From positions 2,962-66,961 of the forward strand of contig CALVKF010000002.1 of the NCBI GenBank assembly GCA_944332555.1: a DNA stretch of 64,000 nucleotides, written 5' to 3'. The notes under the pieces were generated by a model, which saw nothing but the letters and a program-made list of their open reading frames with translations, had not been told where the DNA came from and searched no databases. Shown here piece by piece: positions 1 through 64,000 of this stretch (positions within the stretch are counted from its first letter, which is position 1; the number at the start of each line of letters is the position of its first letter). This DNA comes from an uncultured Bacilli bacterium (lineage in GTDB: Bacteria; Bacillota_I; Bacilli_A; RF39; UBA660). The position numbers were made by a program, and so were the translations under genes.

Positions 1-298
1 CAAAATTAATACAAGTATCTTTAAATCTGCGAAAAGCTCCACTACCATTTAAAGAGATATATAATTGATTGTGAATTTTTACATCTTCTATTTCATCTGC
101 AAAATCAACCATCATATCGTATTCATTAATATCATACTGACTAGGTAAAGGAATGCATTCTTCTAATAAGTCTTCATCTATATCATCAAGAAAATCTGCC
201 CTCATAATGATTTCTTCAGTTTTAGGATTATAATAATAATTCATATCTATACTGGTAAAATCTAAAGATTCAATTACATCATCTAATTTAACTTGCAC
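1..298 (-). CDS. UPF0158-like protein, N-terminal ~99 codons (gene continues past the left edge)
   Basis: Not in the ORF track because it is truncated. GTG at 298-296 is preceded by AGGTGA. The frame is open to position 1 and translates MQVKLDDVIESLDF...HNQLYISLNGSGAFRRFKDTCINF. The GAFRRFKD motif is what I associate with UPF0158. Co-oriented with, and 83 nt downstream of, 382..1791. Confidence 0.4.
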   Translation of the reverse strand, partial: MQVKLDDVIESLDFTSIDMNYYYNPKTEEIIMRADFLDDIDEDLLEECIPLPSQYDINEYDMMVDFADEIEDVKIHNQLYISLNGSGAFRRFKDTCINF

Positions 299-381
299 TT
301 TAATCACCTGAAACTAATATACCAAAGAAATTGGTTATTTACAATATTTATTTTTATATATTACTTTAATTTTTTGAACAA

Positions 382-1791
382 TTATTTTTTCTTTCCTCTT
401 AAATATTTATAATTAAACATATATTTATCAAAATCTTCACCTCTTACTTGACCAACAACTCTAAAAGGTATTTTATTATTCCACAAATTAACATTTAATA
501 CTTCATCTTGCTTATTTTTATTAACAATTAATATATAATCATTTTTTCTTTTTAAAATTATATATTCTTCTTTAGTTACTTCATTTTCAAGTATTGTTTG
601 TACAATAAAACTTTTATATTTTTTTAAATTATTTGTATGTATTGTTTTTAGTATTTGTTTTGTTTTATTATATTGATTTTTAATTTCTTCTATTTCTGTG
701 ATTTTAGCAATATCTATTATTTCATACTTAATATTATTACTTATATTAAGTAATTTAAAATCTGTATAATATGATTTATTATTAATACTTATTTGATATT
801 TATATAATTTTTTTATACTTACATTAAAAACATTATAACTATTATTTTCTTTATTATAAACATAATACAAATTACTATCATTTTTAATTAAAAAACCTCT
901 GGTAATTGATTCATTAAAAGTTATTAATCTAATAATTTTTTCTAATTCATCATTATTAGCAATAGCTCTAACTTGCATTTTCTTATTATCTTTTTTTAAA
1001 TCACAAATTTCTAAATTTGAAAAATATCTATTATTATCTATAACTACTTTAGTATGATACTTATTATTTAATAATATTGCTTTAATACCACTACTATCCA
1101 TTTTATAAATAAAATATTTCTTTTTATTATAAGTTATTAATTTACCTACTTCTATTTTATGTATTTTAATTAATATATTTTTTATATAATTTCTTTGAGA
1201 TAATGTAACAACTTCAATTAGTTTTATTTTATTAATTGGTATTTTATTTAATATAGGATTTATTTCATAATATTTATTAGCTATTTTGATTTTAGTATTA
1301 TTTCTTACTGTTTTTAATTTATATGCATAAACATAATTATAACCAACTTTTTCAATATAAAATTTTTTATGTTTATAAGTAACAATATCCCCCATATTAT
1401 ATTTAAACGATAAATCTTTATTAGCAATAAATTTCATTTTGTATCCCATATTATATAAAATAAATAATCTTTTTTTAATAATTTCTAAATCTTCATTACT
1501 AATATTTCCCATAATTTTAATAAAATTGTTTTTATTAATGATAAAAACTTTACCCAAAAAAACATATGTTTCTTTAGTATTTATAGGCATTTTACTTATT
1601 TTTAATTTTAAATCCCATGGTGTTTTATTAGGTTTAGATGTAGCCATTAGTGAATAAACTCTTTTATTAGTTTTTTTAATAACAATAAATGGCCCATTTT
1701 GGTGTCCCTCAGGAATACTTGACTCTTCTAATTTATTTTTAAATCTTTTGGCCCATATAATATCTCCGAGCTTAATTTTTTCTATATTCAT
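382..1791 (-). CDS. MazF/PemK-like N-terminal domain protein followed by ~4 degenerate internal repeats
   Basis: The first ~115 aa align by eye with MazF: GDIIWAKRF..EGHQNGPFIVI..LMATSKPNK..GNISNEDLEIIKKRL versus E. coli GDLIWVDF..AGHRPAVVLS..CTTQSK..GTVAPEELQLIKAKI. About 80-aa units follow, opening with GDIVTYKHKKFY, VGKLITYNKKKYF, RGFLIKNDSNLYY and KSFIVQT. ATG with RBS, 12 nt after the stop of 1804..2133. Confidence 0.5.
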   Translation of the reverse strand: MNIEKIKLGDIIWAKRFKNKLEESSIPEGHQNGPFIVIKKTNKRVYSLMATSKPNKTPWDLKLKISKMPINTKETYVFLGKVFIINKNNFIKIMGNISNEDLEIIKKRLFILYNMGYKMKFIANKDLSFKYNMGDIVTYKHKKFYIEKVGYNYVYAYKLKTVRNNTKIKIANKYYEINPILNKIPINKIKLIEVVTLSQRNYIKNILIKIHKIEVGKLITYNKKKYFIYKMDSSGIKAILLNNKYHTKVVIDNNRYFSNLEICDLKKDNKKMQVRAIANNDELEKIIRLITFNESITRGFLIKNDSNLYYVYNKENNSYNVFNVSIKKLYKYQISINNKSYYTDFKLLNISNNIKYEIIDIAKITEIEEIKNQYNKTKQILKTIHTNNLKKYKSFIVQTILENEVTKEEYIILKRKNDYILIVNKNKQDEVLNVNLWNNKIPFRVVGQVRGEDFDKYMFNYKYLRGKKK

Positions 1792-1803
1792 TATTAACCT
1801 CTC

Positions 1804-2133
1804 TCAATAAAAATTTAAATGGATTATTTTTACAAATTTTTCTGGATATTTATCTATTAAATATAAAGCTAATTTATTATATTTAGAATTATATTTAGAT
1901 AAAATAAATGTGTGTCTTATAAAAACTATAAGATAATCATCATAACAAACTACAATAAACTTGTTTTTAATTTTTTTAAAACAAGGATCACTTATTATTT
2001 TAGAATCATTAATAATTATTCTATTACGGACATCTTTTAAATTGACATTACATATTTCACTAACTAACTTTTCTAAATAAAAGATCATATGATAGCTTGT
2101 CCAAAGTTTTTTTATACGATATTTTTTAAACAT
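1804..2133 (-). CDS. hypothetical 109-aa protein, paralog of 6358..6702
   Basis: ORF with GGGAGGAAAAT-ATG RBS. Shares W-x-x-x...LExL...VxNxIIIxD...YLIVFI...K(F/I)V...LNFY pattern and C-terminal LNFY with the 6358..6702 product. Confidence 0.5.
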   Translation of the reverse strand: MFKKYRIKKLWTSYHMIFYLEKLVSEICNVNLKDVRNRIIINDSKIISDPCFKKIKNKFIVVCYDDYLIVFIRHTFILSKYNSKYNKLALYLIDKYPEKFVKIIHLNFY

Positions 2134-2234
2134 ATTTTCCTCCCTTCACTATATAATTTCAACAAAAATACCCAAAATTCTTTTTTTTATGAAAAATTTT
2201 TGCAAAAAAATTACAATTTGACACAAATTTTACG

Positions 2235-2272
2235 CAAAAAAGAAGCAAACTTCTAATTTTGAAGTTTGCTTC
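2235..2272 (-). terminator. intrinsic terminator after the glycosyltransferase gene
   Basis: 12-bp stem GAAGCAAACTTC/GAAGTTTGCTTC (2242-2253, 2261-2272), then a run of A on the plus strand (U-run on the minus strand). The hairpin overlaps the stop codon. Confidence 0.6.
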
Positions 2273-3338
2273 GCATTATTTCTAAATTGTTTTTTATACG
2301 TTCATTATCAGGATTAATTTCTAAAGCTTTTGTTGCATGTTTTACAGCTTTGTCTATATCCCCGGTATTATAATATGCTAGTGATAATAAATCATCAATA
2401 GTTTCATCAAAACTAAATACTTCATTAATATATGTTTTAGCATTTATTGGTATGTTTAAAGCGGCATTACAATATTTTATAACCGCTTCCCAATCCTCTA
2501 GTTGATAATAAACTAAAGCAAGTTCAACAAGTGGGTCTCTTAAGTGAGGGGCTTCTTTAATCGCTTCATTATACCAATATACTGCATTATCTATATCATT
2601 TAATCCTAAATAACTTCTAGCTATAAAACGCATTGATGCACATCTTTCATCTTTCCATGTAGCATTTTTTAAAGATAAATGTTTTTTTAGGGTAGTAATT
2701 GCTTCATTCCATTTTCCATAATACATATATTCCCGGCCTAGATAGTGCATATTACGATCATTTTCAGGGTCTTCCTTAACTGATAATTCTAATAATGGTA
2801 AATAAGAATTACGCGATTTGGTTTGATCAGGATAATGATTAATAATTAATTCGTCGGTTGTCTGATAGTGTTCTTCACCACCAGAATACTTTAATATTTC
2901 ATGAACATGATTTACCCATTTATAACCTTTATAAGCATGTATTTTATCTTGATAAAAGCTGACTTTAGGATTATCGTGTTCATCTAGATTCCAATTATAA
3001 ATATATCTAAGTCTTGTAGTATCACTCTTCCAAGCTTTTTTTATGGCATCCTTCCAACCTGGAAGCATCACTTCATCAATATCAATGCATACACATACAT
3101 CTGTATCTTCAGGAATTAATTTTATCGATTCATTACGAGCTTCATCAAAACGGAAGTTAGTAAAAGTTTTTGTCTCTACGATTACTCCAGCATTTTTTAA
3201 TAACTCTACTGAATTATCAGTAGAACCAGTATCTAAAACACATATATAATCTGCATCTTTAATTGATTCTAACCATCTATTAATAAATTTACTTTCATTT
3301 TTACAAATAGCATAAACACAAATTTTGATATCTTTCAT
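2253..3338 (-). CDS. family-2 (GT-A) glycosyltransferase with C-terminal TPR repeats
   Basis: ATG at 3338 with AGGGAG RBS, 7 nt after the collagen-like gene stop. MKDIKICVYAICKNESKFINRWLESIKDADYICVLDTGSTDNS plus CIDIDE resemble a GT2 fold. TPR-like repeats include LGREYMYYGKWNEAI, ARSYLGLNDIDNAVYWYNEAI and LAYYNTGDIDKAVKHATKALEINP. The first 128 aa of the ORF-track entry are the collagen repeat read out of frame. Confidence 0.7.
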   Translation of the reverse strand: MKDIKICVYAICKNESKFINRWLESIKDADYICVLDTGSTDNSVELLKNAGVIVETKTFTNFRFDEARNESIKLIPEDTDVCVCIDIDEVMLPGWKDAIKKAWKSDTTRLRYIYNWNLDEHDNPKVSFYQDKIHAYKGYKWVNHVHEILKYSGGEEHYQTTDELIINHYPDQTKSRNSYLPLLELSVKEDPENDRNMHYLGREYMYYGKWNEAITTLKKHLSLKNATWKDERCASMRFIARSYLGLNDIDNAVYWYNEAIKEAPHLRDPLVELALVYYQLEDWEAVIKYCNAALNIPINAKTYINEVFSFDETIDDLLSLAYYNTGDIDKAVKHATKALEINPDNERIKNNLEIMRSKLQN

Positions 3339-3345
3339 AATCTCC

Positions 3346-4311
<966 letters not shown>

Positions 4312-4402
4312 CTAAAATTTGTTATATAGAAATGATAATTATCTATAAATCTTTGCTTTTTTATATAATATATAATATAATCTTATTGTATAGAGGTACA
4401 TT

Positions 4403-5137
4403 ATGAATATATATACACAATTTAAAATACTTTGTTTAAGATATAATGTAGATGGTAAAAATAGTAAAACATTATGGAATCTAATAAAACCTATTTGTCT
4501 TCATCCAGAATTTAAAAAGAGAAATTATAGTCCTTTTTGGCATAATGATGCTACAACTTTAGGTGAACATATCATGAGTGATGCTATTGTTACCTATAAA
4601 ATGATTTACAAGATTAAAAATAGAAGGAAATTAGATTTTATCAACCTAAAAATTGCTATATACATTGCTATGTTTCATGACCTATATGAAGAACCATGGC
4701 AAAATAACATTAAATCTAAAGGCAAAAAATTTAAAAATCTTCATGGATTTACCCATCCCATTGAAGCAGTTGTTAATGCTATAACTTGGTTTCCCAATAT
4801 ATTTCAAGATGAAGAGGAATCTTTAATGATTATTGATGGAATAATCCACCATATGTATCCTCTACCAGTAAGGGCAATAGATGAATATGCAATAGAATTA
4901 AACAATCAAGAAAAATTTAATCAATTACCAGAAATTTATAAGAAAATGATATTTGTATCTACATACGTTGGAAAAGTTGGAGCATTTTCTTTTAGAAAAT
5001 CATTTTATATTGAAGGAAGAATTATGTCGAAAGCTGATAAATTAGTTGCACTTAGAAAAGAAATATGTAGTGCAGGTGCTTATTTATCACTTATTACTGG
5101 TAAAAATAAAAAATTATTAACAAAAAAGGAAGATTAG
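4403..5137 (+). CDS. HD-domain phosphohydrolase-like protein
   Basis: H...HD...H pattern (GEHIMSD, AMFHDLYE, LHGFTHP, IIHHMYP). Divergent from the collagen-like gene. Confidence 0.5.
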   Translation: MNIYTQFKILCLRYNVDGKNSKTLWNLIKPICLHPEFKKRNYSPFWHNDATTLGEHIMSDAIVTYKMIYKIKNRRKLDFINLKIAIYIAMFHDLYEEPWQNNIKSKGKKFKNLHGFTHPIEAVVNAITWFPNIFQDEEESLMIIDGIIHHMYPLPVRAIDEYAIELNNQEKFNQLPEIYKKMIFVSTYVGKVGAFSFRKSFYIEGRIMSKADKLVALRKEICSAGAYLSLITGKNKKLLTKKED

Positions 5138-5138
5138 G

Positions 5139-6266
5139 ATGAATTATTTATCAATTATAAAAATAGCTGTAGTTACATTTCCCTTTATTGCGTTTTTAAT
5201 AACTTTACCATATATTTTAAGGGAATATCACAAATATGGTTCTGTTTATTGGTATAGAGCTTTAATTATTTATTCTTTTATTTTATATCTTTTGACCGCT
5301 TATTTTCTAGTGATACTTCCTCTGCCAACTAGAGAAGAAGTAATAGCTCTAACAACTCCAACAACACAACTCATACCATTTAATTTTGTTACAGAATTTA
5401 TTACTAAAAGTGGTTTTGTTATAAGTAATTTTTCTACTTATTTTAAAGCTTTAACAAGTAGCTATGTTTTTGTTCCCTTATTTAATATAGTTCTAACTAT
5501 TCCTTTTGGTGCTTACTTACATTATTATTTTAAATTTAGTTTCAAGAAGACTTGTCTTTTTACATTTTTATTAAGTTTATTTTTTGAACTTACCCAACTT
5601 AGTGGCTTATATTTTATATACCCAAGAGGATATCGTTTATTTGATGTAGATGATTTAATACTTAATACTCTCGGTGGCATAATTGGTTATTTTGTGGGAA
5701 CTCTACTTTTAAAATTTTTACCAAATAGAGAAGAAATTGATAATACAGCCCTAGAACTCGGAATGAAAGTATCTGGTTTTAGAAGAACCCTTGCTTATGG
5801 TATTGATTTATTTATTTTTTTAGTTTTTTATATGATTATACGTTTTACCTTTAATATTACATTTGCTTATAACTTTTTCGTATTTGCTTTTATTTATTAT
5901 ATAATTATTCCTTGGATTTTTAAAGGTCAAACATTAGCTTATAAGTTTTTAAAAATAAAAATTATTTCTACCAAACATGATAAAGTAACATTACTTGAAC
6001 TGATTTTAAGGAATTTATTATTCTATACATTTTATTTAGTATTACCTATTTTAATAATTATATTATGTAGTAGTGTTGTTAATTATTTTAATAATACAAT
6101 ATATGTTTATACTATCTTACTTTTAATATTATTTATTTTCTTATATTATGTTATTTCTTTCTTTACTTTAGCTATAAAGAAAACTTTATTTTATGAAAGA
6201 TGGAGTAAAACTAAAATAGTTAGTACCATAAAAACTGATAAGAAAAATGATGATGATACTAATTAG
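5139..6266 (+). CDS. VanZ-like / RDD-domain fusion membrane protein
   Basis: The N-terminal half has the VanZ pattern (IPFGAYL...ELTQLSG...RLFDVDDLILNTLGGIIGY). The C-terminal half has the RDD-type GFRRTLAYGIDLFIF plus TM helices. Starts 1 nt after the previous stop. Confidence 0.6.
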   Translation: MNYLSIIKIAVVTFPFIAFLITLPYILREYHKYGSVYWYRALIIYSFILYLLTAYFLVILPLPTREEVIALTTPTTQLIPFNFVTEFITKSGFVISNFSTYFKALTSSYVFVPLFNIVLTIPFGAYLHYYFKFSFKKTCLFTFLLSLFFELTQLSGLYFIYPRGYRLFDVDDLILNTLGGIIGYFVGTLLLKFLPNREEIDNTALELGMKVSGFRRTLAYGIDLFIFLVFYMIIRFTFNITFAYNFFVFAFIYYIIIPWIFKGQTLAYKFLKIKIISTKHDKVTLLELILRNLLFYTFYLVLPILIIILCSSVVNYFNNTIYVYTILLLILFIFLYYVISFFTLAIKKTLFYERWSKTKIVSTIKTDKKNDDDTN

Positions 6267-6357
6267 TGTCGTAATTTGTCGATTCCTCCCTAGTTTTGTC
6301 GAAGTTAAAGACAAATACTAAAAAATGTAGTATAACTAACTTAAGGAGGTTTTGGAA

Positions 6358-6702
6358 ATGTGGTCTTTAAATGAAAAAATATGGAAAAAGTTGTTTAATC
6401 AACCACAAATGTTAGAATTTTTAGAACACTTTATTAGTGAACTTATGAGTATTGATTATGAAGAAGTGCATAATAATATTGTTGTGGATGCTGATGAAAT
6501 AGTAAATAACGAAAAAATCAATTATAAATTATTTCGTCCTTTTGCATTCTTTATATCTTTTCAAAATTATATTATTATATTTTTGAAAAATGACACTTTA
6601 GAAAAAGCAAAAAATCCTAATAATGCAATATTAGCTAAAAAAGTTGCTGATGAATTTTCTAACAAAATAGTCGTATTATTAAATTTAAATTTTTATGACT
6701 AA
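6358..6702 (+). CDS. hypothetical 114-aa protein, paralog of 1804..2133
   Basis: AGGAGG is 8 nt upstream of ATG 6358 (the ORF track begins at TTG 6352). Same length class and motif order as 1804..2133, ending LNLNFYD. Confidence 0.5.
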   Translation: MWSLNEKIWKKLFNQPQMLEFLEHFISELMSIDYEEVHNNIVVDADEIVNNEKINYKLFRPFAFFISFQNYIIIFLKNDTLEKAKNPNNAILAKKVADEFSNKIVVLLNLNFYD

Positions 6703-6727
6703 AAAAATTAAGGCTCAAATTTGAGTC

Positions 6728-7261
6728 TTAATTTTTGCTTACTTGATATAATTCAACATCAACATTGGTTTCTTGACCAAATAAATCTATAATAATATTT
6801 AAACGGTTATTTTCTAAATCAATATTATCTACTTTACCACTCATACCATTAAATGGTCCATCAATAATATTAACAGTATCACCAACTTTTAGATCTTCTT
6901 CAATATTTACTCTACTCATACCCATATTAGCAAGTATTCTATCAATTTCTTGAGGAAGTAGTGGTGTTGGTTTAGCACCTTTTCCAGAAGAACCAATAAA
7001 TCCTGTAACTCCTGGGGTATTTCTTACTATATACCATGCTTCATCAGTCATAATCATTTCTACTAAAACATAACCTGGAAACATTTTTTTGACTTTTTCT
7101 TTTTTGACACCATCTTTTACTTCAACTTCTGTTGTTTCAGGAATAATTACTCTAAAAATATAATCTTGCATCCCCATAGATTCAATTCTAGCTTCCAATT
7201 TTTCTTTAACTTTAGTTTCATGTCCTGAATAAGTATTTACTACATACCACTCTTTATCCAT
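6728..7261 (-). CDS. nusG: transcription termination/antitermination factor NusG
   Basis: MDKEWYVVNTYSGHE...FPGYVLVEM...KVGDTVNIIDGPFNGMSGKV shows NGN and KOW motifs. ATG 7261 overlaps the secE stop; an alternative ATG is at 7273. Confidence 0.9.
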   Translation of the reverse strand: MDKEWYVVNTYSGHETKVKEKLEARIESMGMQDYIFRVIIPETTEVEVKDGVKKEKVKKMFPGYVLVEMIMTDEAWYIVRNTPGVTGFIGSSGKGAKPTPLLPQEIDRILANMGMSRVNIEEDLKVGDTVNIIDGPFNGMSGKVDNIDLENNRLNIIIDLFGQETNVDVELYQVSKN

Positions 7262-7515
7262 TATGCCACCCATCCTCTAACTAATGACATTATTAAATTC
7301 AATGCCATAAATATCACACATAAAAATACACAAAATACAATTGTTGAAATCGTATACTTTAAAACTTCTTTTGCAGTTGGCCATTTAACTAATTTTAATT
7401 CTTTACCAACTCTCTTTAAATAACTTTCTTTGGGAATATTACTATTCTTTTTTTTCTTTGTTTCCTTCTTTTTGTTTGTAGCTTTTTTTACTTTTTTTAT
7501 CTCTTCTTTCGCCAC
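7261..7515 (-). CDS. secE: preprotein translocase subunit SecE
   Basis: Lys-rich N-terminus, KELKLVKWPT motif and a single C-terminal TM helix. Located immediately upstream of nusG. Confidence 0.8.
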   Translation of the reverse strand: MAKEEIKKVKKATNKKKETKKKKNSNIPKESYLKRVGKELKLVKWPTAKEVLKYTISTIVFCVFLCVIFMALNLIMSLVRGWVA

Positions 7516-7572
7516 TTTTTAACCTCCATTTAAAAAAACACTTTCGTGCTTGCAATTAATATATCACATATT

Positions 7573-8154
7573 TTAAGATTTAGCAAGCACTTTACTCGTT
7601 TTATTACGAATTCTTGTTATAGCATTATATACTTTTTTTACATCAACATTTAATATCTTTGATATTTCTTGGATATCAAAATCTCCAATTAATTTGAATA
7701 TTGATTTTTCTAAATCAGTTAGCTGACAATATATTTTTTGAGCTAGTTCTTGATGATTTTCTTCTTTAATAACTACAGCATCTGGATTTATAACTTTTTC
7801 TTTTAAAATAGATTTGTTGAATGTTTCATCATTTAAAGATATTGAATTTATATAAACACTATCTTTTTTACGATTATTTATTTTAAAATAATTGTTAATG
7901 CGGCGATTAATTAAAATTGTTGCAAATGAAGCAAATGATGAATCATTACTATTAAAAGTATTTATAGCTTGATGTAGGGCCAATAATCCTATATTAAATA
8001 TATCATCTCTTTCAATTTTTAATGCTGTGATTCTAGCTAAATTTTTATTAATTATTACGTTTATTATGTATTTATATTTGTTAATTAAATATTCTTGAGC
8101 AATTTCGTTATTTTCTTGTGCTAAATATACTAATTCATAGTCGTTTTCTATCAT
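7573..8154 (-). CDS. sigH: sigma-70 family factor, SigH-like by synteny
   Basis: Region 2 (DIFNIGLLALHQAINTF) and region 4 HTH (IQEISKILNVDVKKVYNAITRIRNK). Canonical Firmicute position rlmB-sigH-secE-nusG. Start taken at MIENDYELVYL (8154), overlapping the rlmB end. Confidence 0.6.
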   Translation of the reverse strand: MIENDYELVYLAQENNEIAQEYLINKYKYIINVIINKNLARITALKIERDDIFNIGLLALHQAINTFNSNDSSFASFATILINRRINNYFKINNRKKDSVYINSISLNDETFNKSILKEKVINPDAVVIKEENHQELAQKIYCQLTDLEKSIFKLIGDFDIQEISKILNVDVKKVYNAITRIRNKTSKVLAKS

Positions 8155-8812
8155 TTTGATACCCCGCATAGATGAGAATGCCTGCAGCAACTGAGGCATT
8201 TAAGCTTTCCACATTTTGCTCTAGTGGAATGCTTATTAAAAAATCACAATTTTTTTTAACTAAAGGACTAATTCCTTTTCCTTCATTACCAATAATTAAA
8301 ACTTTTTTACCACTAAAATCTACTTGCATATAATCCTCACCAGTTGCATCGGCACCATAAATAAAATATCCTAACTTTTTTAGCTTCTTTATAGCCTCAA
8401 CTAAATTACTAACCATAATAATTTTTACTTTATTAATTGTGCCTGCACTAGTTTTAACAACAGTATCTGTAATTTTAACCGCTCGATCTTTAGGAATAAT
8501 TATTGATGTTATTCCCGCAGCAGCACAAGTTCTAATTATCGCTCCAAAATTATGAGGATCTTCCAAATGATCTAATATAACTAAAAAATCCCCTTCAATA
8601 TCATTTAAACTATAGTACTCATAATCATTTACATCTATTACAATTCCTTGATGATTACCTTTAACAAGTTTATTTAAATAATCATTAGTAACTTTTTCAT
8701 ATTTAACATTGTTTTTTTCACAATATTCTACAATCTCTATTCTGGATGTATAAACTTTCCTAATATCATTTAGTTTAGTTTCTTTTAAAACATTTTTTCC
8801 AAATACTTTCAT
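8135..8812 (-). CDS. rlmB: TrmH/SpoU-family 23S rRNA 2'-O-methyltransferase (RlmB/YacO-like)
   Basis: SpoU motifs LEDPHNFGAIIRTCAAAG, LIIGNEGKGIS and IPLEQNVESLNASVAAGILIY. Confidence 0.8.
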   Translation of the reverse strand: MKVFGKNVLKETKLNDIRKVYTSRIEIVEYCEKNNVKYEKVTNDYLNKLVKGNHQGIVIDVNDYEYYSLNDIEGDFLVILDHLEDPHNFGAIIRTCAAAGITSIIIPKDRAVKITDTVVKTSAGTINKVKIIMVSNLVEAIKKLKKLGYFIYGADATGEDYMQVDFSGKKVLIIGNEGKGISPLVKKNCDFLISIPLEQNVESLNASVAAGILIYAGYQNDRKRL

Positions 8813-8882
8813 AACTACCTCGCTTTTGCTTTTTATTATATCATAATTTATTTAATAATTGTGTCGATTTTTGTCGAATATT

Positions 8883-9839
8883 CTAAATTTCTACTAATAA
8901 ATAGATATAATAAATGGCAAATATAGCCAGCATAACAATTGCTTCTTTTTTATCAATTGTTTTTTCGCTTCTAGCAAATATGAATAACATAAATGAAGAT
9001 AGGAATGTGGCAATAATATCAACTATACCAAATCCTGTTAGTACTACATTACCATAAATTAAAACAGGAAGACCTAAAACTATACAAATATTAAATATAT
9101 TAGTACCAATTATATTTCCAATAGCCATATCATATTCACCTTTTTTAGCACTGGTAACAGTCATTACCATCTCTGGAAGACTAGTTCCAACAACTATTGC
9201 AAACATCGTTATTACCTTTTCACTAATGTTAAGCCTCTCGGCAATATTCTGTGCGGCATTAATAATTAAATCACTACTATAAATAATTAAAATAATTGAT
9301 ACAACTAACAAAATAGCTGATAAAATAGGGCCATATTTAATTTCTTGGGTACCACTATCTTGTTCATTACTTTTTTTAAATAACATTTGAATCAAATAAA
9401 CAACAAATAATAAAAACAGTAAAATTAATATTACAGCATCGGTTCTGGAAAATGTATCATCTGTAAATGGGTTAAAGATACTATCAAGCATAAGAATTGA
9501 AAATACTGTAGTTATAATTAGTAAAAGTGGTAATTCTTTTTTAATTGTTGCATGTTTAACTTTAATTGATCTTACAAAAGCTGCAATGCCAATAATTAGA
9601 AAGACATTGACAACACAACTGCCAACAATATTGGCAAAAGCCATTTCGCCATCACCAGTTGCAACACTCCGAAAAGATATAGCAATTTCTGGTGCACAGG
9701 TACCAAATGCAACAATTGTTAGAGCAATAAGCATTTTTGGAACATGCCATTTTAAGGCAAGTGAAGATGCTGCATCAACTAAAAAGTCTGATGCTTTAAT
9801 AATTATAACAAAACCAATTATTAAATATATTACTTGCAT
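8883..9839 (-). CDS. CaCA-family Na+/Ca2+ (cation) antiporter
   Basis: Two alpha-repeat motifs (GTCAPEIAISF and GTSLPEMVMTV) and about 10 TM helices. Start taken at MQVIYLIIGF with a GGTGG RBS. Confidence 0.75.
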   Translation of the reverse strand: MQVIYLIIGFVIIIKASDFLVDAASSLALKWHVPKMLIALTIVAFGTCAPEIAISFRSVATGDGEMAFANIVGSCVVNVFLIIGIAAFVRSIKVKHATIKKELPLLLIITTVFSILMLDSIFNPFTDDTFSRTDAVILILLFLLFVVYLIQMLFKKSNEQDSGTQEIKYGPILSAILLVVSIILIIYSSDLIINAAQNIAERLNISEKVITMFAIVVGTSLPEMVMTVTSAKKGEYDMAIGNIIGTNIFNICIVLGLPVLIYGNVVLTGFGIVDIIATFLSSFMLFIFARSEKTIDKKEAIVMLAIFAIYYIYLLVEI

Positions 9840-9921
9840 ACTACCACCATTATCTTTATTATACAATAAAAGTTAGTATTTTATAAAGATTTTCAAATAA
9901 AAAGACACTTTTATGTGTCAA

Positions 9922-10851
9922 TTAAAGCATATTTTTCTTCTTAAGCCACCAGGCAATGCATAAGGATATTATTAAGGATATTAAAATAATTAAAGCAAAT
10001 GATGCGGGATTTTCTCCAAGTTCACCTAGTGGAACATTCATACCTAGAAAAGATGCAATCATCGTTGGTACTGAAAATACAATAGTAATACCGGTTAAAA
10101 ATTTCATTAAAACATTTAAATTATTAGAAATTATTGAACTATAAGTATCCATTGTTGATGATAAAATTTCTCTATAAACAGTACTTGTTTCAATGCTTTG
10201 TTTATTTTCAAGAGTGGCATCTTCTAGCAACATTGCTTCTTCCTTACTAAAATCTAGCATATTTTCCTTTTGTAATTTTTCAAGTACCATTCCATTAGCA
10301 TGTAAGCTGGTAATAAAATAAACTAATGTTTTTTGAATATTTAAAAAATTAAGTAGTTGTTTATTATCTGTTGCTTTATATGTATTATTTTCAATTCTTA
10401 CAATATCTTCATCAATAGATTCCAAAGTTATCAAATAACTTTGAGCGGATTTTAATAAAATTTCAATTAATAATTTATTTATTTCAAATGTATTGATATC
10501 TTCCATATTATTTAAAAAAGCATGTTCAACTAAAGATACAGTAGTAATACAAGTATTACTCACAATAATTCCTAAAGGATATGTAACATATTTATTCTTA
10601 ATGCTTGTATCTTTCATAAAGGGAACATCCACTACTATTAATGTAGCATTATCTAATCTCTTTACTCTAGGCAATTCTTTTTCTACAAGTACTTGAGATA
10701 TAATATTAGTCTCAATCTTTAGGGCATCAGCAACCTTTATTATTTCTTCCTCACTTGGCTTTACTAAATTAATCCAAGTATTTTTTTCTATTTTACTACA
10801 TTTTTCTAAATCGCTACTATTTTTTTTACTCTTTAAAATACTAATCATCAT
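9922..10851 (-). CDS. corA: CorA-family Mg2+/Co2+ transporter
   Basis: C-terminal FLGMNVP (GMN) motif between two TM helices. Start at the tandem ATGs 10851/10848 after GAGGTG. Confidence 0.8.
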   Translation of the reverse strand: MMISILKSKKNSSDLEKCSKIEKNTWINLVKPSEEEIIKVADALKIETNIISQVLVEKELPRVKRLDNATLIVVDVPFMKDTSIKNKYVTYPLGIIVSNTCITTVSLVEHAFLNNMEDINTFEINKLLIEILLKSAQSYLITLESIDEDIVRIENNTYKATDNKQLLNFLNIQKTLVYFITSLHANGMVLEKLQKENMLDFSKEEAMLLEDATLENKQSIETSTVYREILSSTMDTYSSIISNNLNVLMKFLTGITIVFSVPTMIASFLGMNVPLGELGENPASFALIILISLIISLCIAWWLKKKNML

Positions 10852-10881
10852 TACACCTCTACCATTTTTATAAGGTAAAAT

Positions 10882-10915
10882 CAAAATAAAGTCAAGAGAA
10901 TTATGTTCTCTTGAC
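10882..10915 (-). terminator. intrinsic terminator after 10932..11297
   Basis: 10-bp stem GTCAAGAGAA/TTCTCTTGAC (10891-10900, 10906-10915), followed on the minus strand by a U-rich run. Confidence 0.55.
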
Positions 10916-10931
10916 CTTACTAGACGCTCAT

Positions 10932-11297
10932 TTAACGAGTTCTTGATTTAAATTTAAGCTTATATTCTTCATAAGTCATATCATCATCACTCATAGTCAT
11001 AAAATAACCTGGAGTAGTTTTACATAAAGTATGTATTCCATTATTTTCCAAATTAGCAATTAAAACATCAACATTTTTATATTGAGCTTTAATATCATCA
11101 ATAGTTAGTATTTCTCCAAAATATATCCATGGTGAATAATTGAATTTTTCTCCTTTAATATCTTGATCAAAATATCTAAAACCTATAGTTTTTCCATCAT
11201 CTTCTACAAGTTCAGGATTTCTACTTTCTACTTCACTAATTTCTGGTATAACTGGCTTATTTGCTTTCTTTTTTTCGATAAATGTTTTTACTTCCAT
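10932..11297 (-). CDS. hypothetical protein (121 aa)
   Basis: ORF only; no motif recognised. Confidence 0.4.
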   Translation of the reverse strand: MEVKTFIEKKKANKPVIPEISEVESRNPELVEDDGKTIGFRYFDQDIKGEKFNYSPWIYFGEILTIDDIKAQYKNVDVLIANLENNGIHTLCKTTPGYFMTMSDDDMTYEEYKLKFKSRTR

Positions 11298-11673
11298 AAT
11301 AACCTCATTTCTAATGACTATTATTATAACAAATTAAAAAAATAATACAAGTGTAAATGTCAATATAATAACCAATAATCAAAGTTCTTTGATGGGTTTG
11401 ATAAAATATTAATTTATTATGATAATGGCCAAAGAACTTTAGGGGTAGCTATAAAAGAATCTTTTTCTATTTTAGAAAACTATGAGCAGGTTGATAAATT
11501 TAATCATACACAAGAACGATTATTTCAAAGTGCAGACATGCTCACTTTTATTTACAAATTTGATTACAAATATAGAAACAAAAGTAATATATCAATTAGT
11601 GCTTTGTATTTTTTTGAAACTATGGAAATGCGAAAAATTTTAAAAGAATTAGAAAAGAAAAAATTGTAACATT

Positions 11674-11822
11674 CAAAAAGCAACCAAATGGTTGCCTTTT
11701 GAAGCGGCGCGTGGCGCCAACACGGGGCGGGACCTCAAACCAAGAAAGAACTAGTATATTTAAATTAGAGTTATCAGTCCCGGAGTAGATATAATATCTA
11801 CATATATATTATATCCACCAGT
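11674..11822 (-). ncRNA. candidate ~150-nt small RNA (family unknown)
   Basis: Near-consensus promoter TTTACA(11857-11852)-17 nt-TGgTATAAT(11834-11829). The transcript contains a local GC-rich patch (GAGGUCCCGCCCCGUGUUGGCGCCACGCGCC) with GGCGC/GCGCC and CGGGAC/GUCCCG pairings. It ends at hairpin GCAACC-AUUU-GGUUGC plus U5 (11695-11675). No plausible ORF. Confidence 0.45.
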
Positions 11823-11871
11823 AATTAAATTATACCATTTAATTTATCATTTGTAAATAGATTTTGATTAA

Positions 11872-12459
11872 TTATTTCCTTGTAAGCAATATTTTTTCCA
11901 CATTGCTCCAGCCATCTCGCCAATCAAGACCTGCTCTAATAATTCCTTTTTCTTTTAACTCTTCATCAGTTATCCCTTTATTGTGATATGACGGAAATAA
12001 TATTTTCAAATTTACATATGGACCAAAATTATTAATTCGATCATCTATTTGAATATCTGCAACAAATAAATGTTTAGCACTAGTTAAGATTATATGTCCT
12101 GGATCTATAAATGGTAAAGTTTTCCTTAAAAAATTATATTTATCAGCAAAATATCTTCCTGAACCATCAACATCCAAAAAATTTACACATGAAGATAAAA
12201 TATAAATATCATATACTTCATTTAGTTTCTTTATAACTTCTATAGCATTAGGTAATAATGGAGCATAATAATATAGATTTCTATTTCTTAAAAATTCATT
12301 AAATTCATCCATTCTATCGCTTGGAATAACTACACTATCAATATAATATTCACTAAATTCATCAATAACATAATTAGTACCTAAAAAATCATTAATAGCT
12401 TCTAAAAATCCTGAAAATACTATTACTTCATCGACATCTAATAATAAAGTTTTCTTCAT
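11872..12459 (-). CDS. HAD-superfamily 5'(3')-deoxyribonucleotidase-like (NT5C family)
   Basis: N-terminal LLLDVDEVI (DxDxV HAD motif I). Length and layout resemble YorS/NT5C-type nucleotidases. Confidence 0.45.
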   Translation of the reverse strand: MKKTLLLDVDEVIVFSGFLEAINDFLGTNYVIDEFSEYYIDSVVIPSDRMDEFNEFLRNRNLYYYAPLLPNAIEVIKKLNEVYDIYILSSCVNFLDVDGSGRYFADKYNFLRKTLPFIDPGHIILTSAKHLFVADIQIDDRINNFGPYVNLKILFPSYHNKGITDEELKEKGIIRAGLDWRDGWSNVEKILLTRK

Positions 12460-12800
12460 AATATAAACTTAATTCCTTTCTTTTTAACTGTATATATAAT
12501 GCTTAAATATATATCTTTTTCATTAATTGTAGGATAAGATTTATTTATAGTAATAACTATTTTATTAATATCTTTTTCTTTTTTACTCAGTTTAAAAAAA
12601 TAATTATATATTGTTTCAGGCTTTATTCTGGTTCCTTTTATAACAACATCTCCATTACAAATAATTTTATTTTTATTCATATATAAAGGCCAATCAATCT
12701 TTGTAGCAATTCTTTTTACTTTAAAATAATAATATATTCTATCAGACAATGTATATTTATTATCAAAATAATTGCATAAATGTTTTATAGTCATAAGCAT
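12456..12800 (-). CDS. hypothetical protein with DUF433-like segment
   Basis: GDVVIKGTRIKPETIYNYF resembles the DUF433 core (G.P.I.GTRI.V..I). Overlaps the next gene by 4 nt (ATGA). Confidence 0.3.
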   Translation of the reverse strand: MLMTIKHLCNYFDNKYTLSDRIYYYFKVKRIATKIDWPLYMNKNKIICNGDVVIKGTRIKPETIYNYFFKLSKKEKDINKIVITINKSYPTINEKDIYLSIIYTVKKKGIKFIL

Positions 12801-12907
12801 ATTAATTACTCCTTTCTTTTATATAATTTTAGCATTAATATTAAAAAAAATAAACTAATTATAGATATTAAAATCATTTTTTGATAAAATTAAATTGGTG
12901 ATTAGTT

Positions 12908-13474
12908 ATGAATAGAGAAGAAGCATTTGAATTATTAAAAAAGTATAATAAGGAATCTTATCATATAAGACATGGTTTAATGGTTGAAGCAATAATGAGG
13001 GAATTTGCAAGAATCAATAATTATGATGAAGAATTTTGGGGGATTGCAGGATTACTTCACGATATCGATTATGAAATGTATCCAGAAGAGCACTGTATTA
13101 AAGCAGTAGAATTATTAAAGAATGCTAATGCTAGTGATGAACTTGTTCATGCTGTAGTGTCTCATGGATATAATATATGCTCTGATGTCGAGCCAGTTCA
13201 TTATATGGAAAAAGTTTTATATGCTACTGATGAACTAACAGGAATTATTGCCTCTCTTATTAATATGAGACCAAGTAAAAATGCTCAAGGTATGGAGGTT
13301 TCTACTTTAAAAAAGAAATTTAAAGATAAGACATTTGCTAGAGGATGCTCAAGAGATATTGTTAAAGCTGGAGCAGAAATGCTTGGAGTTGATTTAAATT
13401 ATTTATTTGAACATGCTATAAAAGCAATTGAACAAGACGAAGAATATATCAATAATGAAATGGCAAAAATATAA
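12908..13474 (+). CDS. HD/HDIG-domain metal-dependent phosphohydrolase
   Basis: HIRHGLMVEA...GLLHDIDYE...VVSHG pattern. Confidence 0.6.
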   Translation: MNREEAFELLKKYNKESYHIRHGLMVEAIMREFARINNYDEEFWGIAGLLHDIDYEMYPEEHCIKAVELLKNANASDELVHAVVSHGYNICSDVEPVHYMEKVLYATDELTGIIASLINMRPSKNAQGMEVSTLKKKFKDKTFARGCSRDIVKAGAEMLGVDLNYLFEHAIKAIEQDEEYINNEMAKI

Positions 13475-13494
13475 GATACCTCGGTAATGGTATC

Positions 13495-14220
13495 TTATTT
13501 CTTTTTTTCATCTGTTCTTTTTCTTGTTAATTTTGGTCCTTCTAATTCTTTTTTAGGTTCTTCAACATAATCAACAACTAATTCATTATTGTTTGCTTTA
13601 TCTTGAATATGTTGTTGTACAATTTCTTTTGACAATTTTAAAGATTCTTGTATTTCTTTGACTAATTCATTATTGCTTTTTAAATTTTCAATAAATACTT
13701 CTTTACTACCATATACTGAATTAGCAAATTCCATTATTTCATTCCAATTATTTTGAGCTAAAGGAAATAATATATCTTTATCTACATTTTTTAAGGTACC
13801 TTTTCCTTCGACAGATACAACTTTTTCAAAACTATCATCTAATACAATTATTATATATCCGCCATCTAAATTAAGGCATTGTACTTTGGTAATAGCATTA
13901 TTTAATATTTCTTTAAAGCTACTTGCTTTTCCTTTTCCCTCATCTTTAATTAGCATACCTCTTGTAATCATTTGATCAATTACCTTTTCTTTATCATTTA
14001 CATATTCCATAGATGCTTTAAGAGAATAAATTATATTAACAATTGGAGTAAACATCACTAAAACAGTTAATTTATTCATATAAGATTCGTTATTATCTTT
14101 ATAATCATGATTTATCACATAGCCATTTCTTTTAGCTTCCTTTAAAAATTTTATAACTAAAGTTATATTCATTGCCCCACTTAATATTATAGTAGCTAAC
14201 CAAATTAATAATATGTCCAT
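13495..14220 (-). CDS. hypothetical membrane protein (241 aa)
   Basis: ORF with two N-terminal hydrophobic helices and a Lys/Glu-rich tail. Confidence 0.4.
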   Translation of the reverse strand: MDILLIWLATIILSGAMNITLVIKFLKEAKRNGYVINHDYKDNNESYMNKLTVLVMFTPIVNIIYSLKASMEYVNDKEKVIDQMITRGMLIKDEGKGKASSFKEILNNAITKVQCLNLDGGYIIIVLDDSFEKVVSVEGKGTLKNVDKDILFPLAQNNWNEIMEFANSVYGSKEVFIENLKSNNELVKEIQESLKLSKEIVQQHIQDKANNNELVVDYVEEPKKELEGPKLTRKRTDEKKK

Positions 14221-14295
14221 TTATCTCACTTCCCTCAATTGCTGATTATTATATCATAATCTTCCTATTTTGCAATAAATTTTGGTTAACTTTTA

Positions 14296-14526
14296 TTAGT
14301 TAATATCAAATAAATTTCTAATATCAACATTTAGAGCATCAGCAATTCTACCAACAACCGCAATAGAAAAAACTTTTTGCATTTTTTTACTTTCAATTTT
14401 CGCCAAATAATTCATAGTTATACCACTTTTATCTGCTAACTCCTGTTGAGTTAAATTAGCTAACTTTCTATATTTCTTAATATTTTTTCTAACAGCATCG
14501 TAATAATAATTATCACTATTAATAAT
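14296..14526 (-). CDS. small XRE-family HTH regulator (76 codons, no canonical start)
   Basis: Not in the ORF track. Translation is IINSDNYYYDAVRKNIKKYRKLANLTQQELADKSGITMNYLAKIESKKMQKVFSIAVVGRIADALNVDIRNLFDIN*. Upstream in frame is ATG GAG TGG TAA (14538-14527). The GGAG inside it lies 6 nt before ATT 14526, which is a possible ATT start. Confidence 0.5.
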   Translation of the reverse strand: MINSDNYYYDAVRKNIKKYRKLANLTQQELADKSGITMNYLAKIESKKMQKVFSIAVVGRIADALNVDIRNLFDIN

Positions 14527-14592
14527 TTACCACTCCATTTAAACAAACTCTAGTTACATTTCCTGTTATTATTTATAATTTATTATATAATA

Positions 14593-15360
14593 TTGCTAGG
14601 TGATGAAGAATGGATCAAGAACATATTGGCAAATTTATTGCTGAGTGTCGTAAACAAAAAAAAGATGACACAAGTAGAATTAGCAGAAAAACTAGGAGTT
14701 ACTGAAAAATCGGTAAGTAACTGGAAAAATGGCAGAAATACGCCAGATTTAAGTTTGTTTAAACCTATCTGTGATATTTTAGATATTTTCATTAATGAAC
14801 TTATGAGTGGAGAAAAACTAAATCAAGATAATTATCAAGAAAAACTAGAAGAAAATATAATAAATTTATCTTCTAAAAATAATAAAACATACAAGAAATA
14901 CTTAATTATATTTTTTACTACAGCATTAGTAGGATTTATTATAGGTCTAGGATTATATATTTTATATGAAACAATGGAAATAGATGTAAAGTATGATGCG
15001 AGAGTAATGGAATGTAACATTCAAAATAATGAACTTATTTTTCAAAACAAAGGAATTAGTGTATTTAATATGTATTATACTACTAAAACCATCAATGATA
15101 ATAATTATATCATTTTTCATAACACAGTATATCTTCAAAAAAAAAGAAGAAGCAACTGGGAATATGGCGAATCTTTTGCTACTTACTTAACTGAAGGCAG
15201 GATACCTTTTGCATCAATATTAACTTTTGATGATTTAGAAGACTATGATAATGTTTTTGTTTATTACACAGATGATTCTATTAAAAAAATAGAAAAATTG
15301 TCTAACTCAGAATTTATGAATGAATTAGACAATCTCCATTTAATGTGCCAACTAAATTAA
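14593..15360 (+). CDS. XRE-HTH membrane-anchored regulator, apparently frameshifted at an A8 run
   Basis: HTH MTQVELAEKLGVTEKSVSNWKNGRNTP followed by a TM helix (YLIIFFTTALVGFIIGLGLYILY) and an extracytoplasmic domain. The RBS-supported start ATG 14610 is in another frame (see finding). Confidence 0.6.
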   Translation: MLGDEEWIKNILANLLLSVVNKKKMTQVELAEKLGVTEKSVSNWKNGRNTPDLSLFKPICDILDIFINELMSGEKLNQDNYQEKLEENIINLSSKNNKTYKKYLIIFFTTALVGFIIGLGLYILYETMEIDVKYDARVMECNIQNNELIFQNKGISVFNMYYTTKTINDNNYIIFHNTVYLQKKRRSNWEYGESFATYLTEGRIPFASILTFDDLEDYDNVFVYYTDDSIKKIEKLSNSEFMNELDNLHLMCQLN

Positions 15361-15546
15361 GTTTCTAAAAGTTTTAACAAAAAATAAGAATAATTCTCCA
15401 TCGATTATATAGGATAAGTAAAAAATATAACTCCAAGTTTTATTATGGTTATATTTTTTCAGTTCCAAGTTTTATTGAAAATTAGTTTATTTTTATTTAA
15501 AAATTTAAATATTGCATTAAAGAAAATTAATTCTTGGCATAAAATT

Positions 15547-15664
15547 TTTCAAAGGTATCGAATTCGCCCCCTTTAAATTAATAAAATAATTATTAAAACT
15601 CAATTAGTAATATAAAAATTAATTTAGACTCCAATTTCAAAGGCCACGAATTCGTGACCTTTAG
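15547..15664. repeat. two copies of a ~30-nt hairpin-forming repeat centred on GAATTC
   Basis: TTTCAAAGGTATCGAATTCGCCCCCTTTAAA (15547-15577) and TTTCAAAGGCCACGAATTCGTGACCTTTAGA (15635-15665). Both have AAAGG...CCTTT outer stems. Confidence 0.6.
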
Positions 15665-15757
15665 AAAATTATCATTGAGTTGTTACCATTATACTTAAAT
15701 AAAACAAAAAATTTTATTTTATATCATGTGATAGTGTATTTAACTAATAATATAAAA

Positions 15758-15833
15758 TGGTGCTGGAAATAGGACTTGAACCTACAACCTATGCGTTACG
15801 AGGGCATTGCTCTGCCAATTGAGCTATTCCAGC
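15758..15833 (-). tRNA. tRNA-Thr (anticodon CGU)
   Basis: Folded by hand. Acceptor stem GCTGGAA/TTCCAGC, D-stem GCTC/GAGC, anticodon loop CUCGUAA, T-arm GTAGG-TTCAAGT-CCTAT, and encoded CCA. There is one C-C mismatch at 31-39. Upstream TTGTAA-17-TACAAT promoter. Confidence 0.85.
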
Positions 15834-15925
15834 AACAATTTAATTGTACTAAATTTTATGATAAATTACAATAATTAGTGACATAATTTCAAGTTTTTGA
15901 TAAAATACTTTCTGAGGTAATTAGA

Positions 15926-16843
15926 ATGTTTAAAAATACATTAGATAATAAAAGATATTACACATTAAATTATTTTTTAAGAAAAAAATTTAATAGCAAA
16001 GTATTTAAAGTACCAATTGATATTAATAGTACTTGTCCTAATATGGCTACTGGTGGTTGTATTTATTGCTCCAACAGAAGTAAGGATAATATTACGAATA
16101 GTAATCTAGATTATATTGAACAATTTAATCAAAATAAAAAAATTTTAGAGCATAAATGGCCAAATTCTTTATATATTGCTTATTTTCAATCTGGAACTAA
16201 TACTTATAGGAGTGTATCAGATATTAAAAATATTGTTGATAAGTTGTTAGTTATGAACAAAGTTGTGGGTATATCTATTGCAACCAGACCTGATACTTTA
16301 AGTGATGAATGGTTAAATTATTTGGAAGCTTTAAATAAAAAAACATTTTTAACGGTTGAGTTAGGTTTGCAAAGCAGTAATGATGAAACTCTAAAATTTA
16401 TCAACCGCGGCCATAATGCTGAATGTTTTAAAGAAGCTTGTGAAAACTTGAAGAAAAGAGGTATATTTACTGTTGCTCATATAATTAATGGGCTTCCAGG
16501 AGAAACTAAAGAAGATATGTTAAATACTATTAAGTTTTTGCAAGATTTCAAAATTGATGGCATAAAAATTCATATGTTATATATAATTAAAAATACAAAA
16601 CTTGCAGATATTTATAAATCTAACCCTTTTCATGTTTTAACTAAAGATGAATATATTGACATAGTTTGTGATGAACTCAGACTACTTGATGAAGATATAG
16701 TTATTGAGCGAATTACAGGAGATCCAATAAAAGAAGAATTAATAGCACCAGATTGGTTAATAAAGAAATTTGTTGTCTTAAATGATATTGATAAAGAAAT
16801 GAAAAAAAGGAATATTTACCAAGGAGATCTAGTCAAGCGTTGA
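15926..16843 (+). CDS. TIGR01212-family radical SAM protein (YtqA/YhcC-like)
   Basis: CPNMATGGCIYCS cluster, GISIATRPD, VELGLQS. Typical ~305-aa length. Confidence 0.75.
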   Translation: MFKNTLDNKRYYTLNYFLRKKFNSKVFKVPIDINSTCPNMATGGCIYCSNRSKDNITNSNLDYIEQFNQNKKILEHKWPNSLYIAYFQSGTNTYRSVSDIKNIVDKLLVMNKVVGISIATRPDTLSDEWLNYLEALNKKTFLTVELGLQSSNDETLKFINRGHNAECFKEACENLKKRGIFTVAHIINGLPGETKEDMLNTIKFLQDFKIDGIKIHMLYIIKNTKLADIYKSNPFHVLTKDEYIDIVCDELRLLDEDIVIERITGDPIKEELIAPDWLIKKFVVLNDIDKEMKKRNIYQGDLVKR

Positions 16844-18282
16844 GTATTTCTCCTTAAATATTCCTTTATTTTTTGTTTAGCAGTAGCAGTTTTAGCAATT
16901 TCTAGCCATGATTCATCAGGACCTAAAGCATTAATATCGGTAATTATTCTTATTTTATCATATGGCTGTATTGTGTAATCAAAATTAACTGCAACTCCAT
17001 TTACTATAACTGCCGCTAAATGATTAGCAACTCCTGAAAAATTAAGATAAGCATAATCTATCGGAGTAGAACCTCGAGCAATTTCTATAAGTTCTCCCTT
17101 ATTATTATAAATAGGTATTTTTTCACCCAAAACATCTTCTTCAACTATTTGAACAAAGTCCGCATTACTTTTAGCATTTTTATTAGCAATTAATATTGAT
17201 TGCATTAATGGATATTGCTTGTTAAAAGTATCTTGCATAATGATTGATGCATTATCTATATCTTGATGCCAATAATAAGTTATACCATACCTTGCTAACT
17301 GTTCCATTTCTGGTGTTCTAATTTGCATTTGCATAAGTTTATCATCAGGACCAAACACAGTAGTATGGAGAGCCTCATAATGATTTGGTTTAGGTTGAGC
17401 AATATAGTCTTTAATAAAAATTGTATTAGGTTTATATAATTTATGAATATATTTTAATGCTAAATAACAATTATCTACATTATCAAGTAATATATTAAAT
17501 ATAAATAAATCATGAATATTATCTATACTAGTACCATTCATCAAACTTTTATATATACCATATAAATTTTTCATTCTAAACTTTATTGTTGAAAAAATAT
17601 AATTATCATTAAGTACATTACTAATACTTTCAATTATTTCATCTTTAATAGAACTAACATCTTGCCATTTTACTTTTAAATCTCTAATTTCTTTATATGC
17701 ATCAGGGTTTAAATACATAAAGCTCAAGTCTTCTAATTCTAATTTAGTGCTATATAAACCTAAATGTTCTGCTATTGGAGCATATATTTTGATAGTTTCT
17801 CTTGCTTTCAATTGTTGTTTTCTTAAATCTTTTTTATATTCTAGCGTTCGCATGTTATGAATTCTATCGGCAAGTTTAATAATAATTATTCTAATATCTT
17901 TGCTCATACCTACTAAAACTTTTCTTAAATTAGCATTATTAAATGTTGTTTTATCATAAAAATTCATCTTAGTAATATTTGTTACCCCTTTAACTAAATT
18001 AGTAATCTCAGAGCCAAATTCACTTAACAGTTCTTCTTCACTAGTTTTAGTATCTTCTAGTGTATCATGTAAAAGACCTGCACATATGGTTGCAGTATCA
18101 GCATGCAAGTCTGCAAGGATATTTGCTACAGCTAGAGGATGAGTTATATAAGCTTCGCCACTTTCTCTAAATTGATTTTTGTGTTTTTCATATGCATACA
18201 GATAAGCTTTTTTAACAATTTCCACAGCAGAAATATTGTAAGTAGCAACTTTTTTTAATAATGCACTAGCAACTTTTTCCAT
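16816..18282 (-). CDS. rel: short RelA/SpoT homolog (HD hydrolase + degenerate synthetase + TGS, no ACT/RRM)
   Basis: HPLAVANILADLHADTATICAGLLHDTLEDT is the HD motif. IKDYIAQPKPNHYEALHTTV...QMQIRT is the synthetase core. IPIYNNKGELIEIARGSTPIDYAY is the TGS domain. Start taken at MEKVASALL (18282) behind AAAGGAG. Confidence 0.8.
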   Translation of the reverse strand: MEKVASALLKKVATYNISAVEIVKKAYLYAYEKHKNQFRESGEAYITHPLAVANILADLHADTATICAGLLHDTLEDTKTSEEELLSEFGSEITNLVKGVTNITKMNFYDKTTFNNANLRKVLVGMSKDIRIIIIKLADRIHNMRTLEYKKDLRKQQLKARETIKIYAPIAEHLGLYSTKLELEDLSFMYLNPDAYKEIRDLKVKWQDVSSIKDEIIESISNVLNDNYIFSTIKFRMKNLYGIYKSLMNGTSIDNIHDLFIFNILLDNVDNCYLALKYIHKLYKPNTIFIKDYIAQPKPNHYEALHTTVFGPDDKLMQMQIRTPEMEQLARYGITYYWHQDIDNASIIMQDTFNKQYPLMQSILIANKNAKSNADFVQIVEEDVLGEKIPIYNNKGELIEIARGSTPIDYAYLNFSGVANHLAAVIVNGVAVNFDYTIQPYDKIRIITDINALGPDESWLEIAKTATAKQKIKEYLRRNTQRLTRSPW

Positions 18283-18352
18283 AATACTCCTTTTTTCTTC
18301 AATACTATACACTATTTTTGCATATCTGTCAAAATATTTCATACACTTTATT

Positions 18353-19279
18353 ATGAAAAAAATAGATACAGAGTTTAATAATTTAATTTGGGAAATTAAT
18401 AATAGAAGTAAAGAAGAAATATTTAATCATATTAAGGATAATTATAAAAAACTTAATTCTAGCACTATTGCATCAATAGAAATATTTTTAGCGCAGTTTG
18501 GTTACTGGGGAAAATTAAATTTAGTTGGTGGGGAATTTGAAGAACTAGAAAGAAGAAGTAGCATTTTAAAGAGTCATACATTTGATTTAATGTGGCTATA
18601 TGATAATCTTGGAGATTATCGTTCAAAAATAGTTTTATTTGGTATTCTTAATTATTGGTATAATTCTTTATTTGATACATTAGATATGGCAATTGAGAGA
18701 AATTATCATCAATACTTTGATTTGGATTTAGTTAAATGTGATCATTCGGAGGTATTTGTGGATATCGGAGCTTACACCGGAGATACAATACTTGATTATA
18801 TTAATACTTACCGGGAATATAAAAGTATTTATGCTTACGAAATAACTCCAAGTAGTATAGATTATATAAAGCAAAATTTAAGTATTTATCCAAATATTTA
18901 TATTAAAAATAATGCCGCAACAGATAAATCAGAAACACTTTATATCAAAAACAATTTAGTAAGTGATTCTGCAAATACTTTAGATGATTCAGGAGAAATA
19001 CAGGTGCAAGGTGTTACAATAGATGATGATGTATTAGAAAAAGTAACTATGATTAAAATGGATATCGAAGGAAGTGAACTTAAAGCATTAAAGGGATGTA
19101 TAAATCACATAAAAAATGATACACCAAAATTATTAATTTCGGTGTATCATAAACATGAGGATATTATCGATATTCCTAAATTTATTTATAATATTAATCC
19201 AAATTATAAGTTTTATTTAAGATATTTTGGTAACAAATATTATCCTACAGAAACTGTCTTACTAGCTATCCCAAAATAG
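18353..19279 (+). CDS. FkbM-family methyltransferase
   Basis: VFVDIGAYTGDT (SAM motif I) and MIKMDIEGSELKAL are typical of TIGR01444/FkbM. Confidence 0.7.
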   Translation: MKKIDTEFNNLIWEINNRSKEEIFNHIKDNYKKLNSSTIASIEIFLAQFGYWGKLNLVGGEFEELERRSSILKSHTFDLMWLYDNLGDYRSKIVLFGILNYWYNSLFDTLDMAIERNYHQYFDLDLVKCDHSEVFVDIGAYTGDTILDYINTYREYKSIYAYEITPSSIDYIKQNLSIYPNIYIKNNAATDKSETLYIKNNLVSDSANTLDDSGEIQVQGVTIDDDVLEKVTMIKMDIEGSELKALKGCINHIKNDTPKLLISVYHKHEDIIDIPKFIYNINPNYKFYLRYFGNKYYPTETVLLAIPK

Positions 19280-19733
19280 CTAGTAATTTTTTAGAAATTT
19301 CTTCTACAATATATTCTTTATTTTTTTCTCTATCAGCACTCATTGCTATTAATTTAAAAGTAATATATTTAGCATTATCTTTATCATATATGCTTATAAA
19401 TATTTCATTATCTTTACCTTGATCATTATAAGGGTCTTTTCTATTTATTTTACCAGTTATCCCAATTCCATAATTAGAGTTCGCAAACTCGGTAATTTTC
19501 AAACTCATGTTTTTAGCAACTTCCATACTATAAACACTATATTTATCGATTAAATCTTTATCTACTCCCATTTTAATTTTAAATTCATTAGCATAAGTTA
19601 CTACACTAAATTTTAATACTTCACTTGCCCCCGGAATATTAGTTATAGCATTAACAACTGCCCCACCACTACAAGATTCCATTGTAGCTATAGTTTTATT
19701 TAGTTCTGTTAAGCGTTTTACAACTTCATTCAT
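19266..19733 (-). CDS. CinA C-terminal domain / nicotinamide-nucleotide amidohydrolase PncC-like
   Basis: ATMESCSGGAVVNAITNIPGAS matches the ESCTGG motif. Start taken at MNEVVKRL. Confidence 0.7.
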   Translation of the reverse strand: MNEVVKRLTELNKTIATMESCSGGAVVNAITNIPGASEVLKFSVVTYANEFKIKMGVDKDLIDKYSVYSMEVAKNMSLKITEFANSNYGIGITGKINRKDPYNDQGKDNEIFISIYDKDNAKYITFKLIAMSADREKNKEYIVEEISKKLLAILG

Positions 19734-20904
19734 TTTTAACATCTCCCTTTGTAAGTAAAATACTTGCTGTGATATCTCCGGTAACATTTAGGGTTGTATA
19801 AGACATATCAAGCATTTTATATATACCACTATAAAAACCAATAAAATCAAGAGGAATATTAAATATTGATAGATATGTTGCTCCAATTACAACACCACCA
19901 TTAGGGATACCTGGAGCAGCCATATTGATGAGCAAAGCAGTAATAAGCATTAAAATATAAGTCATTATATTAATATCAACACCAAACATCTTACTACAAA
20001 ATAAACCCAATATAGCAAAAGATACGGCACCACCACACATATTAATAGTACAACCTAGAGAAACTATAATCTCAGTTTTTTCTTTAGGTAATTTAAAATC
20101 ATTAATACATGTTTTTAAAGTTAGTGGTAATGTCGCTAAAGAGGAACAACTAGTTATTGTCATGAGCCAAACTTTAGCAGCATTTCTAATATAAGTAATT
20201 GGGTTTATTTTAGCATAAATCCAAACTGGAAGCATCATCACTAAAAACATCACTACTATACTACAGATATAAGCAAGTATTATATACCCTATTCCCATTA
20301 GAATAATATCTCCACTGTAGTTCGCAACTGCACTCGCAATTAAAAACAAAACACCGATAGGATTTAAATAAAGTATATATTCTAACATTTTTTTAAAAAT
20401 GTTAGAAAGTCCATTAATGGACTTCATAACAGCTTCGCCGTTTTCCACCTTTGATGCACAAAAACCTAACATCAAAGCTAAAAGGATTACTGTAAATAAA
20501 GCATTTTCTTGAAATGGTGTAATAATATTACTTGGAAATATATTAGTTATAACTTCTGATACTGACAAATTAGATACTTCTCCATCCCACTTAAATTCAT
20601 CCAAATTAATATCTACTACAGGATCAGCAAAATAAACTATAGCTGATGTTATAAAAAAAGTAATTGTAAACATAATAATAAATAATATTACTGATTTAAC
20701 AACTGTTTTTTCTCTTTTTATAGAAGCTTTATAAATTGTATAAGTTATACTACAAAATATTAAAGGTACAACTAAAAACTTTAATAAATTTAAATAAATT
20801 GTCCCAATAAATGCAAGTTCTTTGGTAATATTAGGTAAAAAATATCCTAATAAAATACCTAAAGGTATAGCAATTATTGTTAATATACTAATTATTTTTT
20901 TCAT
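19726..20904 (-). CDS. dicarboxylate/amino acid:cation symporter (DAACS family)
   Basis: About 8 TM plus re-entrant loops. TSCSSLATLPLT and GAVSFAILG/GIPNGGVV motifs are typical of GltP/SstT-type carriers. Confidence 0.7.
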   Translation of the reverse strand: MKKIISILTIIAIPLGILLGYFLPNITKELAFIGTIYLNLLKFLVVPLIFCSITYTIYKASIKREKTVVKSVILFIIMFTITFFITSAIVYFADPVVDINLDEFKWDGEVSNLSVSEVITNIFPSNIITPFQENALFTVILLALMLGFCASKVENGEAVMKSINGLSNIFKKMLEYILYLNPIGVLFLIASAVANYSGDIILMGIGYIILAYICSIVVMFLVMMLPVWIYAKINPITYIRNAAKVWLMTITSCSSLATLPLTLKTCINDFKLPKEKTEIIVSLGCTINMCGGAVSFAILGLFCSKMFGVDINIMTYILMLITALLINMAAPGIPNGGVVIGATYLSIFNIPLDFIGFYSGIYKMLDMSYTTLNVTGDITASILLTKGDVKNE

Positions 20905-22063
20905 AATACTTAATTATCCTTTCTACTGCTTTTATAGTGTTTTCTCTCGTATTTAGAGCAGAAATACGGAAGTATTTATCTCCAGATAAGCCAAAAATAA
21001 TACCTGGCGTAATAATAATATTAAGTTCACTTAAATATTTATCAAATATTTCCCATGAAGTCATATTTTCTTTTATTTTAACCCATAAATATGGGGCATT
21101 ATCTCCACCCCAAATATTAAAACCAACTCTTTTAAAACCTTCTTTTAAAATCTTGGCATTCTCTAAATAATAATTAATATTATTGTTTACCTCTTTTTGC
21201 ACATCTTTATCATAAAAAGCATTTGCTCCCTTTTGAGTAATATAATTTACGCCATTAAATCTATTAATAGTACGAAGAGCCCAAATATTATTAACACCTT
21301 CATATAAATATTCTGGAATAATATAATAAGAACAACGAATACCACTAAAACTTAGGGATTTAGAAAAACTCTTAAGTTCAATAGCAACACTCTTAGCTCC
21401 AGGAATCTCATAAATAGAGTGTGGTAAATCATCATGGATAAAATCTTCATAAACATTGTCATAAATAATTATAGCATTTTCTTTCTTAGCATAATTAACC
21501 CATGCAAGTAGTGTATCATAATCATACGCATTACCTATTGGATTATTAGGATTACACAAATAAATAATATCATAGTGTTCTTGAGGCACTTCGGGAATAA
21601 AATCATTTTCTTCTCTTAAAGGCATCATATAAGTTTTCCTATTTAAACAAAGGGCAGCATTATGATAAATTGGATACATTATATCACTAATTAATATTTT
21701 AGCATTTATATCAAATAATTCTAATATATTGGTACTATCAGTTTTAGTTCCATTAGATATATATATTTCGGAAGTTTTAAATCCCATATTTTTATATTCA
21801 TTTTCTAAGATAGTACTCTTCAAAAACTCATAACCAGAGGAATCCCCATAACCCTTAAAAGTATCTTTATCATCTTGTTCATCTATAGCCTTTTTCATAA
21901 CTTCAACTACTTTTTTAGGGATAGGAAATGTTACATCACCAATACCTAAAGATACTACATCTTTATCGGGATGTTCCTGCTTATAAATATTTGCCAATCT
22001 TATAACTTTTGCAAATGAATTTTCACTTTCAATATATTTTAAATTTTCATTTATTTTAACCAT
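20888..22063 (-). CDS. dapL: LL-diaminopimelate aminotransferase-like (class I/II aminotransferase)
   Basis: N-terminal VKINENL...SLGIGDVTFPIP, YGDSSGYEFLK, and the PLP-lysine motif FSKSLSFSGIRCSY. Confidence 0.65.
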   Translation of the reverse strand: MVKINENLKYIESENSFAKVIRLANIYKQEHPDKDVVSLGIGDVTFPIPKKVVEVMKKAIDEQDDKDTFKGYGDSSGYEFLKSTILENEYKNMGFKTSEIYISNGTKTDSTNILELFDINAKILISDIMYPIYHNAALCLNRKTYMMPLREENDFIPEVPQEHYDIIYLCNPNNPIGNAYDYDTLLAWVNYAKKENAIIIYDNVYEDFIHDDLPHSIYEIPGAKSVAIELKSFSKSLSFSGIRCSYYIIPEYLYEGVNNIWALRTINRFNGVNYITQKGANAFYDKDVQKEVNNNINYYLENAKILKEGFKRVGFNIWGGDNAPYLWVKIKENMTSWEIFDKYLSELNIIITPGIIFGLSGDKYFRISALNTRENTIKAVERIIKYYEKNN

Positions 22064-22124
22064 AATAAAACTTCCTCCAACCCATATATTGTATCAAACT
22101 TCATCAAAAAGTCAAAGTTTTTTA

Positions 22125-22568
22125 CTATCTAGTAATAGGTTCAGTATAATCTAAATAAAATTCATTTAAATACATTGGTAATGTTTCATCTTGTAAATCA
22201 ATGTATCCTAAAATATTTTCATTTTCAATTATATATGGTGCCATTTGTTCTTCATTCCATGCCTTTTGTTCTTGATTTTCGCGAACCATATAGTTTTCAT
22301 CTCCGATATAACAACCTAAAATCACCATTTCATCAGCATCTCTTAAATGCTCTCCTCTTTCATCTAATAAAAATTTTTCTACATCATCTAGCATATCTCT
22401 AGTTATCTCAATAGTTGTACTCCACAAATGACTATCTGCCATAAGTAATCCTTCACTACAAATCTTCTCACCTATACCAGAAGCTGTAATATGATAATAA
22501 TATTTCATATTATCAAAATCTAATCCCTTCAAATAATCTAATGCTGATACTTCTACCATTTTTATCAC
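22125..22568 (-). CDS. hypothetical protein (147 aa)
   Basis: ORF only, immediately downstream of the ABC permease gene. Confidence 0.4.
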   Translation of the reverse strand: MIKMVEVSALDYLKGLDFDNMKYYYHITASGIGEKICSEGLLMADSHLWSTTIEITRDMLDDVEKFLLDERGEHLRDADEMVILGCYIGDENYMVRENQEQKAWNEEQMAPYIIENENILGYIDLQDETLPMYLNEFYLDYTEPITR

Positions 22569-22571
22569 CTC

Positions 22572-24845
22572 TTATATGTTTTCATTTTTTATTGCATCAA
22601 CAATATTGTTATTCTTTATCTTGTTTTTACTATACATAATTACTAAGAATATTAAAGCAATTAATATAACTATTGCTATTATAACATATTTAGTTGGAAA
22701 TATTAAATTTTTTAAAGAAGATATATTCAAGAGTTTAATTAATTTTCCCATACCAAATATTAAAATAATAGATATTATTAAACTAATAATTAAAGTTTTA
22801 ATTCCTAAAAATATGCCTTCATATATTAATAATTTATTTAAATCTTTCTTACTTAATCCCATACTTCTTAACATAGCAAATTCTTTTTCTCTAGTTATTA
22901 TATTAGTATTTAGAGAATTAAACATTGCACTAATACTAAGAATGGCTATGGCTCCAATTATTGTATAACACACAAATTTAATTGCTAATAAAATTTGTCT
23001 AGCTTCATAATTATAGTAAGCGTAATTAATATAATTAATATCTAATTCCGGAAAATCATTTATTATTTCTTCCATGTATCTATCAAAAACTTCTGGTTTA
23101 TCAGTATTTATTCCAATATTATATTCTCTTGACCAAACATAATCATAACTATAATTAGTTAATATAGTATTATAAGTATCAAAATCTACTACCATAACTG
23201 GAGAATTTATATGAATAAATTCTAGCATATCACTAGATTCTCTAAACCCACTCACAGTATAAACATAATTATATTCATTATCATATAATACAAATTCATT
23301 AATATCATCAGGAGCATTTATTACATATATTCCATTATCATAATGTTCTTGATAATAATTATTATCTACTCCCACAAGTAATAAGGAATCCATATCTTCT
23401 TCTGGAAACTTTCCATTATCATAATATAAATAAGCGCTTTTATAAGTAATTACTTCATCAATCTCGGGGATAGATAATATCTCATTATATAATACTGAAT
23501 CATCTGGTATATTAATACTTATATCAAAGTCTTCCAAAAGCACATCTTCAGACGCAATAACTATATTATTTATTAAAAATGAAAATGTAATAAATAAAAT
23601 TATAGAAATACTCATTGATATAATACTTGAATTAAATTTATTTTTATTTCTCTTTGTATTTTTATAAGCGAGAACTCCGATTGGTCCAAACAACTTATTA
23701 ATTAGCGGATATTTTTCTCGACTTTTCTTTAAGTTATATACTGGTTTTATTCCTGATATAGGGCTTATCTTACTAGCTTTTAAAGCTGGCACAAAAGCTG
23801 ATGTGAAAATAGTAAATATAATAAATAATAAAGATATAATAATTAAACTAGGATAATAATAAATACTTAATGGTTCAATTATATTTTCTAAAATATTATT
23901 AAATACTAAAATAATTAAGTTAAAAAATATTATACTTAATATAATACCAATTGGTATAGCTATAATACTTAACATAAAAGCTTCAATTATAACCATTTTA
24001 AATATTTGCGCTTTGCTAGCTCCAATACTTCTAAGAGTTGCAAATTGTTTTTTTCTTTCAACTAAATTAATTGTAAAAGAATTACGAACTATTAAAATAC
24101 AAAATAAACTAGTAATAAATAAAACAAAAAATATTAAAGCATAAACTCCTAATTTAATATTATTATTAGCAAATTGTCCGAGAAGTGCTAAATAACTACT
24201 ATTAACCCATGTATGAGCATAACTTTTATGTCCCATTACAATAGAATAACTTAATCTTAAATTATCAGCCGTATTATAAATTTTATCATAGATATTAAAT
24301 ATATTTTTATAAGTAACATAAAAATTAACAGTTCGATTATTATAATCAACCTCTTTTGTAAATGCGGTATATAAATCATTTTTTAAAGTACTATTATTAT
24401 ATATACCAACAACTTCTTTTTCTCCAATGAAAAATGAAACATCTAAATTATAAGTACTAGCATAAGCACTAGAAATAACAATTTCATTAGTATTATTAGG
24501 TATTCGACCTTTAGAAATACTAATACTATCCCATAATGAATCATCAATACTTTCAATAGATAATTCATCATTAATAATATCAATAAGACAAGTTATCTCA
24601 ATACTTTTTATATTTTCATCACTATTTAAGATACTATAATTACTATAATCTTGTTCACTAAACAACACATGTTTAGTACCATCCTCCGCAATTACAGCAT
24701 CAAGTGCTGTTTTTCTAATTGTAGATACAAATATCCCCACACTAAAAAGTAATACTGTTATTAAAATTATACTAACTAATGTAGCAATACATTTCTTTTT
24801 ATTTAATTTTAAATAATCATATGTTAATTTATTAAGTATTTTCAT
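22572..24845 (-). CDS. ABC transporter permease, FtsX/MacB type (two FtsX modules)
   Basis: Two 4-TM blocks, each preceded by FATLRSIGASK / FAMLRSMGLSK motifs, with large extracytoplasmic loops. Confidence 0.8.
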   Translation of the reverse strand: MKILNKLTYDYLKLNKKKCIATLVSIILITVLLFSVGIFVSTIRKTALDAVIAEDGTKHVLFSEQDYSNYSILNSDENIKSIEITCLIDIINDELSIESIDDSLWDSISISKGRIPNNTNEIVISSAYASTYNLDVSFFIGEKEVVGIYNNSTLKNDLYTAFTKEVDYNNRTVNFYVTYKNIFNIYDKIYNTADNLRLSYSIVMGHKSYAHTWVNSSYLALLGQFANNNIKLGVYALIFFVLFITSLFCILIVRNSFTINLVERKKQFATLRSIGASKAQIFKMVIIEAFMLSIIAIPIGIILSIIFFNLIILVFNNILENIIEPLSIYYYPSLIIISLLFIIFTIFTSAFVPALKASKISPISGIKPVYNLKKSREKYPLINKLFGPIGVLAYKNTKRNKNKFNSSIISMSISIILFITFSFLINNIVIASEDVLLEDFDISINIPDDSVLYNEILSIPEIDEVITYKSAYLYYDNGKFPEEDMDSLLLVGVDNNYYQEHYDNGIYVINAPDDINEFVLYDNEYNYVYTVSGFRESSDMLEFIHINSPVMVVDFDTYNTILTNYSYDYVWSREYNIGINTDKPEVFDRYMEEIINDFPELDINYINYAYYNYEARQILLAIKFVCYTIIGAIAILSISAMFNSLNTNIITREKEFAMLRSMGLSKKDLNKLLIYEGIFLGIKTLIISLIISIILIFGMGKLIKLLNISSLKNLIFPTKYVIIAIVILIALIFLVIMYSKNKIKNNNIVDAIKNENI

Positions 24846-25504
24846 ACTATATTACCATCTTTCATAGTAATAATTCTTTTAGCATATTTAGCTAATTCTT
24901 CATCATGAGTAACCATAATTATAGTTTGTTTATAAATTGCATTAGCTCTTTTTAAGATATTCATGACTTCTAGAGAGTTTTTACTATCCAAATTACCTGT
25001 TGGTTCATCTGCTAAAATAATATTTGGTCTAGTAATAAGAGCTCTACCTATAGCAACTCTTTGTTGTTCTCCCCCGGATAGTTCATTTGGTAAATGTTTT
25101 TTCCTATCTTCAAGTTTTAATAATTTTAATAATTCATCTAAATATTCTTGGTCAACTTTTTTTCTAGATAAATCTAGAGGCAAAGTAATATTTTCAACAA
25201 CATTAAGGGTCGGTATTAAATTATAAAATTGATAAACTATACTAATACTTTCTCTTCGAAGCTTTGATTGTTTACTATCATTTAGTGCATAAATATCTTG
25301 ACTATTTAAATATACATGACCGATTGTTGGTTTATCAACACATCCAATCATATGAAGTAAAGTTGATTTACCAGATCCTGATGCTCCAAGTATAGCAATA
25401 AACTCTCCTTCTTCCACCGTTAAATTAACAGAATCTACTGCTTTAACTAAAGTTTCATCTTCCCCATAAAATTTACATAAATTGTCTAACTTCAATAAAC
25501 TCAT
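24842..25504 (-). CDS. ABC transporter ATP-binding protein (MacB/LolD-like)
   Basis: Walker A GASGSGKST, signature LSGGEQQR, Walker B ILADEPT. Overlaps the permease start by 4 nt. Confidence 0.9.
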   Translation of the reverse strand: MSLLKLDNLCKFYGEDETLVKAVDSVNLTVEEGEFIAILGASGSGKSTLLHMIGCVDKPTIGHVYLNSQDIYALNDSKQSKLRRESISIVYQFYNLIPTLNVVENITLPLDLSRKKVDQEYLDELLKLLKLEDRKKHLPNELSGGEQQRVAIGRALITRPNIILADEPTGNLDSKNSLEVMNILKRANAIYKQTIIMVTHDEELAKYAKRIITMKDGNIV

Positions 25505-25582
25505 AATACCTACTTTCTTATATCCATTATATCTTAAAAATAGCTACTTGACAATAACACTAACTTATAGTAATATATTTTT

Positions 25583-25690
25583 ACCGGAGGAAACTCGTCA
25601 GGTCGATAGTTAGGTAGCGTTTTTTTAAATAAGTGTACTGTGTGTGCACCGCCCTAATTGGGAAAAAGCCCCTTTATGGAGCTTTTTTTC
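25583..25690 (+). ncRNA. candidate ~105-nt divergent transcript (family unknown)
   Basis: TTGACA(25548-25553)-17 nt-TAATAT(25571-25576) lies back-to-back with the ABC operon promoter. The locally GC-rich body contains hairpin GUGUAC-UGUGU-GUGCAC. It ends at the hairpin/T-run 25667-25689, which is shared with the convergent gene. No ORF. Confidence 0.3.
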
Positions 25691-26421
25691 TATGGTAAAA
25701 TCATTTTTAAATCAACAAAGTTATTTAACTCATCTTGAATTTCTATATTATTATTTAGTGCCACAATTGATTTATGTCTTATAGTTCCCGCGAGTAGGTC
25801 TGCCGCTTGGACAACATAACTTTTAGCGGAATTCTGATATGTTAATCTAATTTCTAAATCACTTTTGACAATTGGGGCAACACTCATAAAGTAATCAAAA
25901 TTGCTAATGCCATATTTTAATTCTTCAAGTATGCCATCATGCAAATTATAATAGCCATTATTTTTAGTTGTTTGCTGATCAATATTAATAATTATTCTAA
26001 TTGGTGCATCCGGATCAACTTTACCACTGCTAATTAAATTTTTAACTATCTCTTTGATCATTCTTCTTAAACTATAATCTAAAAATCTTCCCTTAGCACC
26101 TTTATTAGTTTTAATATGTTCATAAACTAAGTCATTTTTAATAACTAAAGCTGTTACATAATATTTTTTGATATAATTCATTATTCTTCTTTTATCGGAA
26201 TTTTTGATATTAGTATTTTTTATTTCGGGACATAATTTGTTACATTTACTATTACAATATTTACATTTAATATGATTAACAATACTTCTATATTGCGTAA
26301 CAAATTTATCCTTTTCACTTTTAGATAAAAATACTAAACCACCATAAACACTAATATGTTCATGATTACTTAACTTTCCGGAATCGTCCAAATTGATGTA
26401 TATTTCTTGCATTTTCTTCAT
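25690..26421 (-). CDS. DUF3800-like protein
   Basis: N-terminal IYINLDDSGKL and C-terminal VVQAADLLAGTIRH match the D-E/D-S-G ... Q-x-A-D-x-x-A layout I associate with DUF3800. Confidence 0.45.
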   Translation of the reverse strand: MKKMQEIYINLDDSGKLSNHEHISVYGGLVFLSKSEKDKFVTQYRSIVNHIKCKYCNSKCNKLCPEIKNTNIKNSDKRRIMNYIKKYYVTALVIKNDLVYEHIKTNKGAKGRFLDYSLRRMIKEIVKNLISSGKVDPDAPIRIIINIDQQTTKNNGYYNLHDGILEELKYGISNFDYFMSVAPIVKSDLEIRLTYQNSAKSYVVQAADLLAGTIRHKSIVALNNNIEIQDELNNFVDLKMILP

Positions 26422-26633
26422 ATGACTTCTATTATAACACTACTTTAAGTTTTTGGATAGTAAAAATTCTTTTCTTTCAGTAATTATATTAATTTCTTTT
26501 ACATCTTTATTTTTATCTTGATATTTATCTTTTAAATATGCCATAAATTTAATTTCTAATTCATCTTTACTTTTAGTATTAAACTTATTATTTTTAATTA
26601 AAAAATAGTTTCAATGTACTAATGCATATAAAA

Positions 26634-27650
26634 CTATTTTCTTTCTCTAGTTATTAAATCTGGATAATCTCTAGCAAGTACTTTTATATCTATATAATTA
26701 TTGTCCATTGCATATTCAATATTCATTTTCTTATTACAAGTAACAAAAGTTATTAATACACCATCACTATTTGCACAATTTAAATAATAATTATAAGAAT
26801 TATCAGAATATATTAAATATGTTTCATCCTCACAATTATCAGAAAACTCAACTATATTATAAAATTTATAATCTATACCATATTCAATAACTTTTCTTAA
26901 ATCCTCATCTGTAACATAATAATCAGTATTATTATTTAATGATGATACTCTTTTTCCATCTGCCCACAAACCAATTGTATCAATTAAATCATCATCACTA
27001 TAAAGTTCAAGTCTATAAATATAATTATCAGCTAAAAATTCATTACCATATCTTTTGCTATTTACAACAACATCTAAAATTTCATCTATTACATCAATAC
27101 TAGTTATTGTACCAAGTTCGTAACCATCATATTTAACAATTATTTTATCAGTATTACTTATCTCATCAGAAATATCCTCTGGGAATGTTTGAGTGGCATC
27201 TTTATTATCACTTATACAAGCTTTTTTTAATTCTTCAAAATCTATATCATTAAAATCATTATGAATATAAATTGAAATGCCTTCAGAAGATATACTATAT
27301 TCTTGATATTCATCATATTTAGAATAAAAATATTCTTCTACTTCTTTTATTTCATCAAAGCTGTATATTTTATCTTTCCAAACAATTAAAACATATAAAT
27401 TATCAGGATTTTGACTAGCTCTATATCCTTTGTAATAACTAATTGATTCATCACTATCTTTAATATCACTTAAAGGTATTTCTTCTAAATCATCTTGTTC
27501 ACTTAGAATATGAGCACCAAGTTGATTTTCTAAACAACTCACTAATTCTTCATTGTATTCCTCTTTTTGAATGTTGTTTTCTTCCTTATCACAACCAGTT
27601 ACCCCTATAAGTGTAATACAAAGTAGTAAAAATAATAAAATCTTTTTCAT
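26634..27650 (-). CDS. lipoprotein (338 aa)
   Basis: Signal peptide with lipobox MKKILLFLLLCITLIGVTGC. Acidic mature protein. Confidence 0.6.
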   Translation of the reverse strand: MKKILLFLLLCITLIGVTGCDKEENNIQKEEYNEELVSCLENQLGAHILSEQDDLEEIPLSDIKDSDESISYYKGYRASQNPDNLYVLIVWKDKIYSFDEIKEVEEYFYSKYDEYQEYSISSEGISIYIHNDFNDIDFEELKKACISDNKDATQTFPEDISDEISNTDKIIVKYDGYELGTITSIDVIDEILDVVVNSKRYGNEFLADNYIYRLELYSDDDLIDTIGLWADGKRVSSLNNNTDYYVTDEDLRKVIEYGIDYKFYNIVEFSDNCEDETYLIYSDNSYNYYLNCANSDGVLITFVTCNKKMNIEYAMDNNYIDIKVLARDYPDLITRERK

Positions 27651-27733
27651 TAACCCTCCATATAAAATATCTTTGTTAAGTTAATTATAACATTACTTAA
27701 TTTGATAGTAAAGAAAAAAGAGAATACATCTCT

Positions 27734-29008
27734 TTAATAAGTTATAACATCAGATGCATTATAACTGCAATCTACTAAATTTAATTTATTTAATGGTAAA
27801 ACATGATAATCATAGCCGTACATCATAGCTTCTCCTAAATCGTAGTCATCTAACTGTATTACTGCCCCATCAGCAGTTGTACTCGCATTACCAGAGCCAT
27901 CAACACTTATTGAACTAGATGAGATACTTATATTTCCCCAACTGCGATAAGCACCGTTAACATATATTTGATCTAATGTTATTTTATCTAGGCCAATAAC
28001 TTCCGCACCTTCAATTCCTGAAGTAGTGTATTGTATATTAAATTTATCTAAAAGAGCCATAAAATTTATAACTTTATCAAATTGTAATAACATCTCATTA
28101 AGAGAAATTGTATCTCTGCTTAATTCTTGATAAAAATCTTCTGTAATGTAACATGCTAAATCATTATTTTCAATACTACAAGTATAAATAGAACCATAAG
28201 CACTATCTGATTTATATACTTCTAATAATTCTTCATTATAATTGAGTTTATTATCAGAATTACTAATACTGGTATTATCAATAACCTCATTCATTAATTC
28301 TTTTTCTTCTTCTTTATTAATATTTTGATAAGTACTATATTCTATATTTGCCACTTTTTCTTCAATACTTGGATTAGCTGAAGATATTGTGACATTACTA
28401 GTATCAAAGCCACTATCTTTAGCTTGGTTATATAAAATATCTATAGTTTCATTAATGTTCTTATTTTCTAAATCTAAATCATTAAAAGTAGTTATGCAAT
28501 CTTCATTTAAACAAGATTTATTAATTACTTTATCTCCTTCTAATTCTAAAACTATTTTAGGATTTATTTCTATAAATACATAAGATATTTCATTTTCTTT
28601 TACAGTATTTATTTCTTCAATTAATTTATTAGTATTATAATTACTTATTTTTATTTTAATTAAATTAAGCATTAACAACATAAATATTACTAGTAATATA
28701 CCTAAAAATATAAAAATAAATATATTAATTTTTCTTTTAAATTCAATAGCATATACTAAATTGTTATTATCTATATCACTTGGATACAAATATTTAACTT
28801 TTTTACCTAATTTTTCTTTTAATTCCATTATATTTTTAGCTTCATATGTTCTTTTTACTTTTCCTTTTTGATTTTTATTTTCTGTAACAAGTAAAACTTT
28901 ATTATTTGAATTAATATAATCAGTAATATTATCATTTGTTACATAAATACACTTTTTCTTTTTCTTAATATTTTTAAAGTTTTCTAAATCTAGTTTAATT
29001 TCTTGCAT
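27734..29008 (-). CDS. single-pass membrane protein with RsgI-type anti-sigma-like juxtamembrane domain
   Basis: The TM helix (IFIFIFLGILLVIFMLLML) is followed by YVFIEINPKIVLELEGDKVINKSCLNEDC...IDILYNQAKDSGF. This resembles the (I/V)DINPS..L......V....LNED segment of RsgI-like proteins. Confidence 0.35.
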   Translation of the reverse strand: MQEIKLDLENFKNIKKKKKCIYVTNDNITDYINSNNKVLLVTENKNQKGKVKRTYEAKNIMELKEKLGKKVKYLYPSDIDNNNLVYAIEFKRKINIFIFIFLGILLVIFMLLMLNLIKIKISNYNTNKLIEEINTVKENEISYVFIEINPKIVLELEGDKVINKSCLNEDCITTFNDLDLENKNINETIDILYNQAKDSGFDTSNVTISSANPSIEEKVANIEYSTYQNINKEEEKELMNEVIDNTSISNSDNKLNYNEELLEVYKSDSAYGSIYTCSIENNDLACYITEDFYQELSRDTISLNEMLLQFDKVINFMALLDKFNIQYTTSGIEGAEVIGLDKITLDQIYVNGAYRSWGNISISSSSISVDGSGNASTTADGAVIQLDDYDLGEAMMYGYDYHVLPLNKLNLVDCSYNASDVITY

Positions 29009-29056
29009 AGATCCTCCATATAAATTATCTTTGTTAAGATAATTATAACATTTGTA

Positions 29057-30709
29057 TTATTTAATATTCAATACTTTGTTAAATTCATCTTTCATAGCTG
29101 GTCTCTTTGTTAAATAAAGACAACTTATTTCTTCTATTAAATTAGTAACACTTTTATCAGAACCTTTTATTTTAGATATATGACTAATGTTATATGCAAG
29201 AGCACGATAATCACTTCGATCACTCACAAATTTTGCTTTATTTAGACATTCATCAATATATATTTCGATTAATTCTTTATTATATTTCGGTTGTAAATAG
29301 TGATCATAGATTTTTATAACTTCCATTCCCTTATCTTTTATAGCTAAAAATAAATCATCAAACATTTTTTCTTCTACATAAATATTATATATAATACTTC
29401 CGGCATTAGCTTTTTTCAATTTATCTATAATATTTAATTTTTCTTTATCCCAATCTTGTTTATCATATAATTTTTTTATTTTATTATAAGTTTCTAAATC
29501 ATAAATTTGATATTGAAAAAACATTTTATATAATTGCTCTTTATAATCTTTTATCATATTATTATCATAATAAATATTCATCAAATATTCTTCTAAATCT
29601 CTAACCCGATAATCTTCAGCATCTTTTATAATCCTTTCTTTTAATAGCTTTATAGCTTCATCTACACAATGTTCATTTATTAATAAATCAATATATTTTA
29701 AAAATATAGATTTTTCTTTAGAATATTTTTTTAATAAATCTTTAATATTATTTTGTTCTTTTTTTAATTTATAAATATCAATTAAATAATCAACATAATA
29801 TTTTGCTTTATAATAATAATCTTTATCTATGTTTTCATCTAAAACTTCCAATAATGAATTTTCTATTTCATTTATAAATAGTTTATTTTCTACAAAATAA
29901 GAAACAAGACGATATAACTCAATTCCATAATTAGATAAATCTTCAGTTTTAATTTCGGTAATTACAAACTCTAATATTTTATGTGTAAGTTCTTTATCTT
30001 TATTAGCATTATTATTTAAAATATCATAAATTACCTTTATACAATCATTAGCAACCTCACTAGTAAAACCATTGGAGTCATCAATTTCCGTATCAGGAAT
30101 TGATTCCAATATAACTGATACTATATCAAAAGCTAAATTATAGTTCCCTTTTTGGGTAAGTTTTTCCGCTTCATTTGTAAATTCGTACATATTATGGGTA
30201 TATTCCCATGCATTATCGTAATCTATATAACCATAGTTGCCTTCACAGTTTTTTATACTGTCATAAATTTTTATTCTATATTCTTCTTTAGTTAAAGGAT
30301 TGAAATATTCAATAAATTCTACTCGAAATTTATCATATAACTTTGGGTTTGCTGATACTTCATTAATTAAAAATTCTTTTAAAAGATTGATAGGTATTTC
30401 ATTCACTATAGTAGATAAATCACTTTCAGTAGTGATTGTTTCTAAAGTGTTTTCATTACTTAAATAATATAATAATGCTGCGATATGTTTGCAGTTATAG
30501 CGTCCCTCGGAATACGGACAACTACACCCACCGTGCAAAAATTGGTTATTGACAATTTTAACATGCACACTGTATTTAGATGATCCATAAACAACTGCAG
30601 TTATTATATCTCCATCTTTTTTAATGTTTGTTACATTTCCCTTTGCATAAATACTAAAGCCACGCATTAAAATAACAGATTCAAATTCATCTTCAAAAAC
30701 AATATTCAT
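29057..30709 (-). CDS. SWIM zinc-finger protein with helical-repeat C-terminus
   Basis: CSCPYSEGRYNCKHIAALLYYL fits the CxCx(n)CxH SWIM signature. Own promoter TTTACA-17-TATAAT downstream of the sRNA terminator. Confidence 0.65.
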   Translation of the reverse strand: MNIVFEDEFESVILMRGFSIYAKGNVTNIKKDGDIITAVVYGSSKYSVHVKIVNNQFLHGGCSCPYSEGRYNCKHIAALLYYLSNENTLETITTESDLSTIVNEIPINLLKEFLINEVSANPKLYDKFRVEFIEYFNPLTKEEYRIKIYDSIKNCEGNYGYIDYDNAWEYTHNMYEFTNEAEKLTQKGNYNLAFDIVSVILESIPDTEIDDSNGFTSEVANDCIKVIYDILNNNANKDKELTHKILEFVITEIKTEDLSNYGIELYRLVSYFVENKLFINEIENSLLEVLDENIDKDYYYKAKYYVDYLIDIYKLKKEQNNIKDLLKKYSKEKSIFLKYIDLLINEHCVDEAIKLLKERIIKDAEDYRVRDLEEYLMNIYYDNNMIKDYKEQLYKMFFQYQIYDLETYNKIKKLYDKQDWDKEKLNIIDKLKKANAGSIIYNIYVEEKMFDDLFLAIKDKGMEVIKIYDHYLQPKYNKELIEIYIDECLNKAKFVSDRSDYRALAYNISHISKIKGSDKSVTNLIEEISCLYLTKRPAMKDEFNKVLNIK

Positions 30710-30762
30710 AATTACCTCATTTAATTAAGATAATTATATCATTTCATAATATTTATGTAAAC

Positions 30763-30868
30763 AAAAAAAGACCGGCCATTCGGCCGATCATCAGGGGGTT
30801 TTGGTTGATCTCTTCACATTGAGATTCGTAAGAGAGATCAGGTTATCAGCATGATGAAGTATCATGCT
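30763..30868 (-). ncRNA. C-rich small RNA candidate, copy 1 (RsaE/RoxS-like architecture)
   Basis: Promoter TTGACA(30903-30898)-17 nt-TAAGAT(30880-30875). Hairpin 1 is AGCAUGAU/AUCAUGCU (30868-30848) and hairpin 2 spans 30839-30807. The single-stranded linker is AACCAAAACCCCCUGAU. The terminator is GAUCGGCC-GAAU-GGCCGGUC plus U7 (30789-30763). Confidence 0.65.
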
Positions 30869-30917
30869 AGTATAATCTTAATATTTTTTTTGTAGTTTGT
30901 CAATACAATTTTTTAAA

Positions 30918-32912
30918 TTAATCTAAAAAATTTATTTTTTCTAATTCTTTTTCGTAAAGCAAATTTCCCTTATATAGGGACTTTTTCAGGTAAATTTCCG
31001 AATCTTTTTTTGCTTGTAATAAAATTTTATAGTCTCTTTTGAAATCAGCAATTTTAAGTGTTTCTTCCCCACTTTGTTTAACTCCAAATAAGTCGCCATG
31101 ACCACGTTGTTCAAAATCTTTTTCACTTATATAAAAGCCATCATTACTTTCTTCCATTACTTTTAATCTTGCATTATCACTAACATTAGTAACTAAATAA
31201 CAAAAACTTTGAATATCACTTCTACCAACACGGCCCCGAAGTTGATGAAGAGTTGCTAAGCCAAATCTCTCAGCATTAAAAATAACCATCATTGATGCAT
31301 TAGGAATATCAATACCTACTTCAATAACTGTAGTTGAAATTAATATTCTTATTTCTCCCTTTTGAAATTTTAACATCAGTTCATCTTTTTCTTTTTGTTT
31401 TAACTTACCATGAAGTATTTCTATTTTGATTACATCACTATTAAAAGCTTTACTAAGTTTTTCTTTTAATTCATAAACACTATTTAAATTAATTTCATCA
31501 TTTTGTTCAATTAAGGGAGATACTACAAATATTTGATGACCTAATTTTAATTCTTCATACATTTTAAGTAATACTTCTCTAATATTTTTTTCAAGCACTA
31601 CCTTAGTTATAATTTCTTTTCTTAAATTTGGTTTAGTTTTAATTTGCGATAAATCTAGATCACCATAAATAGTTAGAGCATAAGTTCTAGGAATTGGAGT
31701 TGCTGATAAATACAGGACATCCGCATTTTTTTTAGAACCTTTATTTTGCAGGGTATTTCTTTGATTTACCCCAAAACGATGTTGTTCATCAGTTATAACT
31801 AATCCTAAGTTTTTAAATTCTGCTCCCGCATTTAATAAAGCATGAGTTCCAATTATTAAATCAATTTCTCCCTGTTCTAATCTTTCATATATTTTTTCTT
31901 TTTGCTTTTTAGTTAAACTACCAGTTAGTAATTCTACTTTTATATCATAATTGCTAAAATAATTTTTTACTTGTTCATAATGTTGTTTAGCAAGTATTTC
32001 TGTCGGGGCCATAAAAGCACTTTGATAGCCACTTAAAAAACAGGCATAAATAGCAGTTATAGCTACAATTGTTTTACCACTACCAACATCTCCTAGGACT
32101 AAACGATTCATTCTTTTATCACTTTTTAAATCATTTAAAATATCACTTATTGTTGTTTCTTGATCTGTAGTTAATTTAAAACTTAAGTTACTTAAAAATT
32201 CATTTAACTCATCTTCTCTAAAATATTTCGGAGTGCCAAGAGCCTCTTTATTAATAGTACTTAAATAATTTATTTTAAACATATATAAAAATAATTCTTC
32301 ATATATTAATTTTAATTCACTTTTTTTAATATCTTCAACACTATTAGGTTGATGAATTAATCTTATAGCATCTCTTTTAGATAATAACTTATAATGAATA
32401 TTAAACATTTCTGGGACATAATCTGGTATATCATAATCAAGTTTTAAAGCTTCTCCAATTAATTTTTCTAAAGTATTATTTTTAATCCCTTCAGTTAAGT
32501 GATATTTAACTTCTATTTTGTTATCTTCAACACTAAATTTTATATCACTTGCTACAAAAGTATTTTTTAATTTATTATATTTACCAATTAATACTACTTC
32601 TTTATTAATAGTTAAATTATTCTTTAAAAAAGCTCTATTAAATATTGTTACTTTAAAATTTATATTATTACTTGATGCAATAAAATCTAATTTATTAAAA
32701 TTTCTCCTGATATAAAAAACTTTACAAGCACTCAAAATAGTGGCGGGTACAAAACACACTTCGCCATCAGTTACTTCATCAATATTTTTTAACTTAATAA
32801 TATTATATCTATAGGGGTAAAATGTTAGTAAATCTTCTACAGTATAAATATTTAATTTATTAAGTAAATTTTCGGTTTTTGGTCCAATATTTTTAATTAA
32901 ATTCAAATTCAT
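30918..32912 (-). CDS. recG: ATP-dependent DNA helicase RecG
   Basis: Wedge/OB N-terminus and helicase motifs GDVGSGKT, DEQHRFG, SATPIPRT, QLRGRVGR. Confidence 0.9.
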   Translation of the reverse strand: MNLNLIKNIGPKTENLLNKLNIYTVEDLLTFYPYRYNIIKLKNIDEVTDGEVCFVPATILSACKVFYIRRNFNKLDFIASSNNINFKVTIFNRAFLKNNLTINKEVVLIGKYNKLKNTFVASDIKFSVEDNKIEVKYHLTEGIKNNTLEKLIGEALKLDYDIPDYVPEMFNIHYKLLSKRDAIRLIHQPNSVEDIKKSELKLIYEELFLYMFKINYLSTINKEALGTPKYFREDELNEFLSNLSFKLTTDQETTISDILNDLKSDKRMNRLVLGDVGSGKTIVAITAIYACFLSGYQSAFMAPTEILAKQHYEQVKNYFSNYDIKVELLTGSLTKKQKEKIYERLEQGEIDLIIGTHALLNAGAEFKNLGLVITDEQHRFGVNQRNTLQNKGSKKNADVLYLSATPIPRTYALTIYGDLDLSQIKTKPNLRKEIITKVVLEKNIREVLLKMYEELKLGHQIFVVSPLIEQNDEINLNSVYELKEKLSKAFNSDVIKIEILHGKLKQKEKDELMLKFQKGEIRILISTTVIEVGIDIPNASMMVIFNAERFGLATLHQLRGRVGRSDIQSFCYLVTNVSDNARLKVMEESNDGFYISEKDFEQRGHGDLFGVKQSGEETLKIADFKRDYKILLQAKKDSEIYLKKSLYKGNLLYEKELEKINFLD

Positions 32913-32990
32913 AATGTGCTCCTAAAAATATTATAACAAAATTATCAAAAAAGTGTTGACAAACTTACAAAAATCGGTTAGGATATTAAT

Positions 32991-33087
32991 CACCAATTCA
33001 CTTAAAGGCGAATTGGTGCTAGTATCACACTAGTCAACCCCTTTTTATTCTTTTGAAGCACTCGAATGAGTGCTTCGTATTTTTTTG
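32991..33087 (+). ncRNA. C-rich small RNA candidate, copy 2 (paralog of 30763..30868)
   Basis: Promoter TTGACA(32956-32961)-17 nt-TAGGAT(32979-32984). Hairpin CACCAAUUC/GAAUUGGUG, then hairpin CUAGU/ACUAG. The linker is UCAACCCCUUUUUAUUCUUUU. The terminator is GAAGCACUC-GAAU-GAGUGCUUC plus a U-run (33055-33087). There is no downstream plus-strand gene. Confidence 0.65.
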
Positions 33088-33103
33088 CTTTAAAAATAAC
33101 AAC

Positions 33104-34219
33104 TCATTTTGAGTTGTTATTTTCATTGTCAGTTTTATTACCATGAGTATAATCTGCCGCAGCATTATTATTAGGATTATCAAAACTAAATTGTGGTGGA
33201 TTAGGATTTTCTTTATCAACTGGAGATTTAGTTTCTTTAAATGTCTCAACCATTGCTAAACTCTCAACATCTTCAGTATTACCAACTGGAGTATTTAGAG
33301 AATCAACTAGTTTTTTATCAATATTTAAAGTCTCTAAACTTTCAACATTAGCATTATTAGTTTGATTGTTAGTAACATTTAAGTTATCAACATTATTATT
33401 TGTATTTTGATTGTTAATAACTTCAGAGTTATCAACATTATTATTTGGTACATCAACAACATTACTAGTACCAGCAACGCTTTTAGGCATATGTTTAACA
33501 TCAATGTTACCTTTTTTCTTGATTAGATTTGATGCTAAAAGCAAGAAAACTAAAGCAATAAATATACCGCCACCAATTAAGATGTAATTCCAAGGTATAG
33601 GGTTTAATTTAAAATCTAAAGTTATTTCATTTGTTTTAGTTAAATCCCAAGTTAATGTTCTACCATCTTCTGATACACTAGTTGCATTGTGATTTTCTGG
33701 TTTATTTGGTAGTCTTACAACAAATAGCGCATCGATATAATCACTATATTCGCTATTTTCTTCTGAACTATAATCACTTTCGCTATCTATATAAATCTTT
33801 AGAGAATATACACCACCGCTATAAGTAAATATTTTTAAATCTTCTGTAGTCAACATCTCTTGAAGATTTTGGTTAGCATCATCACTCACCAAGGAAGAAA
33901 TATTACTAAAAGTTTTAGAAAAACTTAAACCTTTGTAAGTATCATCACTATAATGTTCTTTAACATATCCGTAATCTACCGGATTGTCTTCAGATTCATT
34001 ATACATTGTATCAATTGCTTCCCATCGTTGTTCATCAGTATAACCAGTTGCTAAATCTATTTCATCAAGCATAACATTATCAATAAATTCATCATCAAAA
34101 GCTGCAATACCTGTAATTACAACTGTTTCATCATCATTAATTGTAATATTAAATTCTTCCTTTACTGCACAACCACTAGTTAAAAGTAAAACTATAATTA
34201 AACATATAAACTTCTTCAT
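33104..34219 (-). CDS. lipoprotein with C-terminal TM helix and Asn-rich tail
   Basis: Lipobox LLLTSGC, a TM helix (ILIGGGIFIALVFLLLASNLI), and a low-complexity N/V/D tail. Confidence 0.55.
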   Translation of the reverse strand: MKKFICLIIVLLLTSGCAVKEEFNITINDDETVVITGIAAFDDEFIDNVMLDEIDLATGYTDEQRWEAIDTMYNESEDNPVDYGYVKEHYSDDTYKGLSFSKTFSNISSLVSDDANQNLQEMLTTEDLKIFTYSGGVYSLKIYIDSESDYSSEENSEYSDYIDALFVVRLPNKPENHNATSVSEDGRTLTWDLTKTNEITLDFKLNPIPWNYILIGGGIFIALVFLLLASNLIKKKGNIDVKHMPKSVAGTSNVVDVPNNNVDNSEVINNQNTNNNVDNLNVTNNQTNNANVESLETLNIDKKLVDSLNTPVGNTEDVESLAMVETFKETKSPVDKENPNPPQFSFDNPNNNAAADYTHGNKTDNENNNSK

Positions 34220-34225
34220 TAACTC

Positions 34226-37200
34226 TTACTCCTTATTTAACATTTTTTGATAATCTTCATATCTTTTTATAGCATTTTCTTTTTGTTCTGCTAATATTTC
34301 TTTGGCTAATTCCGGATTTTTTAACTTTAGAGCATTAAATCTAACTTCATTATCTAAAAATTCTTCATATTTATCAAAGTTTGGTTTAGCAGAATCAATT
34401 TTTAAACCACTATCATAACGCATTAAAATATTATATCCGCATTCAACACTTAATTTTTCTTCTAATATGCTTGTACCCATTCCTGTTTTAATACCTTGTT
34501 CAATACATGGTGAGTAAGCAATAATTATTGCTGGACCTTGATGTTCTTCTGCTTCCTTAAAGGCATTAATTGCTTGTTGCATATTAGCACCAAGAGCAAT
34601 ACTTGCTACATAACAATTTGGAACACATGTGGCAATCTTAAATAAATCTTTTTTATTAGTTCTCTTACCCATATTAGCAAATTCCGCGATAGCTCCAAGT
34701 TTTGTTGCTTTACTTGCTTGACCACCAGTATTAGAATATACTTCGGTATCTAAAACCAAAACTTTAATATTTTCATTAGAATGAAGAACATGATCTAGTC
34801 CACCATAACCAATATCATAAGCCCAGCCATCACCACCAATTGCCCAAACACTGCGAGCAGGAATGTAATCAAGTAAATCTACTAATTCTTTAGGAATAGT
34901 TTTATTCTTTAATTTTTCTTTTATTTCTAAAGTTTTTTCAAAGTCTTCTCTATTTTCTAACCAATCCTTAAATAATTCCTGTTCTCCCTTTTCTACCGAA
35001 TCTATTGCTTCTTCCATAATGTGGGCAATTCGATCGCGTTTTTGTTTGTAAGAAGTATAAATACCTAAAGCAAATTCGGCATTATCTTCAAATAAGGAAT
35101 TAGCCCATGGAATACTATATGGGGTTGATGGAGTTGAACCACCATAAATACTTGAACAACCTGTAGCATTGGCAATAACTAATTTTTCTCCGAATAGTTG
35201 GGTTAATAACTTAATGTATGGAGTTTCCCCGCAGCCAGCACAAGCACCACTAAATTCAAATAATGGCCTTTCAAGTTGCGAGCCTTTAACTGTAAATTTA
35301 TTTAATGGATTTTTAAATGGATAGAAATCTTCAAAATTCAATTTTTCTTTTTCAGTCTTTTCTTCCATTACTAAAGCTTTATTTCCCATTTTACCAGGAC
35401 AAACATTTGCACATACACCACATCCTGTACAATCTTCTTCACTTATCAATATTTCATAATATAAGCCATCTTGCCCCATAAAAGGAATACCTTTGGCTTC
35501 ATCAACTGTAGTAATACTACGAATAACAGCATGAGGACAAGATAAAGCACACATTCCGCATTGGATACAATTTTCTTTATGCCAAACAGGAATGATATTA
35601 GAAATATTTCTTTTTTCATCTTTAGTTGAACCACCAGGAAATCTTCCATTTTCATAAGAAGCAAGGCTACTCACCGGAAGAGTATCACCAAGTCTTCTAT
35701 TAATTAAATCAATTAAATTATCATCAACTATTTCAATACTTGTATTATAATCTCCAGTTACTTCTAGACTTTCCAATTTATTTTCGGCATCAATCATAGC
35801 TTTAATATTATTATTTACAACATCTTCACCTTTTGATGCAAAAGCTTTTTCAACACTAGTTTTTATATAATCAAAAGCATTTTCAACATCTAATAATTTT
35901 AATATTAAAAGTTCCATGATTTTACTGATCTTACCAGGAATATGATTTTTCATTGCTATATCTTCAGCATTAATAAAATAAACTTTTATATTTTTACTAT
36001 TTATTGCATTCTTTACTTTATTTGGTAATAATTTTAATAATTCATCTTTATTTTTAATAGTATTAATAAGTAATATTCCACCATTTTTTAAATTACTTAT
36101 CATATCAAACATTTTAAAGTAAACATCTTTGGTAACAACTGTTATTTCTGGATGAGTTACATAATATGGTTCATCAATTGGGGAATCACCATATCTTAAA
36201 TTAGATACTGTTACTCCTCCACTTTTCTTAGAATCATATTGAAAATATCCTTGAACATATTTATCAAGTGATTCATGAACTATTTTTAAAATATCTTTAC
36301 TAGCACTAACCATACCATCTGAACCAAAACCATAAATTTGAATTTCTTTATAATCATTATCAATAGTTATTGGACATGGTTTAATACTTAAATTAGTTAC
36401 ATCATCAGTTATACCAATTGTAAAGTTATGATGAGGACTTTCTGCAAGCATTTTAAATACCCCACAAATATCACTTGGAGTTGTATTTTTACTTGATAAA
36501 CCATATCTTCCACCATAAATTTCTATATCTTCATTCTTTAATACACTACATACATCTAGGTATAAAGGTTCACCAACAGAACCACTTTCTTTAGTTCTGT
36601 CAAGCACTGCAATCCTCTTGACACTTTTAGGTAGTACTTCCCTAAAATATTTAGCACTAAATGGACGATATAAATGAACTTCAATTAAACCAACATCCCC
36701 AAGTTTTTTTACTACTTCTTTAATAGTTGATGTTACACTACCCATTGCAACAATTATATTTTTGGCATGCTCACCACCATAATAATTAAATGGCTTATAA
36801 TCAGTATGCATTATTTCATTAATCTTAGTCATATAATCATTTACAATATCAGGCATAGCATCATAATATTTATTTCTAGCTTCCATTGTTTGAAAATAAA
36901 TATCTTCAGTTTCACTCATTCCATATTGATACTTCTTACCAACATTTAAACATCTATCTTTAAATTCGTTTATTTTATCATAATCAACTAAAGAAAGTAG
37001 TTTATCTTCAGGTATTTCTTCAACTGTATTTAGTTCATGACTAGTTCTAAAACCATCAAAGAAATGTAAGAAAGGAAGACTTCCTTTAATTGCTGAAAGA
37101 TGAGCTACTGCTGCGAGATTCTGAGCATCATTTACACTAGATGATGCTAGCATACAAAATCCTGTAGCTCTCGTTGCATAAATATCTTGGTGATCTCCAA

Positions 37201-37561
37201 AAATAGATAAAGCATGGGTTGCAAGAGAACGAGATGCAACATGTATTACCCCCGGAAGCATTTCTCCAGCCATTTTATACATATTTGGAATCATTAGAAG
37301 TAAACCTTGAGAAGCTGTAAATGTTGAAGCTAAGCTACCTGAAAGTAGTGCTCCATGCATAGCTCCAGCTGCTCCTGCTTCAGACTCCATTTCTAAAACT
37401 TTCGGTTTATCATTAAATATATTAAGTAAATTTGTCCCTGTTAATGTATCAATATTTGCTGCCATAGGACTTGATGGCGTTATAGGATAAATACTACATA
37501 CTTCACTAAAATAATATGCTACTTTACTACATGCAGCATTTCCATCAACTATTTTTTTCAT
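34226..37561 (-). CDS. nifJ: pyruvate:ferredoxin (flavodoxin) oxidoreductase
   Basis: About 1110 aa. Two ferredoxin-type clusters (CIQCGMCALSCP and CTGCGVCANVCP) and the TPP motif GGDGWAYDIGYGGLDH. Start taken at the second ATG (37561), 9 nt after GGAG. Confidence 0.9.
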   Translation of the reverse strand: MKKIVDGNAACSKVAYYFSEVCSIYPITPSSPMAANIDTLTGTNLLNIFNDKPKVLEMESEAGAAGAMHGALLSGSLASTFTASQGLLLMIPNMYKMAGEMLPGVIHVASRSLATHALSIFGDHQDIYATRATGFCMLASSSVNDAQNLAAVAHLSAIKGSLPFLHFFDGFRTSHELNTVEEIPEDKLLSLVDYDKINEFKDRCLNVGKKYQYGMSETEDIYFQTMEARNKYYDAMPDIVNDYMTKINEIMHTDYKPFNYYGGEHAKNIIVAMGSVTSTIKEVVKKLGDVGLIEVHLYRPFSAKYFREVLPKSVKRIAVLDRTKESGSVGEPLYLDVCSVLKNEDIEIYGGRYGLSSKNTTPSDICGVFKMLAESPHHNFTIGITDDVTNLSIKPCPITIDNDYKEIQIYGFGSDGMVSASKDILKIVHESLDKYVQGYFQYDSKKSGGVTVSNLRYGDSPIDEPYYVTHPEITVVTKDVYFKMFDMISNLKNGGILLINTIKNKDELLKLLPNKVKNAINSKNIKVYFINAEDIAMKNHIPGKISKIMELLILKLLDVENAFDYIKTSVEKAFASKGEDVVNNNIKAMIDAENKLESLEVTGDYNTSIEIVDDNLIDLINRRLGDTLPVSSLASYENGRFPGGSTKDEKRNISNIIPVWHKENCIQCGMCALSCPHAVIRSITTVDEAKGIPFMGQDGLYYEILISEEDCTGCGVCANVCPGKMGNKALVMEEKTEKEKLNFEDFYPFKNPLNKFTVKGSQLERPLFEFSGACAGCGETPYIKLLTQLFGEKLVIANATGCSSIYGGSTPSTPYSIPWANSLFEDNAEFALGIYTSYKQKRDRIAHIMEEAIDSVEKGEQELFKDWLENREDFEKTLEIKEKLKNKTIPKELVDLLDYIPARSVWAIGGDGWAYDIGYGGLDHVLHSNENIKVLVLDTEVYSNTGGQASKATKLGAIAEFANMGKRTNKKDLFKIATCVPNCYVASIALGANMQQAINAFKEAEEHQGPAIIIAYSPCIEQGIKTGMGTSILEEKLSVECGYNILMRYDSGLKIDSAKPNFDKYEEFLDNEVRFNALKLKNPELAKEILAEQKENAIKRYEDYQKMLNKE

Positions 37562-37736
37562 GTTTATCATCTCCGTACTATATTAATTATACCTTAAAAT
37601 TGCGAAATTGAAAATAAAACATGCAAAAAAAATTAAAATGTGAAGTGAAAAAATTAAAAAACGACAATTTACTATTGATTAATTTTTTATTTATGATAAA
37701 CTATATTTAGAAAGGACTTTTATGGTGCAGGGGGTA

Positions 37737-37765
37737 TTGACATCGATACTAATTTATAGTACAAT
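37737..37765 (+). promoter_or_regulatory. sigma-A-type promoter of the Abi-like gene
   Basis: TTGACA(37737-37742)-17 nt-TACAAT(37760-37765). Confidence 0.6.
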
Positions 37766-37778
37766 AATTATGTATTGA

Positions 37779-37814
37779 TCTTCGGTATCCCGTGTGGACC
37801 GAAGACGTTTTTTT
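37779..37814 (+). promoter_or_regulatory. 5' leader hairpin plus U7 (terminator/attenuator-like), ending at the start codon
   Basis: 8-bp stem TCTTCGGT/ACCGAAGA (37779-37786, 37798-37805), 11-nt loop ATCCCGTGTGG, then CG plus T7 (37808-37814) abutting ATG 37815. Confidence 0.6.
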
Positions 37815-38780
37815 ATGAAAGATTTTAAATTAGTAACAGAACAAGTCGATTTATTAAAATCAAGAGGTATGTTATTTGAAGATGAACAAGATGCTATATG
37901 TAAGTTATTAAGTGATAACTATTATAATATAATTAATGGATATAAAGACTTGTTTTTAGATACTACTAACAATCAAGAGGTGTTTAAAACCGGTACAACT
38001 TTTAATGAGATATATGCATTATATGAATTTGATAATCAATTAAAAAATATTTTTTTAGAATATATTTTAAAAATTGAAAACATTTTAAGAACTCAAGTAG
38101 CATATCATTTTTCAAGCTTTCACGGAAATGATAATTATTTAAAAATTGATAACTTTGATACTTTTTCATATAATACTTTTATCAACCCTAATCTAAAAGA
38201 AAAACAAATTAAACATATACAATTGTTAATCAGCAATTTAAACAAAAAAATTGCTGATTCGATAAGTAGTACTAAATATATTAATCATTATATCATGAAT
38301 TACGGTTTTATACCTTTATGGGTACTAGTTAATATTTTATCTTTCGGAGATATTTGCAATTTTTATAAATTAATGAATCAAAATGAAAGAATTCATATAA
38401 CAATGTTTTGGGGAATTAGCGATAATGACTTAAAGAGTTTTTTAGGAATCCTATGTCACACAAGAAATTTATGCGCACACAATGAAAGACTTTTTAATTA
38501 TAGCTTTCCTACTAGAGAAACTATAAATGATACAAATTATCACAATTTATTAAATATTCCATCAATAAATAATAGATTTCAATATGGAAAAAATGATTTA
38601 TTTGCTGTAATGATTGTGTTAAAAACATTACTTACTAAAGAAGACTATCAAAAATTTCATTCAAAGATTTACAGCCGATTAAAAAGTATTGAATCAAAAA
38701 TTAAAACGATTTCTTTGAATGACATTCTGGTAGCAATGAATTTCCCGTATAACTGGCATAGTTTATTAAAAATGTCCTAA
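37815..38780 (+). CDS. Abi_2 (AbiD/AbiF-like) abortive-infection family protein
   Basis: MKDFKLVTEQVDLLKSRGMLFEDEQDAICKLLSDNYYNIINGYKDLF... and ..LCHTRNLCAHNERLFN match the Abi-like (PF07751-type) N-terminus and the conserved R-N-x-x-A-H motif. The GTG start at 37794 in the ORF track lies inside the leader hairpin. Confidence 0.65.
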   Translation: MKDFKLVTEQVDLLKSRGMLFEDEQDAICKLLSDNYYNIINGYKDLFLDTTNNQEVFKTGTTFNEIYALYEFDNQLKNIFLEYILKIENILRTQVAYHFSSFHGNDNYLKIDNFDTFSYNTFINPNLKEKQIKHIQLLISNLNKKIADSISSTKYINHYIMNYGFIPLWVLVNILSFGDICNFYKLMNQNERIHITMFWGISDNDLKSFLGILCHTRNLCAHNERLFNYSFPTRETINDTNYHNLLNIPSINNRFQYGKNDLFAVMIVLKTLLTKEDYQKFHSKIYSRLKSIESKIKTISLNDILVAMNFPYNWHSLLKMS

Positions 38781-38800
38781 GTCCACACGGGATACTTAGG
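38776..38800 (+). promoter_or_regulatory. 3' hairpin whose loop is the reverse complement of the 5' leader loop
   Basis: Stem CCTAAGT/ACTTAGG and loop CCACACGGGAT. The TAA stop (38778-38780) lies within the stem. Confidence 0.6.
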
Positions 38801-38865
38801 ATCATTATAAGTATATACAAAATAAATACTATTATTACCAAAACTATATTCCAACCATTTTATAT

Positions 38866-38900
38866 AAAAAGTAGGTTAATTTTCAAACCTACTTATTTTT
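38866..38900. terminator. bidirectional intrinsic terminator (Abi-like gene / eno)
   Basis: Stem AGTAGGTT/AACCTACT (38870-38877, 38886-38893) flanked by an A-run and a T-run. Overlaps the eno stop codon. Confidence 0.6.
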
Positions 38901-40124
38901 ATTAAGTTTTTCTTCAATTCGAAGTAATTGATTGTATTTAGCAATTCTCTCTCCTCTACACATTGAACCGGTTTTAATAAATGGAATTGCTAAACCTACC
39001 GCTAAATCAGCAATAAATGTATCTTCAGTTTCCCCACTTCTGTGAGATATAATTGTTTTATAATTATTCTTTTTAGCAAGTAGTATTGTTTTAGTCATTT
39101 CAGTGATTGTACCTACTTGATTAGCCTTTAAAAGGATTGCATTACCAGCTTTCATATCAATACCCTTTTGTAAATATTTAACATTCGTTACAAAATAATC
39201 ATCACCAACAATCATTATTTTGTCTCCAACTTCTGCCGTAAATTTTTGAAGTGTCACAAAATCATCTTCATAGAATGGATCTTCAATACTTAATATTGGA
39301 TATCTTTTAATTAAACTTTTATAATATTCTATTAATTCGTCACTATTTAATTTCTTGCCATCAATACTATAGGTTTTAGTATCTTTATCATACATTTCAC
39401 TAGCAGCAACATCTAGGGCAATAAATACTTCTTCTCCAGGTTTATATCCCGCTTTTTTTATAGCTTCAACAATAAATTCTAGAGCCATAGCATTATTTTC
39501 TAAATCTGGAGCAAAACCACCTTCATCACCAACACCAACACTATAGTTATTTTTAACAAGTAGTTTCTTTAATTCATGAAATATTTCTGAACCCGCTCTC
39601 ACCCGTTCTTTTATTGTTTTAACTACTGGTACAATCATAAATTCTTGAATATCTATATTATTTACAGCATGAGCCCCACCATTAATGATATTAATCATTG
39701 GAATTGGCATAGAAACATTTTTACTAGAAACATATTCAAACAAATCTTTTTTTTCAGATTCCGCTAGACACTTAAGACATGCAAGGGATACTCCTAAGAT
39801 GGCATTAGCTCCCAATTTACTTTTATTTTCGGTTCCATCAAGTTCAATTAATATTTTATCAACATCAGCTTGATTAGCTTTTTTACCAAGAAGTGCTGGA
39901 GCAATAATTTTATTAACATTTTCAACAGCCTTTAGAACTCCTTTACCACCATATCTAGCTTCATCTTTGTCTCTTAGTTCCAAAGCTTCACGTGATCCAG
40001 TTGATGCCCCACTAGGGACACTTGCTCGCATTTTTACATTATTATCTAGAGTCATTTCTACTTCAACTGTAGGATTTCCTCTACTATCTAAAATTTCTCT
40101 TGCTTTAACATCTTTAATTAACAT
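38889..40124 (-). CDS. eno: enolase
   Basis: [24 protein letters not shown]..., SHRSGETED. Start taken at 40124 behind GAGGTGAT. Confidence 0.95.
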
Positions 40125-40191
40125 TTTTTTATCACCTCGTATAACAAGTATATCACAAATCAAAAAAATCTGCATCCCTGCAGACTTAATT

Positions 40192-40779
40192 TTACCAAAA
40201 TATATCCATTATTTCTTTGGCTTTAGTTTTAAATGTTATCGCATCACTTAAATTAATTATTCCACTAATAATTAGAAAAGCTCCAGTTATTTGGGTTAAG
40301 GCAAATGCCGTAAATGGGTTGAAGACTATCATTATCCCAAGAATAACTAAAAGTATTCCTGCAACTAGTGTAACAAGCCAAGCTTTACTTCCCCCACGTT
40401 TAAGCCATAAACCATAATTAATTTCTGTAGCACCATTAACAACTAAAAATAATCCAAGACATACTGTTACAAATTCAATAACACTAAATGGAAATATTAT
40501 TATTACTAAACCAAGTATTAAATAAAGAATAGCAAATACTAAATTTAAAGAATAAATTTTAGCTCCATCTCTCTTTAAATACTTATATGCGGTAGTTATT
40601 CCAAAGATAATAAATATTACCCCAGTAATTATACCTACAACCTTATTAGATAAATTAGGTAAAAATAATAACACAATACCAACTATAATAGTAATAATTG
40701 CTGAAATAATTGAAAATATAACCATTTTGTTATAAACATGTTCAATACTCTTTTTAAATGGAGTAGCCATATACATCAC
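40192..40779 (-). CDS. HdeD/DUF308-like membrane protein
   Basis: Six TM helices with the repeated G(I/V)xxxxxG(I/L) pattern typical of DUF308. Confidence 0.45.
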
Positions 40780-40864
40780 CCTAATATAATTGTAAATGTT
40801 TATTTAAAAGTTGTCAATCACTTTTAAATATGATATAATTTATTCTTAAATGTGGGAGGTAAAT

Positions 40865-42091
40865 ATGTACTTAAGAGAATTATCATTAGATGATTTTAAA
40901 AGTTTTGCAGAAACTAATATTATTGCTAATGCTTATCAAAGTGTTAGTTATGCAATGCTTAAAGCTGAAGAAGGCTACGACTATGAATTTATTGGTTTAA
41001 TTAGTGATAATAAGGTTATTGCTGTAGCTTTAATATTATATAAAAAAATTGGCAATCATTATTATGGGTATTCTCCCCGTGGTTTTTTAGTAGATTATTC
41101 TAATATTTTCATATTAGAAACATTTACTAGAGAAATAAAAGAACATTACAAAAAGAAAAATTTTGTATTTATTAAAATAAATCCAGAAATTGCTATTGGT
41201 AAATTAAATAAAAAAACCGGTAATTTTGAATATAATGAAAACTATAATATAATTAGTAATTTAAATAAGTGCGGTTATAAGAAATTAAAGAGCAACACCA
41301 ATTTTGAGGCATTACTCCCAAGAATAAATGCTATAGTTAATTTAGAAAATTTTGATTTAGATAAAATAAGTAAAAATACTAGAAATAAAGTTAAAAAGGC
41401 TATTAGAAAAGGTTTAGTTCTAGAACAAGCGGATATATCTAAAGTAAATATCTTTTATGAATTTATAAAAGATAAAATAAATAAAAATGAATTTCATTAT
41501 AATGATTTATATAATGTATTTAATAAACAAAATGATATAGATTTCTTTCTAGTTAGAGTAGATTATAAATATTATTTAATAAATTCTCAAAATTATTATG
41601 AACATGAACTTAAAAAAAATAATGATTTTACAGAAAAAATTATTAGAAAGAATACTCCGACGGTTATTAATGCTAAAATGAATTCTGATAGAGCATTACT
41701 TTCATATAAAAACGATATTACTGAAGCATCAAAACACTTAAATACTAATGAAGATGTATATGTTGCAGGAGCTATGGTTATTAAATTTAATAATAGAATT
41801 ACTATTTATATTAGTGGATATGATAAAGATTTGAGAAGATATCCAGCAAATTATTTTCTATATTATGCAATACTTTATTTTTATAAAGATAAATATAAAT
41901 ATGCTGATTTAAATGGGGTTACAGTTGATTCTAGAGATAATCCTTACCATGGATTAAACAGATTTAAAAATGGTTTTAATCCAGATATATATGAATATAT
42001 TGGAGAATTTGATTTAGTAATTGATGAACATCAATATACTCATTTACTTAAAAATGGAATGCTTGCTAATGAATTTAATAAAAACAGTTAA
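40865..42091 (+). CDS. FemAB-family peptidoglycan interpeptide-bridge aminoacyltransferase
   Basis: Length and layout are typical of FemX/MurM (two GNAT-like halves, ...GYSPRGFL..., ...ISGYDKDLRRYPANYFLYY..., LNRFKNGFNP). GGGAGG RBS before ATG 40865. Confidence 0.65.
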   Translation: MYLRELSLDDFKSFAETNIIANAYQSVSYAMLKAEEGYDYEFIGLISDNKVIAVALILYKKIGNHYYGYSPRGFLVDYSNIFILETFTREIKEHYKKKNFVFIKINPEIAIGKLNKKTGNFEYNENYNIISNLNKCGYKKLKSNTNFEALLPRINAIVNLENFDLDKISKNTRNKVKKAIRKGLVLEQADISKVNIFYEFIKDKINKNEFHYNDLYNVFNKQNDIDFFLVRVDYKYYLINSQNYYEHELKKNNDFTEKIIRKNTPTVINAKMNSDRALLSYKNDITEASKHLNTNEDVYVAGAMVIKFNNRITIYISGYDKDLRRYPANYFLYYAILYFYKDKYKYADLNGVTVDSRDNPYHGLNRFKNGFNPDIYEYIGEFDLVIDEHQYTHLLKNGMLANEFNKNS

Positions 42092-43728
42092 CTCTGTTTT
42101 TTTCTTGTTCTTAACATTGTTAACCGTTTTCTTAAATTACTTTCAGCAATTATTAAGTTCTTTTTAGTTTCTCCATCCACATCCTTTTGGAGCATTTGTT
42201 CATAACTTTCACCATAGCAATCATATAAAACTTTATGTTGTCTTGATGCAATATGAGCAGTACTATATAAATATTCAAGCTCATCATCACTTGCATCAAT
42301 ACGATACTTTAAATACTTTAATCTTTCATTTATATAGTCTTGTAATCGATCTTTTATTATATTTAATTTTATTAAAGTTTCACTATTTATGCATGTTTCT
42401 TTTTTTAAATCTTTACCAAATACTTCAAATAATAAACTATTTTCTAAAGTATTTTGTTCTCTTATTATATCTTCTAAAATACTTTTAGTACAACCCAAAA
42501 ACTCTTGGGCAGTAATTATATTTTTATCTTCTTCTTTTTTCATTAAATAGGTTCCCATTTTTTCTAAAGAACTTTCTTTAATTTGCCTAACTCTTTCTTT
42601 AGATATATTAAATTTTTTGCCGATTTCTTCTAATGAATAACCTTCAAAATATATCATTTTTATTATTTGTCTATTTCTTTCACTTAATAAATTTAAACTT
42701 TCTAAAGTAACCATTCTATTTACTACTACTTCTTCTATATTTTCATCACTACAAGCCTCATATTTTAAATCTCCATTATCATATCTTTCATCTAAAGATA
42801 CTTCAGTTACTATATTAGATAAATAATTTTGAACTCTATTTAAAGACATATTTAGAGCATTAGCAATTATTTCTGGACGAGGTTTTTCATAATATTGTTC
42901 TTGATACTTTGCAATAAAATTAATTACTTTCTTTTTATTAATAGTATATGTATATGAAAAATTTTCTTGGGAATTAATAAAGTGTAATATTCTTTCATTA
43001 ACCCAAAAACTTGCATAATAAGAAAAAGAAACACCTCTTTGATAATCATATTTTTCCACAGCTTTAATTAGCCCAATATTTCCTTCTTGAATTAAATCTA
43101 AATAATCTACTCTTTCATGAAGGTGATTTAGAGCAAAATCAGCCACTAAACGAAGATTTGATTTAACTATAAATTTAACTAATTCGCTATATTCCTCGCT
43201 ATTTTTATCTAATGTACTTAATTTTTCAAAATATCTATATGTTTCTTCTTTAGATAATAGGGGAATTCTTCTAATTTCTGTTAAATATGTTTTAATACTA
43301 TTGGTACTTACATCAATATCATCCGATAAAATTCCTTTAATATCTGTATACATAATTAATAAATTAGTAATATTGTTATTATTAGATAGCATTAATATTT
43401 CATTAATAGTTATATTATTTTTTCTAATTATACTAGCTAAAAGCAAATCAAAATCTGGATAGTTATTAAGAATATATTGTAATTGTTCATAGCTTATAAT
43501 TATATCATAATCACCTAAAATGACCACTAAATCTAAATTGTTATTTAGAAGACAATAATTGATAAACCAATCTATTTCTAGATTGTTCCAATCATTTTCG
43601 ATATCTTTAATAATTCTACTTATAGCTGCACTATATACATAATTACTTCTTATAGCAATTCTTTTAAAATATAATTCTTCTTGTTTATAAAAACTAAATT
43701 CATTAGTAATTCTTTCTATAAAAGACAT
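42088..43728 (-). CDS. sigma-70 family factor with ~150-aa N-terminal and ~150-aa C-terminal extensions
   Basis: Region 1.2/2 is YLTEIRRIPLLSKEE...DLIQEGNIGLIKAVEKYDYQRGVSFSYYASFWVNERI. The region 4 HTH is YSLEEIGKKFNISKERVRQIKESSLEKM. About 150 aa of unassigned sequence lie on each side. Confidence 0.75.
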   Translation of the reverse strand: MSFIERITNEFSFYKQEELYFKRIAIRSNYVYSAAISRIIKDIENDWNNLEIDWFINYCLLNNNLDLVVILGDYDIIISYEQLQYILNNYPDFDLLLASIIRKNNITINEILMLSNNNNITNLLIMYTDIKGILSDDIDVSTNSIKTYLTEIRRIPLLSKEETYRYFEKLSTLDKNSEEYSELVKFIVKSNLRLVADFALNHLHERVDYLDLIQEGNIGLIKAVEKYDYQRGVSFSYYASFWVNERILHFINSQENFSYTYTINKKKVINFIAKYQEQYYEKPRPEIIANALNMSLNRVQNYLSNIVTEVSLDERYDNGDLKYEACSDENIEEVVVNRMVTLESLNLLSERNRQIIKMIYFEGYSLEEIGKKFNISKERVRQIKESSLEKMGTYLMKKEEDKNIITAQEFLGCTKSILEDIIREQNTLENSLLFEVFGKDLKKETCINSETLIKLNIIKDRLQDYINERLKYLKYRIDASDDELEYLYSTAHIASRQHKVLYDCYGESYEQMLQKDVDGETKKNLIIAESNLRKRLTMLRTRKKQS

Positions 43729-43787
43729 AATAATCACCACTTGGTGATTATTATAGCATTAGTTAGGAAAAAATTAAAGAGAAAACC

Positions 43788-45014
43788 TTAATTAATGCGA
43801 ATGGGGTCAGAAATTGTCCCTGTTCCAGAGATATATGCGACATTGGAGTTAAGGTAGAAACAAGGACGGATTGCACAGCCAAAAGTACTAATGCTTAAAG
43901 AAGATAAATTGCCATTACCACCAATATATGGAGCACTATTTGAAGAATTATTAGAATAAATAATCCACTCATAAAGTCCATTGAATAGCCAATTACTATT
44001 AGCTGCATTAGAATACGACCACATTGTTAAATTCCAATAGCTTGTATCTGATGCATATCCATAATCACTTGCATACATTAGTCCTATTTTCGCACTTATA
44101 CTATCTCCAGATCTTTCAGCATCATACCAAGTTATTAATGAATCAGAAATACTTGCTCCATTTAAATACCAATTTGTTATGGCAATTTTATCACTCCACA
44201 TATCTTTCAAATAATTCAGATATAAATTATTTAAATTTATAGTATTTAAAGGGCTATTTTTCCATATAGCATTATCATCTAGATTCCAATAATAGCTCGC
44301 AATATTATCTATATTCATATTTCCTTTATACTCACTTGTACTCATGTTATATTTTCCATAATATGTTCCTTCAGTTCCTGTCATTTCTAATGTTGTATAA
44401 TCAGCTTTGATTAATTTTACTTGATATTCTCCACTGTCATTGAATACTCCAATTATTCGATACAAGTTATCACTCGGACATGTTGCTTCATCCGAACCAA
44501 AACATACATAATTATTAGGATTTGCCCCTGAATACCTATAACTGTTGTCTCCAGACTCTAAATTTGCATTTGCATGTGTCCCTATACCATCATGAAAATA
44601 TAAGTTATTTACTCCATCATCTACATATATATTATTTATAATATAATCCGCTAATGTAGGAGGAGAATATATATCAAAATATACATAACACTTTGCGGCA
44701 GTATTTGTTTTCAAATTAATTGTATTTAATTCTTCATTCCAAGATAATTCCCCACCGTTTTCACAACTAGACATCTGTTCATTAAATATATACCCGTCTC
44801 CAGGCCATAAAGAAGAATTTGATTTTTCATATATGCCTGAATCTGCTTCTGTTTCTATCATTAATGTTAAAAAGCTATTGTTATATTCTTTTTCCTCATT
44901 AATTTCATAAACTTTATGATCATCCATATTATTAAAGATAATAATTGTTATTATACTTAATGTTAATAACACACTACTTATCAACAATAATTTTTTTAAA
45001 TTCATAATTTTCAC
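43788..45014 (-). CDS. membrane-anchored secreted protein, paralog family P (copy 1)
   Basis: N-terminal signal-anchor. Conserved blocks shared with 45777..47492 and 59073..60848 are LADYII.N.YVDDGVN.LY.HD, GDNSYRYSGANPNNYVCFGSD..CP..NLYRIIGVF, KIGLMY.SDYGYA and IRP.FYL.S...YISGTGTISDP.RI. Confidence 0.6.
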   Translation of the reverse strand: MKIMNLKKLLLISSVLLTLSIITIIIFNNMDDHKVYEINEEKEYNNSFLTLMIETEADSGIYEKSNSSLWPGDGYIFNEQMSSCENGGELSWNEELNTINLKTNTAAKCYVYFDIYSPPTLADYIINNIYVDDGVNNLYFHDGIGTHANANLESGDNSYRYSGANPNNYVCFGSDEATCPSDNLYRIIGVFNDSGEYQVKLIKADYTTLEMTGTEGTYYGKYNMSTSEYKGNMNIDNIASYYWNLDDNAIWKNSPLNTINLNNLYLNYLKDMWSDKIAITNWYLNGASISDSLITWYDAERSGDSISAKIGLMYASDYGYASDTSYWNLTMWSYSNAANSNWLFNGLYEWIIYSNNSSNSAPYIGGNGNLSSLSISTFGCAIRPCFYLNSNVAYISGTGTISDPIRIN

Positions 45015-45113
45015 TATCCTTTAATTTATAATAACACAAAATTAAAAAAATGCTAGTTTTAAACTAGCAGAAACATTAAAAATATTAATATACAATATTT
45101 TTAGGTGATATAC

Positions 45114-45383
45114 ATGGACAATTACAATTTAAATGATTTTTATAGATTAATTGGTGATAATATTAAAAAGATAAGAACCGAACACAATGACAGTCAAGAA
45201 ACTTTGGCTGAAAAAATAGATATGAGTAGAGGTTTTTTGTCTCAAATAGAAAGTCCTGGTTTGTGCGTTGGAGTTTCTCTTGATACTTTATTTAAAATAT
45301 GTATGATTTATAATATTGATATTAGAGATTTATTTAATGGATTTGAAAATTTTGTAGATAATAAAAATAATAGGTCTAATTAG
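45114..45383 (+). CDS. small XRE-family HTH regulator (module 1)
   Basis: IGDNIKKIRTEHNDSQETLAEKIDMSRGFLSQIE. AGGTGA RBS before ATG 45114. Divergent from 43788..45014. Confidence 0.7.
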   Translation: MDNYNLNDFYRLIGDNIKKIRTEHNDSQETLAEKIDMSRGFLSQIESPGLCVGVSLDTLFKICMIYNIDIRDLFNGFENFVDNKNNRSN

Positions 45384-45776
45384 AACTATTATTTTTTATA
45401 CTTTAATTTATTTTGTTATTATAATTTTTAAACATTATATAATATTATCTAATTCTGCTCACCTACGGACAGTTTTTAAAAATCATAAAAATAGATGTAC
45501 CATACTTGCTACACCTATTGTCCTTTAAACCTGAAAAACACCCTCTTTCTGTTATTAGAAACTCTATTTAAAAAGCAAAAATCTAATAGTTTTTACATTG
45601 AAGCCGTTAATAATGCAACTGAAAAATCTTTTTGTGCGTTATAAACTAAATATATATCTATTTTTACTAATTGGGTGTATTCGTAATACACAAATAAAAG
45701 TTAAATTATTCATTTTTGAGCGAACATTTAACCTCTTTTTTTATAGGTTTTACCAATATTTTTTCAAAACTGGCCG

Positions 45777-47492
45777 TTAATCAGTAATTCTAAAAGGCTC
45801 TGATATACTTCCTGTACCAGAGACACATTTTATATCTTGTTTTAGATAAAAAACTGGCCGGATTTCATTCGAATTGTCTACACTATCACTACCGTTGTCT
45901 ATACCATCAGTAACTATATAAAATGCCATAAATTCAGCAAAATGAGAAATAGTCCATTCATCAGGACCCAGGTATATCCAATTGCTTCCTATTGCTGCTC
46001 GGTAATCATAAGAACTTCCATAATTGCCATTGGCATCTGGATACCTGCTACTTGTATATCCTGGGTATGTCCAGTATGTTGGGCTTGCCCCATAATAATA
46101 ATCGCTTAAATACATTAATCCTATTTTCATACTTTCTACATATCCTGCTTGATATTCTCCTACTTCATAATTGTATGCTGTTTGCGCTCCATTGAAATAT
46201 CCGTTTGAATAACTCATTCCTCCTACTTCATAACTATGTGTTGCAATCATACTACTCCATGTCATTCCTAAACTATTATAATATGTATTATTTAACGTAG
46301 TATATATATCTGGTTTGGTTGATGCATCCCATGTATTTCCTTGACCCCAAATATCTGCTTCCCATACATAACTTCCATAACTTGTTGATTTGATTAATTT
46401 TACCTCATTCCCAAACACCCCAATAATGCGATAAAGATTATCTTCAGAACAAATTTCTTCATCACTGCCAAAGCACACATAATTATTGGGATTTGCCCCA
46501 CTATATCTATACGAATTATCTCCTGCTCCATTGGCTAAATCTGCATCATGGTAATATAATCCATTTTCCCCATCAGTTGTATATTGACTTATTATATAAT
46601 TTGCTAACAACACCCCATCTTCAGTGCTTATATTCAATTGATATACTTCAGATAAAATTCCATTAATATCTTTTACATATATTTCTACTTTATAATTAGT
46701 TCCTGTATCTAAATCGCTAAAAACATGACTATTATACAAATCAGATACTGCTATATTCTCGCTTTCAATTACATAATGATATCTAACAATATCTACATCA
46801 CTTGTAGCATCTACTGTTACTGTAAAACCATTGTATGTAACATTACTAACACTTACACTATTTATAACTGGTCCTGATTCATCTGCAGTAGTAACAGTAA
46901 GTTCATATATATTAGATCTAGCATTTGTGCTATCTATAGCATAAATGCTTATCTTATATTCTGTTAGTTTATTTAAGTCATTTATTGTTAATGGATTAGT
47001 TGTTGTTTCTTGATATTCTTCATTATCATTTAATGAATAATAATATGCTGTAATACTACCATTTTCACTTGTTGCACTTATATCTAATGTAACAGATGAT
47101 CCCGTTACATTAGTAACGCTTACATTATCTATCCATACTCCATCATATTTATCAAAATACACATAACAATTATCTGATTTATTACTTAATAAATTTACTG
47201 TTTTATTTATAGAATTATATTCTAGTTCTCCACCATTTTCACAACCACTCAAATTTTCATTAAATATATATCCTGATTCTGGCCATGTTGTATCTTTTGT
47301 TTCTTCATAGATACCTGTACCGGCATCTGTTTCATACATCATAGTTATCATATTACTATTTATTACTTCTGTATCTTTTTTTATATTAGATATTATATTA
47401 TTTTCTTTATTATCCATATTATTAATGATAATAATCATTATTATACTTAATGTTATTAACACACTACTTATCAACAATATTTTTTTATTCAT
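45777..47492 (-). CDS. membrane-anchored secreted protein, paralog family P (copy 2, with two FN3-like inserts)
   Basis: Same N-terminal anchor and C-terminal blocks as copy 1. Two ~90-aa Ig/FN3-like units are inserted (VSVTNVTGSSVTLDISATS...YKISIYAID and VSVSNVTYNGFTVTVDATS...YKVEIYVKD). Confidence 0.6.
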   Translation of the reverse strand: MNKKILLISSVLITLSIIMIIIINNMDNKENNIISNIKKDTEVINSNMITMMYETDAGTGIYEETKDTTWPESGYIFNENLSGCENGGELEYNSINKTVNLLSNKSDNCYVYFDKYDGVWIDNVSVTNVTGSSVTLDISATSENGSITAYYYSLNDNEEYQETTTNPLTINDLNKLTEYKISIYAIDSTNARSNIYELTVTTADESGPVINSVSVSNVTYNGFTVTVDATSDVDIVRYHYVIESENIAVSDLYNSHVFSDLDTGTNYKVEIYVKDINGILSEVYQLNISTEDGVLLANYIISQYTTDGENGLYYHDADLANGAGDNSYRYSGANPNNYVCFGSDEEICSEDNLYRIIGVFGNEVKLIKSTSYGSYVWEADIWGQGNTWDASTKPDIYTTLNNTYYNSLGMTWSSMIATHSYEVGGMSYSNGYFNGAQTAYNYEVGEYQAGYVESMKIGLMYLSDYYYGASPTYWTYPGYTSSRYPDANGNYGSSYDYRAAIGSNWIYLGPDEWTISHFAEFMAFYIVTDGIDNGSDSVDNSNEIRPVFYLKQDIKCVSGTGSISEPFRITD

Positions 47493-47603
47493 ACTTCTTC
47501 ACCACACAAAACATCTATTGTATACACTATAATTTTACAAAAGATGTTTTGTGTTGTCAATACAAAATATGTTTTGTGTGGCAAAATTTAAATAGGTGAT
47601 ATT

Positions 47604-47843
47604 ATGAATATTCAAAGATTAAGAGAAATTAGAGAAGATAAAGATTTAAAACAAAGCGATGTTGCTAGAGCTTTAGGAATAAAACAACAACAATATAGTG
47701 AATATGAAATAGGGAAAAGATTAATACCAATAAATTATTTGTATGATTTGGCAATTTTTTATGATACATCTATTGATTATCTGATTGGCAAAACTGATGT
47801 AAGCAAACCATATCCAAAATCTATATTAGAAAACAAAAGATAA
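47604..47843 (+). CDS. small XRE-family HTH regulator (module 2)
   Basis: LREIREDKDLKQSDVARALGIKQQQYSEYEIGKRLIP. Divergent from 45777..47492. Confidence 0.75.
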   Translation: MNIQRLREIREDKDLKQSDVARALGIKQQQYSEYEIGKRLIPINYLYDLAIFYDTSIDYLIGKTDVSKPYPKSILENKR

Positions 47844-47849
47844 TATTTT

Positions 47850-48842
47850 TTATTCTTTATCATAAATACCTTTTATATCTAAAGCATAATCATAACTTAT
47901 TAATTCATTCATATTAGTTTTAATATAAGCATCTTCTTTATGAGAATAATCACTTATTTCTTGATCACTAAAATCTTTAAAATATTCTTTTACTTTATTT
48001 ATTACTAATAACTCATTACTTGATAAATTTTTATTTTTAATAGGCATCTTACTAATTATTAATTCATGTTCTTTGCCATCAACATATTCTGTTACATAAT
48101 CTATTAAACCTTTCCTATATAGATCATCTAATAATATTTCAAAATGATTTGGAACAGGTCCTTTAGCATATTTAACATATTCTAAACCTGTTATACCTGC
48201 AGCGGTATTTTTATAATTAACAAAATCACTATAAAATAATTCTTTAAATAACTTCATTTTGCTAATAGCACTATTAGTTAAATTAGCTATTGTTTCTTCT
48301 ACTTTGTTAATATTAAATTCTGTATAACCATTATAATCTGCTATATCTTCTTCATTATCAAAGAATGCTTGTAATATAATATTATTTGGTTCTTTACCTA
48401 GCTTTTCTTTTATTTTCTTTAAATCTTTATCAGTTAAATATTGTTCATTTGCTAAAACAAAATTATTAATCATAGAAGGATCGTTTAATAACATTTTTAA
48501 TATAATATAAAAATTATCATTAGGTATAGAAGTTCCATTTTCATAACTAATTAAAGTTTTTCTAGCACAACCAATTATTTTAGCAAATAATTCTTTAGAA
48601 AAACCATAACTTTCTCTTAAGGCTGTTATTTCTTCTGGTCTAATACCATATAAAGAATTATATTTATTATATACTTCTAAGATTGTATTATTATCTAATT
48701 CTTTGTCACGAACTTGATGATTACATTTAGAGCAAAATCTACAATCTGTTTCTACATCAATTTGTATACCTTTTACATTATAAGTATCCTTATATTTTTT
48801 TACATAAGTATCTGTACTTCCACAATTTATACATTTATACAT
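47850..48842 (-). CDS. MqsA-type Zn-ribbon + HTH fused to DUF4065 (SocA/Panacea-like) antitoxin-type domain
   Basis: CINCGS...CSKC zinc ribbon. HTH is FSKELFAKIIGCARKTLISYENG. The C-terminal KLFKELFYSDFVNYKNTAAGITGLEYVKYAKGPVP matches the DUF4065 pattern. Start taken at MYKCINCGS (48842) behind GGTGAGG. Confidence 0.6.
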   Translation of the reverse strand: MYKCINCGSTDTYVKKYKDTYNVKGIQIDVETDCRFCSKCNHQVRDKELDNNTILEVYNKYNSLYGIRPEEITALRESYGFSKELFAKIIGCARKTLISYENGTSIPNDNFYIILKMLLNDPSMINNFVLANEQYLTDKDLKKIKEKLGKEPNNIILQAFFDNEEDIADYNGYTEFNINKVEETIANLTNSAISKMKLFKELFYSDFVNYKNTAAGITGLEYVKYAKGPVPNHFEILLDDLYRKGLIDYVTEYVDGKEHELIISKMPIKNKNLSSNELLVINKVKEYFKDFSDQEISDYSHKEDAYIKTNMNELISYDYALDIKGIYDKE

Positions 48843-48966
48843 ATTAACCTCACCATTATGTTTTGTTTGTGTAAACATTATATCATTAGTTTAATTATTT
48901 GTCTAGTATTTTTTGACAGAAAAAAACTATTGGCAACCAATAGTTTAATTTGTGTATATACTTAAA

Positions 48967-50133
48967 TTATTTAATAATTTCAGATACTACACCAGCACCA
49001 ACAGTTCTACCGCCTTCACGAATAGAGAATTTAGTACCGTTTTCAAGAGCAACTGGAGCAATTAATTCAACAGTCATGTCAATATTATCACCAGGCATAA
49101 CCATTTCAACTCCTTCAGGAAGTTCAATTACACCAGTAACATCTGTTGTTCTGAAGTAGAATTGTGGTCTGTAATTTGAGAAGAATGGAGTATGACGTCC
49201 GCCTTCTTCTTTAGATAATACGTATACACTTGCTTTAAATTTAGTATGAGGTGTAACAGTTCCAGGTTTAGCTAAAACTTGTCCACGTTCAACTTCATCA
49301 CGAGCAATACCACGAAGTAAAACACCAGCATTGTCACCAGCTTGAGCAAAGTCTAGAGATTTTCTAAACATTTCAATTCCAGTAACAACTGTTTTTTTAG
49401 TAGGTCTTAAACCAACAATTTCAACTTCTTCATTTAGACTTACTTTACCTCTTTCAACACGGCCTGTAACAACAGTACCACGTCCAGAAATAGTAAATAC
49501 GTCTTCAATGCTCATTAAGAATGGTTTGTCAGTATCACGAACTGGTGCATCGATATATGAATCAACAGCAGCCATTAAATCACGGATACTTTGAGCAGCT
49601 TCTTCATCTCCTTCAAGAGCTTTTAAAGCGCTACCACGGATAATAGGACAGTTTGAATCAAATCCATATTCTCCTAATAATTCTCTGATTTCCATTTCTA
49701 CTAAATCTAGTAGTTCTGGATCATCAACTTGGTCACATTTATTCATGTAAACCACGATCTTAGGCACACCAACTTGACGAGATAATAAGATATGTTCTCT
49801 AGTTTGTGGCATTGGACCGTCAGCAGCAGATACAACAAGGATTGCTCCGTCCATTTGAGCTGCACCTGTGATCATGTTTTTAACATAATCGGCATGTCCT
49901 GGACAGTCAACATGAGCATAGTGACGTTTGTCAGTTTCATATTCAACGTGCGCAGTGTTGATTGTTATACCTCTTTCTCTTTCTTCTGGGGCTTTGTCGA
50001 TATCAGCATAATCAACGAAAGTACCAAAATATTTTGTGATCGCAGCAGTTAATGTTGTTTTACCATGGTCAACGTGGCCAATAGTACCAATATTAACATG
50101 TTCTTTTGAACGATCAAATTTTTCTCTTGCCAT
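48967..50133 (-). CDS. tuf: elongation factor Tu
   Basis: [18 protein letters not shown]. Full-length EF-Tu. Confidence 0.97.
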
Positions 50134-50205
50134 AATAATATTTCCTCCTTTTTTCTATTACTATTATATTTTATCTAATGCTTGAAAATTTTTCAAGTAT
50201 TATTC

Positions 50206-52287
50206 TTAATTTATGCTGTTTTTCTTAATAATTTCTTCAGCAATTCCTTTTGGAACTTCTTCATAATGATCTAGTGTCATTGTAAAGTTTCCACGACCTT
50301 GGGTATTTGAACGAAGGCTAGTTGCATAACCAAACATTTCTGCAAGTGGAACCATTGCACTAATTGACAAAGCATTTCCACGAGATTCATTACCCATAGG
50401 TTTTCCACGGCGGCTTGTTAAGTCACCCATAACATTACCCATGTATTCATCTGGTATTACTACTTCAACTTTCATAATTGGTTCTAGTAAAACTGGTTTA
50501 CATTTGTTCTTTGCTTCTTTTAAAGCCATAGATGCCGCAATTTTGAAAGCCATTTCTGATGAATCGACATCATGGTAAGAACCATCAAATAATGTTGCTT
50601 TTATATCTACTATTGGGTAACCGGCAAGGATTCCACCAGCCATAGCTTCTTGTAATCCTTTATCAGTTACTGGAATATATTCACGAGGAACTACCCCACC
50701 AACGATAGCATCAACAAATTCATATCCTTTTTCAGGATTTGGTTCAAATCTAACCCAAACATGACCATATTGTCCACGACCACCTGATTGTTTAATGTAT
50801 TTACCTTCACATTCAGCGGCTTGAGTGATTGTTTCACGATAAGCAACTTGTGGACGACCAATGTTTGCTTCAACGCCGAATTCCCGACGCATTCTATCAA
50901 CTTGAATATCTAAGTGAAGTTCTCCCATACCACTTATAACTGTTTGACCAGTTTCTGGATCAGTTTTATATTTAAATGTTGGGTCTTCTTCAGCTAGTTT
51001 TTGTAAAGCTGTAGCCATTTTTTCTTGGTCAGCCTTTGATTTTGGTTCAATAGCTTCATCAATAACAGGAAGTGGGAATTCCATTCCTTTCATGATACAT
51101 GGATTTTTTTCATCACATAATGTATCAGCAGTAGTAGTTGATTTTAAACCAACAGCAGCAGCTATTTCACCACAATATACTTCAGTAATTTCTTTACGGT
51201 GATTAGCATGCATTTGAAGTATTCTTCCAACTCTTTCTTTTTCTTTCTTACCTGTTGCATTTGTACATAATACATACGAACCACTTTGTAAGTATCCAGA
51301 GTAAACTCTGAAGAATGCAAGTCTACCAACATATGGGTCTGTCATGATTTTGAAAGCCATTGCTGTAAATGGTTCAGAATCACTAGGATGACGAAGTAGG
51401 TCATTACCATTCATATCCATACATTCGATAGCAGGTACATCAAGTGGGCTTGGCATGTAATCTATTACAGCATCAAGAGCAAGCTTAACACCCATATTAG
51501 ATAGAGCACTACCACACATTACTGGGAAGAATTCAGCAGCTAAAACTCCTTTACGGATAGCTTTTTTGATATCTTCAACAGCAAGTTCTTCACCTTCAAG
51601 ATATTTTTCCATTAATTCATCATCAAATTCAACAGCTTTTTCAATTAATTCAGTTCTTTTTTGTTCCACTATATCAACTAAATCAGCTGGAATTTCAATT
51701 TCTTCTGCAACTTCTTGTTGTTCTCCATTATAATGATATGCTTTTCTTGTAAGTAAATCAACAACTCCATTAAATTCAGATTCAGCACCAATAGGCCATT
51801 GAATTGGAGCATAATTTACTCCAAGTCTTGATTTAATAGTACTCAATGTGAATTCAAAATCAGCACCGATTTTATCCATTTTATTAGCAAAAATCATTCT
51901 TGGAACTTTGTATTCTGTTGCTTGACGCCATACAGTTTCAGATTGTGGTTCAACCCCAGCATTAGCATCAAGTAAGCATATTGCACCATCAAGTACTCTT
52001 AAGGATCTTTGAACTTCAACTGTGAAGTCAACATGTCCTGGGGTATCGATGATGTTTAATCGGTATCCTTTCCAGTGAGCAGTTGTAGCAGCACTAGTAA
52101 TAGTAATACCTCTTTCTTTTTCTTGTTCCATCCAGTCCATTTGGGATTCACCATCATGAGTTTCCCCAATTTTATGAGTTATACCCGTATGAAACAATAC
52201 TCTTTCTGTAAAAGTAGTTTTTCCGGCATCAATGTGCGCCATGATACCGATATTTCTTAATTTATCTAATGATACATCTCTAGCCAT
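50206..52287 (-). CDS. fusA: elongation factor G
   Basis: [25 protein letters not shown]..., 693 aa. Start at 52287 with a GGTGAT RBS, 4 nt after the rpsG stop. The ORF-track N-terminal extension overlaps rpsG and is rejected. Confidence 0.95.
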
Positions 52288-52291
52288 TAGA

Positions 52292-52759
52292 TCACCATCT
52301 ATAGTGAGCAAATGCTTTATTTGCTTCAGCCATTCTGTGTGTATCTTCACGTCTTTTAACAGCTCCACCAGTGCCATTTGCGGCATCCATGATTTCGTTT
52401 GCTAAATTAATGGCCATACCCTTTCCATTTCTTAATCTTGCATAGTTAACTAACCAACGTAGTGCTAAAGTTTGAGCTCTGTCATCTTTAACTTCAACAG
52501 GAACTTGATAATTAGATCCTCCAACACGACGTGATTTAACTTCTAATGCTGGCTTTATATTTTCTAAAGCAGCATTATATACTTCAAGAGCTGGTTTTCC
52601 AGTTTGTTTTTCAACAATTTCAAAAGCTTCATAAAGAATTTTTTGAGCTGTTCCTTTTTTACCATCAGTCATTATTTGGTTAACAAGTTTAGTAACAACT
52701 TTGGAATTATATATAGGATCTGGAAGCACATCTCTTTTAACTGCTCTTCTTTTACGCAT
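52292..52759 (-). CDS. rpsG: 30S ribosomal protein S7
   Basis: Canonical S7 sequence ([20 protein letters not shown]...). TGA stop. Confidence 0.95.
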
Positions 52760-52779
52760 AATTTTCTCCTCCTAATCTA

Positions 52780-53196
52780 TTAATTTTTCTTATCTTTTTT
52801 AGTTCCGTATTTACTACGTCCTTGTTTTCTGTCTTGTACGCCGTGAGTATCAAGTGTACCACGAACAATGTGATAACGAACACCGATTAAGTCTTTAACA
52901 CGACCACCTCTTACTAAAACAACACTGTGTTCTTGTAAGTTATGTCCTTCACCTGGAATATATGCATCGATTTCTCTACCATTTGAAAGTCTAACACGAG
53001 CATATTTTCTTAAAGCTGAATTCGGTTTTTTAGGTGTTCTAGTAGCAACTTTAACACAAACCCCTCTTTTTTGTGGGCTTTTAGCATCAGTTTGCTTCTT
53101 TTCCAAAGTATTATATCCAACATTTAATACTGGACTTTTACTTTTTCTTTTCTTCTTACCACGATTCTTTTTTACAAGTTGATTTATTGTAGGCAT
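52780..53196 (-). CDS. rpsL: 30S ribosomal protein S12
   Basis: [10 protein letters not shown]...[19 protein letters not shown]. Confidence 0.95.
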
Positions 53197-53290
53197 AAGT
53201 CCTCCCTTCCATTAACACACACCCCGGTGTATCCAAAATTGCTTTTTACAAGGTTCTACAAAGGTAGAACCCGTCTTAAAATGCACTATT

Positions 53291-53319
53291 AATATACATT
53301 ATTATTCTATGATTGTCAA
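53291..53319 (-). promoter_or_regulatory. promoter of the rpsL-rpsG-fusA-tuf operon
   Basis: TTGACA(53319-53314)-17 nt-TATATT(53296-53291). The ~95-nt leader has hairpin GGTTCTAC/GTAGAACC. Confidence 0.55.
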
Positions 53320-53345
53320 GTAAAAATTGTAAATTTTTTTTGCAA

Positions 53346-53471
53346 TTATAAACCTAAACTTTGATATAATCTATAAATTAAATATGCAGCAACAAATAAA
53401 GCTATTAATAATATTGCACAAAATATTAACATTTCTGTTAAACCCCAACCATTATTATTTAGTTTTTTCAT
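53346..53471 (-). CDS. 41-aa small membrane protein with prepilin-like N-terminus
   Basis: Not in the ORF track (<60 aa). GAGG lies 7 nt before ATG 53471. MKKLNNNGWGLTEMLIFCAILLIALFVAAYLIYRLYQSLGL has G, then Glu at +5, then a hydrophobic helix. Confidence 0.4.
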   Translation of the reverse strand: MKKLNNNGWGLTEMLIFCAILLIALFVAAYLIYRLYQSLGL

Positions 53472-53518
53472 TTAATCGCCTCAAATAAATTATATTATAG
53501 TCTCTCATTTAAAGTCAA

Positions 53519-53980
53519 TTACTTTCTTGAAAATGTTACTTTTTCTCGGTTGACGTTTTCTACATCATCTGCACTTAAATTTTCCGCAAAATCATTTTTA
53601 ATTGTTTGCAAAGTTCCATAATCATCTCTTAAAATACTACCAGTATAAACATCAGCACACATACTATAATCCATATAATCTTGCAAATGAGTTGTTACAA
53701 ATGTTACTAAAATATCATCTTCACTCTTTCGGTAATTGCCTAAAAATTCTTTAGTATCTGGCAATGTATCCATAAAGGGACCATTAGTAACAATAGTAGT
53801 ACGCATCAAAATTTTTTTAGAATATACCCCTTCCTTATTAGTAGTTAGTTCTTTTTTTAGATTGACATAAACTCCAACAACATTTTCTTTAGAAACTTCT
53901 TCTTCACAATCGTGAATGTATCTAACAATTTTGTTTTTTGTTTTTGTTGAAACATTAACAACATTCTTTTCTTCTACCAT
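53519..53980 (-). CDS. hypothetical protein (153 aa) occupying the usual rpoB/rpoC position
   Basis: ORF; GGAGG lies 5 nt before ATG 53980. No motif recognised. Confidence 0.45.
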   Translation of the reverse strand: MVEEKNVVNVSTKTKNKIVRYIHDCEEEVSKENVVGVYVNLKKELTTNKEGVYSKKILMRTTIVTNGPFMDTLPDTKEFLGNYRKSEDDILVTFVTTHLQDYMDYSMCADVYTGSILRDDYGTLQTIKNDFAENLSADDVENVNREKVTFSRK

Positions 53981-54068
53981 AATATCCTCCATCTAAATTT
54001 ATGTATTATTATATCAAATAAAAGAAAAAAATCAACCCAAAGGTTGATATTTTCAAGCATTTTAGTAA

Positions 54069-54434
54069 TTAAACTAATTCTACTTCAGCACCAGCTTCAG
54101 TTAATTGAGTTTTAATAGCTTCAGCTTCTTCAGATGGGATATTTTCTTTAATATTTCCACCGTTGTCAGCTACCGCTTTAGCTTCAACTAATCCTAAACC
54201 AGTAATTTCTTTAATGATTTTAATAACTGCAATTTTGTTTCCACCAGCTGATTTTAATACAACTGTTTTAGTAGATGGTCCTTCTTCAACAGCAGCAGCT
54301 GGAGCAGCAGCAACAGCAACAGCCATTGGATCAACACCAAATTCTTCTTTCATTGCATCAACTAATTCTTTTACTTCAAGAATAGTCATTTCTTTTAATG
54401 CACTTATAAAATCTTCTTTGTTTAATTTTGCCAT
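54069..54434 (-). CDS. rplL: 50S ribosomal protein L7/L12
   Basis: Ala-rich hinge AVAVAAAPAAAVEE and the canonical C-terminal domain. Confidence 0.95.
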   Translation of the reverse strand: MAKLNKEDFISALKEMTILEVKELVDAMKEEFGVDPMAVAVAAAPAAAVEEGPSTKTVVLKSAGGNKIAVIKIIKEITGLGLVEAKAVADNGGNIKENIPSEEAEAIKTQLTEAGAEVELV

Positions 54435-54437
54435 AAA

Positions 54438-54935
54438 TTATTCCTTCCCTTCCATTTTTTCGGCATATAAGTTTAAACTTATTGCTAAATCTTTAACATA
54501 TTGCATCATACCACCTGCAAGCATTGTAAGTAGTCCTTCTCTTGAAGGAATTGATGCGTATTCTTTAATTACAGAAATATCTGCAACATCACCACTAATG
54601 ATGCCAACACGAATATCTAGTTTATCATTACTTTTAGCAAATTCTGATATGATCTTAATTGGTTCAAGCAATGTCTTACCAAATAAAATTGCATTTGGAC
54701 CAGCTAGAAAATCATCAAGATTAATGTTTAGTTCATCAGCAGCTCTTTTTAGTAAAGTGTTCTTATATACTTTTACCTCAGCTTGGGCTTCTTTAAGTTT
54801 TCTTCTTAAGTCACTTAAATCCGCAACACTCATGCCTTGATATTGGAATATAATAACAGATTCACTTGTTTTTAACTTATCAACAATTTCATCGACAGTT
54901 TTCTTCTTTTGTTCAAGAATCTTTGTGCTTGCCAT
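54438..54935 (-). CDS. rplJ: 50S ribosomal protein L10
   Basis: Canonical L10 sequence. Ends 3 nt upstream of the rplL start. Confidence 0.9.
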   Translation of the reverse strand: MASTKILEQKKKTVDEIVDKLKTSESVIIFQYQGMSVADLSDLRRKLKEAQAEVKVYKNTLLKRAADELNINLDDFLAGPNAILFGKTLLEPIKIISEFAKSNDKLDIRVGIISGDVADISVIKEYASIPSREGLLTMLAGGMMQYVKDLAISLNLYAEKMEGKE

Positions 54936-55072
54936 ATATCCTCCTTTATATTAGAAAAGCTTCCCTAGGGAAGCTCAAAATAAAAGTATTTAAGTTCCCC
55001 TCGGTAGGACTTATTTGATGCCTACTGTCTTTGGATTCGCTTTTTCTAACTCGTATTATAATATATTTTTAA
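54936..55072 (-). promoter_or_regulatory. rplJ (L10) leader with attenuator-like hairpin
   Basis: 137-nt untranslated gap between rplA and rplJ. It contains GC-rich hairpins GUAGGCAUCAAAUAAGUCCUAC and GCUUCC-CUAG-GGAAGC (54959-54974) followed by U4, just before the AAGGAGG RBS. Position matches the L10 leader known in Firmicutes. Confidence 0.4.
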
Positions 55073-55771
55073 CTAAATGTCAAAACTATTTTTATCAATT
55101 TTAATGCCAGGGCCCATAGTTGTTGAAATAGAAATATTTTCGATAAAGTTTCCTTTAACTGTACTAGGTTTAGCTTTAGAAATGCTGGAAATAACATATT
55201 CTAAATTTTCCTTTAATTTATTTTCATCAAAAGATACTTTTCCAATGATAGTATGAACATTACCAAACTTATCATTCTTATACATTACCATACCTTTTTT
55301 AAGTTCTTCAACTATTGCTCCAACTTTTGTTGTTACTGTACCAGTTTTAGGATTTGGCATTAAATTTCTTGGTCCAAGAATATTACCGATTTTACCTACT
55401 TCTGGCATCATATCTGGAGTAGCTACAACTACATCAAAATCAAACCAATTTTCATTTTTAATCTTATCTAGTAAATCTTTATCTCCAACAAAGTCTGCTC
55501 CAGCGTTCTTTGCTTCATCAGCAAAAGCACCTTTAGCAATAACTAAAACCTTTTTAGTTTTACCAGTACCATGTGGTAGTGACAAAGAACCTTTAAGTTG
55601 TTGATCTGATTTTTTTGGATCAATATTTAACTTAATAGCAACTTCAACAGTGCTATCAAATTTTGTAATTGAAGTCTCTTTTACTAATTTAATTGCATCT
55701 TCTAAACTATATAGAGTATTTCTATCTACATTTTTAGATGCTTCCACATATTTCTTTCCATGTTTTTTCAT
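55073..55771 (-). CDS. rplA: 50S ribosomal protein L1
   Basis: Canonical L1 sequence (MKKHGKKY...GSLSLPHGTGK...). Confidence 0.95.
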   Translation of the reverse strand: MKKHGKKYVEASKNVDRNTLYSLEDAIKLVKETSITKFDSTVEVAIKLNIDPKKSDQQLKGSLSLPHGTGKTKKVLVIAKGAFADEAKNAGADFVGDKDLLDKIKNENWFDFDVVVATPDMMPEVGKIGNILGPRNLMPNPKTGTVTTKVGAIVEELKKGMVMYKNDKFGNVHTIIGKVSFDENKLKENLEYVISSISKAKPSTVKGNFIENISISTTMGPGIKIDKNSFDI

Positions 55772-55822
55772 TTTCTTCCTCCTTAACTGTGGTATTTTAA
55801 GCGGACAATAAATTTATTAAAA

Positions 55823-56428
55823 TTAATTTTCTTCTTCAGTTGTTTCTTCTTCGTCTTCACCATGAAGCGGAACATCAACATTTGCTGCTTCAGCCATTTC
55901 TTTAGCTTCAGCTTCAAGTTCTGCAAGTTCAGCATCTCTTTTTGCTTGTTCTTTTTCTTCTTCAGCCGCTTCGGCAGCTTGTTTTTCTAATTCGGCATCA
56001 TTAACACCTTTAATTGCAATACCCATGTTTCTAGCTGTACCAGCAATTTGCTTCATAGCAGCATCAATATCATAAGCATTTAAATCAGGCATTTTAGTTT
56101 CTGCTATTTCTCTTAATTCTTTTTCAGTAATAGTAGCAACTATTTCATTTGCTCCTTTTTTACTTCCTTTAGCTACTTTAGCTACCTTTTTTAATAAAAA
56201 TGGTGCTGGAGCAGTTTTAAGGACGAAATCAAAGCTACGGTCATCATAAATTGTGATTTCGCATGGAATTACGTCTCCCATCTTGTCACGAGTTGCTTCA
56301 TTGAATTTAGAACAAAAATCACCTAGATTAATTCCTGCAGGTCCAAGTACGGTACCAACTGGTGGTGCAGGTGTTGCTTTACCAGCTTCAATTTGTAATT
56401 TAATTTTCTTTACGACTTCTTTAGCCAC
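55823..56428 (-). CDS. rplK: 50S ribosomal protein L11 with 60-aa acidic C-terminal extension
   Basis: GTG 56428 behind GGAGGTG gives VAKEVVKKIKLQIEAGKATPAPPVGTVLGPAGIN... The L11 domain ends at ..GTARNMGIAIKG and is followed by VNDAELEKQAAEAAEEEKEQ...GEDEEETTEEEN. Confidence 0.9.
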   Translation of the reverse strand: MAKEVVKKIKLQIEAGKATPAPPVGTVLGPAGINLGDFCSKFNEATRDKMGDVIPCEITIYDDRSFDFVLKTAPAPFLLKKVAKVAKGSKKGANEIVATITEKELREIAETKMPDLNAYDIDAAMKQIAGTARNMGIAIKGVNDAELEKQAAEAAEEEKEQAKRDAELAELEAEAKEMAEAANVDVPLHGEDEEETTEEEN

Positions 56429-56667
56429 GAAAACACCTCCTATAAATTTTTTCGCGTAAGTGGTATGGGCAAAGTCCGCAATTTTCCCCTCCACTTAACA
56501 AATTATATTAAAAATATAAATCTGCAATAACGATAATATCATAAAATTAACAAATTTACAACAATTTTACGTCTATTTTCAATAAATTTTCATAGTTTAT
56601 TTGATTTAGATATTGGAAGTATTAGAAAAATATGATAATATTATTATATAAATAAGGAGGAATTACT

Positions 56668-57699
56668 TTGGCTGGTAAATTTTTTAATCAAAAAGTGAAA
56701 GGCTCCTCAAACAATAATATGAAAGCATACATGATTGTTGGAGGTTGTATTTTAATCATTTTTATAACAGTAATAATAATAGTTAGTGTTGGAGGAGGTA
56801 GTGATAATCCAGAGCCGGTGATTGAGATCAATGATTCGGCGGATATTGAGATTAATAGTAGTCTACCAAACATGGATGTATTTTTCCGAGAGTTACAAAA
56901 TGTTAGCGAAGATGATATTGATATAGATTATTCGGGAGTTGATTTAAGTGCTTTGGGTAGTTATGAAGTTACCATTACAATAAATGATGAAACTTATGAA
57001 TCAACACTTAATGTAATTGATGTAACAGCTCCAGAATTGATTACTAAAGATTATGCTATTAATGTTGGACAAACATATGATGCTTCAGATTTTGTTGATA
57101 CATGTAGCGATAATAGTGGTGAAGAATGTATTGTGGAATTTTCAGATAGCGGACGTGATGAAGATGGAAATAACATTGATTTTAGTTCTTATTTAGCTGA
57201 AGGAACATATACAATTCAAATAGTAGCTAGTGATTCATCCGGCAATACTACAACTCCTCAAAATGCTACTTTAACTATTGGTGAAGGTAGCGGGGTAGTA
57301 GATCCAACAACATGTCGATATGGTGGTTCCGAATATGATTCAAATACATATATTTTAGGAGTAAACTTAACTACTGCCAATAACGGATGTGCTCTTGATT
57401 TAAATTTATATCATGAAGAATCTACACAACAAGCCGCTAAAGATTTGGCTGAAGCTGATACAGAAAAATTACAAAGAGAAGTATATAATTTAAATATTGA
57501 TAAAGAAATAACAAGACATTTAGTTCAAGATATCAATCCAGTATTAAATACTACTGGTACAGGATTGGTAGGTTATACGGTAGAAATGATTTTATCATTA
57601 AGATATGATGATGGTTCTGAAGAAGTTATTGCTAGATACTTCCTAGATACCAATGGTAAGAGAATATTCTCTATAAATCCTTATAATTTACCAGAATAA
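56668..57699 (+). CDS. membrane-anchored protein with Ig-like (DUF5011/HYR-type) repeats
   Basis: TTG start behind AAGGAGG and an N-terminal TM helix. DVTAPELITKDYAINVGQTYDASDFV and EGTYTIQIVASDSSGNTTT are typical of bacterial Ig-like surface domains. Confidence 0.45.
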   Translation: MAGKFFNQKVKGSSNNNMKAYMIVGGCILIIFITVIIIVSVGGGSDNPEPVIEINDSADIEINSSLPNMDVFFRELQNVSEDDIDIDYSGVDLSALGSYEVTITINDETYESTLNVIDVTAPELITKDYAINVGQTYDASDFVDTCSDNSGEECIVEFSDSGRDEDGNNIDFSSYLAEGTYTIQIVASDSSGNTTTPQNATLTIGEGSGVVDPTTCRYGGSEYDSNTYILGVNLTTANNGCALDLNLYHEESTQQAAKDLAEADTEKLQREVYNLNIDKEITRHLVQDINPVLNTTGTGLVGYTVEMILSLRYDDGSEEVIARYFLDTNGKRIFSINPYNLPE

Positions 57700-57758
57700 A
57701 AAGCTGTAAAAAACAGCTTTTTTAGTGGTTAAAAAAACTGTTAGCATTTTCTAACAGT

Positions 57759-58388
57759 TTAGTTATTTTTTTGTTGTCTTGAAAATAATAATAATGAACC
57801 AAATCCAACAATAATTACTGCAAATATAATAGCAACTATTGCGCCATCGCTTATACCACCACTTTGTACAGTATCAACATCACTAACACCAATACCTTCA
57901 GCTTGAGCGGCTTCTTCAAATGTTTCAGCATCAACATTATAGCCTTCTTCATCAACCATTTGAGCTATTAAATCAACATATGATTCATCTTGATAAGCTC
58001 TTAAGGCTTCTTCAATAACAGTATTAGCATTATAGCCAAGTGAATGATAAGAATCACCAATTACAATAAATGGTACACTACTGTTTGCTTCTTCCCCGAA
58101 ATACTCTTTAGCATCAAGCATTAATTCTTGATTTTCTGAATTCTTCCATGATTCATAGGCAACTATTTCAAAATAATCAGCATAATCTTGATATAGTGAA
58201 CTGAATTCTGTTAAGAAGCTTTGACAAACATGACAACCATTTCCTCGGAATAAATATACTGTAACTTTTTCATGGTCAGTAAGTTCTGGTAAATCATCTG
58301 CAGCTTTAACATTTGGAATAATTGTTAAGCTTAATGCTACCAATAAACTAATTAATAATTTTTTCACTATCTTCCTCCCTACCGTCAA
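57759..58388 (-). CDS. secreted thioredoxin-fold protein (CxxC) with C-terminal TM anchor
   Basis: Signal peptide, YLFRGNGCHVCQSF (CxxC), and a C-terminal helix AIVAIIFAVIIVGFGSLLLF. Confidence 0.5.
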   Translation of the reverse strand: MTVGRKIVKKLLISLLVALSLTIIPNVKAADDLPELTDHEKVTVYLFRGNGCHVCQSFLTEFSSLYQDYADYFEIVAYESWKNSENQELMLDAKEYFGEEANSSVPFIVIGDSYHSLGYNANTVIEEALRAYQDESYVDLIAQMVDEEGYNVDAETFEEAAQAEGIGVSDVDTVQSGGISDGAIVAIIFAVIIVGFGSLLLFSRQQKNN

Positions 58389-58422
58389 TTATACTTTTTT
58401 TGTCGTTATTTGTAAAGTACTC

Positions 58423-58977
58423 CTATTCATTTTTTGCAAAAACTTTATAGGCTTTTACAAGTCTTACTAATATTTCTTTTTCATCTATTTTTATTTCGTT
58501 TGTTGCAACTAAAGTGGCTAGGCCATTAGCATATAGCCAAAGATTCATAAATAAGCTTTTAGCTTCTTCAAAACTGTAGCCGTGTTTATTAACTAAATTA
58601 ATTATTGTTGATTGATTCCATTTTTCATCTAAAACATTTTCAAAGCTTTGCCAATGTAAATTATTACTTAAAAATAAACTAATAAATAAATTTTTATATT
58701 CTTGAGCAAATTCAACATAAGCAATACATAAAGTAATTAAAGCTTTTTTATTATCTACTCTACTTGTGATAAATTCATCATATTGTCTAGATATTTCTTT
58801 ATAAATATCTTCCTTTATCTCATCCATATTATTATAAATGCGATATAAAGGTTTAGTTGAGACCCCTAATCTTTTGGCCAGACTCCTAGCATTAACGCTA
58901 TCCCAACCATCATCATTTACCATTTTTACTGCAACCTTTACAATGTGTTCTTTACTTAACTCAATCGTAGCAGGCAT
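58423..58977 (-). CDS. TetR/AcrR-family transcriptional regulator
   Basis: N-terminal HTH SVNARSLAKRLGVSTKPLYRIYNNMDEI. Confidence 0.75.
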   Translation of the reverse strand: MPATIELSKEHIVKVAVKMVNDDGWDSVNARSLAKRLGVSTKPLYRIYNNMDEIKEDIYKEISRQYDEFITSRVDNKKALITLCIAYVEFAQEYKNLFISLFLSNNLHWQSFENVLDEKWNQSTIINLVNKHGYSFEEAKSLFMNLWLYANGLATLVATNEIKIDEKEILVRLVKAYKVFAKNE

Positions 58978-59072
58978 ATAATCACTCTCCTAACTATTGG
59001 TAACTTATGTTTCTATTATATCACATTTATTTTTAAGATAAAAGTAGTTTAAAAAAATTTAATCAAAAATGA

Positions 59073-60848
59073 TTAAATTTCAATACGATATGGATTATCA
59101 ATTGAGCCATCACCAGAGGAGTATACTGTATTTGAATTGAGGTAAAAGACGGGTCTGACGGCGCTTTTTTCCATGATAGACGTATAAAATTCTAGACCTC
59201 CATAACTCCAAATATTATATGTATAAAAATAAGCCAAGTATGATGGGGAAAGAGTTAGTTCATAAAATCCCATATACATCCAATTGTTACTTCGTGCATT
59301 ATGATAATAAAATAAATCAGTTGTCCAATAATCTGGATTTGCTGCATATCCATAATCACTTACATACATTAAACCGATTTTACCATTAGCGATTACGGGA
59401 TTGTTATTATAACCAGCATTATTTCTTTCGGCATTATAATATGCTTTTGCCGCTCCCATTTCATCGTCACTAATTCCTCCAAGATACCATGTTGTATTCG
59501 ATATCATTTCACTCCAAGGCTCCCCTAAATAATTTAAATAATTTGTATTTAAATTTATTGTATTAAGCTCACTTGTTGTCCAATCATTTGAGCCCAGTTC
59601 GCTTACACTAGTATCGTAATTCCATCTATATATAGCGATAGCACTTGTATTCATAGTTCCATTATAATAATCTGCGTGCGCTCCTACTTCAGATAATATT
59701 CCAACATAATCTCTGCTATTTGTCCCTAACATTTCGCTTGTTGTATAATCGGCTTTGATTAATTTTACTTCATCACCAAATACTCCAATGATTCTATATA
59801 GGTTTTCAGTTGGACATACCGGTGCATCAGAACCAAAACAAACATAATTTTTAATGTTATCATCGGTTAAATAACTATCATTTACTGCTTGTTCCAATGC
59901 ATCACTTATTTTAGTATATTGCGTATTATTACTATCATAAGCTAACGTATAATAGAAATTGCCTGAACAATCATCAATAAATGTTGTATCTTCTACTCCA
60001 TCACAATATTTTTTTATCACACCGCCGTATATTTGACTATATGTTCCTTGATAGCTTTCAGCTATTTCATAATCTCCCCCGCTATATCTATATGAATTAT
60101 CTCCAGCTTCTTGATCGGCATTTGTATAACTTCCCACTCCATCATGATAATAAAGTCCATTTACTCCATCTTCAACATATACATTTTCTATTATATAATT
60201 AGCAAGTGTATATTTAGGTTCTCTTGATAATATAATCTCTGCTTCTAATGTTTTACCACCATTGTCCGCTTGATTGGTATCTAGATTGATAAATGATACT
60301 GTAAATGTCCATTTTTGTATTGTATCTTCTGTACTTGATGTTGATGTTATTTCATAAAGTTCTGCTACATTAAATAACCCACTTTTGGTTGTTATATCAA
60401 ATCCTGATACTCCACCAGAAGTTACATAATCTAGTCCACTAATATTTGTTACTGGGTTATCATTAGGATCTGTTATTGTAAGTACCATTTCTGGTGTTTG
60501 TTCAGGAGTTGTATAGATATAATTATTAGTGTTTATTCTAAAATAAACATAATAATTATATGTAGCATTATTATCTGTTGAATTAGCTCTTAATATTGCA
60601 CTACCTACAGCAGTATCACTTAAATTACTTCCGCCTTCAGTTACATTAAATTGATTAGGATTTAAAGTGATATCTTTATCCACTTCAAAGTTTAAGACAT
60701 CTACTGTATCTGATATCACACTAGCATTACTTCTTGCTTCATCTTGTATTTGGGCTATAATATATGCTAGTGTTGTTCCAATACATAACATTAACACTAC
60801 AACTATTATTAATATGTTTCTTTTTTTAACATCTAATTTTACTTCCAT
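59073..60848 (-). CDS. membrane-anchored secreted protein, paralog family P (copy 3)
   Basis: Same C-terminal blocks (LANYIIENVYVEDGVNGLYYHDG, GDNSYRYSG, NYVCFGSDAPVCPTENLYRIIGVFGDEVKLIKADYTT, KIGLMYVSDYGYA, VRPVFYLNSNTVYSSGDGSIDNPYRIEI). The N-terminus IGTTLAYIIAQ resembles SipW-type signal peptides. Confidence 0.6.
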   Translation of the reverse strand: MEVKLDVKKRNILIIVVVLMLCIGTTLAYIIAQIQDEARSNASVISDTVDVLNFEVDKDITLNPNQFNVTEGGSNLSDTAVGSAILRANSTDNNATYNYYVYFRINTNNYIYTTPEQTPEMVLTITDPNDNPVTNISGLDYVTSGGVSGFDITTKSGLFNVAELYEITSTSSTEDTIQKWTFTVSFINLDTNQADNGGKTLEAEIILSREPKYTLANYIIENVYVEDGVNGLYYHDGVGSYTNADQEAGDNSYRYSGGDYEIAESYQGTYSQIYGGVIKKYCDGVEDTTFIDDCSGNFYYTLAYDSNNTQYTKISDALEQAVNDSYLTDDNIKNYVCFGSDAPVCPTENLYRIIGVFGDEVKLIKADYTTSEMLGTNSRDYVGILSEVGAHADYYNGTMNTSAIAIYRWNYDTSVSELGSNDWTTSELNTINLNTNYLNYLGEPWSEMISNTTWYLGGISDDEMGAAKAYYNAERNNAGYNNNPVIANGKIGLMYVSDYGYAANPDYWTTDLFYYHNARSNNWMYMGFYELTLSPSYLAYFYTYNIWSYGGLEFYTSIMEKSAVRPVFYLNSNTVYSSGDGSIDNPYRIEI

Positions 60849-60959
60849 TTTACTTCACTCCTCGTATATTATTTCAAAGTAATTATATCATAAAAGTACA
60901 CCCATTGGTAGTACTTTTTGAATAAAAAAATATTAGATAATATTTGTGTGGTGAAAAAT

Positions 60960-61220
60960 ATGAAATACGATAAAGATGATAACAATTACATTTATTATAT
61001 AGTTGGTAAAAATATAAGAAAACAAAGGAAGTTAAAAGGTTGGACACAAAGAAAATTGGCAGAGAAATGTAACTTTTCTGATCATTTTATTGCAGATTTA
61101 GAAAATGAGACATTTAAAACTTGTTCTCTTAATTCTTTATATCATATATCAAAAGTAATGGAAATTCCTATAAAAGAATTTTTTGAAGAAATAAATGAAA
61201 ATGATTTAAAGAAAAAATAA
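60960..61220 (+). CDS. small XRE-family HTH regulator (module 3)
   Basis: VGKNIRKQRKLKGWTQRKLAEKCNFSDHFIADLEN. Start taken at ATG 60960 behind GTGGTG (the ORF track starts at TTG 60918). Confidence 0.65.
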   Translation: MKYDKDDNNYIYYIVGKNIRKQRKLKGWTQRKLAEKCNFSDHFIADLENETFKTCSLNSLYHISKVMEIPIKEFFEEINENDLKKK

Positions 61221-61277
61221 AATATATTGACTTATAAATAAATAAACAGTAATATAATACTTAAGGAGTAGTGATAT

Positions 61278-62126
61278 ATGAAAAGATTACTTAAATTATT
61301 TAGTATTGGTATTTGTTTTATACCTATGGTTGCTAATGCCACTTTAGAGGCACCCGACTATGAAATATTGTGGGGATATGTTGAAGATAATACTTGTGGA
61401 ATTGGTTCAGTATCTGGTAAAATTGAACTTACTAGTTACTCTTGTGTTAATAAACCAAGTGGAGAGGAAGAATTAATTGCTACATTTACCAGAGATAATA
61501 ATACTTTAACATTTGAAAATAATAAGAGCACTTATAACTATGGTGGTCCAGGTGAAGAAAGTACAATAACTACTAATGGTAATAATGAAATTGAAGTACT
61601 ATATAGCGATAAGTATATTATTAATGGAAATGGTTCTTTAAAAATTGATGGTCTTTATAGTAGTGAAAATACATTAGATGAAAATAATAATCAATTATAT
61701 TATATAGTATTTAATGATATTGATGGCAAACAATATGTTGTTTTAAATGAAGATGGGACTAAATTCTTAGTAACATCTAAAGAAGATTTTGAAGCAAAAT
61801 TTGCAAGTATTAAAGAATATAATGAAGCATTAGAAAATATAGAATATGATGAAAATGCCTACTTTATAAACCCTCATTATCATGTTGTTCCTCTAGCAAT
61901 TACAAAAGATTGGGTAAATAATAATATAACTACCGATTTAAAAGTTACTTATAATGATGATGGTTCTGTATTATTTGGAAAAATTCAAACAAATACAGAT
62001 AATGAAACAAATGAAAATACTAATAATGAAGAAAAAGAAAATAGTAATATAACTATTCCAATAGCTATTGGAGTTGGAGCCATAATTGGTATTGGAATAG
62101 TAGTAATTTTAGTTAAGAAAAGATAA
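61278..62126 (+). CDS. secreted protein with C-terminal TM anchor (282 aa)
   Basis: Signal peptide MKRLLKLFSIGICFIPMVANA and C-terminal helix IAIGVGAIIGIGIVVILV. Confidence 0.45.
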   Translation: MKRLLKLFSIGICFIPMVANATLEAPDYEILWGYVEDNTCGIGSVSGKIELTSYSCVNKPSGEEELIATFTRDNNTLTFENNKSTYNYGGPGEESTITTNGNNEIEVLYSDKYIINGNGSLKIDGLYSSENTLDENNNQLYYIVFNDIDGKQYVVLNEDGTKFLVTSKEDFEAKFASIKEYNEALENIEYDENAYFINPHYHVVPLAITKDWVNNNITTDLKVTYNDDGSVLFGKIQTNTDNETNENTNNEEKENSNITIPIAIGVGAIIGIGIVVILVKKR

Positions 62127-62136
62127 TAAAAACGCA

Positions 62137-64000
62137 TTAACTGCGTTTTTTGTTTTTAAAATATTTAAATATTTCCATAACAAGTATTATTATAGTAGAT
62201 GCTAGGAATAATACAATCATATGAGTTATTGGAACAGTTGTTGTATTTAAAAAGTCACTTAAGAATGGTACTTCCATAACTATAACTTGTAAAATGATAG
62301 CTCCAATGATTGTTGCTATAATTAAGGGATTGGTTTTAATATGCATTTTAAATACACTTGTTTTTTCACTACGACAATTAAGAACATGCATATTTTGTAA
62401 AAATACCATAAGTACCATAATATAACCACGAGCTAAATGAATTTCAATATTCATTACATTAATTAAATAATACCAGGTTATAAAGACTATTAAACCAATA
62501 AATAAGCCTGCGGTTAATACTTCTTGCATTAATTCTTTATTAAATATAGATTCTTTTGGACTTCTTGGTTTTTCCTTCATTGTTCCTTCTTCGGTTTTCT
62601 CAAAAGATAAAGCAAAGTCTTGAAGGCCATCAGTAACTATATTTAACCATAAAAGTTGAATGGCAACCAGAGGCATTGGTAAATTGAATATTATTGATAA
62701 TACAAAGAATAACACTTCAGCAAGGCCACAAGAAAGTAACATATAACTTACTTTTCTAATGTTCGCATAAGCGGTTCTTCCTTCTTCAATTCCACTTACT
62801 ATAGAAGTGAAGTTATCATCTAAAATAATCATATTAGCAGTTTCTTTAGCAACATCAGTACCACTACCCATAGCAATACCAATATTAGCACTTTTAATAG
62901 CTGGGGCATCATTTACTCCATCCCCTGTAACCGCTACAAATTCCCCTTGCTTCTTTAATGAATCAATAATAGCTAATTTATCTAGAGGTGTTACTCTGGC
63001 AAACACTTTTTTATCCTTAATAAATTCTGCAAAACTTTTTTCGCCTTTTTTAAGTTCTCTTTCTACTTCTTCACCTGTTGCTACTTCAAATTCACTAGTA
63101 ACAAGTTCTAAATCTTTGGCAATTTTTAGAGCTGTTAGAGGATGATCCCCAGTAATCATAATAACTTTTATACCGGCATTGTGACAATCTTTTATAGATT
63201 CTTTTGCTTCATCTCTAATTGGATCAATAAAACCAACTAAACCTAAAACTGTCATGTTTTTTAAATATTCTTCATCATAATTATCTTTTTTAGAAAAATT
63301 AGGTACTTCGCCATCACATATAGCTATAACTCGGTAGCCATCCTTAGCTAAATTCTCATTTTGTTCTTGTAGCAAGGATTCATCTAATTTTTCTCTTTTA
63401 CCATCAACTAGCATATATTTAGAAAATTCAAGTATTTTTTCTAGTGATCCTTTAACTGTACAATAAACAGACTCCTCTTTTTCATAAAACACTGCTGAAT
63501 ATTTATTAAGAGATTCATAAGGTATTCGATCAATTACTTTAATACTATCAAGATCTACTTTGGCTTTTTTACTTAAAGCTAAAAATGCTATATCGATAGA
63601 ATCTCCAAAACTTATCCATTTGTCATCTTCAAATTTTAATTCTGCTTCAGTATTAAGTGCTCCAAGTAAGGCAATATTATTTGTTCCAGTATTGCCATTA
63701 TTTATTTCTCCTTTATCACTATAGCCAATACCAGTTATATCAAATTCCTTTTTATTTGGTGTAACAATTTTTTTAGCAGTTTGTTTATTAATAGTTAGAG
63801 TTCCAGTTTTATCACTCGCAATAACGGTACAACTTCCTAAAGACTCAACAGAATTTAGTTTTTTAACAACGACATTTTTCTTAGACATTTTATTAGATGC
63901 TATAGTAAGAGCCATAGTTAAAGCTAAAGGTAAACCTTCAGGCATGGCTGAAACTGCAAGAGCAATAACCGATAAAAATATTTCCGTACCTGATACTCCT
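62137..64000 (-). CDS. P-type cation (Ca2+-type, P2A-like) ATPase, C-terminal ~620 codons (continues past the right edge)
   Basis: DKTGTLT phosphorylation motif, TGDHPLTA, and the GDGVNDAPA hinge. The frame stays open to position 64000. Confidence 0.85.
   Translation of the reverse strand, partial: GVSGTEIFLSVIALAVSAMPEGLPLALTMALTIASNKMSKKNVVVKKLNSVESLGSCTVIASDKTGTLTINKQTAKKIVTPNKKEFDITGIGYSDKGEINNGNTGTNNIALLGALNTEAELKFEDDKWISFGDSIDIAFLALSKKAKVDLDSIKVIDRIPYESLNKYSAVFYEKEESVYCTVKGSLEKILEFSKYMLVDGKREKLDESLLQEQNENLAKDGYRVIAICDGEVPNFSKKDNYDEEYLKNMTVLGLVGFIDPIRDEAKESIKDCHNAGIKVIMITGDHPLTALKIAKDLELVTSEFEVATGEEVERELKKGEKSFAEFIKDKKVFARVTPLDKLAIIDSLKKQGEFVAVTGDGVNDAPAIKSANIGIAMGSGTDVAKETANMIILDDNFTSIVSGIEEGRTAYANIRKVSYMLLSCGLAEVLFFVLSIIFNLPMPLVAIQLLWLNIVTDGLQDFALSFEKTEEGTMKEKPRSPKESIFNKELMQEVLTAGLFIGLIVFITWYYLINVMNIEIHLARGYIMVLMVFLQNMHVLNCRSEKTSVFKMHIKTNPLIIATIIGAIILQVIVMEVPFLSDFLNTTTVPITHMIVLFLASTIIILVMEIFKYFKNKKRS

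Follow-up and report, generated by a model that had tools for sequence, protein, structure and literature searches.

The recG locus of an uncultured Bacilli bacterium raises the question whether the two small C-rich units at its flanks are copies of one RNA of a known type, two different RNAs or no independent genes at all. In the window, i.e., the whole 64-kb stretch of DNA that was analysed, recG (30918-32912, minus strand, 664 aa, with the Pfam domains RecG_wedge, DEAD, Helicase_C, and RecG_dom3_C) is flanked by unit 1 on the minus strand and unit 2 on the plus strand; the gene lies outside both RNAs and is considered as context only. Both units show the same order of parts, namely a promoter, two 5' hairpins, an unpaired C-rich linker, and an intrinsic terminator, and all of these features that the first-pass annotation had described were recovered. 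Four terminator-like sites are present in the region (0.7 expected). A stretch of 45 nt that contains no terminator separates the stop codon of recG from the start of unit 1, and a SWIM-domain gene with its own promoter-like site (30761-30733) starts 54 nt downstream of unit 1 on the same strand. The next gene past unit 2 is oriented towards it (convergent). No further copies of either unit were detected in the 64-kb window, where searches with the covariance models of unit 1 (R1) and unit 2 (R2) returned antisense self matches and noise with E > 0.5.

The predicted RNA of unit 1 (30763-30873, minus strand) comprises about 105 nt with a predicted +1 position near 30868, and is matched by R1 at 30873-30767 with 97.6 bits (E = 9e-17). 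Its promoter (30875-30903, minus strand) consists of the -35 box TTGACA (30903-30898), a 17-nt spacer and the -10 box TAAGAT (30880-30875), with 10 out of 12 matches in a consensus scan. In relatives, TTGAC and the position of the -10 box are kept and the spacer sequence varies. The minimum free energy is -38.3 kcal/mol (z = -6.6), a value that none of 200 shuffled sequences reached. Hairpin 1 (30847-30869, 9 bp, UAGCAUGAU/AUCAUGCUG) is paired in 98.8% of the alignment cells, with changes on both sides in 5 of its 9 pairs. Hairpin 2 (30806-30840, 13 bp with a 1-nt bulge) shows double changes at every pair of the basal stem, and its apical stem UUACG/UGUGA is conserved including the G-U wobbles, with a C-G to U-A exchange in 5 sequences. 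The single-stranded C-rich linker ACCAAAACCCCCUGAU (30790-30805), which is the putative seed, contains a CC and a single C5 run; except for one A/G position, its part from 30805 to 30793 (ACCAAAACCCCCU) is invariant. Over 49 homologues, the mean unpaired probability of the linker is 0.96 compared to 0.36 for the remaining RNA. The terminator (30763-30789) is formed by an 8-bp G+C-rich stem with a GAAU loop (30789-30770) and a U7 run (30769-30763), and all 8 pairs show double changes in relatives. The 3' end of unit 1 also marks the boundary of a strain-variable island, at which strains with 94-99% identity lose homology exactly at the terminator.

The promoter of unit 2 (32956-32984, plus strand) is composed of the -35 box TTGACA (32956-32961), a 17-nt spacer and the -10 box TAGGAT (32979-32984), again with 10 of 12 matches. 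This promoter points away from recG, and a candidate promoter of recG itself (minus-strand site 32959-32930) overlaps with it; in relatives both boxes are kept, with A/T tracts upstream. The predicted RNA (32987-33087, about 97 nt, +1 near 32991) is recognized by R2 with 109.9 bits (E = 5e-21) and folds with -31.7 kcal/mol (z = -5.8; none of 200 shuffles as good). Hairpin 1 (32991-33018, 11 bp, CACCAAUUCAC...GCGAAUUGGUG) is paired in 100% of the cells, with compensatory U-A to A-U changes in 8 sequences and a C-G to U-A change in one. It is followed by a 37-nt module (33018-33054) that consists of hairpin 2 (CUAGUAUCACACUAG, 33019-33033) and the single-stranded C-rich linker UCAACCCCUUUUUAUUCUUU (33034-33053). 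Among 44 distinct homologues, all positions of the module consensus GCUAGUAUCACACUAGYCAACCCCUUUUUAUUCUUU are invariant except for the single Y, and the stem of hairpin 2 never covaries. The C-rich content is limited to a single C4 run (CCCCUUUUUA), and the unpaired probability of this linker amounts to 0.99, compared to 0.36-0.38 for the rest of each RNA. The terminator (33054-33087) has a 10-bp stem with a GAAU loop (33054-33077) followed by a U-run, with double changes in relatives at all 9 pairs of the modelled helix.

Relatives comprise 79 RecG-anchored loci of uncultured gut Bacilli with RecG identities of 53-99%. The corresponding genome records are assigned to Candidatus Onthocola, Candidatus Coprovivens, "uncultured Tenericutes", CAG:460, CAG:472, and CAG:609, which we take to represent an RF39-type lineage. 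With BLAST and covariance models, homologues of unit 1 were detected in 58 of the 79 loci and homologues of unit 2 in approximately 70, as well as in more than 120 metagenome contigs. The proposed structure of unit 1 is paired in 93.3% of the cells versus 30-51% with the partners slid; double changes occur in 24 out of 30 pairs, and the covariation score was reached by none of 500 shuffles. For unit 2, 98.5% of the cells are paired versus 22-46% when slid, and covarying pairs are found in the terminator (9 out of 9) and in hairpin 1 (two). The seeds of both units are invariant and the adjacent stems vary. Both units had been described as free of ORFs, which holds for unit 2 with its lack of any ATG ORF; unit 1 contains a 24-codon ATG ORF in the window, but this ORF is cut to 8 codons in the nearest relatives and is therefore not conserved. 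No conserved reading frame was found in either unit across the homologues.

Hence both genes exist, are non-coding and are under strong purifying selection, with the proposed secondary structure and an exposed invariant seed. The proposal of the first-pass annotation that both units are true genes for small non-coding RNAs, each equipped with a promoter and a terminator, is borne out, as the promoter hexamers are kept, the terminator stems covary and the neighbours vary; the hairpin, linker and terminator architecture is kept in related genomes as well. Unit 1 is inverted in several genomes or displaced by 1-2 kb from recG, and unit 2 adjoins recG in 73 out of 105 informative metagenome contigs. 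Due to the inversion and displacement of unit 1, the loss of strain homology at its terminator and the convergent orientation of the gene downstream of unit 2, we regard the units as independent genes. That they flank recG reflects a frequent synteny; it does not tie them to recG in function.

Regarding their function, units 1 and 2 are probably two different trans-acting base-pairing regulatory sRNAs of approximately 100 nt each with C-rich seeds. A separate strong promoter of the sigma-70 type would drive each RNA, and a separate intrinsic terminator would end it. An invariant C-rich stretch, ACCAAAACCCCCU in unit 1 and YCAACCCCUUUUUAUUC in unit 2, the latter preceded by an invariant 5-bp hairpin, would be held single-stranded between structured domains and pair in antisense with G-rich sequences in other RNAs. 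Translation initiation regions with a Shine-Dalgarno-like motif, AGGGGG or AAAGGGG, would be the likely partners, and pairing would affect the translation or the stability of the target RNA in the manner of RsaE/RoxS-type sRNAs of other Bacilli. From the sequence data we infer the expression of the units as discrete RNAs, their action by base pairing and the nature of their targets.

No convincing target was observed in the window, where the duplex energies of the seeds with 57 translation initiation regions were not more favourable than those of shuffled seeds. Only two G-run sites are located upstream of ORFs in the 64 kb, both of them weak. The usual Shine-Dalgarno sequence in the window is GGAGG or AGGAG, with which the C5 run pairs only via a C-A mismatch. 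Scattered leads are given by 6352-6702 (AGGAGGUUUUGG, 11 out of 12 positions paired), by L020, L021, and L026 (CGGGGGUUUUAAAAUG), and by a small membrane-protein family with G-run Shine-Dalgarno sequences. A search for 9-mer complements across all loci yielded isolated leads in unrelated genes. The G-run at 37727-37734 was discarded as a target, since it is situated upstream of a -35 box and is therefore probably not transcribed together with the gene.

In 104 out of 159 distinct variants of unit 2 (65%), the terminator loop reads YCAGGGGG, with a total of 75 different stems below it. This loop complements the seed of unit 1 exactly, and within a contig the two pair perfectly over 8-11 nt. Furthermore, matching changes are present on both RNAs in the L070 lineage (CCCCCUUGG and CCAAGGGGG). 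Due to this complementarity and the matching changes in L070, the C-run of unit 1 is indicated to be used for RNA-RNA pairing. In the window and its clade, unit 2 occurs without the G-rich loop, and the longest complement between both units in the window comprises 5 nt.

The 37-nt module of unit 2 was also observed in a family of tailed phages (five phage contigs), located directly 3' of a tRNA-like element. It is invariant in four distinct phage sequences with flanks that are only 73-88% identical, and shares the strand of the phage genes, with a late-regulator-like gene on one side and the terminase/portal block on the other; no integrase was found near the module. A tRNA or tmRNA identity of the upstream element was not adopted. 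ARAGORN detects nothing unless introns are allowed, and the Rfam tRNA model matches with 35 bits in one phage type only, for which reason we refer to the element just as tRNA-like. No match was obtained in plasmid records or in the phage records of GenBank. For the unit 1 seed pattern, 23 out of 26 matches in IMG/VR are located inside coding regions and were dismissed as chance occurrences.

Taken further, the units may represent two halves of an order-wide RNA-RNA module, in which the C5 seed of unit 1 and the G-rich terminator loop of unit 2 act as regulator and sponge in most lineages, and which a family of tailed phages would have hijacked by expressing the invariant unit 2 module with its hairpin and seed. 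Host tRNA-processing enzymes would free the phage copy from a tRNA-like precursor, and this copy would reprogram host targets or titrate the host partner. We consider this extended scenario doubtful.

The best surviving alternative to base pairing concerns the same module. Its invariance over 37 nt, including a stem that does not covary, goes beyond the needs of a pairing seed and suggests protein recognition or another role. Unit 2 or its module could accordingly act mainly as a protein-binding or structure-specific RNA rather than as a simple antisense seed, for example by recruiting the ribosome, an RNase or an RNA-binding protein or by acting as a decoy for one of them, and phages could have copied the module to exploit the same partner. 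Both strands and the loop of hairpin 2 are invariant in 44 host sequences in which hairpin 1 and the terminator covary freely, and the identical block in phage sequences with diverged flanks fits such a role, as does the linker, which presumably resembles the 3' tail of 16S rRNA (UCACCUCCUUUCU). However, no protein emerged as a candidate, an unpaired tail rich in C and U beside a terminator is the typical layout of a pairing sRNA, and the best weak Rfam resemblance of unit 2 is to NmsRb, which is itself an anti-Shine-Dalgarno pairing sRNA. We rate a predominantly protein-binding role of unit 2 as unlikely and retain two base-pairing sRNAs as the preferred reading.

It is less likely still that the conserved blocks are DNA-level att or recombination sites, with the sRNA genes as landing pads and the phage module as attP core. 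In L093, a tyrosine integrase gene and a CI-like repressor gene directly adjoin the 3' end of the unit 1 homologue; near-identical strains lose homology exactly at the unit 1 terminator, and the 37-bp block common to phage and host is identical and sharply bounded. On the other hand, recombination leaves the promoters, the terminators, the covariation of the stems and the order-wide invariance unexplained, and att use would be an addition to the RNA function and not an alternative to it. Moreover, the phage module is situated among late-regulator-like, terminase and portal genes on the same strand with no integrase nearby, and a split unit 2 was found in no host locus.

According to the first-pass annotation, one RsaE/RoxS-like sRNA would be present here as two paralogues, and the promoter common to both would place them under the control of a single factor. 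Some similarities do exist in the window. Besides the common order of parts, the -35 region and the 17-nt spacer are near-identical in combination with TAAGAT and TAGGAT as -10 boxes; the two promoters contain the only two copies of the 10-mer TTGACAAACT in the 64 kb; UCAACC opens both linkers, each of which contains a C-run; and the CCCCUUU motif resembles the C-rich regions of RoxS. However, the transcribed bodies do not align, with matches in a pairwise alignment confined to the promoter and the T-run. R1 does not find unit 2 and R2 does not find unit 1 at E <= 10, the cross-searches returning self matches and antisense self matches only, and consequently the units are not detectable paralogues. 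Co-regulation through the shared promoter fares no better, since the promoter parts kept in relatives are limited to the two hexamers (-35 and -10) and, for unit 2, the upstream A/T tracts. A shared operator was rejected, as the promoter profiles contain neither a conserved spacer nor a conserved box between -45 and the -35. Matches to the longer shared promoter pattern do not exceed the chance level (with up to 3 mismatches, 3 matches versus 1.25 expected). The GAAU terminator loop is indeed common to both units in the window, but relatives carry GCAA, UUCG, GAAA or, most often, YCAGGGGG. The shared promoter spacer and the GAAU loops are peculiar to this strain. Considering also the single C-run per RNA compared to the duplicated C-rich regions of RsaE/RoxS and the lack of an Rfam RsaE match even with lax filters, the reading as RsaE-like paralogues is largely refuted and in our opinion improbable.

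A cis-acting origin, with unit 1 as recG 3' UTR and terminator or as leader of the SWIM-domain gene and unit 2 as leader or attenuator, is very improbable. The close spacing of unit 1 to both neighbours would favour it, and transcripts running past recG would stop at the terminator of unit 1, as no other terminator intervenes. However, a conserved promoter belongs to unit 1 itself and a promoter-like site to the SWIM-domain gene, unit 1 is inverted or displaced in several genomes, and its downstream genes differ even between 99% identical strains. With no constant downstream gene in the same orientation for unit 1 (strains 94-99% identical) or for unit 2, whose downstream gene is convergent and whose neighbour is recG in 73 of the 105 informative contigs, the variable synteny largely refutes this origin.

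To our knowledge, almost nothing is known about RNA regulation in uncultured gut Bacilli with reduced genomes. Two sRNA genes with group-wide invariant seeds, conserved to a degree comparable to that of RsaE/RoxS in Bacillales, would be the first candidate core riboregulators of this lineage. The invariant seeds provide probes for metatranscriptomes and queries for target prediction on complete genomes. In organisms that cannot yet be grown, testable cross-talk between sRNAs is suggested by the complementarity between the seed of unit 1 and the terminator loop of unit 2, and testable phage mimicry of a host sRNA by the exact phage copy of the unit 2 module.

Comparison to catalogued RNAs was performed with Rfam 15, using cmscan at the gathering threshold, at E <= 10 on 2.5 kb, and with the laxest filters on isolated stretches of 113 nt and 123 nt. 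Neither unit matched an Rfam family in these searches, which gave sub-threshold noise only (ncr1241 with 20 bits, NmsRb with 25, SorX with 15, and snoRNAs); the absence of a clean match is in agreement with what the first-pass annotation had required of novel RNAs. Membership in the RsaE family was not confirmed, as RF01820 matched the units neither at the gathering score nor at E <= 10. The two RNAs are best read as distinct and new, absent from the RNA family catalogue.

The targets of RsaE/RoxS are Shine-Dalgarno regions of mRNAs of the central metabolism. Both units share with these sRNAs the length of about 100 nt, an own promoter, an intrinsic terminator, and an unpaired C-rich stretch, and the proposed similarity to the C-rich, Shine-Dalgarno-targeting sRNAs of Firmicutes holds to the extent that each unit contains such a conserved stretch. 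Conservation is in both cases unusually deep for trans-acting sRNAs. In RoxS, C-rich regions (CCCCUUUGUU) pair with Shine-Dalgarno sequences, and the unit 2 seed CCCCUUUUUA is identical to CCCCUUUGUU in 8 out of 10 positions (PMC4409812). RsaE/RoxS contains several C-rich regions (CRR1-4) with a duplicated CCCCUUUGUU stretch and is preceded by a ResD/SrrA box near -65 upstream of the promoter (PMC4409812). In contrast to these 3-4 C-rich regions, each RNA of the present locus has a single C-run; its stem-loops are different, it is located at a flank of recG, and its host belongs to an uncultured, genome-reduced gut lineage of the Bacilli and not to the Bacillales. No conserved upstream regulator box was seen between -45 and -35 in the promoter conservation profiles. 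Only the single-seed resemblance to RsaE/RoxS is left.

NmsRb/NgncR of Neisseria (RF02877) is the best Rfam resemblance of unit 2, although below threshold (24.9 bits, gathering score 52). It shares the layout of a 5' hairpin, a C/U-rich anti-Shine-Dalgarno single strand, and a terminator; with an unrelated phylum and no sequence homology, the likeness is one of architecture only. Unit 1 may be comparable to tRNA, tmRNA, and sRNA genes that serve as integration sites of temperate phages and genomic islands, as its 3' end borders a strain-variable island and, at the one prophage end observed, adjoins integrase and repressor genes in L093. The indicated pairing between both units finds its closest counterpart in RoxS-RosA of Bacillus subtilis, an sRNA and its sponge RNA (PMC8216469). 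The two systems differ in that the G-rich element of unit 2 is situated in the terminator loop of an RNA with its own C-rich seed, and in that this loop is missing in the clade of the window, the interaction being deduced from complementarity and one apparent double change. They would resemble each other in that the G-rich loop YCAGGGGG, carried by unit 2 of most relatives, exactly complements the C-rich seed of unit 1, as would fit a sponge or partner RNA titrating a C-rich sRNA.

The recG gene (30918-32912, minus strand; Pfam RecG_wedge, DEAD, Helicase_C, and RecG_dom3_C) is bracketed by two small RNA genes, unit 1 beyond its 3' end and unit 2 on the opposite side, which, on the best-supported reading, would encode two distinct sRNAs that act in trans by pairing through C-rich seeds. 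All elements listed for both units in the first-pass annotation were found at their positions. On the minus strand, unit 1 comprises a -35 box TTGACA (30903-30898), a 17-nt spacer, a -10 box TAAGAT (30880-30875), hairpin 1 (30869-30847), hairpin 2 (30840-30806), the linker ACCAAAACCCCCUGAU (30805-30790), a terminator (30789-30770), and a U7 3' tail (30769-30763). Unit 2, on the plus strand, consists of TTGACA (32956-32961), a 17-nt spacer, TAGGAT (32979-32984), hairpin 1 (32991-33018), hairpin 2 (33019-33033), the linker UCAACCCCUUUUUAUUCUUU (33034-33053), a terminator (33054-33077), and a 3' U-run. Folding z-scores against shuffled sequence are -6.6 for unit 1 and -5.8 for unit 2, with none of 200 shuffles equal to either, and the predicted unpaired probability is 0.96 for the unit 1 seed and 0.99 for that of unit 2, compared to 0.36-0.38 for the remainder of each RNA. 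No ATG ORF is present in unit 2, the 24-codon ORF of unit 1 is reduced to 8 codons in the closest relatives and was rejected as a protein gene, and both units are non-coding.

The window has a G+C content of 27%. RecG identity places the host in a lineage of uncultured gut Bacilli, with the best matches in UMGS910 "uncultured Tenericutes" (99%) and Candidatus Onthocola stercorigallinarum (97%), a genus assigned to the Bacilli incertae sedis by NCBI. Relatives were sampled as 79 loci around RecG homologues, one genome per species, and 6 further contigs encoding an identical RecG. Both units were detected by BLAST in most RecG-anchored loci, and the unit 2 core retains >90% nucleotide identity even where RecG identity is only 53-57%. 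Covariance models, built from MAFFT alignments and the minimum-free-energy structures of the window, recovered 58 homologues of unit 1 and approximately 70 of unit 2. Since the alignments were fitted to these models, the pair counts are biased towards structure, with 93.3% of unit 1 cells (30-51% with partners slid) and 98.5% of unit 2 cells (22-46%) in standard pairs, and changes on both sides in 24 of 30 pairs of unit 1 and in all nine terminator pairs plus two pairs of hairpin 1 of unit 2. For either unit, the covariation score was matched by none of 500 shuffles. Compensatory changes are also visible in the raw sequences, e.g., AAUUC/GAAUU to AAAUC/GAUUU, as are wholly different terminator stems. 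Constant across homologues are ACC(A/G)AAACCCCCU in the unit 1 linker and, among 44 distinct sequences, the unit 2 block GCUAGUAUCACACUAGYCAACCCCUUUUUAUUCUUU, which covers hairpin 2 and linker. The architecture is thus conserved in related genomes, with covarying stems and constant linkers, and this comparative evidence supports the core of the first-pass annotation, namely that both units are small regulatory RNAs with a C-rich seed. On one metagenome contig (L175), two complete unit 2 genes (150-177 and 940-967, minus strand) with different terminator stems and an identical G-run loop are located approximately 790 nt apart; therefore some genomes carry sibling copies.

The description of both units as paralogs does not hold, since a pairwise alignment matches in promoter and T-run only, and the covariance models R1 and R2 each find their own unit alone, in a single copy in the 64 kb, all other hits being antisense self hits and noise. 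Co-regulation by one factor had been deduced from the shared promoter, but the spacer, so alike in the window, is not conserved across relatives, in which promoter conservation is limited to TTGAC, the spacing, and the -10 box and, in unit 2, to A/T tracts preceding the -35 box. GAAU terminator loops are indeed present in both window copies, but other clades show GCAA, UUCG, GAAA or a G-run loop; the common loops are a coincidence of the window's clade.

Unit 2 is located divergent from recG throughout the RecG-anchored loci. Among metagenome contigs fetched by the module (hairpin 2 and linker) sequence alone, and hence an unbiased sample, this arrangement occurs in 73 of 105 informative contigs; 29 lack recG there and three are arranged otherwise. 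Unit 1 is mostly situated after recG, and in several genomes it is inverted or 1-2 kb off. By their variable position, orientation, and neighbours, the units are free-standing genes and not leaders or 3' UTRs tied to any particular neighbour. The gene convergent to unit 2 (33104-34219, minus strand), divergent or replaced in related genomes, encodes a 371-aa protein without a Pfam match, with a lipoprotein-like signal peptide (LLTSGC) and a low-complexity, N/D/V-rich C-terminal part. Homology to 94-99% identical strains breaks exactly at the unit 1 terminator (30748-30765), and strain L010 lacks a 3-kb segment (27699-30724) with SWIM-domain and RsgI-like genes. In the IMG/VR contig L093 (5259-6374 and 6618-6714), a unit 1 homologue is adjoined at its 3' end by a tyrosine integrase and a CI-like S24 repressor. 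Together with the homology break, this association makes the 3' end of unit 1 appear to be a hot spot of integration or recombination.

No target was identified in the 64 kb, where pairing of translation initiation regions with the true seeds is no stronger than with shuffled ones. Few G-runs are located near start codons in the window, the usual Shine-Dalgarno (SD) sequence in these genomes is GGAGG or AGGAG, and candidate pairing sites are isolated, in unrelated genes. One candidate site for the unit 1 seed, AGGAGGUUUUGG (6335-6360, plus strand; 11 of 12 positions complementary), spans the SD of ORF 6352-6702, whose 114-aa product has no assigned function; another, found in three related genomes (L020 7793, L021 7818, L026 7441, plus strand), is CGGGGGUUUUAAAAUG, which precedes an ORF without annotation. 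A family of small proteins of approximately 85-100 aa (loci L118, L143, L163, L174, L181, and L208; similar proteins in L231, L144, and L183) has an acidic N-terminus and a C-terminal membrane segment with the motif WFIRIG, and in one subclade its genes apparently converge with unit 2 (coordinates checked for L143 alone). In at least six of them, a candidate start codon is preceded by a G-run (CAGGGGUGA, UUGGGGGUG, ACGGGGGGAU). They are possible targets within this subclade; the window contains no homologue.

Of 159 distinct unit 2 3' regions, 104 carry the terminator loop YCAGGGGG, on 75 different stems (e.g., in the relative loci L033 2693-2793, L041 2683-2784, and L070 2816-2918, all minus strand). 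The loop sequence UCAGGGGG is the exact complement of the invariant CCCCCUGA of unit 1, and perfect complements of 8-11 nt between the units are found in approximately 30 of 76 contigs with both genes. In L070, both RNAs changed in step (unit 1 CCCCCUUGG, unit 2 loop CCAAGGGGG). The loop complementarity and this matching change suggest that unit 1 and unit 2 pair with each other in most lineages. Mutual pairing is inapplicable to the window itself, because its clade lacks the G-run loop; the longest complement there is 5 nt.

The 37-nt unit 2 module, GCTAGTATCACACTAGCCAACCCCTTTTTATTCTTTT, was found exactly in five IMG/VR contigs (L086 6429-6456, plus; L087 4319-4346, minus; L088 10663-10690, minus; L089 8114-8141, plus; L090 9470-9497, minus), which represent one tailed-phage family with PHROGs matches to large terminase subunit, portal protein, major head protein, and scaffolding protein, and with mutual identities of 75-88%. 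GenBank phage records gave no match. The phage module lacks the promoter, hairpin 1, and terminator of unit 2. It is located directly 3' of a tRNA-like 3' end (...CCCACCA), reading GGUUCGAGUCCUUUCUUUCCCACCA, CG, and CUAGUAUC in succession, within an ORF-free stretch of approximately 800-900 nt that is flanked by a late-regulator-like gene and the terminase block; its strand is that of the phage genes. The module is invariant amid diverging flanks, and no integrase is situated near it in the phage contigs. Position, strand, absence of a nearby integrase, and invariance favour a putative RNA-level function (mimicry or decoy) over an attP core.

Elsewhere in the window, the 3' end of a DUF3800 protein gene (25690-26421, minus strand) is overlapped on the opposite strand by a DUF3800-I RNA (25576-25697, plus strand), which matches Rfam RF02969 with 58.7 bits and exceeds the gathering score. 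At 37737-37815 (plus strand), a near-consensus promoter (TTGACA, 17-nt spacer, TACAAT) is followed by a hairpin (UCUUCGGU...ACCGAAGA) and a U-run just upstream of an Abi_2 (abortive infection) gene (37794-38780); this element may be a short leader, attenuator or small RNA.

Unit 1 and unit 2 represent two new sRNA families, distinguished by invariance across the order, by probable pairing with each other in relatives, and by a copy of one module in phages. Rfam 15 returned no family at gathering threshold for either unit. The best sub-threshold resemblance is to NmsRb, a Neisseria anti-SD sRNA that shares its layout with unit 2 and scores 24.9 bits versus a gathering score of 52. The suggested identity with RsaE was not borne out, as RsaE is unlisted even at E <= 10 for the isolated units. 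The C-rich regions of RoxS, CCCCUUUGUU, pair with Shine-Dalgarno regions (PMC4409812), and the likeness to RsaE/RoxS is confined to the seed (CCCCUUUUUA in unit 2 versus CCCCUUUGUU in RoxS). Mutual pairing of unit 1 and unit 2 in relatives would resemble that of RoxS and its sponge RosA.

Follow-up and report, generated by a model that had tools for sequence, protein, structure and literature searches.

In Firmicutes, few abortive-infection genes are as common as those of the AbiD/F proteins, from which Cas13 has been proposed to descend; their conserved antitoxin RNA is viewed as a forerunner of the crRNA repeat. AbiF is the toxin of a type III toxin-antitoxin system, in which a non-coding RNA encoded upstream blocks the HEPN site, with one RNA bound per monomer of the dimer (PMC12373285; PMC12737573; PMC13064643). 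As summarised for the Prevotellaceae pair PbAbiF-AbiFr (PDB 8VZ6; Zilberzwige-Tal et al., Cell 2025), two RNAs are bound per dimer and a single-stranded bulge blocks the active site (PMC12373285; PMC12737573). In the C. difficile phage system AbiF(Cd)-RCd22, a SigA-type promoter is followed by a structured RNA, a terminator and abiF, giving mostly short transcripts with some read-through (PMC12373285). RCd22 contains two tandem same-strand RF03085 hairpins with a 3' CAAAU internal loop, and the terminator and the ribosome-binding site are separate elements; both hairpin motifs are needed, the RNA acts in cis and in trans, and the stem is required, with compensatory changes tolerated (PMC12373285). 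Expression of L. lactis AbiD1, another AbiD/F-family gene, is described as limited by a structure in its 5' leader (Bidnenko et al., 2009, cited in PMC13064643).

The window, that is, the whole stretch of 64,000 nucleotides analysed here, comes from an uncultured Bacilli bacterium and carries a gene of this family in a neighbourhood that includes PFOR and enolase genes as well as DUF308 and FemAB genes. A preliminary description had presented it as a stand-alone gene, whereas abiF belongs to a compact toxin-RNA module; the sequence features which that description had listed (promoter, both hairpins and their cores) are all present where it had placed them. From sequence comparison, the module is best explained as a compact type III-like toxin-antitoxin or abortive-infection unit of about 1.1 kb (roughly 37731-38841), with the following features:

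37737-37742 and 37760-37765, plus strand: promoter P_U, TTGACA and TACAAT separated by a 17-nt spacer (sequence, promoter scan)
37775-37813, plus strand: U unit, a leader hairpin RNA followed by a U-tract (covariance model R1, covariation, folding)
37815-38780, plus strand: abiF/abiD gene, 321 aa, predicted HEPN RNase toxin of the Abi_2 family (profile matches, PDB homology)
38767-38805, minus strand: D unit, an inverted copy of the whole U unit, overlapping the abiF stop codon (match to model R1, strand pairing counts)
38804-38841, minus strand: putative P_D, a promoter-like region of the D unit (position-specific motif in relatives, weak match in the window)
38869-38894, both strands: bidirectional intrinsic terminator common to abiF (plus) and eno (minus) (terminator scan)

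The terminator has a 9-bp stem, an 8-nt loop and T-tracts on either side, was found by the scan on both strands and marks the predicted 3' end of the abiF mRNA, past the D unit.

The assignment of the gene to the Abi_2 type is borne out by matches of its product to Pfam Abi_2 (PF07751; E 8.7e-45, 153.7 bits against a curated cut-off of 25.6) and to PADLOC AbiD (E 3e-59), and 1255 homologues were found. The product is homologous to PbAbiF in PDB 8VZ6 (E 2.3e-15). The HEPN Rx4H motif, R217-N-L-C-A-H222 (RNLCAH), is invariant in 17 homologues, and R217 and H222 align to the catalytic R210 and H215 of PbAbiF, both reported to be essential (PMC12373285). By family membership, the product would be an HEPN RNase toxin of the AbiD/AbiF type, serving in phage defence. 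As in PbAbiF-AbiFr, an HEPN Abi_2 toxin (E 2e-15, catalytic R and H kept) is preceded directly by a structured, cis-encoded non-coding RNA, a likeness to the AbiFr RNA that is drawn from the published description. Unlike PbAbiF-AbiFr as summarised there, the window has a hairpin that itself carries the U-tract and abuts the ATG, and another copy of it in inverted orientation across the stop codon.

P_U, a near-consensus promoter of sigma-70 type, matches the consensus at 11 of 12 positions in the promoter scan. The GGGTATTGACA-17-TAnAAT arrangement is kept in nearly all related loci, and the -10 box ends 11 nt before the U unit in 24 of 30 non-redundant loci. The U stem pairs TCTTCGGT (37779-37786) with ACCGAAGA (37798-37805) and is followed by CG and by T7 (37808-37814), with the ATG starting directly after it at 37815. 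This ATG lacks a Shine-Dalgarno sequence of the GGAG type, as had been noticed at the outset, and the picture of a strong promoter feeding a terminator-like leader hairpin with its U7 also held. The preliminary description had spoken of 11-nt loops: the stem arms are indeed 11 nt apart, but these nucleotides are probably not open, since folding, with which covariation agrees, places in them a 3-nt 5' bulge, a CC/GG helix of 2-3 bp and a GUGU tetraloop (minimum free energy of the U hairpin -11.3 kcal/mol). The hairpin was not called by the simple terminator scan, whose loop limit is 8 nt.

This hairpin is conserved among relatives of the gene. It lies directly 5' of the gene, on the plus strand, in every relative of 35-100% identity (more than 150 loci). 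Among 35 aligned homologous hairpins, 98% of cells are paired, compensatory changes occur in five of the seven lower pairs, and 17 U.G or G.U cells are found on the plus strand; the CUUUUU tract after the hairpin is invariant among the aligned relatives. Covariation was looked for in homologous Abi_2 loci and found in both the U and the D hairpins. The covariance model R1, built from U hairpins only, scores 54.2 bits on the U unit of the window (E 8e-15). The Rfam abiF model RF03085, which finds the phiC2 leader used as positive control (37.6 and 19.5 bits), gave no match at E<=10 in narrow scans of positions 37400-39000 of the window or of the related loci L059 and L060, and R1 in turn gave no match to phiC2. 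Scanned with Rfam, this region of the window and 17 related loci gave only chance matches and tRNAs, C. difficile phages were not near the top of the phage tblastn matches listed, and the 2017 motif paper does not mention abiF in its main text. By these model searches, the U hairpin is structurally of another class than RF03085.

What does the U hairpin bind? By homology with PbAbiF-AbiFr (PDB 8VZ6) and C. difficile AbiF-RCd22, it is most likely an RNA antitoxin bound by AbiF itself, and we infer that the U RNA is AbiFr-like and also serves as intrinsic terminator or attenuator, with its end at the ATG. Of the three roles proposed in the preliminary description, that of binding sites for a regulator comes closest in its RNA-binding form, AbiF being the most likely regulator; the DNA-binding form is very improbable, the changes in the stems pointing to a folded single strand. 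The order of promoter, structured RNA, terminator-like U-tract and abiF is that of RCd22, from which the locus differs in having its two hairpin copies on opposite strands, either side of the gene, and of a class other than RF03085.

The second copy is the D unit. In the window, positions 37773-37812 and 38768-38807 form a 40-nt inverted repeat with 80% complementarity. The 64 kb hold exactly two copies of its 15-nt core, GTATCCCGTGTGGAC, at 37785-37799 (plus) and 38781-38795 (minus), where 0.2 matches are expected in shuffled sequence with three mismatches allowed. The two cores are thus the perfect reverse complements first described. Since the 5' tGA flank and the T-tract belong to the repeat as well as the stems and the loop, the inversion concerns the whole unit and not the loop alone. 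The D stem is formed by TCCTAAGT (38775-38782) and ACTTAGGA (38794-38801), with the stop codon TAA (38778-38780) in its 5' arm, so that the hairpin does span the stop codon. Three stem positions differ between the repeat arms as compensatory pairs, and both stems still pair; stem-specific probe sequences are UCUUCGGU for U and UCCUAAGU for D. Together with loop variants that co-occur in U and D of L031, L034, L048 and L043, these differences agree with the suggestion that both hairpins are under selection and do not stem from a recent duplication.

Read on the minus strand, D consists of the tGA flank, the stem (38801-38794 with 38782-38775) enclosing a loop of bulge and CC-GUGU-GG, then GAC and U5. 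Model R1 matches it on the minus strand alone (42.3 bits, E 1e-10), and the match spans the full length (1-39) and takes in the 5' flank and the T-tract. An equivalent minus-strand match is found at the equivalent place in more than 40 loci of the clade with at least 42% identity, a gut Bacilli/Erysipelotrichales-like clade to which D is restricted; relatives below 42% identity have U and lack D. D lies at the stop codon or within 6 nt of it in 34 of the 39 assessable genome loci of the clade, and in metagenome loci too. Its U-tract comprises five U and falls mostly within lysine-rich coding sequence (K-M or K-S before the stop), and part of its conservation may reflect protein constraint; the T-tract is also kept where D lies past the stop codon (L034, L048, L220). 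In some loci D has diverged or lost its T-tract (L050, L252, L035-37).

The strand on which D acts is called from pair types and not from folding energy. On the minus strand, 93.2% of cells are paired, nine of them as G.U, against 88.9% and no G.U on the plus strand; the minus-strand G.U cells, which represent at least six events (L033, L042/L257, L255, L175, L176, L023/25), become A.C mismatches on the plus strand. Minimum free energies did not separate the strands (11 against 11 loci, p 0.67), and only the large differences favour minus. The loops of U and D share substitutions, such as CCCG(U>C)GUGG and CCUGUAUGG (U of L024, D of L175), and they are identical or 1-2 nt apart in about two thirds of D-bearing loci. 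In about one third of lineages (L023/25, L026/40/42/45/257, L033, L039, L051, L176, L252) they differ at 3-6 of 13 positions, each fold being kept. Loop complementarity is thus not maintained across homologues, and in the lineages with differing loops D might be a poorer ligand of AbiF should the protein read the loop sequence.

A promoter-like motif accompanies D. In 21 of 35 non-redundant loci, where the typical background is 1-6, a (C/T)ATAAT box stands 6 nt ahead of D, and a TGTATT block lies 17 nt further upstream, in flanks that are otherwise unalignable; 15 of 30 loci have the G of this block, at -33, for which the background is 9%. Since the -10-like motif is rich in A and T, close to a palindrome and readable on the plus strand as well, with as many as 19 of 35 loci matching at a single position, the box alone was rejected as a strand marker. 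The strand argument is carried by the asymmetric C at -11, by the G at -33 and by L183, where D-type hairpins and an AGGTAT-18-CATATT-8 motif have been flipped jointly to the plus strand, in tandem. Other rearranged loci are L050, with a complete promoter-hairpin-T8 unit alone downstream of abiF, and L053 and L060, with tandem copies of the upstream hairpin. In the window, the candidates for P_D on the minus strand are TTGGTA (38841-38836), 18 nt and TATATA (38817-38812), a poor match whose box lacks the final T, or TATAAT (38809-38804), which is perfect but only 1 nt from the D unit, so that transcription would start inside the stem; neither was reported by the promoter scan. The genes downstream of abiF point either way (15 plus, 20 minus in 35 loci), so read-through from a neighbour cannot supply D and a promoter of its own is needed.

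Why does a single toxin gene lie between two such units? Judged on the sequence comparisons, the reading of D as a further antitoxin sRNA unit, convergent with the first and read from the minus strand, seems reasonably probable. P_U would transcribe a short U hairpin RNA of about 40 nt, most transcripts stopping at the U-tract to give free antitoxin RNA, while rare read-through would yield an abiF mRNA whose entire leader is the hairpin. Lacking a Shine-Dalgarno sequence, this mRNA should be poorly translated, and AbiF binding to its own leader would block translation further. D would be transcribed from its own weak minus-strand promoter, firing convergently into the toxin gene and ending at the U-tract within the last abiF codons, and would provide a second copy of the U-type hairpin for an AbiF expected to act as a dimer that binds two RNAs. 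Transcripts would end at the U-tracts of U and D, and either RNA would bind and neutralise AbiF; during phage infection the labile antitoxin RNA would decay and the toxin would be released. On this reading, the loops would be complementary on the plus strand because two hairpins of the same sense stand on opposite strands and one AbiF protein, in recognising both, keeps their loops similar; the complementarity looks like a by-product of hairpin inversion and not like a kissing-loop switch. The placement of D at the stop codon is left unaccounted for by the two-antitoxin reading.

With ToxIN and AbiQ-antiQ the locus would share a strong promoter, a repeated antitoxin RNA and a terminator limiting the toxin, along with, by analogy, inhibition of an RNase toxin by RNA and a role in abortive infection. 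Their toxin fold differs, and they carry a tandem array of direct repeats processed by the toxin where the window has convergent single hairpins. The texts consulted on L. lactis AbiD1, on whose wording the comparison is based, mention no downstream inverted copy such as that of the window.

Several other readings of the two hairpins have to be weighed. One can be joined to the favoured one: the RNA that sequesters AbiF might also anneal to the stop-codon region of the abiF mRNA, to which the U RNA loop (13-15 nt) and the full-length D RNA are complementary, making a hybrid type I/III system. Annealing at the 3' end of the toxin mRNA could trigger cleavage or disturb translation termination and, if true, would account for the constant position of D at the stop codon; from sequence, we regard this as unlikely. 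It is also unlikely, to a like degree, that D is a mere minus-strand terminator or insulator shielding abiF from antisense transcription, or an inverted leader copy undergoing slow decay, with no antitoxin role. A hairpin with a T-tract on the minus strand, convergent eno downstream, the weak P_D of the window and the loci in which D has degenerated would all suit it. A plain terminator, however, needs neither the bulge, the CC-GG helix and the tetraloop nor loops that track U across clades, and it leaves no place for the conserved promoter-like motif upstream of D; in 15 of 35 loci the gene downstream runs in the same direction as abiF, and in the window a bidirectional terminator already separates eno from D. 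Pairing of the two ends of the abiF mRNA, the first role named in the preliminary description, or of free leader RNA with the mRNA 3' end, would have D work on the plus strand, its loop pairing with that of U to control read-through, translation termination or stability. Precedents exist in hok/sok, where the 5' and 3' ends of the toxin mRNA are complementary (fold-back inhibition, fbi), and in CopA/CopT, where kissing loops make the first contact, from both of which the window differs in that the evidence points to its 3' element acting on the opposite strand and the complementarity is lost in many relatives. The perfect 15-nt complementarity, the close similarity of the loops in most D-bearing loci, their parallel variants despite differing stems, the position of D at the stop codon and several single differences compatible with G.U on the plus strand (L014, L017, L021) speak for such pairing. 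A plus-strand wobble bias of the loop differences, which stood at 8 to 3 at first, fell to about 9 compatible against 6 incompatible with more loci and lends kissing no support. The loops are internally structured, they diverge with folds kept in about a third of lineages, all stem wobbles of D belong to the minus strand, the downstream copies of L183 have the same sense as U, and pairing leaves the conserved 5' flank, T-tract and promoter-like motif without a role. Since D behaves as a minus-strand RNA, a kissing loop is disfavoured and appears improbable.

Two further readings take the hairpins as DNA elements. As terminal inverted repeats or single-strand recombination sites (attC-, IS200/IS605- or REP-like), they would delimit a one-gene cassette, and a 40-nt inverted repeat does bracket a defence gene inserted between core genes, in a genomic context that varies among loci, with tRNA genes near some and, in contig L003, a different left junction at 37726. 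This junction lies 50 nt outside the hairpin, though, and the conserved unit does not end at the hairpins, since GGGTATTGACA on the left side and TGTATT on the right side, promoter-like motifs 35-50 nt further out, are conserved as well. The neighbouring genes include no recombinase or transposase, and relatives below 42% identity, having U without D, are equally scattered. With two copies in the window and none away from abiF in about 850 kb of related loci, a dispersed genomic repeat was rejected, and the cassette, one of the roles first proposed, is very improbable. Least credible of all is looping between the 15-bp cores as double-stranded operators that repress abiF. Identical inverted sequences either side of the gene would fit, but compensatory and wobble changes in the stems indicate selection on a folded single strand, the module holds no regulator gene, and the upstream site lies downstream of the promoter, inside the transcript.

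Under the two-antitoxin reading, the U hairpin would represent a second class of antitoxin hairpin, with a 5' bulge, a CC/GG helix and a tetraloop, that doubles as a terminator and is missed by the Rfam abiF model. This hairpin accompanies a large AbiD/F branch in Lachnospiraceae, Clostridia, Bacilli and their phages. The gut Bacilli clade would add a new architecture, a toxin gene set between two RNA copies on opposite strands, and its natural variants carry an extra hairpin copy that is flipped, stand-alone or in tandem. Hairpin units that move and duplicate in this way would be the raw material expected for a passage from a fixed antitoxin to a repeat array. Where Abi_2 genes are annotated as single-gene systems, their RNA partners are overlooked, and cloning the abiF reading frame without these partners is likely to be toxic.

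The preliminary description of the locus (promoter, two hairpins, 15-nt cores and their coordinates) is correct, every element being re-found in the window sequence. The abiF gene lies between PFOR on one side and enolase on the other, and its product belongs to Abi_2 (E 8.7e-45), or AbiD in PADLOC (E 3e-59). The features are as follows.

37737-37742 and 37760-37765, plus strand: promoter, TTGACA and TACAAT with a 17-nt spacer
37779-37805, plus strand: leader hairpin (U), stem TCTTCGGT / ACCGAAGA, then CG, T7 and the ATG at 37815
38775-38801: downstream hairpin (D), TCCTAAGT / ACTTAGGA, with the abiF TAA stop codon (38778-38780) inside
38767-38805, minus strand: D unit as matched by R1, a covariance model of U hairpins (42 bits)
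38869-38894, both strands: bidirectional terminator between enolase and the D hairpin

The two hairpins around abiF are real. They form a 40-nt inverted repeat of 80% complementarity (37773-37812 / 38768-38807), whose arms are unlike at three stem positions, all as compensatory pairs. All four strand versions of U and D fold at -11.3 to -13.2 kcal/mol, and the folding program pairs CC with GG within the “loop”. The 15-mer GTATCCCGTGTGGAC has two sites only in 64 kb, 37785-37799 (plus) and 38781-38795 (minus); shuffled sequence gives 0.2 matches even with three mismatches permitted. In ~850 kb of related loci no copy lies away from abiF, which speaks against a dispersed repeat unrelated to abiF. 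Between the U hairpin and the ATG the window sequence has no Shine-Dalgarno sequence. The U-tract abuts the ATG here (37806-37817) and in leaders of the clade of at least 60% identity (L013-L024); relatives at 42-50% identity carry GGAG 8-25 nt beyond the U-tract, and the adjoining PFOR has GGAG. Downstream of PFOR is a 371-aa ORF (33104-34219, minus strand) with no Pfam match at E<=1e-5.

In published work, AbiF proteins act as HEPN RNase toxins, each paired in a type III toxin-antitoxin system with a small RNA whose gene lies immediately 5' of its own. For C. difficile RCd22, a SigA promoter precedes two hairpins of the Rfam abiF motif (RF03085) and a terminator, where the majority of transcripts end; the RNA binds and neutralises AbiF in cis and in trans, and its stem structure matters (PMC12373285). 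Two RNA copies are bound by the Prevotellaceae AbiF dimer, and a bulge in this RNA occludes the active site (PMC12737573; PMC13064643). Against this solved AbiF (8VZ6) the window protein gives a match of E 2.3e-15, its R217/H222 aligning with the catalytic R210/H215.

About 250 related abiF loci were gathered from genomes, viral contigs and metagenomes. In every relative down to ~35% identity, a hairpin followed by CUUUUU lies directly 5' of abiF, preceded by a TTGACA-17-TATAAT promoter. Across 35 aligned U hairpins, 98% of cells are paired, five of the seven lower pairs show compensatory changes, and 17 cells hold plus-strand wobbles (U.G or G.U). The inter-stem region is also structured, with a 3-nt 5' bulge (UAU, UUA or UGU), an upper helix of CC(C)/GG(G) (UC/GA in L047 and L054-L055) and a GUGU, UUCG, GUUG or GUGC tetraloop. 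By this alignment, U is a conserved RNA of the plus strand, and its hairpin doubles as a putative terminator. One decaying locus (L071:123-2453) has its leader hairpin at 123-161, a 355-aa transposase-like ORF (429-1496) inserted between it and abiF, and abiF split into fragments of 78 and 136 aa; the D hairpin is still kept.

U was also considered as the Rfam abiF motif itself, and this was ruled out. RF03085 finds no match in the window, L059 or L060; it matches the leader of phage phiC2 (37.6 and 19.5 bits), in which R1 finds none. Since the two models do not cross-match, U belongs to a structural class of its own, the second among AbiD/F leader RNAs. In phiC2 the Rfam motif occurs twice upstream of abiF (9014-9101), the second copy alone reaching the gathering score of 37.

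R1 was made from upstream hairpins only and used to search ~850 kb on both strands. Besides U, it recovers a minus-strand match over its full length (positions 1-39, tGA flank and T-tract included), no more than 6 nt from the abiF stop codon. Of 39 assessable genome loci of at least 42% identity, 34 have this match, as do the matching metagenome loci; L261 (46% identity) is without it, and the search found none in relatives below 42%. In L034, L048 and L220, D is located shortly beyond the stop codon and still has its T-tract. D is, as judged from these matches, a whole inverted copy of the U unit, and the complementarity of the two loops probably follows from that inversion.

On which strand does D work? 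Over 23 distinct D sequences, 93.2% of cells are paired, with nine G.U cells, when read on the minus strand, against 88.9% and none on the plus strand, where the nine become A.C mismatches. These G.U cells represent at least six events, in the lower stem (L033, L042/L257, L255) and upper helix (L175, L176, L023/25), and the minus-strand tetraloop of D in L253 is GAGA. Folding energies do not separate the two strands significantly over all loci; a preference for the minus strand is seen only where the gap is large (L033, L042, L176). The minus-strand flanks 5' of D are unalignable among loci except for two motifs. One is a (C/T)ATAAT box spanning -11 to -6, whose end falls at offset 6 in 21 of the 35 non-redundant loci, although it is rich in A and T and close to a palindrome. 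The other, 17 nt above the box, is a TGTATT block, in which 15 of 30 loci have G at -33 (background 9%). With this spacing, transcription would start at the first bases of D. Downstream genes point both ways (15 plus, 20 minus), so read-through from neighbours cannot generally supply D RNA. The window's own putative D promoter is poor (TTGGTA-18-TATATA, or TATAAT too near the stem), and a promoter scan of the window did not list it.

Natural rearrangements add to this picture. L183 (1560-1665) has two tandem D-type hairpins (CCTAAG stems) in direct orientation downstream of the stop codon, preceded on the plus strand by AGGTAT-18-CATATT-8; motif and hairpin have thus flipped together. In a Coprobacillus MAG (L050, 1380-2680), abiF is without a leader hairpin; 155 nt downstream, a full unit (TTGACT-17-TATCAT-hairpin-T8) occurs by itself (plus strand, 2635-2673), and an inverted D lies at 2452-2480 without T-tract. 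Two tandem upstream copies ~55-60 nt apart (L053:1337-1463, L060:1324-1455; one locus from Terrisporobacter) bring to mind both RCd22, with its two motifs, and a repeat-spacer-repeat layout. Together, these loci suggest that the hairpin acts as a small, self-contained transcription unit whose place and direction can change.

The two loops had been proposed to form a kissing-loop. Conservation of the loop pair holds in part: the loops are identical or 1-2 nt apart in about two thirds of loci, and clade-specific variants are common to both (L031 GUGC, L048 GUUG, L034 UUA...GGG, L043 CCUAYGCGG), so U and D are coupled. It breaks in several lineages, where the loops differ at 3-6 of 13 positions with each fold kept (L023/25, L026/40/42/45/257, L033, L039, L051, L176, L252), for example CC/GG to CG/CG in D only. 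Single differences show no bias to plus-strand wobble (~9 to 6), and substitutions seen in U at one locus recur in D at another, the pattern to be expected if two same-sense RNAs are read by the same protein. Together with the D strand counts, the promoter-like signal and the rearrangements, this makes a conserved plus-strand interaction of the loops unlikely. U or D RNAs may anneal to the 3' end of the abiF mRNA.

Nor do the hairpins appear to be recombination sites delimiting a one-gene cassette, as also suggested. Conserved sequence continues past both, no recombinase gene is near among the window neighbours, the repeat is not dispersed, and the left junction of metagenome contig L003, at 37726, falls outside the hairpin. 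L003 is 99.4% identical to window 37726-40809, its left flank (1-76) being unrelated; the junction, which precedes the -35 box by 11 nt, may reflect either the left end of the module or a rearrangement between strains. tRNA genes directly adjoin the module in L013 (2613-2768), L028 (1017-1170) and L047 (1096-1185). A protein identical to the window's AbiF is recorded in 79 assembly-collection blocks, and almost all of the contigs are shorter than 5 kb (one MAG contig has 84 kb); assemblies seem to break around the module, and strain variation may be the cause.

The locus is probably, though by no means securely, an AbiF-type RNA-antitoxin module, the toxin gene bracketed by two convergent antitoxin hairpin units, for which we infer expression, binding and toxicity. 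U is a new structural class within this known kind of system, and D, the inverted copy, represents a new architectural variant so far as could be checked.
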